Origin: Squalus acanthias
Lineage: Eukaryota
NCBI GenBank assembly: GCA_030390025.1
Contig: CM059448.1
Location: 11,904,001 to 11,968,000 of the forward strand
DNA: 64,000 nucleotides
Direction: 5' to 3'
Made by a program: the position numbers and the translations under genes. Each line of letters starts with the position of its first letter. Position 1 is the stretch's first letter. The notes beneath the pieces were generated by a model that saw only the letters and a program-made list of their open reading frames with translations, made no database searches and had not been told where the DNA came from. This document shows positions 1 to 64,000 of the stretch, piece by piece.

Positions 1-92
1 TGATGATGCAGCACTCACTTGGTACTGTAGTAAAATGTCAGCCGAGATTATGACTTCTGACCTGGAGGCGAGAATGTTACCAACTGACCTTA
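1..92 (-). mobile_element. DeuSINE/SacSINE1-like SINE head fragment
   Basis: Reverse complement resembles the head of the copy at 14530-14932. Confidence 0.55.
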
Positions 93-544
93 GCTGGGAG
101 GGAGTGAAGAGCTTACCTGTGAGAGGGAAAAGCAGAAGACTAATCAATTCATGCCGCTTTTACGTGCCTCATAGTAGCTAGTTATGAAACGGCATTGGCA
201 CAGACCTTGGAGTAGGTCTCCCGATTAGAGATGGATGAGTGGCTGGTAGAGGAGTAAATTTTAAATGTTTTTAATCATCGTCTTCCCCTTCACTGTGCAG
301 TAATATGAATAGAATCATTCATGAAACCATGCATTACAGGTTCACTGTATACTTGTACTGCAGTTCAGCATTGTTTTTTTTTACTCTGCTGTGATTGTAT
401 ATGTAAAGCTCTGTTTTCTACTGTGCCCTGATCTCACTCCGCTTCTCCCTTAGATATTTCTCCCACCTTGCATAATGTCCTGAAATATTTTACAGGAGAT
501 TAAAAACCAATGCAAAATGTCTATCTTCTATCAAGCAGCATCAC

Positions 545-735
545 TAAAAAACAGATTATCTGGTCCTTATCACATTGCTGTTTGTGGGAGCTTGCTGTGC
601 GCAAATTGGCTGCTGCATTTCCTACATTACAACAGTGACTACACTTCAAAACGTACTTCATTGGCTGTAAAGCACTTTGGGACGTCCGGTGGTCGTGAAA
701 GGCGCTATAGAAATGCAAGTCCTTTTTTTCTTTTA
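545..735 (+). mobile_element. DeuSINE-like SINE 3' portion with L2-type tail
   Basis: gcttgctgtgcgcaaattggctgc...aagcactttgggacgtcc...ggcgctatagaaatgcaagt, shared with the copies at 14.8 kb, 19.7 kb and 51 kb. Confidence 0.75.
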
Positions 736-787
736 TGTGAAGTGACTTTCACTTGAGTTTTGCTGACGAGTGTATTTTTGTAACTAG

Positions 788-863
788 GACGTACTGGAAG
801 AGCTGGTCATCGAGGAAAGGCTCTTACATTTTTCACAGAAGATGATAAACCACTTTTACGGAG
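788..863 (+). CDS. DDX52: DDX52 (DEAD-box helicase, ROK1 ortholog) internal exon, helicase motif VI
   Basis: tag|GA CGT ACT GGA AGA GCT...CGG AG|gtcagt gives [26 protein letters not shown], matching recalled human DDX52 [26 protein letters not shown]; phase 1 to 2. Confidence 0.95.
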
Positions 864-1111
864 GTCAGTTTGAAGTTGAGCGTACAGGAAGCTGGAGGTT
901 CTCCATTATCTGAGTAAAGCTAATCCACTGTTTGGTATATAGGGAGATTGCATGCCTGTGTTTCTTTTAATAGGGGTACTTCTGGGAGAGGAAAGAAAAT
1001 AATGCTTGATGTACATGCACGTATATGTATTCCATTTTTTTGAGGCAGAGTAAGCGTACTGTGAAAAACAATTGGGCTGTCCCTTACTCTGATTAAAATG
1101 TTCTTTTTGTA

Positions 1112-1530
1112 CAGGAAACTTTCGTTTATCCGGCACCCAAATATCCGGAATTCTCGCTTAACCGGCAAAAATCATCCTCCGAAAACTCCTCTCAAATAAT
1201 CGGCAATGTTGCCGAGTCGCAGTCGAGTCTCCGCGAACACCGAGTACTCCGAAAACTCCTCTCAAATAACCGGCAATGTTGCCGATCCCGAGTCCGAGTC
1301 CGCGAACGCCGATTTAGTCAGTAGGGGTACTTTTCAAAAGTGCCACTACTCGGCCTCCTGGCGCTGTCGGAAGTCCGAAACACTGCAGTAGCAGGAGTTG
1401 ATTCTCCCGCGCTGCCTGGAGTCTCTTTGTTAAAAATAGCCTCGGTAGATATAACTCTCCGTTATCCGGTACTTTCGATAAACCGGCACCACGCCGGTCC
1501 CGTCGATGCCGGATAAACGAAAGTTTCCTG
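1112..1530. mobile_element. Tc1/mariner (pogo/Tigger-like) MITE
   Basis: Perfect 24-bp TIR CAGGAAACTTTCGTTTATCCGGCA / TGCCGGATAAACGAAAGTTTCCTG; TA on both sides; internal ~70-bp direct repeat; CpG-rich. Confidence 0.9.
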
Positions 1531-2441
1531 TATATTGTTAGTGCTCACTAACTGACTGAATATTGAAATATTGCTCACGTTGTGTAAGTGTTATACGTTC
1601 TAGCAATCTACTGCATATAATGAGAATACAGAGGCTTCTTGCTTTTCCTAGTTTAACATCTAAAAAGTGACGACCATTATTAGACCGAGGCCATGTCCGT
1701 TTTGCTCCAGTGAACTGTTTTCCCTCAGAGAAACAGTAAAGATCAGCCATTTTGCAATAAATTGCTCGCAAATGCTTAGGCTCTTATCCCAAAGGTGCAG
1801 TGTTTTGTTTGGGTAGTTTTAAAAAATCCTCTTAAAACTAAAAGCCTATCTAAAATGATGGCGGCGAGAGAGTGCCACTAACTTTGTAAAAAAAAAAAAT
1901 GGTTTAAAAAAATTGCCTTCAGACTTGTTAGCTTTTGTTAGCTTGTTAGTCAGAAGTGTCATTTCATCGTTTGGCCAAGCTGACTCTCAGGACCAAGATG
2001 ACTTCCAGATAGGTGCAACAATTCTGTGTTATCGAGTTGTCCTCTCCTTGGCAAATGGTTTAGATCTACATCTTTTTTATATTTTAGCAATTTAGAAAGA
2101 AAATTACTGTCCTAACGTGCTGTATACATTAATACAAGTTTTATTTTCTTATGACTCAATTGTTTCTAAGTTCCTCGGTTGTGGAGGCGAAAAGGTAGTC
2201 AGTTGCTGTCATGAATAGTGCTTTTTTTTTGATGCCTTGAATTTATTCAAGAAATGTGTTAGCACGTACTCTCTCCTTTTGGATGCCATTCTACTTGGCG
2301 GGTGCATCATTATTTTTCTGTTGGATAAACTGTGTCCATATGCGCTTACTTTTCTCATTCCAGTTGACTATCTAGCACTTCATTGGTCAGAAGCCAATTA
2401 TAATACACAACTGACCACTCTAGGAATCACTGAGATATCAT

Positions 2442-3260
2442 GGGCTGGATTTTCTCAGCCCCGAGGAGGCGGGTATGGAGGCGGGACTGCCGGAAAAGTT
2501 GCAGAATTTGGGGGCAGGTGGCAAACCCGCCCCCAACCCGCCTCCGTGCCCTCTTGCCAGGAGGCGGGAAGCCGTCCTGCCCTGGGTCCCGTCTCCTTGG
2601 AGGCGGGAAGGGATTAAAGCCTATTAACTGCCTGTTAACAAGTAGTTAACAGGCAGAAAATAGGATTACCCCCATTTTTCGTGCTGAAGTGCGGGCTTCC
2701 CAACCTGAGGGAACCCCACTGGGGTGTAGGAGGTCTGAGGGGGTTGGAGGGGTCTGAAAGTGCGATGTAGAGGTGAGTGATGGGTGCAAGTGTGGAGTGG
2801 TAAGTATGTGAGGTGAGTGTAAAGTGTTAGAAAATGTTAACTTACCTTTGTTTCTCCCTTCAGCCGCTGTGGAGCCAAAGTCCCCGACAGCTCCATTGTA
2901 GAGATCACAGACTGGTTTTTGGATCCTCCGATCCAACAGCCAGCTGATTTCTGCAAAGTAGAAAGGTTTAATGAGTCCTGAACACAAGGACTCATCAAAC
3001 TACACAGAATGTCAGTGTTTGACAGCTTCACAGAGCTGTCAAACGATGACATTTCTTCTTTCAGAAATTCTTGACAGATGATACGTTGACGTGCTCTGTC
3101 ACTGACTTCCACCTAATTGGCCTGCTGAGCCCGCTGGGCGGGCTTAACAAGGTCAATCGGGAAAATCCCGCTGGTTGGCCAGAAGCTGATGGAGGCGGGA
3201 CTGAAACCGGGCAAGCAGCAGTCCCGCCTCCAACACATCTCCATTCATAAAATCCAGCCC
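2442..3260. mobile_element. Non-autonomous TIR element (PIF/Harbinger-superfamily-like)
   Basis: TIR GGGCTGGATTTT / AAAATCCAGCCC; AT on both flanks; GC-rich subterminal GGAGGCGGG repeats. Confidence 0.75.
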
Positions 3261-3881
3261 ATTAAGTTTACTTATCTGTGCTGCCATATTTAATATTAAC
3301 AAGGATGTTACACATGCACGTAACTAAAAGCTAACCGTAGGATGCTGTGATCTGTTCTTCTCCCTTGTGTGAATTTATACAGTTTATTGGTCTCCATTCC
3401 TGTATTGAAATTGTTTACACTACAGTAATGCTGCCTGTCAAGATCGCTGTGCCTTAGAATGCACAGTGTAGAGCAATACACATCCTAAATGGTAGCTAAA
3501 CTAACTTCTAACCTGAATGGGATGAGGCTGGATCTGGCATCATTGCAAACATCTTGTCGCTTAGTGGACTGATTTTTAATTTGTACAAACATTTGGCAAC
3601 CGCTGATCAGTCCGCATCTCACTCCGAGAATTCAGAGCAAAGAACTATTAGCTGATGTGTGAGAAACAGAAGTTCCTGACTTGTTTGCTAGATGCTTAAT
3701 TCATCAGTCTTGTACTATGATGGAATCAAGGGGCTCAATGAGCACAATAGTTATTCATATTGATCAGTGCTGATGCATTGTGCCAAAAATGACACAGTCT
3801 AGTTAAAGTTGATTTGACACTGTGACTGAAATTTTTTAGAAACATGCAGTTTTTTTGCTAATTTTTTTTCTATTCAATTAG

Positions 3882-3953
3882 TATAGCAAATGTTATCAAA
3901 CAAGCTGGCTGCCCTGTACCAGACTACATGATGCAAATAAATAAACTGCAAAG
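3882..3953 (+). CDS. DDX52: DDX52 internal exon
   Basis: ttag|T ATA GCA AAT...CAA AG|gtaagt gives IANVIKQAGCPVPDYMMQINKLQS; phase 2 to 2. Confidence 0.95.
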
Positions 3954-5484
3954 GTAAGTGCCCATAATTGAAAAACGTGTTAACTAACTAATATTAGAGA
4001 TGCGATGCTGTATATGGCTGTTTCAGACAAAGAAGTGGTTTGATCTTGGGGAGTGGGCTGGGTTGCAAGCTTGGTGGTTGGCATATCGAGTTAAGCCAGT
4101 TGGTTCTTCAAGCTCAGTAACTGTAACTTATCTCTTCCAAACAAATATGTACTTACCTGGGAATGCTACAGCCTTGAACTTGTGTTTCATTCTCCTCCCC
4201 TTTTGTCTTTTTGGTATAGTGTGCTTGAAGATTAATTATTTTACATACACACATACCTCCCTCCTTTTTTGGAGATAGCAAAGCAAGTCTAAGTTGTAAT
4301 TTAAAGAAGGGGCCTTGCCAGCAGTATGTAAATTAAAAACAAAAGAATTAGAGAATTATGGTTAGTTTTACTGTCCTCATTTGTTTCTCTGCTTTGGAAC
4401 AAAAGTTTTTTCCCCCCTCGCCTTTCCATGCTGTCGATTAGTGGGCTCTGCACACGGCTCTACCAGTGCTGCTTTGAGCTGGCTGTCAGGAATTATGTCG
4501 GGGAAGCCTGGGGTCGATTCTTCTCTCTCTTTCCTTCCCTGTGTGAAAGTAACAGGCTTCCATTTGGTGTGGCTGAGATTGCGGATGGAAGATTGATCCT
4601 GCATCCCTTTCCATTTGCAGCAGCGGGTTACCTTATGTTTAACTGTACAGATTTTATGTATCGCACTCTTCTGATTCATTAGATTAACATTTACCTTTTT
4701 GAACACTGAAATAAGTGCTCTAAACCCAATCATACACAGATACAAGTTGTAAGATTGCAGTATTGACAAATGAATTTAAAATGTACTCCAGTTTTATTGC
4801 TCCTTCATCTGTTCATCATTCATGTACAATAGACTATCCATTGTCCACAATTAGAAAAGGCCACAAATCAGTCTATTTCTGAATTAGCCACCCTCATGAG
4901 ATCTATGCGGTTTCTTATGCACTCTGTTAATGATTGGCATTTCCAGCGTTCTGCTTCATTTCACGTTCTTCCATCGATAGTAGTGGTATGCTTGCTATGT
5001 CTTCAAGAAAAGTCATTCTTTCCCTTTCCTCAGACTTCTGAATGATAACAGTCCTGTCAAAAGTGACACATGACCTTCCATTGAAGAATGTGGATAATTG
5101 CATCAAACAGATGCCTACTTTTACGTTGTGGAATATAAATGTTTTAGGAATATTTTATCTCTACCTCAGCATAATCTGGCTAGAACACTGAGGCTGAGTC
5201 TATTCAATGAATGCAAAGGAAAGAAAGATAGGAGCTTGGTGTCTCTGAAGTACCGTCCCTGCAACAACAGCATTGGAACACCAGTCCCCAGGATGGGCTT
5301 GAACCCAAATCCTGCTGATGCCCCAAATTAAGGGTGGGTTGAACCTTTCAGCACAGCAGCCTGTGTCAGATAACTAGCCCATTCTTAGTACGTGTGAATG
5401 TTGGTTTATCAAATCATTTTTTTCAATTTCTGTATTGATTTTGAAACTTGTGTAATAATGGCTGCCATCTCACTCTCATTGCAG

Positions 5485-5577
5485 TAAACAAAAGAAAAGG
5501 TTGATCAAAAATCCAATCAAACGAGCGGGTATCAAGACCACACCAAAATACTTCCTAGAAAAGGCAGCCAGGAAGAA
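5485..5577 (+). CDS. DDX52: DDX52 penultimate coding exon
   Basis: gcag|T AAA CAA AAG...AAG AA|gtaagt gives KQKKRLIKNPIKRAGIKTTPKYFLEKAARKK; phase 2 to 2. Confidence 0.93.
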
Positions 5578-6039
5578 GTAAGTTTTTTTTTTAATTTCAT
5601 GTGTTTACTTTTGAATTAAACTGTGTGGAAATTAGACAACAGTATTTCTAAGGTGTCTGAAACGGAACTAAATTAGTCAACAGGCCAACTAATTTTGAAG
5701 TAAAAATTCACAGTACTGCTTTATGTGAGCCTTGTGCCAGATTGTATGTTTGGAAGACTTTACAACTACTAATGTGTAGCTGTTCTTATGTCTTGATGTA
5801 CATAATTCCTCCTCTGAAAATTAATTTGTTGGATTGAGGGGAAAAGGTTGTATGTTTTTAAAAACAAATTGTTTTGAATGCTTATTTTTTTTTAAACTAG
5901 CAGTCACCAGAATGTTGGGTAAAGCTATGTTTAATTTATTTCTGAATTACTGCCTCAAATATGAAGATAAAATTACTGTACTTTAAAAGATACTTTTAGT
6001 AGTTAGTTATAAATATCTGGAGGGTGTGTGCCATGTTGG

Positions 6040-6150
6040 ATGGGAAAGTGGAGTTGAGATCGAAGATCAGCCATAATCTTAATGAATGACGGAGCAGGCT
6101 TGAGGGGCCATATGGCCTTCTCCTGCTCCTAATTGTTATGCTCTTATGTT
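6040..6150 (+). mobile_element. CR1 LINE 3' tail fragment
   Basis: gatcagccat...gaatgacggagcaggcttgaggggcc...cctgctcctaa, same tail as the 33.6 kb and 59.9 kb copies. Confidence 0.75.
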
Positions 6151-6687
6151 ATATGGCATAGTAATAGTGTATGAAAATGACCCACTGTAGCAGAGACCAA
6201 ATGGGTAGCATTGTTTGATTTAAAACTGGCTTGAGATTACTCGTGTTCAATTTCTAGAAGTCCACTTTGATTCCTTGAATCAAATAATGGAGAATAAAAT
6301 GATGCAGTAATAATTGTTTGAAATCAAATAGCAGAATTTTGAGTTATGTAACATTAAACATCGCTTGAATGGGGCAAGTTAGATCTTCTGTTGTCTAATT
6401 GGTATGTCAGCTGTCTATTGGATAATTGAATGTGTGACTAGATGCAAGATTGCCGGTAAGTCTGGTGGTGCTTGCTGAGATATAAATGCTATATTGCAAA
6501 AGGGAGGATTTGGTGTATGAAGTAAAGCCCAAGATAGTTACTGGAAAAGTAATTGGAAAATTTGAATACTAAATGGGAATGTAGAAAAAGGGAATGCTGC
6601 AGTATAAATCCAGTTTGTGTTGTATCTCAGGATCCCAGCTAGCTTCAGTGAAATTTAATCTTTATACTTTTACTTTTCTGTTTTCAG

Positions 6688-6781
6688 AAAAATGATTCAG
6701 AAGAGCAAGAAGAAGAAACAAGAGAAATCCCATACAAGTGTGCCATCCACCAGTGCTAAACGAGGTTCCACTGACAGCTAA
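6688..6781 (+). CDS. DDX52: DDX52 terminal coding exon (Lys-rich tail, TAA stop)
   Basis: Polypyrimidine tract then ttttcag|A AAA ATG ATT CAG...AGC TAA gives KMIQKSKKKKQEKSHTSVPSTSAKRGSTDS*; in frame with the previous exon. Possible ATTAAA polyA signal at 7412-7417. Confidence 0.88.
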
Positions 6782-7576
6782 TGCAGTGCTGCTGGAATTG
6801 GTCACGGTTGCATAGTCTCGTGCCTTCTGCGCACGCAGCAGTTAAAAAGCAGGGCATCTGATGAACACGAACAGATCCACCACAGAGATTTATGCTGAAC
6901 AGCGCTATAGTTTTCACCACTTCTGTATTTTAAAAAAAAACTAAGATGTTTATCTAAAATGATTTTTTTTTAAGTAAGTGTTCAAGAACGCAGTGCTGCT
7001 GGTGTGATACTGCCAAATTGTGGTCTCTTCTACATTGTCTGTTTTGAACCTTTAGAAATAATCAGTATGTACTATCATAGCAACTGTTGTGGCAGTGAGG
7101 ACGTGGTCTTCATGCACACTTAGTGGCAATTTTTATCTGATACGGTAAGTTGCAGTTTGGATACTTTAAATTATTTCTCAAGAATTTATTCTATGGAAGT
7201 TACTCTGCATAACAGATATATAGTTACATATCTGATAGTGTTGGGAATATCACTGACATCATTTAGGGTAAGGTTTGAACAGATGCCTATGCAGTGATTA
7301 ATCTTCAGCAAAAAGTCATTAGTTTTATAATTGTTAATGTAATGAGTAAAATTTGGTGTCAGCACAGACTGTTATATTTATCTCATTGTTTGAGATGCAG
7401 TATTCTATAATATTAAAAATGTGTATTTCATAATTGACAAATCCCTGGATTGTGCAATGCATTATGTATTTTATTAGAAGAATCTTGAATTAATTGATGC
7501 GGGGTAAAGTCAATGAGCTATTCTCACTCTTACAAGCTACTATGCTCCCAATTGTCCTTTACAGCTTACAGTGAAA

Positions 7577-7815
7577 TCTTTTTATTATTCATTCTCAGAA
7601 TGTGGGCAAGGCTGGCATTTATTGCCCATCCCTAGTTTCTCTCAAGGTGGTCGCCTTCTTGAACAATAATTAAGAGTCAACCATGTTGGTGTGGGACTGG
7701 AGTCACATACAGGCCAGACTGAGTAAGGATGGCAGATTACCTTCCCTAAAGGACATTAGTGAACCATTTGGGTTTTTACAACAATCCGACAGCTTCATGG
7801 TCACTTTTACTGACG
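7577..7815 (-). mobile_element. SINE fragment (family of 43991-44395)
   Basis: ggcatttattgcccatccctag...ggactggagtcacata...gacagcttcatggtca is the reverse complement of the 44-kb SINE. Confidence 0.75.
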
Positions 7816-8769
7816 CAGTCCCCACCACTTACAGCGTCCACACTTATCCTGGGCAGCCACCTATATGGAGCAAATGGGGCTAACCATTTTCCATTACCAA
7901 TGAATTTAATTACAAAGGCGCCGCTTATAACACGTGCCGGCTATTTCAGCAATTCAATAAGCTTTTCGCGCCTCATTAAGGTGTGATTTAAGTACTGTTA
8001 ACTGTTCACCTGAGGAGCTGAGTGCCTCAGTACTTGCAGTGCCACTGTAATGCAAAATGTTTTAGCAAAAAGGAATGAATTTGGTACAAATCCTGTCTAT
8101 TGAAAGTGCTGTCTACCCATTTGTCTGTTTTTAATGCCCCAGGAACAGCTGATTGTAGCTACCTGAAGTTACCAGTTTCTGACTGCCCCCCGTAGTTGTT
8201 AACAGTGCAAACAGCTGATGGAAGCTGCCTGAAATCTCCATCAGCTGTTTGCTAAATACAGTTAAACAAATCATTATCCGATACGGAGAGGGTGGAGAAT
8301 TAATACATTTTATCAATAAGCACACCCGATCAGTATGCGGTACTGTACTATATTTTGTATAGTTCATGTCTATTACCAGAAGGATTCCACTTTCACAAAC
8401 CAACATCATTTTCTTGCTACTTCAGCTGATCAATGCTGCAGGGTTATTCCGGTTGATTTTTAACTAGAAGTTGAAGTGAATTCCCGGCCTTGTTCTGTTA
8501 CAGATTGAACAGTCATCCTTTGAAGTGTACCAGTTTGATAGCTTTATGACCAAAAGGCATAAACTGCAATGTAAGATAGCAAAATAAGGCATGAACAAAG
8601 TTAGATTACGGGTGTGTTAAATGAGTTCCCACCCCAAGCATCAATCCGCTTCTATCTCTATCACCACCCCGTGCACCCCCCGCCCCCCCCCCCCCCCCGC
8701 AACTTTGGTACACCCATCGCACATTGGCAGCATTTCCCGCCAGAGAGAAAATGGGAGCTATCATTAAGG

Positions 8770-9070
8770 CATTAAGGTCTGAAGTTGTTGGTCAGTATTA
8801 AGGCCAGAGGGCTGCAAAGTGCCTAGTGGAAAGATGAGGTTTTGTTCCTTGAGCTTCATTGGAACAGTGTAGAAGGTCAAACACAGAAAGATCCCAGTGG
8901 ATAGGGAATTGAAGTGGCTAGCGAAAAGGAGCTCTGGATCACACTTGCGGACAGAAGAGGTGTTCAGCAAAGTGGTCACCTAATCTGTGTTTGTAATCCT
9001 CTAATGTAGAGGAGCTGGCACAGTGAGCAGCAAATACAGTATACTAGGTTGGAGCAAGTACAGGTAAATT
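8770..9070 (-). mobile_element. Penelope-like element, degraded GIY-YIG endonuclease C-terminus
   Basis: Minus-strand frames give RLGDHFAEHL, SVRKCDPEL..ASHFNS and KLKEQNLIFPLGTLQPSGLN, typical of the end of the Penelope ORF; frameshifted. Confidence 0.75.
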
Positions 9071-10605
9071 GCACTCACTCAGGAATGTTTGGCATTTCTT
9101 AACCTTGTTTTATAAAGCTGTCAATGTTTCTGTATGGAAGGAACTTTTTTGGGGGGAAAAGCTTTTCACACTTATACAATGGTGTTATGGTTTAAAATGT
9201 TATACAACTTATTGCAGATCATTAAACAGTAAGTGATTGGTTTGAGTTTAGCATTGATAGACATGATTTAGTCAGTATAGGAAGAACTCTACAGTGCACC
9301 TGTCTCGTCGTCCTCCTGATTCCAGACCTCAGATAATTCTATTTTATAATCAGCCCTCAAGGTGTGTATGAACTGGAAGTGTTCAAACATATCCTGGTCA
9401 GAAAGCACTTCTGGTGAGTGGGCTGAAATCAGAAACCATGTGGAAATCCCATCATTCCATTGTGGTTTTTTTTTTTAACAGTACACCAAGAGCTGCATAA
9501 AATGGACTTTTATTAAACTAAGTAGTGGAGTGAATATTGATTGTCATATTTGATCATAAAATTTACTACACAAATATCTAACTACCTTTTTTCAACATTT
9601 TGCAATTGTTTTCCATCAAAAAAAAATCTGCATCATATAGTTCCTCTCCCACCCACTCCAAGCCTCAGATCTAAACTTCAACACAACGCACGTTTAATGA
9701 AGAAATCACACGTGCCCATAAATCTGGTCTAACAACTCCCCGCTTCTCCTGCCCCCAAGTCGCATGATTTGCCCAACTTCCTCTCTGAACACACCTTGCC
9801 CAGCAAACCAGGCAAAATTTGTCTTAAATCTGTCCATGGACAACCATAGGACTACAATTTCTAGGAGCCACTGTGGCTTTTTCTTTTTGGCTGGGAAACT
9901 CCAAGGACTTACCATGTGGTCATTTCCCCAGGCACGTGTGGGAGTTTGGCTTCTGGAGTTCATCCACCTCCTCAACAGAGAAACTCCAAGGAGCCTCTCG
10001 CAAGTGTGCACAGAAGTCTGCCTGTTCTTGTTTTGTTTTTTGCCAACCAGTATCTTTCTCTGTGATCAGCTCCTTCCACATCCCTCTACGTGGCAGTTTG
10101 AACAGTGTAAGAAATAGAGTGGAAAGAGTTCTGCTAAAACTAAGTGGAGAGAGATAAAACAAGTAAGAATGGGGAGAACAAACTGAAAAGAAATAAGGAA
10201 AGAAGCCGAGAGAAAAGATGAGGAAATGCAATGTACGCAGGTGTCTGTTACAAATTCTTGGTTCAGTGGCATCCAGCGTGCCGAAAAGTGGATCTGATTC
10301 CTCTTGCATGCCAGAGTACATTTGCATTGCCCAATATCAACTTGTACAATAATGCAACCCAGGGATGTTTGTATAATAATTATTGTGATCTGAACCAGTC
10401 ATGTGTGTCTTTTGCATATGCCTCTAATCTTTTTGAAGGTGGACTGAGAAACCACCTGATAAGACGAGGCCAGATACAAATAGTTAAGCTGCTCTATATC
10501 ACAGCCAAGGGAACATGCAGAGCAACAGTTAGGAACAGACACACTTAATTCAATCAGGACATGTGTCTTTGCATAATATAACAAAAATAATGAACATGCT
10601 ATGCT

Positions 10606-12470
10606 TCCCACAATCAATGGATCAGATCAAAGCTCTGCAGTCCTGCCACATCCAGTCGTGAATGGTGGTGGACTATTAAACAACTAACTGGAGGAGGCTC
10701 CAAGAATATCCCCATCCTCAATGATGGTGGAGCCCAGCATGTGAGTGCAAAAGACAAGGCTGAAGCGTTTGCAACCAACTTCAGCCAGAAGTGCCGAGTG
10801 GATGATCCATATCGGCCTACTCCTGAGGTCCCCACCATCACAGAAGCCATTCTTCAGCCAATTCGATTCACTCCAAGTGATAGCAAGAAACGGCTGAGCG
10901 CACTGGATACAGCAAAGGCTATGGGCCCCGACAACATCCCGGCTATCGTGCTGAAGACTTGTGCTCCAGAACTAGCCGCGCCTCTAGCCAAGCTGTTCCA
11001 GTACAGCTACAACACTGGCATCTATCCAACAATGTGGAAAACTGCCCAGGTATGTCCTGTCCACAAAAAGCAGGACAAATCCAACCCGGCCAATTAGCGC
11101 CCCATCAGTCTACTCTTAATCATCAGCAAAGTGATGGAAGGTGTCATCGACAGTGCTATCAAGCGGCACTTACTCACCAATGACCTGCTCACTGATGCCC
11201 AGTTTGGGTTCCGCCAAGACCACTCGGCTCCCGACCTCATTACAGCCTTGGTCCAAACATGGACAAAGGAGCTGAATTCCAGAGGTGTGGTGAGAGTGAC
11301 TGCCCTTGACATCAAGGCAGCATTTGACTGAGTCTGGCACCAAGGAGCCCTAGTAAAACTGAAGTCAATGGGAATCGGGGAAACTGCTCCACTGGCTGGA
11401 GTCATACCTAGCACAAAGGAAGATGGTTGTGGTGGTTAAAGATCAATCATCACAGCCCCAGGACATTGCTGCAGGAGTTCCTCAGGGCAGTGTCCTAGGC
11501 CCAACCATCTTCAGCTGCTTCATCAATGACCTTCCCTCCAACATAAGGTCAGAAATGGGAATGTTCACTGATGACTGCACAGTGTTCAGCGCCATTCGCA
11601 ACTCCACAGATAATGAAGCAGTCCATGCCCGCGTGCAACAAGACCTGGACGACGTTCAGGCTTGGGCTGATAAGTGGCAGGTAACATTCGCGCCACAGAA
11701 GTGCCAGGCAATGACTATCTCCAACGAGCAAGAGTCTAACCACCTCCCCTTGACATTCAATGGCATTACCATCACCGAATCCCCCACTATCAACATCCTG
11801 GGGGTCACCATTAACCAGAAACTTAACTGGACCAGCCACATAAATACTGTGGCAACAAGAGCAGGTCAGAGGCTAGGTATTCTGCAGCGAGTGTCTCACC
11901 TCCTGACTCTCCAAAGCCTTTCCACCATCTACAAGGCACAAGTAAGGAGTGTGATGGAATACTCTCCACTTGCCTGGATGAGTGCAGCTGTAACAACACT
12001 CAAGAAGCTCGACACCATCCAGGACAAAGCAGCCCGCTTGATTGGCACCCCATCCATCACCTTAAACATTCACTCCCTCCACCACCAGCGTACCGTGGCT
12101 GCAGTGTGTACCATCTACAAGATGCACTGCAGCAACTCGCCAAGGCTTCTTCGGCAGCACCTCCCAAACCCGCGACCTCTTCCACCTAGAAGGACAGGGG
12201 CAGCAGGCGCACGGGAACACCACCACCTCCAAGTTCCCCTCCAAGTCACACACCATCATGACTTAGAAGTATATCACTGATCCTTCATCGTTGCTGGGTC
12301 AAAATCCTGGAACTCCCTCCCTAACAGCACTGTGGGAGTACCATCACCACACGGACTGCAGCGGTTCAAGAAGGCGGCTCACCACCACCTTCTCAAGGGC
12401 AACTAGGGATGGGCAATAAATGCTGGCATTGCCAGAGACGCCCTGATCCCATGAACGAATAAAATAAAAT
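10606..12470 (+). mobile_element. 5'-truncated CR1-group non-LTR retrotransposon (RT pseudogene)
   Basis: ORF pieces 10741-11097, 11131-11331 and 11423-12280 contain [32 protein letters not shown] and FTDD; in-frame stops and a frameshift; AATAA-type tail. Confidence 0.92.
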
Positions 12471-25864: not shown

Positions 25865-26250
25865 GCTGACTCTTCGTTTTAGTCTGATTCCATAGGTGCC
25901 AAATCACCCTGCGCTACCTCCTCCAAATGGCCGTTCTTCAAGCCTTTGCCTAAATAGTGAGATGACGCGCGTCGGCTATTAATCAGTGAGGGCACCCCTG
26001 CCACTTCCGATCCCATCCTCACAGATGTTCACACCTGCAGTTCCTGGGTAATGACCGGGATTAGGAATCCTGGATATTTTCCTCGGGGACATTGGGGTCA
26101 ATTCGAAGACCCTTTCCGCCGCTCCAGCTGAGATCAGTTAACGCAGAAATGCCCGTACCATTGCATCAGCTGGCTCAGCACAAATCGGATTAAACGTGGT
26201 ACATACCTGCTCGATACGATTCAGCTACTCTGCTTTAATGGCTGAGGCAT
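25865..26250 (-). mobile_element. tRNA-type SINE (family of 36068-36400)
   Basis: cagctgagatcagttaacgcag / gctggctcagcac is the reverse complement of gctgagttagctgat. Confidence 0.5.
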
Positions 26251-26741
26251 TTGTGGAAATTCAACCACTTATTCAAGTTGGTTTGCCATGTTTATAATTT
26301 TATCGAACTCCGAGTTAAGATCACTCTTTACTTCTCTCAGAGAAGGTGTTTAAAATTCTCACTGTGCAGAATTGAGTTATTATGGGATTTGTGCTTATAT
26401 TTGTAAATTTTCTCCTTTTTATGTGTGTTTAGCATATTTTGAAGGCATTATTTTCACAAAATATGTGTGCACATCTTATTTAAAACAGTTCATTATCACA
26501 TAGGAGAAGTGGGGGATATATAATGTGGTACAAACTCATTATTGCCTGGTAATCAACTGTTCATCATTTGTTAAACTTGCATTTGATTATTTATCTGTTA
26601 GTGTGGACATCACTGCACAGCATAGTGGATACATTTATCTCCCATTATGGCAATCGTTGGTGAACTGATGGGACGGGGGTGGGGGGGGGGGTGGAGAAAG
26701 AAACTGAATAAAACCGTCCTACCATTTTGCATTTTATACAC

Positions 26742-26890
26742 TACAGTGAAACCTGTATCAACGGACACGCCCAAAAAACGGACACTTATTGACGGTCCCA
26801 AATAACTTGCATTGAAACAGATACAAGCTGCACATCGAAACAGATACAAGCTGCACCTTGAAACAGCGGACACTTGCAAATTACGAACTG
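26742..26890 (+). mobile_element. Tigger/pogo-like left-end fragment
   Basis: TA|CAGTGAAACCTGTA, repeated (A)CGGACAC motifs and a tandem gaaacagatacaagctgcac; no right TIR found. Confidence 0.5.
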
Positions 26891-27266
26891 CGGACAGCCT
26901 TCAATGCAACCATTACATATCTTCTACTTTTGTCAAGAGGAAGTGTTTATAAAAAAACACTTTTGGCGTTTAAAACATTCCGACCACTAAGCTTTTGTGG
27001 TTTAATAAAAATGCTGTGGGCAGTGAGATCTCAATTTGTATGTCACTGATGACCACATAGTTTGCGATATACCACAGTATATAACAGACTTGAAAGCTAA
27101 AGATCATTTTTCCTACTGATGTTTGATGTAGTCAGAGAGCTGTCTTGAGTGGTTGAGTGTTTCTGATGGTGTTGGACGAATTGCTGTGCTACTCTTTAGT
27201 TTTAAACTCACCAGATCAGTTTTTTTAAATGAAGATTTCCATTTCACAATTTGTGTGCCTGTGCAG

Positions 27267-27397
27267 GAATGATGCCAATGCAACAGCAGCAGCAACAGCA
27301 GGGATTTCCCATGGTACCTGTGATGCAGCCCAACATGCAAGGCATGATGGGAATGAATTTTGGTTCCCAGATGCCTCCTGGAGCAATACCTATGCAG
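27267..27397 (+). CDS. SYNRG: Synergin gamma exon 3
   Basis: GMMPMQQQQQQQGFPMVPVMQPNMQGMMGMNFGSQMPPGAIPMQ; ag/gt flanks; phase 1 to 0. Confidence 0.95.
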
Positions 27398-28348
27398 GTA
27401 ATTCAGTGATGAAAATTTGACCTGTCCACAAAATTTACCCCTCTTTGTCAAATATGGCATTTTGAATAGCTGCATTAATGTACACAATCAAGTGTGTTGG
27501 AACGGTGGGACACAGGGTACAATTTCCTTCATAGATGGAGTTCCCAATCTCTGCTGTGCAAATGTGAGGAGCTGCTGAGATCTGGCACTCATTTTTGCCC
27601 CCAGAGAGGGCAAAATCAGAGGGAGACTCAATCTCGAGCAGCAATTGCACAACCCAGAAGGCTGTATGAAAGTCACCTGCTCGCCCTCTAAGCTGTGAAT
27701 TGCACACGGAGACCAAGAAGTTATAGGGGAGCAGACGCTCCTTGCCCCGACAGAAAAATTGTGGGGGGAAGGGGGGAAGAAAGAAATGTGTGCTAAAGAA
27801 ACATATTTTTGCCAAATGCTTTATCTCTTCACACCCCACCCCACCCCACAAGCCAGGGAAAGTCACCATGACATTTTATAGCTTTAGATTTGTTGATGCG
27901 ACAGTTCCACCCCATGCTGTGTGAGATACTGTTGAACCTTAGCCCTAGGGCAGAGTACTTGTATTTATTTATTGTCGCATATGATTTAAATGCATTATCA
28001 AAATGAACACAGTACTCGTTAGTTGATGGGCACTGTGCAAATGGAATGTTTATTTAAAGGGTACACTTGGATATCAATCGATTTCCCATATATTATAGAA
28101 TGTTTGCTTAATTATTAACCACTCACTCAAGGGAGTATTGGGCTACCATGGTGATGTTTCTAGCACAAGACGTTTATTATGCAGCCTTATTGAACAAGGC
28201 GTAGAGGGTACACAGGAGATGAGCAGGTTCTGTACATGGATCGAAATGGCAAGGCAAGCAAGTTGGATTGATTGATGCTTTTCATTCCTGTTATGCTCAT
28301 TCAGAGGTACTATTTTAATGATCTATTTTAACCTTTTATTCCCTTTAG

Positions 28349-28479
28349 GGTGGAATGGCAATGGGACCAATGCCACCAGCTGGAATGCAATTTATGCCAC
28401 AGCATCATTACATGGGGATGCGTCCTTCTCCGCCACAATACACACCAGATATGCAAAAGCAGTTTGCTGAAGAGCAACA
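28349..28479 (+). CDS. SYNRG: Synergin gamma exon 4
   Basis: GGMAMGPMPPAGMQFMPQHHYMGMRPSPPQYTPDMQKQFAEEQQ; phase 0 to 2. Confidence 0.95.
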
Positions 28480-29142
28480 GTAAGATGGTTTTCTGATTCT
28501 GAATTGATTTGGAATGCTTTGGAGTGATTACATAACTTATTGTCTTTCCTTTTTTTAAAAAAAACCCAAAGCTGTAGTTTTGGTCAAGTTAAGTAGTGGA
28601 AGTGATTCTGCAGGGGTGCGAATATTGAACAAAGGTCAGCAGGTCTCGAGCCTACAAATTCTTATCTTGAGAGTTCCTGACTTTGCCTAAACCCAGCAAA
28701 CATAAACCTGGCAGCAGAGCTGTAAAAGTATTTCACGAAGTCATCTGTTTTATTGCAGTAATGTAAATAGTTAAATTTTTCTTCAACTCCCTGGGTGGTT
28801 ATTTGTGTCTCGTCCCACTCCCCAGTGCATGCTTAAATATTATCAATAGTGAGTAATATGTATTAAGAGAATTTCATTCCTGTTTGTGCTCTCCAAATGT
28901 ATACTGTATGCAAAGGATAATAAAGCGGTGAGAAATTCTAGATCTTTTGTTGAAAAATTTGCATTGAAATGAATGGCTTTTTGAGAAGGCAGGCCAAATA
29001 GTTTGTTTGGATAGTTGTTTCGGATAGTTGTATTATTTAGTGAAGAATGAGTAATAGGTTAGTCCAGAGATGGTTGTAAGCATGTGAATATTACAGTAAT
29101 CACGCACTGATATTTAGTCTTTGATTACTTCTGTTTCTCCAG

Positions 29143-29248
29143 GAAACGATTTGAACAGCAGCAAAAGATGATGGAAGAGGAACGGAAGCGCCGACAGTTT
29201 GAAGAGCAAAAGCAGAAGCTACGTCTTCTGAGCAGTGTAAAGCCGAAG
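29143..29248 (+). CDS. SYNRG: Synergin gamma exon 5 (coiled coil)
   Basis: KRFEQQQKMMEEERKRRQFEEQKQKLRLLSSVKPK, near-identical to recalled human sequence; phase 2 to 0. Confidence 0.97.
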
Positions 29249-29496
29249 GTATTCCTCAGCGGCACCATAGATGTGCTTTTGTTACAGGTGGTTCATTTTA
29301 TTTGTTGGCACAGAAAGTCCTCAAGTTTCAGAATAGGCACTTTTTTGGGGTGGGACTCAAGGCTATTTGCTAATAAGTCAAAGCTGCTTATTTTAATACA
29401 ATAGCAAAATACTGTGGATGCTGGAAATCCGAAATAACAACAGAAAATGCTGGAAAAACTCAGCAGGCCAGGCAGCATCTGTGGAGAGAGAAACAG

Positions 29497-29533
29497 AGTT
29501 AACGTTTCAGGTTGAAGACCTTTCGTCAGAACT
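29497..29533 (-). ncRNA. Minimal type-I hammerhead ribozyme motif (antisense)
   Basis: Minus strand reads AGTT-CTGACGA-A-AGGTc ttc aACCT-GAAA-CG-TT-AACT. Confidence 0.7.
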
Positions 29534-29823
29534 GGAAAAAAGCAGGAAATGGAATAGATTTTAAAGCAGGTTATGGGGTGGGGAAATGGGGGTGGGGATG
29601 AAAGAACAAAAGATAGAAAGCAGGAGAGATTGAGAGACATTGAGAGATATTAAGACAACCTGTCACATTACCACCTCCTCTTGTCTTGAATATCTCTTAA
29701 TGTCTCTCAATCTCTCCTGCTTTCTATCCTATCACTGACCTTCCCTTTTGTTCTTTCATCCTCTCCCCCATTTCCCCGCCCCTAAACCTGCTTTAAAATC
29801 TATTCCATTTCCTGCCTTTTTCC

Positions 29824-29860
29824 AGTTCTGATGAAAGGTCTTCGACCTGAAACGTTAACT
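29824..29860 (+). ncRNA. Minimal type-I hammerhead ribozyme motif (sense to SYNRG)
   Basis: AGTT-CTGATGA-A-AGGTC ttc GACCT-GAAA-CG-TT-AACT: catalytic boxes, 5-bp stem II, stem I AGTT/AACT and palindromic AACGTT at stem III. Confidence 0.75.
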
Positions 29861-30164
29861 CTGTTTCTCTCTCCACGGATGCTGCCTGGCCTGCTGAGTT
29901 TTTCCAGCGTTTTCTGTTGTTATTTCTGCTTATTTTAACCTGGATTAACTAATCGGTGAGACTATGTTCTGAATGCCATGTGTAATTTGGGGCTCCTTTC
30001 CTTCAAAAGAAGTCTGTTAGATTGGTTAGAGTTCAGAGAAGAGGGATGTGAATGAAGAGAGACTCTGAACCAAACTTGATTTCCTTGAAGAGAAGAAGAT
30101 TGTTAAGATCTTCAAAAATGAAAGAGAATGGCCTGATGGCTTAACTAGTTTAATCAGTGAATCC

Positions 30165-30480
30165 AGGTCAGGAAGGGGCCAGGTTTTGTACCCAGTCTCT
30201 GCTAACTTAACTGATCTCTGCAGGGGTGATGATAGGGTTGGTACACTTAGCCACAACATTGCTGGGTTAGCAGGTAGAAAATTGGGCAAGGTTCCTAATC
30301 CTGATTAACAATAGCAACCCTGGCTGGAAGTGTGTGTGAATATCGGGCGAGCACAGGATCGAGCTTGGCTGTAATGCTAACCATTGTTATATAGCTTGCA
30401 TCACCCTTTGTCGAAGCTTGCACGCAAATTAATCATTTGGGTGCGTGCTCACGAATAAAGAACCAACAACTTCAAGAGCA
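30165..30480 (+). mobile_element. Degraded tRNA-type SINE (family of 36068-36400)
   Basis: caggaagggg..cccagtctctgctaacttaactgatctc..gttcctaatcctgat. Confidence 0.5.
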
Positions 30481-30511
30481 AAATTAGGAAAAATTGAAAT
30501 TTATAAATAAT

Positions 30512-32924
30512 GGCCTGGATTTTGCAGTCAGCAGCGAACGAACGGCGCTAATTGTTCATTACAATTGCAGTTGACCACAGACTTCCTATGGGCTTTTGCA
30601 CTAGAACCTGCGGTGATTAGAGAGCCTAAACAGCGTGGTACCCTCTACAGGGGATCTAGGACCTGTGTGAACAGGGCAAGCAACTGTGTGTCCTCTTAAC
30701 CAATCAGATTGAAGAATCCTTACTGAGCCTAGTTAATTCAATGCCAAATCATGTACAGAAAGTGAAATAAAGAGGGAGAAAGAAAGATGCGATTTAAGAG
30801 AGAGTTAAAGGAGACGGAAAGAAAAAGTAAAAAAAAAATTAGAATTTTTAAAAAATCTCCAAAAATAATTAAAATTTGAAGGAACGAGACTCCACACTGT
30901 AAAAGTAAATTTTCAGTCCCAGAGCAGTTGTTTGGCAGTAATTAAGACTTATCACACCGTTAAAAGTTCACTTGCACTTGAATGGACAAGCCCTAACTTT
31001 ATCTGGCATGTTTAGTGGGTATCTAGTGGGTAAGTACCGCAACTTAGAAAACATAGAAAAATAGGAGCAGGAGTAGGCCATTCGGCCCTTCGAGCCTGCT
31101 CCACCATTCAATATGATCATGGCTGATCCTCTATCTCAATATCATATTCCCGCGCTCTCCCCATACCCCTTGATGCCTTTTGTGTCTAGAAATCTATCTA
31201 TCTCTTTCTTAAATATATTCAGTGACTTGGCCTCCACAGCCTTCTGTGGTAGAGAATTCCACAGGTTCACCACCCTCTGAGTTAAGAAATTTCTCCTCAT
31301 CTCAGTCCTAAATGTCCTACCCCATATCCTGAGACTGTGACCCCTCGTTCTAGACCCCCCAGCCAGGGGAAACATCCTCCCTGCACCCAGTCTGTCTAGC
31401 CCTGTCAGAATTTTATGTTTCAATGAGATCCCCTCTCATTCTTCTAAACTTTAGTGAATACAGGCCTAGTCGAACCAATCTCTCCTCATACGACAGTCCT
31501 GCCATCCCAGGAATCAGTCTGGTGAACCTTCGCTGCACTCCCTCTATGGCAAGTATATCCTTTCTTAGGTAAGGAGACCAAAACTGCGCACACTACTCCA
31601 GGTGTGGTCTCACCAAGGCCCTGTACAACTGTAGTAAGACATCCTTGCTCCTGTACTCAAATCCTCTTGCAATGAAGGCCAACATACCATTTGCCTTCCT
31701 AACTGCTTGCTGCACCTGCATGTTTGCTTTCAGTGACTGGTGTACAAGGACACCCAGGTCCTTTTGTACATCAGCATTTCCCAATCTAGCACCATTTAAA
31801 TAATACTCTACCTTTCTGTTTTTCCTACTGAAGTGGATAACTTCACGTTTATCCACGTTATACTGCATCTGCCATGTATTTGCCCACTCACTCAATTTGT
31901 CTAAATCGCCTTGAAGCCTCTTTGCATCCTCCTCACAACTCACAATCCCACCTAGTTTTGTGTCGTCAGCAAACTTGGAAATATTACATTTGGTTCCCTC
32001 ATTCAAATCATTGATATATATTGTGAATAGCTGGGGCCCAAGCACTGATCCCTGCGGTACCCCACTAGTCACCGCCTGCCACCCTGAAAAAGACCCATTT
32101 ATTCCTACACTCTGTTTCCTGTCTGTTAACCAATTTTCAATCCATGCCAGTATATTACCTCCAATCCTATGTGCTTTAATTTTGCACACTGACCTCTTAT
32201 GTGGGACTTTATCAAAGGCCTTCTGAAAATCCAAATACACCACATCCACTGGTTCTCCCTTATCTATTCTACCAGTTACATCCTCAAAAAAACTCCAGTA
32301 GGTTTGTCAAACACGATTTCCTTTTCATAAATCCATGTTGACTTTGTCTAATCCCGTTGATATATTTTCTAAGTGTCCCGTTATCACATCCTTTATAATA
32401 GACTCTAGCATTTTCCCTACTACTGATGTTAGGCTAAACGGTCTGTAGTTCCCGGTTTTCTCTCTCCCTCCTTTTTTAAATAGTGGGGTTACATTTGCCA
32501 CCCTCCAATCTGCTGGAACTGTTCCATAATCTATAGAATTTTGGAAGATGACAACCAATGCATCCATATGGCTACCTCTTTTAGTACTCTGGGATGCAGA
32601 TTATCAGGCCCTGGGGATTTATCAGCTTTCAGTCCCATTAATTTCTCCAGCACTTTTTTTACCAATACTAATTTCCTTTAATTCCTCCTTCTCCCTAGCC
32701 CCTTGGTTCCCTCGCATTTCTTCAAACTTCATATCCTTTATGTGTTTGAATGCCGAGCCACTTGGCGCGATACTGTTCTAGCGAAGCTTCTAGAGGAGCA
32801 GGGCAACTCGGACAGCAATATGCAACTGCTCATGTGCCGTTGTCGGAAGTTGCTGTCCGATTTACTCCTGAATAACGGTGAGCACTGATATCCTCACCGT
32901 TATTTTTACCGCAAAATCTGGGTC
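30512..32924. mobile_element. PIF/Harbinger-like non-autonomous element, split by a CR1
   Basis: Imperfect TIR GGCCTGGATTTTGCAGT / ACCGCAAAATCTGGGTC; 3-bp AAT duplication at 30509-30511 and 32925-32927. Confidence 0.7.
31046..32724 (-). mobile_element. 5'-truncated CR1 LINE (RT pseudogene)
   Basis: [30 protein letters not shown] and RRNFLTQRVVNLWNSLP; broken frames; AACTT on both flanks. Confidence 0.95.
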
Positions 32925-33155
32925 AATGTAGATATAAGCAGGTTTTTAACGAAGACTGTGGTTCCAAAGTTAGAGTACATGCATACAGAATTAACGAGCT
33001 AATTTTTGATAATTGAGTTTTGCACAAATTAGAAGATTTTATTTTCACACTGAATAGTGCATATGTTCAGCAGATACCCAACAAAACCAATTAATGCTGT
33101 CTTCATCAATTACTTTTTAAAAGAAAACTTGGATGGCTATCTTTTCCAGAACAGA

Positions 33156-33686
33156 GTTCTGAGGAAGGATGTTCTTGCCATGGAAGGAGTTCAGCGAAGA
33201 TTCACAAGGCTGATACCTGGGATGGCAGGAATGACATATGAGGAGAGATTGGGTCGATTGGGCTTATACTCACTGGAGTATAGAAGAATGAGAGGGGATC
33301 TCATCGAAACATAAAATATTCTGACAGGTCTGGACAACCTAGATGCAGGAAGAATGTTCCTGATGGTCGGAGAGTCCAGAACCAGGGGTCATAATCTAAG
33401 GATAAGGGGTAAGCCATTTAGGACAGAAATGAGGAGGAATTTCTTCACCCAGAGAGTGGTGAACCTGTGGAATTCTCTACCACAGAAGGTAGTTGAGGCC
33501 AAGTCATTAAATATATTCAAGAATGAGTTAGATATATTTCTTAAAGCTAAAGGTATCAAGGGATATGGGGAGAAGGCAGGTACAGGGTACTGAGTTTGGA
33601 TGATCAGCCATGATCTCATTGAATGGCGGAGCAGGCTCGAGGGGCCGACTGGCCTACTCCTGCTCCTATCTTCTATGTGTCTATGC
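33156..33686 (+). mobile_element. CR1 LINE 3' fragment
   Basis: LRKDVLAMEGVQRRFTRLIPG...RRNFFTQRVVNLWNSLP, followed by the CR1 3' UTR and ctatg tail. Confidence 0.92.
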
Positions 33687-33880
33687 TAAGGTTATAAGGA
33701 TAGGCAGATTATCTAATTGGCACAAAACACAGTGGATTTTGTGTTTATGGAACCATGGATAAGTGTAGAATGCAACTGGTCGGAGTTGAATAGTGTATGT
33801 TGTAAAGTTGGATTAATAAATAGCCTGAGGTGCTTTTTTTTCCTAATGAGCTTTGTGAGTTGGTGGAGAGATATTGGAGG

Positions 33881-34425
33881 TATGAACATAAGGGCAATGA
33901 CGGACAGATAAAGAGCCTTTGGTCCATCCAACCTGTCCCACACAAATATGATGCCTCGTGTATTACAATATATGCACTCTCCACCCCATCCAAAGCCATG
34001 TGATCTCCTTGGTATGGCAAACAAACTAGATAAAAACCCAGGCCAATTTGGGGGGGAAAAAATCTGGGAAATTCCTCTCCGACCCATCTAGGCGATCGAA
34101 ACTAGTCCAGGAGATCACTCTGGCTCTGAATTTCCTGAAGTACCTACCTTCTGTAAGAGGTGATGTCCGCCCCAACCAGAAACCGGGTCCAGCTCTCTCA
34201 CTTGAAGGAATTCAGTGAATCGTCGTCCACCGCACGAGACGGCAGCCTGTTCCAGAGGTCCACTATTCTCTGGGAAAAGAACCACCTCCTGACACCTAAC
34301 CTAGATCTGGCCTTACACAACTGAAAATCATGACCCCAGTCCTCCCTAATCTATTTAATTGGAACAAACTGTCAACTGGAACACAATCTGTTCCCTTCGT
34401 CATCTTATAAACCTCAATCAGATCC
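33881..34425 (-). mobile_element. CR1-type LINE 3' fragment (second subfamily, long 3' UTR)
   Basis: Minus strand reads RRWFFSQRIVDLWNRLP; the UTR is shared with 60471-60760. Confidence 0.75.
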
Positions 34426-35166
34426 TTTGTACCCTTGACTTGATTCACCAGCCAGGCGATTGGATGAATCCATGATGAGAGAAATTGTACATAATTTTTA
34501 AAGGATTGTGATTTTATATTTGTTTTGTTTTATATACTTTTGAGGTTATTTAAATGCTTCTTGACTTTCCCTGTTATGCTGGTCTCTCTACTCTGCATTG
34601 TCTAATCCTTGGTGGGCAAGCTTCTCTGCCAGTGAAGCTATGAAATCAGCTGCTGAGAGGTGTGAGAGAACAGCCCTAACTAATCTTCCTGTCTCTGTGG
34701 GGACACCTGCTTACCACCCCTCCACACTGGCATGGCTGAAAGTAGGTGCTTTTTTAACTTCACAAAATAGAGGAAAATACGAGTAGCTTTCCTTCCCCAC
34801 CCCTTGTACTGTTAAGGAAGAGGTTAATCTGTTTCCAGGCCTCTACAGTTTACCTGGCAGGTGCAGATGTGGGTTGCCTCATCCTTGTGTGTTTTTTTTT
34901 CTGTTGTTACACCCTCTCCCTCTGGGAAAGTGTTTCGCATCTGCTCATTTTCTGTCAGAACATAGGCAAAAAAAAAAACTAGAACTGCAGGGGTATAAAT
35001 AATAGAAGCACATTTTATATGAAGTGCTTTCATTTTTTTTTCCTCTTTAATTAGGATAAGTGTAATGGCATTTCTCTTTCAAAAACAAACCAGCTCCTAG
35101 CTATAATATCACTTCTTCATGTTATTTAATATTAATTCACTGGTTTCTGTCGCATTCTGGTTTCAG

Positions 35167-35278
35167 ATGGGGGAAAAGAACCGAGATGACGCCTTGGAAG
35201 CCATTAAAGGAAACCTTGCTGGATTCACAAGGGATGCAAAGATGCACCCAGGCCCCACTTCACATCCCAGTAAATCAG
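35167..35278 (+). CDS. SYNRG: Synergin gamma exon 6
   Basis: MGEKNRDDALEAIKGNLAGFTRDAKMHPGPTSHPSKS; phase 0 to 1. Confidence 0.96.
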
Positions 35279-36067
35279 GTAACAGTACTCCCTTAAACGA
35301 ATAAAGCTTACTGTAATAGCAAATGACTGGCACACTTACAAGTTTCTAGAATCTCTAATTTGACAAGAAGATGCTCTTGTCCGTGATTTATGATGGAGAT
35401 AAACAAAGAGCTAAGCCAACCTTAAACACCACAGCCTTTCTCTTCCTTCCCCCACCACCCTGGCATGTTCAGCTGGTACTGAGTGGGAATCATTTTCTGC
35501 TACACATCAGTCTGCAATAAATGAACAGGGTGACGATCTCTGTTTTATTGCAGACCACCCCCTTACTGAATCTGCTTGTTGCTGGTTTGGATTGAGCGGG
35601 AATCTGTGCTTCCACTATTCCACCAGATGCAGAATGTTGGGTCTTCAACAGCGGAGGTGCAGGGCTCAAATTTTAAATAATGAGTAGCAGATATTTATCG
35701 GCCTGTGCTTTGGGAGGGCAATGGGGAAGCACTGAAAGTTCCCTCTACATTACAATTCTCTAAGCTGTGAGGAAAATTTGGTTTTTGATTTACAGCAGCT
35801 CTATAAACAGAAAATTGGAATTTTGTGTGCCATTGGCAATGGAACTTCAATTTGATTTCATCGCTGCAGGCTGAAAAATGTTGGAGATGTATTTTGAGAA
35901 TATGGACTTCAAGCTTTTTGTGTCCCCCATAACCCTGCACCATTATCCAAATCCAGAGGCCTTTCTCAATGGTGCTGTGCAACCTACTATTGGGAGGCAT
36001 GGTTTCCTGACTTAATCTATATCAGCAAAGCCTCTGCCACCCCCCCCCAAACAAAGAAAGGATGTCT

Positions 36068-36400
36068 TGATGACTCAGTTGATAAATTCAATGTTTGATG
36101 TAGTACTGAGCCACATAGGTTAGGAAGGCCCCATGTTTGATCCCTGGTCTGCGCTGAGTTAGCTGATTTCAACCGGGTGGCAATGGGAGCACCAAACTTG
36201 GGCTCAGCAATCCTGGCTAGAGAGGGACAGAAAATCAGTCTGTGTTCTTACTCCTGAATGTGTGTGGGGCATGAGGCGAGCTCAGAATCAATGAATGCGA
36301 TGCTCCCCACCCATAGTCAACCAGTTTGTCAACACGTGTCCAGGTACTTGAAGGATGATCCATGGATCTCTATCCCAGCATGCGTCACTTCCTTGAAGGG
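36068..36400 (+). mobile_element. tRNA-type SINE
   Basis: tgactcagttg...tttgatccctggtctgcgctgagttagctgat; related copies at 25.9, 30.2, 45.7 and 53.6 kb. Confidence 0.6.
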
Positions 36401-37786
36401 GCAAAAGGAGAAAAGTGGGGGTGGGGGAGGGTAATCTGGTCTAGTATGGTTGAGATTTAGGAGCTTGCTGTGTTTGTTGTCGAAGTGAAGCTGCATCTTA
36501 CTTTGTTGGGGTGCAGTGCGTTGGAACGCCAGTGTGTTGCACCACCAGGCAGCTTGCCAGTCTTTGTAAAATTACATTTTCCATGCAGTTTATAATTTTA
36601 CAGTACTGGACACAGACCAGCCTATAATGCAAATTTCAAATACTGTAAAACCAACCTCCTTTACTCCTGGTAATATGACCTCTTGTGTTAGAACAATAAT
36701 CCCGTTTGTTTGACTCTCTTTACCTAAGGCGCCTAACCTTGATGCCAATGTCTTGCGCTGTTGAAGTGGCTGTAACGTCCTGTACGAGATATCTTGTATG
36801 AACTTACGGTGTTGCTACGTCGTGATTAATTCCTGAATTTAATTGAATGGTGTTTTTTTAACATTAAGATTGCAGTTATATGATTATTAATAAATGTGGA
36901 AAACTAACATGCTATTTTATCATGCTGTGGTTGCATCTAATCTGTTCTAACAGCATGGCTCCGAGTTCCTTAATAAGGCACTCGGGAATATGATTTGTGC
37001 TTTTTCATGTGTTAAGAATACTAACAAGTTTACACAAACCCTTTGGCTTCCCTGCAATCTTGGCTGCATTTCATATGACTCTGGGGAGGGAGGAGCTGTA
37101 ATCACAATTAGAACCAGCTGCCTTCTTTGGAGGTTATTCCTGCCCTGGTACAGGTATGGTTAGCCGTTCCAGCACTTCAATAAAATGAGGAGCAGACCAG
37201 TTGGGGAGAAGCAGTAATCAGCTACTTTCTTAGTTTTAAGGAGTTCTGGCTGGAAGAAAAAAACTATAGATAGCCAAAAAATGTTCTCTTGTCTTTGAAT
37301 TTGTCATTATTTTTCTCCCATACTATTGCTGCTTAGAGGTTGTTTTACATTTTTATTCCAGTAATCTGCACCCAGGCCATGCTTCTTTTCCAGACCAATC
37401 CTATCATTTTAAATGAAATTATGTTCATAATGTACCCGCTGTGCAGATTTTTGCTCGGAATTATTCTGAATAGCCTGACAACATGGTGGTAATTTGCACC
37501 ATTCTAATTTTGTTCTGCTGCACTACCTTTCAATGTTGCAAATATGTACCCAATTTGTTTAATTGGTTCTCGTGTATATAGCGACTGGCAGGGGAGGAAT
37601 TGATGATTTTACATTCACCGTAAAAAAAATTGAGAAATTTAAATCAAACCAAAAATTAAGTAGCAGCTCCATGATCTATTCAGAAGAAAATGAACTCCAG
37701 GTAACAGTTTGATCTTTTCACAATGTTGAATACTCATCTCTCTCTTCCCTATGCATTCTGTTGCTGCTTCTAGCACTATGGAAATA

Positions 37787-39190
37787 TTTAAGAAGGGGGA
37801 TAGAACATGTCCAGGGAATTATAGACCAGTCAGCTTAACATCGGTGGTAGGAAAAATAATGGAATCCCTACTAAAGGAGAAAATAGAAGAACATCTAGAA
37901 ACCAAAAACATAGTAATGAATAGTTAGCATGGATTTCAAAAGGGAAAGTCTTGCTTGACCAACCTCATTGAATTTTTTGAAGGGGTAACAGAGAGAGTAG
38001 ACAATGGTAATGCAGTAGATGTAATTTATCTAGATTTTCAAAAGGCCTTTGATAAAGTACCCCATAATAGACTGATGAACAAGGTCAGAGAATGCGAAGT
38101 CATGGGGCAAGTAGCAGAATGGATAGCTAGCTGGCTTCAGGACAGAAAGCAGAGAGTAGGGGTAAAAGGTAGCTTATTCACAGTGGCAGAAGGAGGGTAG
38201 TGGTGTTCCACAAGGATCAGTGCTGGGACCACTGTTGTTCACAATTTATATTAACGATTTAGATTTTGGAATCAAAAACACAATTTCTAAATTTGCGGAT
38301 GACACCAAATTAGGGGGGATAGTCAATACTGAGGAGGACTGCAACAAATTACTGGAGGACATTAATAAACTTGCAGAATAGGCATGTAATTGGCAAATGA
38401 AGTTCAACACAGATATTACATTTTGGTAGGAAGAATTATTACTTGGAGGGTGCGAGTCTAGGTGGGGTAGACGAACAAAGGGATCTCTGAGTACAAATAC
38501 ACAAATCACTAAAAGTTGTGACACAGGTTAGCAAGGCCATAAAAAAAAGCAAACCAAGCACTAGGGTTTATTTCTAGAGGTATAGAATTAAAAAGTAGGG
38601 AAGTTATGCTAAACCTGTATCGAACCTTGGTTAGATCACACTTTGAGTACTGTGAACAGTTCTGGTCGCCATATTAAAAAAAGGATATAGAGGCACTGGA
38701 GAGTGTGCAGAGAAGATTTACAAGGATAATACCAGAAATGCGAGGGTATACATATCGGGAAAGGATGAACAGGCTGGGTCTCTTTACTGTTGGAAAAAAG
38801 AAGGCTGAGGGGTGTCCTAATAGAGGTCTTTAAAATTATGATAGGTTTTGATAGAGTGGATACAGAGAGAATGTTTCCACTTGTGGGGAAGAGCATGACT
38901 AGAGGCCATCAATATAAGATAATCACCAAGAAATCCAATAGGGAATTCAGAAGAAACTTCTTTACCCAGAGAGTGGTGAGAATGTGGAACTCGCTACCAC
39001 AGGGAGTGGTTGAAGTGAATAGTATAGATGCATTTAAGGGGAGGCTAGACAAGCATATGAGAGAGAACGGAATAGAAGGTTATGCTGATAGATTTAGATG
39101 AGGAAAGACGGGAGGAGGCTCGAGTGGGATAAATGCCGGACTGGTTGGGCCGAATGGCCTGTTTCTGTGCCGTATATCCTATGTAACTCA
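37787..39190 (+). mobile_element. 5'-truncated CR1 LINE (RT pseudogene)
   Basis: [41 protein letters not shown] and RRNFFTQRVVRMWNSLP; many frameshifts. Confidence 0.93.
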
Positions 39191-39967
39191 AGACTTGCAA
39201 ACCAGGCCTTTTTAGCACTTCTCCAATTCACAGGGTTTGCACTATGCTATTTCAGTTATTACTGGAACCTTTCTTACCCCTATGTAATAAAACATATTCA
39301 AAATCTATTTTAGTCAGCATAAGCCCAGCAAATGAAAGCTGATGTGGTTTTAAAACAGTATGACATGTCAATAGATTAAACCTTAAAGGATTATGATCAA
39401 TCAGCAATTCTATTAATCCCTGAAAGAATTTTATTTTAAAAAGTATACAATTGAAATTTTGGAAATTAAATAGATCTACAGGATTACGGTTTCCACCGCT
39501 GCGTGTTTTATTATTCTCTCCTTCAGCACCAAGTTTTGAATTTTCTTGTTGAGCTCAACTGTTGGTGTAGCTTGGGTTTCTGTCTCTGGAAGTGTTACTT
39601 GTACAGTATTGCATTTTTCACTAAATGTCTGTCTGCCTCGGCAATGTTTATGCTGGTCTTCATGCTTTAATTTTACTAACCTTTCTAATGGTTTCACATG
39701 GTTTATCAATTTTCCTACATACAGAGCCAGATAAAATGAGGATTTATTTCTGGGAGTTGGAGAAGGAGAGTTACTTATGTAAATTTTTAATTTTTATTTT
39801 AAAAAAGCTTTCATAGTTTGTGTTTGTTTTTAGAAGTAGACAAATTGTTTTTTTGTTTAGCGAAACTTTTTATTAATTTTCATTTGCCTACATGTACCTG
39901 TATTTTTTAATTCTTTTAGTTTGTTTGATTTCTGTGTTGCCTTATTTTGATTTATCCATTTTTACAG

Positions 39968-40240
39968 ATGCTCCCCAGTCATCCCCATCAACTGCCCCTC
40001 CTCCCCCTTTCCCTGCCTTTCCTGATGATGAAGAATTCAGTGACTTTATTCAAGGGCCTGAAACCGCCGCACCTGCGGCTCCCACCAGTTTCCAGCCTTT
40101 CCAACCCTTCCACCCCACGTTGGAGTCGGGGCTGCAGTCTGAGCTGGCTGCAGCTCCGGCCCGGCCTGTTGCTTCAGCCCATCCCTCAGCTGCATCTTCA
40201 TTGTATGCTACAGCAGGGCATTCAGCAAAAAACAGCCCAG
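39968..40240 (+). CDS. SYNRG: Synergin gamma exon 7 (273 nt, symmetric, probable cassette exon)
   Basis: tacag|AT GCT CCC...CCA G|gtaac gives DAPQSSPSTAPPPPFPAFPDDEEFSDFIQGP...KNSP; phase 1 to 1. Confidence 0.85.
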
Positions 40241-40623
40241 GTAACAAGTACAGAACTTATTTTAAATTGTTCGAAACTTTGTGTTTTTAAAACACTCAAA
40301 TTGAAAAATCTGAAAAAGTGTTTTATGTAAAGGAAATAACATTTAAAATTGTTCGAATGTAAGGCATTTTTAATTTTTCAAACTAGTTTATTAATTTTTT
40401 TAACTGATAAAACATCATATTCACTGAACTATTTTAGATTTTTGGTTCTTTGTACAAAAGGAAAGCATTTGATTTTTACAAAATATAGATACATATTTAA
40501 TTGATACCACATCTTTCGGAATTAAGGTGCGTAATCTTGGAGTCTGAAACTTCAATGAAACATAGTTATGTGTTGTTCATGAACTAAGCTAGGAAACACT
40601 TGTTCCACCTCCTGTTTGTTTAG

Positions 40624-40863
40624 GCCCTTCATTGGAGGAGAAAATGTTTGCTTCCTGTGATCTCAGCATGCCTAAGCAGGCACACATTAAATTTAACCAG
40701 TCTCAGCCCTTGGCTCGCATTGGGTCTAAAGCCTCAGTCTCGACTCAGTTTCAGCCCAGTGCCAAGGCCTGTAACTGGGCCATCCAAACTGAAAACCTCG
40801 GTGGTGTCTTCACAGCAGACATGCCAAAGGATCCAGAGCCAGAGTCACCTGCCAAAGACAGTG
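40624..40863 (+). CDS. SYNRG: Synergin gamma exon 8
   Basis: GPSLEEKMFASCDLS...PAKDS (human GPSLEEKFLVSCDIS); phase 1 to 1. Confidence 0.92.
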
Positions 40864-42873
40864 GTGAGCAAACTTGTTTTTTATAATCCTTAATAACCAG
40901 GATTCTGCAAAATCAGGAAAAATATAACTTTTCTTTTAATTCTCTAATTTTGTTACCCCTTTATCATTCCCTCTCATCAACGTTTCCTATCACTTACTGT
41001 CTTTGTGATCTCTTATAATTCACTTGTGTCGAATGACAGGCTTTTGCATCTCAAAGCTATTCCAACTTTTACTGAACTTTATTCAAGGAGTGCTGCTGTA
41101 CTGATTTTTGTGAACACAGGTAACATTATTGATCAACATAAAAATAAGAATTATGTGTAGATTACGCATTGCACTTCAAGTTTAACCTTTGCATGTACTC
41201 CAGCCAGTCAGAGAGAGGAAAATAAATATCTCGCAGTAAATGTCTTTCAAGTCACCAATATGATCATAAAGATAATAACATCAGTTAAGTCTCTACATTG
41301 AGCTTCCATGTGAGGTGTTTCTGACTGGGTTTGTTGAGCATTAGTGTATTAATATTTATATGCTGGACCCTAGGGAAGAAGGCCAGTAGCATTTCTTTAT
41401 AGTTAAAAATCGTGAGATTGATATTTGTGATTTATTCAAAGATTTTTAATTAAATTATTTTCTATAGTTCTTTATATTTCTGTTCTTTGACTCCAAAGTA
41501 TTTTGATTGTAATTCTTGGCATTTAATGGAATCATTTTGCGGATGTTTTAAGATGGGAAGATGTTTGCCTTCTGAAAGCTGTAGATGCCAAAGGGTTCAG
41601 GAGAAATGTCTGTGTGATTTGTGTTTGATTGTAGCTGTATCTCTTGGTCCATCCCCTCTCAAAAAAATCCCACTTGTTCACTTTTTCACAAGTGATTAAA
41701 AGGGATAGTTAAATTATATAGATAAATTAAAGATAATTTTCACCATTATATCTCATTTTTGTCATTTCATACAATTTAATACACCCCACCAAGATTATTC
41801 TGTCTAGTATAATATTCAAGTTTAAAGTAATTGAGATGATCAAATTGGTGCTCATCTTATGTGTATTAAACCCTACATTCACATACTTTCACATCACCAT
41901 AAGTTAGGTATTACTTAGTGGCAACTTTGCTAATTTCCAATTAATTACTGAAGCATTATCACATTTTATTGATTTGCAATTTCTAAAGCTTTGTGAGGGA
42001 TCCCAGATCATGAACTAAAAACCGTGCTGGTAGGTGTCACCAATAAAGGATCTGATCGGAGAACATGTATTCGTGCACATTGTAATCTAGCAACACAACT
42101 AAACTATAGACCTGCATATTATGTGTACAAGTATAAGTAACTTCCTTTGAGCAGGCAATGTAATGACTTCAAGTAGTTTGCAGTCTGTTGGCGCCTCTTT
42201 GCCACAGTGGGTTGCAGCGCCACAGTGTGAAGGGGCATGGGTTTGTGTCCATGATTTGTTTGCTCCTGATCAGCAGTGCTGTGGAGAAGTACTGAGCAGA
42301 GGTCAGGTGTTTCCCAGAAGAAAACGTAATTGTGCTGCCTCTTGTGCCTCCTGGTGGCCGGTTCAGAGTGAAATTGGAAGAGGTTTCGGAACAGATTCCG
42401 GTTTGTGCGTGGCCCGTGGAGATTGGGGAAATCACATGAAAAGTGTGGGGCGAGGGAATAAGGGATTGGTACCTTCAGAAAAACACACTAGGGCCCATTG
42501 CAAAAACTGACTGACTGACTGAATTTCCTTGGAAAGTGTTGACTCCTCTGGAATTATTTCCTCCACATTTAAGCCCTGACACTTTCAATTTATCAGCCAA
42601 TGGGGAAAGAAACTGAGAAATGGAAAATCCTGCACTCTACCTAAGATTTAACAAGAATAAAGAACTCGGATAAATATCTACTTTTCTCCTTCACTATCAT
42701 TTAACTAATCACTTTGGACATTTTTCAGAAATTCTGAACAGGAATTCAGCAAGTTGAGAGGACATGTCACATTGCAGCTTTCATTCTAAAAGTATTTTCT
42801 GAGATAAGACTTGTAGACAATGCTGTGTCATTTTATTTTCCAATGTAATTGTTCATTTACTTTATTTCCTTAG

Positions 42874-42951
42874 GTGTAGGAGTGTACCCTACACAGGACA
42901 CCCTTCAGCCCATGCTGCCACCCTGGCTCTTCAATGACAGTCTTGTCCCAG
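42874..42951 (+). CDS. SYNRG: Synergin gamma exon 9
   Basis: GVGVYPTQDTLQPMLPPWLFNDSLVP; phase 1 to 1. Confidence 0.95.
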
Positions 42952-43389
42952 GTATAATGTGCTTTGTGCTTCTTTAAACCTCTAGCTGAAAGTGATGGTT
43001 AAAGGAGTCATTTTTGAAGGAGTTTACTTTTCACGGTTTTGTAGCCCTGGAAATCGTGTGATCTAACCGTACAGTTTCCATTCATGACCGTTATATATTG
43101 AAACAATTCAGTTGGCTACGGTGTACGCGGGGAAATTTTACCCTTCATACATTTTTAAACTTTACTGATTTTTCCTTTTTTTTAAAAAAAAAATTCCTCC
43201 TATTCCCCACAATTCCTTCATTGTAGGATGGTAACAGTGATATAACTGAGCTCTTGGTTGTTGGGGGTTGGGAGGGGGATGGATTTCCTGATCTCACAAC
43301 ATAGCGCACAACGGCAGGTCATGAGAAATGAGTGTTCATTAAGCTTAATGCATTCTTGACTTGCAAATTTACCAAAAATGTTCCAACAG

Positions 43390-43586
43390 AACTCTACAAG
43401 AAAGTTCTCGAAGCCACTCTTACCCCAGCGGGCATTGATACAGCAAAACTCTACCCAATTCTTCTCTCGTCGGGTTTACCGAGAGAGATGCTGGGTCAGA
43501 TATGGGCTTTTGCCAATCGAGCGACACCAGGCAAACTTACAAAAGAGGAACTCTACACAGTATTGGCTATGATAGCTATGTCGCAG
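43390..43586 (+). CDS. SYNRG: Synergin gamma exon 10 (EH domain core)
   Basis: ELYKKVLEATLTPAGIDTAKLYPILLSSGLPREMLGQIWAFANRATPGKLTKEELYTVLAMIAMSQ carries the EH-domain signature; phase 1 to 0. Confidence 0.97.
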
Positions 43587-43990
43587 GTATTGTAACATTA
43601 TTTTTCAGTTTTTAAAATCAATTAATTTACCTGCAATTATTTGGATTATTTTTTGAAATAAGTTTTTAATTCCGTTTATGTTGCAGAATATGTAAGGATG
43701 ATTGCTGAATGCATTTCCATTTTCAAATTTAGTATAGAGAATATTAGATACTTGGGAGTGACTGAGCTAGTAATGTGATCCTTACCACCTTGGAGCAGAA
43801 TATTAGATTGAAATTGTTCAAAGACAATTTATATTTTTGAATATATGTGTTATGAAATTCATTGATATGGTTTTATCCTCCCCCAACCTTTATGGATCAC
43901 AACTTTCGATGGTGTTTAAACTTTATCAATAACATTTTAAAATCTGAGATCCACTGGTCTTCCTTTGAAAATGAAGCACTGCAGTACTAT

Positions 43991-44395
43991 CGGGTACGGT
44001 AGTATAGCGGTTATGCTAATAGACTAGTAATCCAGAGGTCTGGACTAATGACCAGAGACATGAGTTTAAATCCCACCACGGCAGGTGAATTTAAATTCAG
44101 TTAATTAAATAAATCTGGAATTAAAAAATTAGTATCATTAATGATGACCATGAAACTACCGGATTATCATAAAAACACATCCTTCGGGAAGGAAATCTCC
44201 TGGCCTATATGTGACTCCAGACCCACTGCATTGTGATTAACTTTGAAATGGCCTAGCAAGCCACTCAGTTGTACCAATGAAGTATGGGAATACCTTCACC
44301 TCATTGACTGCAGCGGGTTCAAGAAGGTGGCAATTAGGGATGGGCAATAAATGCTGCCCTTGCCAGCGACACCCACATCTAATGAATTTAAAAAA
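43991..44395 (+). mobile_element. tRNA-derived SINE sharing its 3' tail with the 10.6-kb LINE
   Basis: Head ggtagtatagcggtta...gagtttaaatccc; tail gactgcagcgggttcaagaagg...agggatgggcaataaatgctg. Confidence 0.8.
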
Positions 44396-44693
44396 TCAAT
44401 CAATAGCCTTGCAGTACTTGTTCATGACAGTGAATAATTAACAAAGGAATTACTGACATAGGATTGTCATCATGATTGACAATGCTGTTGTAAATAAAGG
44501 GCATAGTGCCCCTTGGATATATAAAATATTGTGTTTGGTAAGCAACCGAATGTAATTGGAAACTTCAGAGTCTGAGTTGATTATGGGGTAGCACAACTTT
44601 AAACTGGAATAATGTGGAAAAAAATCTGTATAATCTGTCCATTGTGATTTTAGTTCTACATTGTACTAGACAGTGCTCTTTTTTTCCCCCCAG

Positions 44694-44948
44694 AGAGGCA
44701 TTCCTGCACTAAATCTTGAAAATCTCAACCAGTTTCCATCTGCTCCTATTCCTACGTTAAGTGGGACCCCGATGACTTTGCCTACTTCAGTTCCACAGCA
44801 GTCTATGATATCGGTGCCAACTGGTCCGACTGTATCTATGTCTGTTCACACAGGCCAGTCTGTGGTAGGAATGAACCTTCCTGTACCAGTGGGTGGCAGC
44901 ACAACCCAAGTTTCCAGTGGTTTTGTGGCATCTTTCCCCGTCAGTCAG
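44694..44948 (+). CDS. SYNRG: Synergin gamma exon 11
   Basis: RGIPALNLENLNQFPSAPIPTLSG...SSGFVASFPVSQ; phase 0 to 0. Confidence 0.95.
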
Positions 44949-44989
44949 GTAACTACGAGTATTATTCGAATGCAGCCATTTTCAGTTCA

Positions 44990-45107
44990 GGAAGCACAAT
45001 AAATTATTAACCCAAACAAGTAGCAATTCTGAGATTGCGAGCTAGTTACGGAAGTGCAATAAATTATTAACCAAAACATGAAATAGTACTGAGATTGTCA
45101 CCTGTAA
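44990..45107. repeat. 60-bp tandem duplication (2 diverged copies)
   Basis: ggaagcacaataaattattaacccaaacaag..ctgagattg followed by ggaagtgcaataaattattaaccaaaacatg..ctgagattg. Confidence 0.8.
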
Positions 45108-46519
45108 CCTCCTGTTACCATGGTCTTAACTACAAATATACAGCAAGGCATCTTGCCTGCACTGGGCATTCTCAACAGGAGAACAATCACCTCTGCAACC
45201 CAGTGCACCAGAGATAATAAATAGAAATGTGAATAGAATTTTAAAAACTTTGCACAGTACAATCACTCAGCGGACTCAGAAATAAATCCAGAACAGCAAC
45301 CTACAAAAATAGGGGCAGAACGGGGAACTTGCAATCTTTTAATGGAGAACAAGAGAAAGTAGGAATGAGAAACAGCCATTCAGACATTGTCTGAGTGAAT
45401 ACTGAGAAGATTTTTTTCTTCCATGCTTCCTTGGTGCCGATTCCTTATTTACTCCTTAGAATATATTAAATGGACTTGTGTATTATCTTCTGTTGCATGA
45501 TGCTATGCAAGATAGCTCTCTGATTGAGCTCCAAAAGTTTATTGGTTACTTCTGATAAACATTCAGAAATCTACATCCCAGTCAACATTTTTTCATGTCA
45601 ACATGTTGGAAGTGCGTCCTGCCCTGAAGTTGCTGGCCTCCTGTTGGGGTACAGTTCTACAGGCACTGGCAGCCATCTACTACCTTACCCACCTGACCAT
45701 TTTCCTATGTGAGCCCAGACATTGAGCTATTTGCTCCTGAGGTGTGTTTCAGGACTGAGCCCGATCCTGTCCTTGCCCGGTGGCCGCACACGCATGCACT
45801 TTCCATTCGTGGACAGTGATCAGGAGCTGGGGACCCTGGTTGATTTCCCCCTCTCCTCTCCCCACCAGTGTACGTTTTGGTTTATAATACATTTTTAATT
45901 TTCCTTGCATTCCCAGCTTTATTTTGGTTTTCTGAGCTACGGTAACTATCCACGGACCCTATTTTGTTTTGGCAGGCAATAATAATCAAGCAGAAGAAAT
46001 AACAATTGTGAGAAATGACCTACTATTTAATAAAAAGTGTTGAGTGTGCATTGTTAGAGAATAAAGAAATCAATAATCTCCAGTATTAACACTTTTGTTT
46101 AAAAGTTAGCTGTATAATGAACACATTTTTCAATGGACGCTGGATATTTATGTTGCTAAGAAGCCCTGTTAAAAGCCAGCTTCTGATGAGAACTAGTGTT
46201 TGTAACTGTTAGTTAATGGGAATTGTCAGGCTTTCCCATAAACAGAGACACGTCAATCAAAAAATACTTACAAGTGAGTGACTCATGCAGTCATTCAGGT
46301 TCTTCTGCCGGCTCGTTCGATGTATTAGTGTCTTTCATTTAAATCAAATATCTAACTTGCAAAGTAAAGATAAAAGGGCTGATTCCCTGGCACATTATCC
46401 ATGGAGTGCTGGTTTGGGAAATTGCAGGCCCAAAGGCCCTGGCTTTCTGTCCAATCAGGGAATGAGCCCGAAAAAGAAACAAGCTACAAATGCTGAAAAA
46501 GAAACACACAAATGCTAGG

Positions 46520-46650
46520 AATTAAAACACAAAATGCTGGTTCATCAGTATCTGAAAAGAGAAAAGGCAGAGCAGAGCCAGTGCTAACCTGTCTTTTCTC
46601 TTTGCAGACACTGACAAACCTGTGCATTTCAAACATTTTCTTGTCATTTC
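46520..46650. mobile_element. Degenerate inverted Penelope pLTR remnant
   Basis: aaaacacaaaatgctgg..atctgaaaagagaaaaggcag / ctgtcttttctctttgcaga..cattttct; resembles the outer arms of 29397-29925. Confidence 0.5.
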
Positions 46651-47011
46651 TCAGTAGTTTTACGCCATGCTGAAGATCATCTTCACTGATGTCAGTACTA
46701 CAGCCTCTTTAATCTCTGCAATCTTGACTTTTAGTGAAAACAAGAAACCTTGTGAAGACTAAATGATCTAACACACAATGATGCTGCACACAAACACTTC
46801 ACACGTTGCTCATGATTATTATTTGTTTTGCCTTTTAGCTAAAGCCGATATGTGGGATGATAGTTGCAGTGTGAAAATTTGGGCAGTTGTCTAGTAAATA
46901 TAGTTAATGATATGCATAAAAGATGTGCAATGCAACATAATAGCAGTGACTGTTTGAACAGTAATGCCAAGGATTAACGTATACCAAAACTAAACCCTTC
47001 CCTTTATCCAG

Positions 47012-47151
47012 GCTGCAAAATCTGATGACGACGATTTCCAGGATTTTCAGGAGGCTCCTAAGCCTAACACAGCTGACGATTCTTTCAGGGGGTTCAAGGG
47101 TGAAGCCTCTGGAACCTTATCGAAGGCACCAAGCTCACAGACCACAATCAG
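47012..47151 (+). CDS. SYNRG: Synergin gamma exon 12 (DFQDF gamma-adaptin ear motif)
   Basis: AAKSDDDDFQDFQEAPKPNTADDSFRGFKGE...TTIS; phase 0 to 2. Confidence 0.95.
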
Positions 47152-50100
47152 GTTTGAATTATTGGCATGCAATAGTTATCTGCACAGTTAGATCTCGCCA
47201 ATTGATATTTCAGTTGCCCAGTATAGGATGACTAAGAGCCGGGCAAGCCAGACAGCCTACCCAGTGTAATAAAAGTGAAAGGTGGGTGTAGTAAATGACT
47301 GAGTGTCAGCAGTACACTTAGCAACTGGCATGCCTTATCACTGAGGCTGGCTAAAACAATATGGGGCAGGACATCATTCCTACACTGATTTCTTCTCCAC
47401 TTTGACTCCTTAAAAAATTACACAAAGGGTCTGAATGGAGTCCTAGTTTCAGAATCTTAGATCTAAATATAGTGAAATGTATTGGTAAAATCAGAGCTCT
47501 ACAGACCATTGTTTGCTAATATTAATGCTCGTTCTCAAAACGTATGCCATGGTCTCTTGTATTTGGGCAGGTGATATTTTCACTCTAAATAACTTAAGAC
47601 TGGAATTGAGAATTACATTTTAGCATTGAGCCAACAGATTTCACAGTTGACTGAATGCCCTTTACTTGATGCCCGTTTGATCAAATGGGGTATAAATTTA
47701 GGATTGAATTAGTCATGTGTACTGGTTCAAGTAAAATACAAAATCATTCCTATTGGCTCAAAAAGCAACAAGTGAGATTGGCGAGTGAAATTTTAGCTGT
47801 GCTGGTGTATCTGTGCCGACTGCTGAACAAAAATATCTCAACAAGCGTACAAATCGGGATAGATAGCTGAACATAATGGAACCCTGCCTCACATCCACCC
47901 GTCTGATATTTAATATCTTAGTTATTGCTAGCAATACAGAGCTATTTTAGGACTACATTTTATTGATTTTATTTAAATTTTATTTTTCTCCCGCACAAAG
48001 TTCAATTTGGAGTGAAGAAAGTTGACACGGAGTAGTGGAGCAAAGCCGATTTAGTGGTCACATATGAATGATTTTTGCCGTAAAGCTCAGCCTCACAGAC
48101 ATAAAATCGAAAGTTGTTTCTGCCATTAGCTGGTCACCCAGTTGAACCTGCAGAATGTTTTTCTTGCTAAACTTGTGGAGTATTTCTGATCCCGGTAGCA
48201 AAACATTTTGTCTGCATAGTGTAAGTGATTCATTTGCTGTACCAAGAATGTTGCCCTTTTAATAAGCTATAAAATTTGTTGATGAGGCTTTTTTTTTTGT
48301 CTGCCTGAAATGAGAGGATTCTTTACTTGAAGTAGCTATTGCAACCAAACATTCCAATTGATACTGTATTTTGAAGGCAGCTCAGAACGTAAGCCGGACC
48401 TTTAACAAAGTCATAAGATTTTACTTAGAATTTATAGTTTGCTCTGTAAATGTGGGAAAGAATGCTTGCACAAGGGTTTCTGCTGTATAACCAGAGTCTA
48501 TGTATTCAGAGTTCCTGAAACCTGCTCCTTTTATACGGTTGCTTTCACATACACTACTTTCTTCCCCGCGCTCCTCCCACATCCAGTTTTCTCGCCGCCT
48601 CTCCTAATGGTGGTGATTCATGCTAGGGACGGGATTCCAATTGGAGCCTCTCTCACCCCCATGTCTTTAGTCAGGGAAGGGTGGAAGAGAAACTGAGGGC
48701 AATGGTAGCAGCCCCATTTCCACCTACACGAAAAACTACTGTGCAAAGAAAAGCCTTAGTGAAAATAATCACAGCTCTGGACATGAGTGGTGGCCGATTG
48801 GTGGGTAGCTATGTATTGTGCTACTGTGGATTTCTCTTGTTTTTGAAAAACATTTTATTGAGGTTAAGTACATGACTCACCAATAAAAAAATACATGTCG
48901 AACAAATGTAACGATGCTGCCTAAATTTTGGCTTTAATACTGCAGTGTAAAATGAGCTACAGGGGTAATAGTTATCATACTTCATTAAAAAACAAAACTT
49001 ATAAAAGCTGCCTCTGTTGAATCAGAGTGGAGTCATAGATGATCAACCGATATTCTTAGCAATGAGGTGAAGGTTATTACAGCTTTATTAAAATGCAGTG
49101 TAGAAAGGCACACACAGAAAGTAATAAGGAAGGATTTTACGTTATTGCCTTTGTTTCCTTATTATAAAAGATGATCCATTGGAACAGGGTGGTAAAGTAA
49201 AGATTTCTATTCATCGAAGATAATGGTGCCAAATGGAAATTGAAAACCATTTATTCTTGCAGTCTTTGAGTTTTGATTTGATTTACACACATTTTCTGAA
49301 TCCTGACAGGATTGCAGTACTTAGCTGCTTGCTCTTAACTGTTCGGTAATTTATTAAAGGTTTTAACTATGCTGTAAGAAAGTGATTTTTAGGGCAGTAA
49401 TAAATAATTGACAGTTTTTTGCTGCAGGTATATTCATTGAAATCTTACGGCAATTATGTGTTTTTCTTGTAGTAGATGTTTGATTTTGCTTACACTTGTG
49501 TTCTATGATCACTATTGTACGCAAATTTCTCAGTGATTAAAGTTTTGTACATTTAAACCCTTCAAATGAACAAATATTGTAGCTCAGGGAGCTTTGTAGT
49601 GCTGTCCACAACTTAACCTGCAAATATCTATGTGGAAATCTGATTGTATGATTGAAATATGCAATCTAAATTACTGAGTCAAATTCCAAAACAATTGTCA
49701 TTGCAGTTTATAACAATTCAGTCAATTCAGAATGGATGATCTTCCTTTGTTCTTTTTGAGAGGATTTTTTTTTTTCATCATGTTTAACGCAGTTGTAGGA
49801 TCTGTGCTACTCTTGTACTGAAACAGCGATCATAGATGACTAAAAAGCCGTTACGTGTGGAGAAAATAGTTTTCATAGTTTGCCATAATGGGTAATTGTG
49901 GTCAATAGAACACACCACTGCACACTGATGTTACTGACATGTCACGGACTACGCCCTGGCTGTGGAAAAACTACTGGATTGGCATTTGAGATTTTTAGGG
50001 TGGTACTCCTCGCATTCTGACATGAGCACTTTCTGTCATTGATTTTTTTCTTTTTGGTGAGGAGTCATTATGTCGAGGCTTGTATTCTCCTTTAGCTCTT

Positions 50101-50405
50101 TGCCCCTTGACAGCCCTTGTCCTTCAAAGGACAATAAAATAAATGTGGTTTTCATAAATGTGGTTTTCTGGGGTGCAAAGTTTGTTTGTAGAAGTGAAAT
50201 CGTGTTATACAGCATTTGAAAAGACACTTGGTCACTTCTGTAAGCGGGATTATTGGCCTTACCTGGAAAGTCTTATTTGCTGCGTTTGAACACTAATGAG
50301 AATTATAACTGCAGGAAAAACTACTTACCTGCAGTTCTTCAGGCATGCATCTATGAATAGTGATGTTTGAGATCATTTTGAGTAATTGAATCCTCTCTCT
50401 TTCAG

Positions 50406-50521
50406 TGCACATACATTACTGACTCCAATTTCAGGAACCTCTGCATCCTCTTCAGTGGACAAATACGCAGTCTTTAAAGACTTGACAGAAGACAAGCCTA
50501 CAGAAAGTTCATCATTTGCAG
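50406..50521 (+). CDS. SYNRG: Synergin gamma exon 13
   Basis: AHTLLTPISGTSASSSVDKYAVFKDLTEDKPTESSSFA; phase 2 to 1. Confidence 0.93.
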
Positions 50522-51004
50522 GTACAGTGGACTGTCTTCTGGCAACGTCTACATTATTATTCTAAAGTTTGGCATTTTAGAAATATAATGAATGGAATTT
50601 TTCTCTCCAAATTACTGTGAATGTAGATATGTGCAAGTCAGCATGCACCTGTCCAATTGTGAGCATTTTAAAATTCCTGGATGTATGAATTAGATTATGA
50701 TGTGCATCAAATTTCTTCAAATTAAAAAAAATATATTTGCTAAGTATTTCAGTCTCAAATTTCATGCTAATAAAATTGGCTTGTATACATAGTGTATGTT
50801 ACTAAACATGTTATATTACTAGATTTCATATCTTCATGTTTTTTGAGAGAATGTTGCCCTGTTTTCTCCCTTTGCTCATCTTGCGTACACCTCATACATT
50901 GTCCAGTGCTCCAGGTCACTGCTGCTCCCAAACCACTACTAGTTACCAGAAGGCACATGAGAGCTGCTTGGTGAAGATACATTTCCAATAAGAAAGAAAA
51001 TAAG

Positions 51005-51460
51005 GAAAGAACTTGAATTTTTAAAGCACCTTTCACGGTCTCGTGATGTCCCCAAGCTCTTCATAGCCAACAAAGTTGGTTTTTTTTTTTTTTAAAGTGT
51101 GGGCACTGGTGTAAGGTAGTAAAACATGGCAGACAATAAGCACAGCAAGGTCCCACAAACAGCGGTGAGATAAATGACCATATAATCTGTTTTTGGTGTT
51201 GTTGACTTGAGGGATAAATATTGGCCAAGACACCAGGAGAACTCCCCTGCTTCTCTTCGAATAGTTTCATTGGATCTTTTATGTCCATCTGAGAGGGCAA
51301 ATGGGACCTCGGTTTAATGTCTCATCCAAAAGATGGCCCCTCCGACAGTGCAGTACTCCCTCAGTGTTGCGCTGAAGTGTCAGCGCAGTTTATGAGCTCA
51401 AGTCTTGAGTAGGACCTTCTGACTCAGAGGCAAAAGTGCAACTTCTGAGCCAAGGCTGAT
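51005..51460 (-). mobile_element. DeuSINE/SacSINE1-like SINE
   Basis: Reverse complement of the 14530-14932 family, from head to L2-type tail. Confidence 0.8.
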
Positions 51461-51879
51461 ACCCAATATTCTTCGGCCCCTCTCTGTTAAGGAGACATCT
51501 GTGGCACCTCAACATGTGATTTATTTTTTGTTTTGTTTATGCATTTGTACTCCTCAAGTGAAGGGATATTAGCACTGGGATATGGAGCACCCAGTATCAT
51601 CATTTGCAAGTACCAATTTGAGCTGTCTCCATGACATAATTGTGCAACACAAAAAAAGAGTTCCCAAGAATGTTTTGATGCGGAGGAGAAAGTGTGAAAT
51701 TTTCAGATTAGCGCCGCATCATAAACTGACACTTAAATTATTGTGAGCCTGTAGTACTTTAGCTGAGGAAAAGTTTTGCACTGGATTGTTATTTTAGCAC
51801 ATTATTGTTCATGAAATAAGGTGAGGAAAATGCGAGCTTATTTGAATACATTATGACTCCGTTTGAATTTTTTTTTAAG

Positions 51880-51942
51880 ATTTTGGCGACAAGTACAGTG
51901 TTTTTCGGGAACTCGGCCAGAGTGCAGAGAATAAGTCCTCAG
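51880..51942 (+). CDS. SYNRG: Synergin gamma exon 14 (63 nt)
   Basis: ttttaag|AT TTT GGC GAC AAG TAC...TCA G|gtgagt gives DFGDKYSVFRELGQSAENKSS (human DPGDKYSAFRELEQTAENKPL); phase 1 to 1. Confidence 0.93.
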
Positions 51943-52259
51943 GTGAGTGGATGCTGAGTAGTGTGTATAACCACCCATGCATACAATAGCTGTGGCCAGT
52001 AGAGTACTTTCACATTCCTTGTATGAAAGGCATAGTGTATCCCAAAGAGCTAGAAATGATCGTGCATTTAACACATGTAGACTTGCTGGTTACTCTACAA
52101 ATCCTGTCAGTAGCAATGCTTTCCTGAGGTCATGCATCTCCAAATTTGCTTTCAAGTCGGCCCAGAGTTGAGACCACCATTGGCATTCAATGGAGATGAT
52201 TCGGGATGCTCCCTGTCATTGGTGCAGTGGCTAAGCAGCAAAGAGACACTGACCTGGTG

Positions 52260-52396
52260 CAAAAGCAAAATACTGCGGATACTGGAAATCTGAAATAAAA
52301 ACAGAAAATGCTGGACATACTCAGCAGGTCAGGCAACATCTGTAGAGAGAGAAACAGAGTTAACGTTTCAGGTTGATGTCCTTTTGTCAGAACTGG
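52260..52396 (-). mobile_element. Solo Penelope pLTR 3' end with mutated hammerhead
   Basis: Highly similar to 29399-29535; minus-strand core reads CTGACAA rather than CTGANGA. Confidence 0.85.
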
Positions 52397-52419
52397 TGGG
52401 TCACCAGGGGAAAAAAAAA

Positions 52420-52420
<1 letters not shown>

Positions 52421-52458
<38 letters not shown>
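52421..52458. repeat. (CA)19 microsatellite
   Basis: Perfect dinucleotide run. Confidence 0.95.
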
Positions 52459-52460
<2 letters not shown>

Positions 52461-53639
52461 AGGGATGCTTCTTCTGGCAGTATATTTTCTGACTATAGAA
52501 TGGGACATTATTATGTACAACAAAAATGCTCACCTTGGTTTTTCTCTTTCTTCCCCCCCGCCCCCAATGTTTTCTGATGAATTCTTGCAATTCCCAGCTG
52601 AAAAAGAGTAACGGTTGTCATACAAGTGAAAATAAAGTGTAGGAACTTTAGTGCGCCAGTATTGTCTAGATGTCCAGTTGATTGGGCAGATGTGTTTATA
52701 TTTTAAATATTTTTATTTGTGCAGTTAATTCTCGTCGCAGCTAAAGGAATTGTAAGATAGTTTATAAAAAAAACTAAAGTATTTAAATATTTTGTAGTGT
52801 TGTTTTCTGCTCTCAGCCTTTGTTTTAATTGAATTGGGATGGTACAGTATATCTGTATTCCACCACACTAATCTAGAGACTGCATGATGGTTCCTGCTCA
52901 CTTGTTCATTTAGTGGATTACCTGTATTGACCACGGTGTTGGGGAGGGTGGGAGAAGGTGCAGAGCAGAGGTGCTCCCATACAGAAAGAGAAAGAAAATC
53001 CAAGGTTGAGCCTTGCTGAGCTGCTGTTACGTATCTCTTCATTCTAGCTTGCAAGTTGCACTGTCTACAGACTGGGGACAAGTTGTCTTATCTACCTTTT
53101 TCATTTGGGGAGTAAGGTGGGGGGTACATTTGGGGAGAAGAGAAGAAACATACACTTTATGGGCCCAGGTAAACAATTGTTATGGTGCACTATGATCACG
53201 TAAACGACTTAAAATAGAAAATGTTTACCCCATTGAGGCAAGAAAGGCAGGAACAGTTATGATTCTCTTTTTTTTAAAGAGGGAGTTGGAAATTAAACCA
53301 CTTAACTGAAACAGGCCTGGGTTGTGGTATTGTCATTAATTTTATTTTTTATTTCTTCACACAGGATAACTTGACCGTTACAACTTGGTGAAAAATTTTT
53401 AATTAAAAAAAAAAGTAGTCACCATAGTATGGGCCCAAAGAATCACTGCCAGGCATAATAAGTGCACTGTGTATTAGCAAAGATGTGAGCCTGAAGATTT
53501 GCAACTTTAAAACAGAGTTTCCCTACTGTTTCTCACCCCAACTTTTTTTTTTAATAGAGTAGTCACATTTTGGCAGGGTGATTGGCCATTGAAAATGTGT
53601 GGTCGCAGTTTCCCTGATACCTCAGCAGTGTATCCAGTG

Positions 53640-53955
53640 AATGGCTGAGCCAAAGCGATCAGAAGGGTCACAGGTTTGATCTTTGGTCTGTGTTGAGCCA
53701 CGGCAGCACTAGGGAGCTACAATTGGCTTCAGTGTCCCACAGTTAGGAAGGCCGAAATCAGTTAGTATCGCTATACATTGAGCCATGCTGGAAATGCACA
53801 TTTGAATGGTAGGTGAATACTATTAGCAGTGGTACAGCCCTTGGTTGAATAGCTATCTGACACTCACCTTTAAGTGTCACACATGAAATATGGTCACTAA
53901 GATCTGGTGCTGAACAATGTGAGTTGCCCATGGCATGAAGTCAGCACCTTTAGAA
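53640..53955 (+). mobile_element. Degraded tRNA-type SINE (family of 36068-36400)
   Basis: caggtttgatctttggtctgtgttgag...caattggcttcagtg. Confidence 0.5.
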
Positions 53956-54738
53956 GTAAAATTGGTGGAAAAAGGGGGAGAAAAGTATATTTTTTTTAAT
54001 ACTGTCTTCCAGCTCTTAATGTAGTCTCCAAGTTGCTTCATACAAAATATAAATGGTGGTTTAAAAAAAAAATCACTATCTCACATAGGAGATGTATTTT
54101 GAACTGCAAGCTTAAGTGTTATGGAGGGAGAAGTGGGAGAGAGATTGAAAGTCAATTGACTGGGCCAAGAAAGATGATAATTGCTCTCAAATAGAGTAGG
54201 CAATGTTCCTTCCTCTTTCACCCCCTCCAAAAGGCTTTTTGAAGAGAGTAGTTACAATATTTCCAGATAGAAAAATGAAAAATACAAACAGAATAAAAAA
54301 GCAGACAAAGGTAAATTCAAACGTTTGCCAATAGTGTAAATAGAACCAGACAATGTGCCATCACTTGTGTGTGGACTGGATAGAAACTAGCCGAATGCTG
54401 CCACACATGTGCCATGGGAAATATCCAGATCATTTACCCATCGAAGCTGGGTTAAAATTCTCACTTTCTTTTTTCCAGATTTACATAATGGCCCTAATTT
54501 GGGTCAGTTGGGTATTTAAATTTGGTTCGGTGATCATCCCTCTTCCCTACAATGAGAAATTAAATGGTGGTATGTTCTATGTAGGGTTTTACTCGGCAGT
54601 GCATGCTTGGTATGGGTTGGTGCTTTGGTCTTAGTTACTAACTTGGAAATGCTTGTGTTTGTGTGCTGTGAAAAGTGAAACATAGAATTCCATTCTTAAC
54701 TGCTGGTATTTTGTCACTGAAAAGATGTATGTTTGCAG

Positions 54739-55728
54739 GGGAGGGCTTTGCAGAATTCAAGTCACCAGGGAATGATGATGGATTCACAGACTTCAAAACT
54801 GCAGACAGCATTTCACCAGTAGATTCTTCAGAGCAAGCAAAGACATTCACAACAGCCTTTCCTTCTGTGCCATTTCTTCAGCCACAACTGCAACCTGTAA
54901 CGCAGCCTAAAGACACTTTCAATCTCACGGACCTTTTTACATCTGTCAGTTGCACTGGAGAGAGCAAATCTGTGTCAGTTCCACCAGTTTCTGTGACATC
55001 ATCCATTACATCATCTGTATGTGTTGCATCATCATTGTCATCGTCACTGTCATCTGGTACTTTTTCCTCAGCCAGTAGCAAGGCTGCCGGTGGAACTGAT
55101 GACTTTGGGGACTTCAACCTTTTTGGCGTAGCAGCCAGTACTTCGTCGGGTGGGGGATGGGGTCAGGATGAATTTGCAGATTTTATAGCTTTTGGCAGCG
55201 CCAGCACCACTGGATCCTCTGAACAAAAGTCAAATGATAAATATAGTGTTTTCAGGCAGGAGAAGAATGATGGCTTCACAGCATCTTTCGATGCCTCACT
55301 TGGCATAACAGAAGGTGGACAACAGCCTCCAACCTCAACTGTAGACAAGTATGATGTCTTTAAACAGTTACCTGAGGAAGGGTCTGTGATGGGCTTTGAG
55401 GAACAAAAAGACAGCACCTCCCTTTCCCAAGGGAAGAATGATGATGACTTTCCAGTTACCAAGTTGCCCCTTGCATTCAGCACCTCGGACAAGACTTTCG
55501 TAGATAAACTCTCTGCTTTTAAACAGGCAAAAGAGGACTCTGCCTCTGTGAAATCTTTGGACCTTCCTTCTATTGGTGGGAGCAGTATTGGTAAAGAGGA
55601 CTCGGAAGATGCCTTATCTGGTCAGTTTGACATGAAGTCAGCTGAGGTTGGTGGTGATCTGAAGCATGTGTTGTCTGACAGCTCGCTGGATTTGCCACCT
55701 GTCATTGGTCAGCCGCCTCCTGTTACAG
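54739..55728 (+). CDS. SYNRG: Synergin gamma exon 15 (990 nt, AP-1 gamma-adaptin binding region)
   Basis: GEGFAEFKSPGNDDGFTDFKTADS...DDFGDF...DEFADF...EDSASVKSLDLPSIGGSS...PPVT; phase 1 to 1; no further recognisable SYNRG exon before the window end. Confidence 0.97.
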
Positions 55729-57654
55729 GTGAGGAAATGGTTCGATTGATCTGGTAAATACAGCCAAATCATCTGCAAACTGCCGTTACCTTTCTATAAT
55801 GCCGCACCAATGATTTACCATTTATATATGTAGCTGTCCATTCGTATAATCATGGCTGTTGGGAATTGTTTTGAGTGCCACTGTTCTTCAGTGGACGTAA
55901 TTATGTTCAGTTATTAACCATAGTGGAGAAATCCAACGAATAGCCTTGGTTTCGAGCTATCATCAGGCAACTTCAATTGTTGGGGTACCTACGGCCACTG
56001 TATTGCCATCAGTTACCATAGTTGAGCCAGCCTAGTTACTGTTGATATTTTTTCCAATTAGAGTGTAACAATTGTTCGATCAGTACTTGAATGAATGGAA
56101 TGATCCAAATGGTGCTCGCTTTTTCTGAGCAGACACCAACGTATTCAGATCATCCATTATAATGAACACTCGAGACAATCCCAGAGAGAGCGACAATTAT
56201 AGTCCGGTTGGACGGCTCTGTGTTAGTTAAATTATTTTATCTGCACCCTTTGGAGCAGCATTACAAATTTCTGTTTCCATTTTTATTGTGTTGTGGGCAA
56301 TATTCAATAGCTATTGCTTGTACAGAAAGGAACACGGTGCCTTAACATGGTGCCTAGTTTTAACTGCAATTTTCTTACAAAGTTGCAAATAACTCTTTTA
56401 ATTATTGTGAAAGGGCACCATTATTGAAGGCCAGCTTGGTTGTTTATATTTCCAGAAAGCTCGTTCCAAAATTTGGTCTGGGATAAAGAGCTTTGGGCTT
56501 CATTCTAGATGTTAGCGTCTGGGCATAAACTTGAGTTTGCCCTGCTAAGGACAGATTAGTGTTAGAGTAGTTAAGCACAGTCTGTTCGACTGATGGTAAA
56601 ACAGACCAGACAATGGGGATGAATGTGCCAGTAACATGTAAATAATCCACTGGACAAAACTGCATGCTAATAAGGATGTTGAAAGAACTGATTGGTGGGT
56701 TGTGGGGCGGGGGGGTGGGTGGGTGGTTTCCAGGTCTACTGACTGGTGTAACAAACATGCAAAGCACCAGTCTTCTTGAAAACCGAGCCAGAGTGTGAGA
56801 GTGTCCATTATATTTCTCTCGTTCCCTTTCTAAATATTTGCTTTTGTTAACTAGCCTAATAATACAGTATAAATAATGTACCAAAAATTAAATACCTTGG
56901 GTTGTTGTTTAAAATAGAGCCTGTTTACTCCGCCATCTACACAACGCTGACATGCCACACTAAATTTGATGAGTGGCGATAACGTTGGTGTATATTAATG
57001 ATATATTTGAAGGTGTGTATCTATGGAGATTATGTGTGATATTTAACAAGTGGGACAGAGGGCCTGAAATTAGACTAAACTGAGTCTCACACTTTTCAAA
57101 TGAGCTGCTCGCAGTGCAGAGACTCTGCCCTGCTGATCTCTTACTGCAGTATGGGAGTAATGCCTGTACACTGTACCCTAATGCCAGTGGCCAGCACAAG
57201 GGTTTTCTTTCAGGATGCAAAGTGAAGGCCCTTCACTGTGGAACTAAGTTGGGAGAGTACAGAATTGGTGAGTACAATGTATTGAGAGTTCCTCAACCTT
57301 TTTAAATTCACAAGAGCACATCAACAGTTAAAATATATAATATGTTAAGTGTGCTGAAAGTGTGCAGCTGCAGAGTTAGACTCCTATGTGAAACTGTCCT
57401 AATTCGCTTAGAACATCCATAGAGTAGAAATGGTCAGGTAGCACTGTTCATTTGAAAATTGTATTTTCTTTACTTTTTAAAGTGCTTTGCAGAGATCTGA
57501 ATTGGAGCTCTGGCTGTAGGCACAAGGCTGGCGTCAGTGCATCTGGTACAGTGTATGTCTTCATTGTCATAGGTTGTACACCACTGTGCAGTGAGTGAAA
57601 AGTTCAAAAGAAACTGATATTTGAATGTAGATGGGATAGTAAATGCAATATTAA

Positions 57655-57800
57655 CAATTGGTCATTTATTTCATTGCTGTTGTGGGGCCTTGCTGTGCAC
57701 CAATTGGCTACAGTGACTATACTTCAAAAATAATGAATTGGCTTTGGAACACCCTGAGGGCATGAAAGGTGCTATTCAAATGCATGTTCTTTCTTTCTAT
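57655..57800 (+). mobile_element. DeuSINE-like 3' fragment
   Basis: ggtcatttatttcattgctgttgtggggccttgctgtgcac...aaaggtgctattcaaatgca. Confidence 0.6.
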
Positions 57801-59419
57801 AATGGCAGCATGTGTTTTTTTAAAAATCCCTTTATTAAAATCAGCACGCACCTGCACGGAATGAGAAGGTGGGCTGGAGATGACGTTCCAGAACTTCACT
57901 AGCTATTGGTAGACTGGTGCTGGGAGATGTGCAGGAACAGCTCAGGGTGACGGTTTCTCCTTCTCGCATTGGAAAAACTGATCTCTGGCTGAAAAGCGGT
58001 TCCACAGACCAATTTTAATAGACAGAACCAGGAGGTCGTTCTTTGATGTGTTTTTGAATAGAGAAGCAAAGGCCAGCTATGGTGGGACGATTTATCTTCT
58101 ACACCTTTCTGGCAACTCCAAAAGTGCCTCGATAAGATAACTCATCTGTATTGTAGTCACAGGTAATACACTATCCTTTTATGTTAATTGAGTGGTGGCA
58201 CCTCCACCTAATACCATCTTGCAACAAAATGCCATTTCCCTAATATTTACTCATCAGCAGTGTTAGATTTGACAAGACCTATTAAGCATCTGTTGCATGG
58301 GAAGGTGCTTTATTTAAAATGTGCTGACATGCTGGTCAAAATGTCGTCCATAAACAATATTTAGTTTTATTCCATCAACCTTAACTACACACCACCTCCA
58401 AAATAATTTGTCGTTTAGAAGCTGTAAGTAAATGTGTGATTTAGTGACCAAAGAAGTTTGGAGCCACAGTCCTGTAGCCTGAGGTACTGTTAAAGTGGAG
58501 AGCCTCGTCACTTTTCAATGAATCGAACTAGTTTCATGTGTAGAAATTAAAACAAATTAAAATAGGATGCTTTTCTTATGAGATTTATTAAACAAGTAGA
58601 TTCTGAAAATTGTAATTGAGACTAGGGGAGAGTACGGAAAATCGAATTACATTTTCACACTAATGTAAATACAAGGGAATAAAATCTCTGTATGCTATTA
58701 TGTAGTGGTCACATTTAAAATGGAGTTTAAATTTCTGTCCTTTTGTTGGATGCAATGCACTAGTGTGGGCTCTTGTATGGGAGTTCCTCTGTGCTTAGTC
58801 ACAGCTCTAATGCTGTGTTTGCCTGGCACAGTGCTTTTTGCAGTTTGACAAAAATTGCCAAGTTCTATGTTGGAGAATGGGTATTGAGGTTTATTCAAAA
58901 AATCTTTATTTCACATTATGTACTTTTCACATTGTTAAGCCCAGCTGGTGCTCTAATTTGCTCAGTCATTTGTTTATAATTGTTATGCCGTGCATTTTGC
59001 TTGCAGCACCATTTAAGCTTTCATTAGCCATGGCATCTTCTCCACCCACATTTTCTTTTCTTCTTCTCTCTCTTTCATCCTCTCTCATCATCTCTCTCTC
59101 TCTCACTCTCTTCATACTTACCCATGCATATGCACCTCCTGTTGCTTCATATGTTTGGAACTATGAAACAGCACATGTGTAGTTTTTTCCAATCAACGGT
59201 TGCCAACAACTGACTTGCAGCTTTTGAATTATATTTTGAGAAATCTGGGTTACGGGTCAAATCTAACAGTGAAGATCATCACTCTGGCAGTAAACAGCAG
59301 GTGAGCGGATTAAATAACTCAGGACATGGTTAGGAAATGCCAACCTTTAAAAGTCAAAGATTGTAGGAGTACAACACGAGTCCCCATAGATTTTTCACCT
59401 CACAATGGCATAAGAAGGT

Positions 59420-60005
59420 TCATGCTTCAGTTATACAGGGCATTAGTGAGACCACATCTGGAGTACTGTGTACAGTATTGGTCTCCTTATTTAAGGAAGG
59501 ATGTAAATGCGTTGGAAGCAGTTCAGAGAAGGTTTACTAGACTAATACCTGGAATGGGCGGGTTGTCTTATGAGGAAAGGTTGGACAGGCTAGGCTTGTA
59601 TACACTGGAGTTTAGAAGAGTAAGAGGTGACTTGATTGAAACATATAAGATCCTGAGGGGTCTTGACAGGGTGGATGTGGAGAGGATGTTTCCTCTTGTG
59701 GGAGAATCTAGAACTAGGGGTCAGTGTTTAAAAATAAGGGGTCGCCCATTTAAGACCAAGATGAGGAGAATTTTTTTTTCCACAGAGGGTCGTGAGTCTT
59801 TGGAACTCTCTTCAGAGGGTGGTAGAAGCAGAGTCTTTGAATATTTTTAAGGCAGAGGTAGATAGATTCTTGATGAGCAAGGGGGTGAAAGGTTATCGGG
59901 GGTAGGCGGGAATGTGGAGTAATCAGATCAGCCATGATCTTATTGAATGGCGGAGCAGGCTCGAGGGGCCGAGTGGCCTACTCCTGCTCCTAATTCGTAT
60001 GTAAC
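59420..60005 (+). mobile_element. CR1 LINE 3' fragment
   Basis: LQLYRALVRPHLEYCVQYWSPYLRKDVNALEAVQRRFTRLIPG, followed by the CR1 3' UTR. Confidence 0.93.
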
Positions 60006-60470
60006 AAAATAAGACGACAGATATTGTACATTAATGGCAGTTGTTGGAAACTGCATTTCTCTATTACATAAATTCTGTGTTCCAACCCCTGCAGTGTAAT
60101 TACTGCTGTCATTTTGAGTTGTCATTAGAATAAGGATTGACAGCAATAGACCAAGAAACCTGTTTGAATGCTTCACTGAGTCAAAAGACTAGTGTGGTGC
60201 AGTGACGAGGGACAATAGAAAGTGGGAATATTTGGCTTACATCTGCACGAATGTGTTTACTATAATCCTTTCAGGAAGAAATCCTGCCGTCCTTACCTAT
60301 TTCTGGCCTATATGTGACTCCAGTCCCAGTTCCGAATTACCAGTCAGCAAAGTGAATTCAGCCAGATAAAAGGGATCGTGTGGTATACTTTATAATTTTT
60401 TACATTATGAGGAGCATTATGAAATAGTTTAAGATTCACTGAAAATGTTAATCCATATGTTCACTTGTTA

Positions 60471-60760
60471 TATGAACATTAAAAAATGACAGACAGGAAA
60501 AGACCCACTGGTCCATTTAGCCTGTCCTATATAGTTGTGATGCCAACTTTATCACAATACAGACACTCCTCACCTGCCTGGAGCCATGTAATCTCCTGGG
60601 AGAAGTGAAAAACCAGAAAAAAAACAGAGGGGAAAAACCTCTCAAGTTCTTCTCCGACCCAGTTAGACGATCAAAACTATTCCAGGAAATCACATGGACC
60701 CTAATTTCTATTCTAGGACCTCTTGTGCGAGGTGATCTCTGCCCCAGCCAGAAACAGGCT
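60471..60760 (-). mobile_element. CR1-type 3' UTR fragment
   Basis: Similar to 33881-34180. Confidence 0.65.
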
Positions 60761-60904
60761 TTATAGTGAATTGTCTTGTGAATATAACTGAGAATCCTGT
60801 TTGCTTTAGTTATAGCTTCACATCATGGTCATGAACCTTTAGAGAGTGGTGCACTAAAACACCCAGATCTCTTTCTTTCACCACTGGCTTAAATTCTGTT
60901 CTGT

Positions 60905-61120
60905 ATTCATTTGCGGGATGTGGGTGTCGCCCTTAAGGAATTTCTTGCCCATCCCTAGTTGCCCTCAGAAGGTGGTGATGCAACTGAGTGGCTTGCTAGG
61001 CCACTTCAAAAGACAATTGAGAGTCAACCACCAGTGTAGGACTGGAGTCACTTATAGGCCAGACAAGGTAAGGACAGCAAGTTTACTTTACTAAAGGGCA
61101 TTAGTGAACCAGTTGGGTTA
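60905..61120 (-). mobile_element. SINE fragment (family of 43991-44395)
   Basis: ttgcccatccctagttgcc...caactgagtggcttgctaggcca...ggactggagtcac. Confidence 0.75.
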
Positions 61121-61498
61121 TCTAGTGCAGACTCAGTCTAAAACATGGAATTGTCAAGTTGCTAAATTCAGATTACTTCATTTTTGTTGTAGTTAATTTG
61201 GGGAATTCTATAGGGGGTAGTGAAAAACTATGTTCTGTGGGAAAATTCAACAATTTAATCTCTCTTTTCAGTCTTGGTGATGTCCTGCACTGTGGTCTTG
61301 TGCGCCTCACCTAGGTTTCTCAAATAAGAATTAAACTGTTTTACAACTGTAAGTTAGTTATTGACAATTATAGTTTGTCCAAACTACACATGTGCTGCAC
61401 TGTGGATCCAACCAAATTATTCATTGTGAATAGTGTATGTGCGTGTGTCTGTGTTTCTGCTCTTCCTTGTTTTGCAGTTGAGCATCGAGGGTAAGGAC

Positions 61499-61637
61499 CA
61501 GTGTTCCCTCTAAATATTTTTGTGCGCGGTCCCTTTAAATTTGCTGCGCGGTATCTCATCCAGCGGCGGCAACTGGTAAGCAGCCTGCACGGGACCTCGC
61601 GATTGATGCGCGGCCACACACCTTAGGGGGAACATTG
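61499..61637. mobile_element. hAT MITE, 139 bp
   Basis: TIR CAGTGTTCCCTCTAA / TTAGGGGGAACATTG; perfect 8-bp TSD GTAAGGAC at 61491-61498 and 61638-61645. Confidence 0.9.
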
Positions 61638-62419
61638 GTAAGGACTCCTGCTTATCTTGAACAAAGTAAAACCTCAGTGTTTATATCTTCAAGTGTACTC
61701 CTTGTAGTGCCCTCTGCTACCTTGGTTCTTTGTATGCCACACATGTCCATTTATTTCCCATGTTAATGTGTTGCCTATGTTTCAAGTACACTCTGATCCT
61801 CTTGAACAAGTTGAATATTATAAGAAAAAGTTGTTAAAGATTTTTATTAATGATGGGTCTTTTCACAGTTTGATCCAAAACATGTACCTATTACATTATT
61901 TTTAATCCCCTTTCTTTAAAAGGACTAATCTCCTAAGATTGTAGACTACTTTTTTATATCGAATGGAGTATTTGATAGCTGCCAGATATATTCTCCTTTC
62001 TATATTTGCCTGTGTTCTGTTGCCACAAAAAACTTATTACAATAGTACCAGTTATGTGCTGATGCATGCCTTCTAAACAATGTCACACTTGTCTGTATTA
62101 TCTTGCCACTTGTGTTGTTTGCACACCTTGCTCCCCACTGCAGAACACTCACCAAAACTTTGTGGTCAAAACATACAGCCGAGAGTGTCCAATGGTGCAT
62201 CAAGGGTCTCATATGACCTCAATATGACTAACGTGAAGCTCGAGTGGTTTATCCCTATTGCACAAACCAGGGGATGTTTTCTGTTCTTGACACATTTTCT
62301 ATCGTACATTGTATATTCAGCTGGAGTTCACGGGGCTGGCTTCTGTGATTGGGGGAGGTGGTGAATGTTGACCGTGGTGGGGTGGTATAAGTAACTAGCT
62401 TCTTTCATATAAAAAACAA

Positions 62420-63500
62420 CTTAAAAATAAGGGTTTTGAAGTCATTGCACTGGGGACGGGAGGTTGGGTGACTGGGGTGCAGGATAGGGTATGCGTGGCA
62501 GAGCTCTGGACAAGCTAGAACTTGTACAGCATATAGAGCTTGGAAGCCCAGCAATGTGAAACCAAGCCAGGGTGTGTTAAAGGCATTCAATGAGGGTCTT
62601 GAGGGTAGTAGAGTGTAGGTAGGTGAGGATTTAGGCAGGTGTGTTGTGAAGGTGGAAGTAGGCAGTCTTGTGATGGACTGGACATGAACTTTAAGCTCCG
62701 TTCAAGGTCAAGGACAACATCGAGGTTGCATACCATCAGGCTCAAAATGAGCGAAAAGCTCGGAAGGAGATGGATTCAGCATCTGATTCATGCAATTTCT
62801 GTCAGCAGCCAAACACAATGGCCCCAATTTTATCATTGTTGAGCTGTAGAAGGTACTGGCTCATCCTTGACTTTGTGATGGACAGCCAGCATATTGCAAC
62901 CAAAGAGGCCAGGGATGATAGCAGAAAGGTAAAGTTGACATATGGAAGCTGTACTTGCAGATAATTGGCCAATAAATAGTATGTAACTGTGGAATAGGGG
63001 GAGGCAAGGATGGAGATTTGGAGCACCCCAAAGGTGTTCATTCAGGAGGAAAAGCCATTGAAGGAGATGGGTCACGAAGCCCGCTCACCCATCATTCTTG
63101 TCCTTGCTACCCGATATTGGCTCCCTGTTCCCCCAACATATTACATTTAAAACCCGTGGCCTCATCTTTAGATCCCTCCATGGTCTCGCCCCATCCTATC
63201 TCTGTAACCTCCCTCCCACATCCTTCAGTTCTCTGTCTCTTGTGCATAGCCCCACCTCCCCATTACCCCACCATTGGTGGCAGAGCCACGTCCGCCCTAC
63301 TCTCTGGAATTCCCTCCCTAAACCCCTGTACTTCTCGTTCTACCTTGACAAACCTGCTCAAAACCCATATTTTAAACCAAGTTTTCAGTCACCCTTCCTA
63401 ATCTCACCCACATGGCTTGGAATCCATTTCTTAGCGATTTACATGGTGAAGCACCTCTTTTTAAATAATTAAAAGTGCTGTGTAAATGCAAGTTTTTTTT
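62420..63500. mobile_element. Old L2 fragments (minus ~62420-63060, plus ~63070-63500)
   Basis: Plus part reads LIFRSLHGLAPSYLCNL and TLWNSLP with an L2 tail; minus part resembles 13.7-14.2 kb. Confidence 0.65.
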
Positions 63501-63665
63501 ATTCGCTCCTGGGATGTGGGCATCACTGGCAAGACCAGCATTATTTGCCCATCTCTAATTACCCTTGAGAAGGTGGTGGTGAGCCGCCTACTTGAACCGC
63601 TGCAGCCCGTGCGGTGAAGGTACTACCATAGTGCTATTAGGGAGGGAGTTCCAGCATTTTGACCC
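63495..63665 (-). mobile_element. 3' tail of the 10.6-kb LINE family
   Basis: cccttgagaaggtggtggtgagccgcc..ttgaaccgctgcag...gttccagcattttgacccag is the reverse complement of 12295-12460. Confidence 0.8.
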
Positions 63666-64000
63666 AGAAGTTGTTGTTGGAGTGGTTGAGGCTGGGCTTT
63701 TTTAAGCAGGGGTAGTGATGGGTGGCAGTTTTGAAGGGGGAAGGGACAATGTCAGTAAGTATTGGAACAAACAAAGTTAGCTGGGGTGGAGAGAACGCAT
63801 GGTGGGTCTTGTGGAAGAGGTAAGTCTGGTAAGGCCTGGGTGGGTAGATAGGAGAGAAGTCTCCTGGAGGAAGCAGATTCTGCGGAGCAGTTAGGTTCAA
63901 TTTTTGGATACAAAGACATTTTTGAGCTTCTCGCACTCTGAGTTGGAGATGAAGGTGGAGGATATAATAAAGGGTGGCCAAAGCAGGTTAATGTGATTTT

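Follow-up and report, generated by a model that had tools for sequence, protein, structure and literature searches.

Craig et al. (PMC8557442) described heavy 5' truncation in Penelope-like elements (PLEs), an adjacent inverted copy that is itself 5'-truncated, and a tail of 30-40 bp that is often one-ended; the origin of the inverted structures is presented there as unresolved. Inverted pLTRs, a 31-bp tail and target-site duplications (TSDs) of 8-10 bp were reported by Arkhipova et al. (PMC3846280). The minimal hammerhead was defined by Cervera and de la Pena by a base left unpaired ahead of helix II and by helix III being palindromic; opposite-strand pairs of such motifs, 100-700 bp apart, were already reported there in 2014, and the PLE motifs assayed in vitro gave no cleavage as monomers and low cleavage as dimers (PMC4209133). 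For an anole PLE, Frangieh et al. (PMC11167929) reported a protein with cutting and extending activity on both strands, reverse transcription that starts at two internal sites bounding the tail, a preference for AT-rich targets with ATT, and the use of uncleaved RNA, with no RNA-seq ends at the hammerhead cut site. Retrozymes are described as tandem repeats on one strand, every unit of which carries a hammerhead (PMC7229834; 10.64898/2026.07.22.740005). In lizard, Penelope repeats are reported to be subject to massive RNA editing, and hyper-edited transcripts are reported from elephant shark (PMC5625713); an expansion of PLEs in whale shark introns has been described (10.1101/443036).

The locus compared here with these systems lies within a stretch of 64,000 nucleotides from Squalus acanthias, referred to below as the window. 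The host gene was identified as SYNRG (synergin gamma) on the + strand; the best protein match was 95%, to sawshark SYNRG, and tblastn with four shark SYNRG proteins recovered fifteen coding segments in order. Intron 5 spans 29249-35166 (5918 nt) and the insert begins 148 nt after its donor, in agreement with the original prediction, which had placed it about 150 nt downstream of exon 5. The exon concerned was delimited as follows.

29143..29248, + strand: fifth coding exon of SYNRG, with the donor AAG/GTATTC at 29249 (tblastn, splice contexts and an in-frame join of exons 4, 5 and 6)

The exon 5 donor agrees with the consensus at 6 of 9 positions and lies 135 nt from the insertion, and a hairpin in its vicinity could affect donor use. 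Broken reverse-transcriptase fragments, which we take to be LINE-type, were also seen in the window at 10594-12280 (+), 31593-32600 (-) and 37928-38200 (+); Pfam RVT_1 was present in five of the 67 ORFs scanned, in one of them under the cut-off.

The insert occupies 29397-29925 (529 bp) between two copies of the 13-bp sequence CTGCTTATTTTAA, at 29384-29396 and 29926-29938. This sequence had no other occurrence in the 64 kb, and a 13-bp match was reached by none of 3000 random junction pairs of equal spacing, the best being 12, seen once. It includes ATT, and the target site is AT-rich. The two inverted arms, 29432-29658 and 29681-29925, were identical at 216 of 227 aligned bases and differed by 11 substitutions, a 17-nt indel (29729-29745, present in the right arm only) and a 1-nt indel, with a spacer of 22 nt between them. 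The left arm alone is extended by a tail of 35 nt that has no right-arm counterpart. On the hammerhead strand the 3' ends of both arms face outward, so that the copies stand head-to-head. These results bore out the original prediction of a 529-bp insert in a perfect 13-bp duplication, with reverse-complementary arms, a 22-nt spacer and a bulge of about 17 nt; the extra nucleotides on the left arm only, which it had put at about 34, were counted as 35, and its arm limits of 29431 and 29926 are accounted for by G29431, which is also complementary to C29926, the first base of the TSD. The parts of the insert were assigned as follows.

29384..29396, no strand: left copy of the TSD, 13 bp (direct repeat, with random-pair control)
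29397..29431, - strand: PLE "tail", 35 nt, a 3' extension on the hammerhead strand that is shared with a third copy of the repeat (tails are described in PMC8557442 and PMC11167929)
29432..29658, - strand: left arm, a 5'-truncated pLTR-type copy, antisense to SYNRG (arm alignment)
29659..29680, + strand: unpaired spacer, 22 nt, forming the hairpin loop; the 5' continuation of the right arm by strand composition
29681..29925, + strand: right arm, a 5'-truncated pLTR-type copy, sense to SYNRG, without a tail and with the bulge 29729-29745
29926..29938, no strand: right copy of the TSD, 13 bp (direct repeat)

A minimal-hammerhead descriptor was scanned over both strands of the window, with 100 dinucleotide shuffles as the control. 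Exactly two matches were found, with core starts at 29828 (+) and 29529 (-), one in each arm. The shuffles gave a mean of 0.03 matches; three of the 100 contained one match and none contained two. The call of a CTGANGA-A-stemII-GAAA-CG-TT motif in each arm was thereby upheld, and the predicted cut after 29856 falls at the correct position.

29497..29533, - strand: left-arm minimal hammerhead, core CUGACGA, 4-bp stem II, predicted cut between 29501 and 29500
29824..29860, + strand: right-arm minimal hammerhead, AGUU/CUGAUGA/unpaired A/5-bp stem II/GAAA-CG-UU/AACU, predicted cut after 29856

In both arms the core elements CUGANGA, GAAA and UH are present together with helices I and II, as are an extra unpaired A between positions 9 and 10.1 and a palindromic CG at 15.2-16.2 without a stem III loop. 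In the left arm, stem II consists of 4 bp capped by a 5-nt loop; in the right arm, of 5 bp capped by a 3-nt loop. The metazoan PLE motifs described in PMC4209133 are likewise type I, with a full core, an unpaired base between 9 and 10.1, no stem III loop, a palindromic CG, a 4-bp helix I and opposite-strand pairs. The insert departs from them in two respects. Helix II is 4-5 bp here, compared to 7-8 bp in the Schistosoma families described in that paper, and pair 10.1-11.1 is A-U in all three copies of the repeat in the window, in contrast to the G-C of the metazoan PLE motifs in the same source; this G-C pair is highly conserved, yet lies outside the published descriptor for minimal hammerheads. 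There was no shark entry in two supplementary files of that paper. Because it is antisense, the left-arm motif is not a ribozyme in the SYNRG transcript. The Rfam search for a hammerhead that the original prediction had suggested was run and was negative: no hammerhead family reached the gathering threshold in the window, and none was among the 32 matches at E<=10 in 29000-30300. Around the insert, Rfam gave only sub-threshold miRNA and snoRNA matches, which are attributable to the hairpin.

A third copy of the repeat, missed by the original prediction, was found as a solo copy in a later SYNRG intron.

52260..52396, - strand: third copy, solo, with the tail present, the hammerhead broken and a possible 6-bp TSD

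This copy is antisense to SYNRG and about 90% identical. Its hammerhead carries a G8 to A change and a stem II mismatch and fails the descriptor. Its tail is 33 nt long and ends at the tail position of the left arm; the distance from the predicted cut site to the 3' end is 102 nt in the third copy, 104 nt in the left arm and 69 nt in the right arm. All three copies span an uncut hammerhead cleavage site. The expectation, set out with the original prediction, that the core would be better conserved than its flanks tended to be contradicted, in a comparison of low power: when the left arm was set against the third copy, differences fell at 3 of 37 hammerhead positions (one of them the catalytic G8) and at 10 of 100 positions outside (Fisher p = 1.0). 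The possible TSD is the 6-bp CTGGTG with a 4-nt microhomology, and a 6-bp repeat was reached in 100 of 3000 random pairs; the breakpoint can be explained by microhomology alone. In this region (52254-52410) the possible TSD is followed by a short inverted repeat of the hexamer and by a (CA)n run, and the 5' end of the copy falls inside a CCAG just ahead of the hammerhead core, at the position of a candidate splice acceptor considered below.

No additional copy in the window was detected by an nhmmer search with a profile of the three copies, the next match having an E of 0.55, and two exact-pattern scans for stray copies in bacterial and archaeal genomes returned 0 and 0. The repeat belongs to an interspersed family, since seven of nine phmmer matches were spurious translations through diverged copies of it elsewhere; the other two were repetitive proteins. 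Predicted-protein sets thus hold spurious ORFs read through this repeat. Some of these peptides cease to match at the end without a tail and others run on across the tail, a pattern that mirrors the two 3' ends.

In line with the statement in the original prediction that there is no ORF, no coding function was found in the insert, which does contain stop-free frames of up to 118 aa. These frames gave no Pfam match. One reading frame of the repeat, searched as a protein, gave nine candidates, none at E<=10, and inspection of the nine phmmer matches showed no PLE ORF among them. An autonomous EN+ PLE (Penelope/Poseidon or Neptune) would show an ORF with RT and GIY-YIG; none lies within the insert, and GIY-YIG was absent from the 67 of 152 window ORFs that were scanned. 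A stop-free frame runs through the hammerhead and tail in all three copies and was considered as the start of a PLE ORF. This candidate was rejected, as a second frame is also open on what is a stop-poor strand and the protein searches gave no PLE protein.

Judged by architecture alone, the insert is a probable 5'-truncated inverted-pLTR Penelope-like insertion, and it was filed as truncated pLTR-type, not autonomous. The copies are head-to-head, the tail is at one end, a TSD is present and the hammerhead lies near the 3' end. The Penelope-like origin that had been proposed for it is supported by the inverted 5'-truncated copy, tail, TSD and minimal hammerhead, set against the accounts in PMC8557442, PMC3846280 and PMC4209133. 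Head-to-head truncated copies, a tail, a TSD and a pLTR hammerhead are shared with D. virilis Penelope and with Adineta vaga Pen2/Pen2a, as these are described in PMC8557442 and PMC3846280. Unlike those insertions, the insert has no ORF and no direct pLTR pair, and its junction holds a unique 22-nt spacer where the Penelope and Pen2 junctions in the same two papers show a palindrome or overlap; its TSD is 13 bp, compared to 8-10 bp in the A. vaga examples (PMC3846280). Anolis Poseidon PAc (PMC11167929) shares with it two 3' ends past the hammerhead that bound the tail, an uncleaved template and an AT-rich target with ATT. The PAc ORF is reported to begin within the hammerhead, whereas no ORF could be linked to the repeat studied here.

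The insert is very probably a dead, ORF-less product of a Penelope-like element, its hammerhead being carried along as a passenger and playing no part in SYNRG regulation. Two copies of the 3' end of the element, both 5'-truncated and each with its pLTR and minimal hammerhead, would have been joined head-to-head in a 13-nt staggered cut. The PLE protein would nick both strands to leave 13-nt 3' overhangs, each 3'-OH would prime reverse transcription at one of two internal start sites, with or without the tail, and the two short cDNAs would be joined through their truncated ends. The junctions fit a staggered cut at which priming occurred twice, independently; this is the simplest reading, a two-primer route that we infer from one locus. 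The spacer speaks to the polarity of the join: on the + strand it holds 5 purines in 22 positions, against a purine fraction of 0.71-0.77 in the left-arm orientation (binomial p = 2e-6), and by this right-arm strand composition it is a continuation of the right arm. The left arm, for its part, runs on into the tail and not into copied flank. Dating of the insertion by arm divergence was set aside, since CpG changes dominate and the arms may derive from different templates. A literature search for Penelope together with twin priming, which covered titles and the start of abstracts and had most subscription papers outside its scope, gave no paper on PLEs, and we make no claim that the idea of two-ended priming is unpublished.

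The same PLE origin could have been reached through a self-primed fold-back intermediate formed before integration, with the tail on one side trimmed during resolution. For head-to-head PLE junctions, self-priming has been put forward (PMC3846280), as has resolution by the endonuclease for the tail (PMC8557442), and the 10-nt tandem repeat (about three copies) that both arms carry near the centre, at 29624-29655 and 29689-29716, is consistent with a single template. The junction, however, has no palindrome and holds the 22-nt unique spacer in its place, and the target-primed version of this route fails from both ends. A cDNA folding back from the left should leave a loop of left-arm polarity, which the spacer does not have (p = 2e-6), and a cDNA folding back from the right would carry the copy into flank sequence instead of the tail; the right-arm character of the spacer and the continuation of the left arm into the tail therefore rule out fold-back of a target-primed cDNA at either end. 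The fold-back route as a whole appears rather unlikely, though it is the most credible of the alternatives to two-ended priming. Movement of the entire 529-bp structure as a self-mobilising, non-autonomous unit, whether a retrozyme or a MITE-like hairpin, is very unlikely. Such a unit would be short, non-coding, flanked by a TSD and equipped with hammerheads, as the insert is, and retrozymes are reported to derive from PLE pLTRs and to occur in one sampled chondrichthyan (10.64898/2026.07.22.740005). Animal non-LTR retrozymes resemble it further in being type I and PLE-related, but they consist of tandem units that are cut into monomers and circles (PMC7229834; 10.64898/2026.07.22.740005), while the two copies in the insert are inverted, each strand has a single motif and same-strand tandem units are absent, so the designation "retrozyme-like unit" in the original prediction was not supported when compared with the same-strand repeats of PMC7229834. 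The insert also does not end at the cleavage sites, its two termini do not form an inverted repeat, and elsewhere in the window the repeat occurs only once, as a single arm. A MITE or other TIR DNA transposon was rejected because there are no TIRs beside the TSD, the left terminus being the unique tail. Inverted duplications are a known read and assembly artefact, and a fold-back chimera would produce one; here the arms differ by 11 substitutions and two indels, the 13-bp TSD is clean and the tail matches an independent copy, which leaves the chance of an artefact close to negligible.

The original prediction had gone further and suggested a folding-dependent self-cleavage switch. On such a reading the sense hammerhead would cleave SYNRG pre-mRNA after 29856 once folding, proteins or editing had freed the motif. 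The premise of the original prediction, that one hammerhead is in the SYNRG sense and that the opposite arm can base-pair over it, was borne out by the folding model: at equilibrium the right-arm motif was paired with the left arm with a probability of at least 0.997 at every position. In the right arm the core is intact and stem II has 5 bp, the hammerhead of an anole PLE is reported to be active with the PLE protein (PMC11167929), and conserved intronic hammerheads are known in amniotes (PMC6155905). These RECK-type motifs share with the insert a sense type I motif in an intron; as described in PMC6155905 they are conserved across species and canonical-like, in contrast to a minimal motif that lies in a repeat and is buried in its own antisense copy. 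The accessible fold, cleaving as a monomer, that marks the RECK type was not found here, as there is no stem III loop and the motif is paired with the antisense arm. Without that loop a monomer cannot close, and the window provides no same-sense partner, its two remaining copies being antisense; used as a substrate strand, the antisense arm gave only -2.8 kcal/mol. Freeing the 37-nt motif from the hairpin would cost 68.5 kcal/mol, and the blocking arm is transcribed first. Folds of the growing transcript had every emerged hammerhead base paired with the left arm (7/7, 33/33 and 37/37), and the right-arm motif alone is also predicted to fold otherwise. The modelled active double hammerhead reached -10.9 kcal/mol, compared to -23.1 kcal/mol for the best dimer fold, which is inactive, a difference of 12 kcal/mol. 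All these energies are nearest-neighbour estimates that leave out tertiary contacts and proteins, although the margin is wide. Activity reported in the literature points the same way: minimal hammerhead monomers were inactive and dimers weak in vitro (PMC4209133), and eight of nine Xenopus retrozyme dimers showed no cleavage (10.64898/2026.07.22.740005). Editing that opened the stem would be expected to strike core adenosines too. With no same-sense partner, the blocking arm made first, 68.5 against -10.9 kcal/mol and weak published cleavage, the proposed switch was not supported and is extremely unlikely. A regulatory interpretation is unlikely, and the insert is most likely ordinary transposon debris, not a regulatory switch.

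A different effect on the transcript might come from splicing. A candidate acceptor overlaps the start of the right-arm hammerhead.

29800..29825, + strand: candidate 3' splice site, a polypyrimidine tract and CAG ahead of the hammerhead core, paired in the hairpin (18/20 pyrimidines)

According to PMC4209133, an intron of D. virilis Penelope has its 3' end at the position matching this candidate, and the function of that intron is treated in PMC2377424. On one reading, the sense arm may have brought in a PLE 3' splice site that the antisense arm buries, so that the insertion was tolerated, with partial opening of the hairpin possibly producing a poison exon at a low level or in a regulated manner. 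The CAG at 29823-29825 is preceded by 18 pyrimidines in 20 positions, above all of the 11 correctly placed SYNRG acceptors (8-17); it ties for first among 183 YAG in the intron and is one of 6 of 2070 in the window. AG is absent from 29655 to 29823, a stretch of about 170 nt leading up to the candidate acceptor. Use of the acceptor at 29825 with a GT at 29956 would give a 130-nt pseudo-exon that reads F-stop after exon 5, the stop being the second codon. The mean pairing probability of the acceptor in the hairpin was 0.95, and the G-U bias of the SYNRG-sense hairpin described below is in line with this proposal. A pyrimidine count is crude, however, and the repeat is rich in pyrimidines all along the acceptor strand; the candidate donor, which agrees with the consensus at 6 of 9 positions, is located outside the element, and masking would arise as a passive by-product, which is no evidence of function. 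Exon 5 was joined directly to exon 6 in all 117 readable SYNRG proteins (of 120), which come from other species and in which a poison exon would not show. We regard masking of a splice site in this manner as improbable. Still further from likely is that the inverted arm serves as a useful safety catch over both the splice site and the hammerhead, its loosening leading to the 130-nt stop exon or to a cut in intron 5; slow elongation, helicases, ADAR or germ-line PLE protein would be the candidate agents of loosening. A branch-point-like CTGAC was noted at 29735, inside the unpaired 17-nt bulge.

For the passenger hammerhead favoured here, the hairpin itself would be the main consequence in RNA. 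The arms would form a hairpin of about 227 bp during SYNRG transcription and so sequester the lone sense hammerhead. The predicted fold of 29384-29938 had an energy of -413.6 kcal/mol in the SYNRG sense (z -36.7; none of 100 shuffles was equally stable), compared to -391.7 kcal/mol in the antisense. Hyper-editing by ADAR of the near-perfect 227-bp stem is probably the likeliest RNA-level effect, and the edited intronic dsRNA would then be removed with the intron. The Xenopus Harbinger and lizard Penelope palindromes of PMC5625713 are, like the insert, long near-perfect dsRNAs with a short loop in pre-mRNA. Such structures are not unusual in this intron, as three related repeat 3' ends were seen in the window at 31051-31568, 33159-33678 and 59425-59995, and the first two are inverted within intron 5 (82.5% over 521 bp), making them a second candidate dsRNA there. 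Five of the 11 arm differences are at CpG sites, and all five read U-G in the SYNRG-sense hairpin. Seven of eight arm transitions gave G-U and not A-C, compared to 176 of 368 in 13 other inverted pairs in the window (Fisher p = 0.033, a post hoc comparison of pairs that are not independent). This bias hints weakly that the hairpin has been maintained in the SYNRG sense; the same pattern would result from mutation with a strand bias in transcribed DNA.

The locus itself is probably unimportant, being one of many intronic PLE fragments in sharks. Its value is as a clean specimen for the origin of inverted PLE structures, since both junctions, the tail asymmetry and the spacer polarity can be read, and it agrees with two-ended priming by a protein active in cutting and extension on both strands. 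If the inverted arm does mask a splice site, an orientation filter acting on genic PLE insertions would be accounted for, and cartilaginous fishes would have a further source of poison exons and ADAR substrates. If it acts as a safety catch, inverted PLE insertions would be the surviving form of sense-oriented PLE ends in shark introns and would constitute a genome-wide class of self-masking poison exons.
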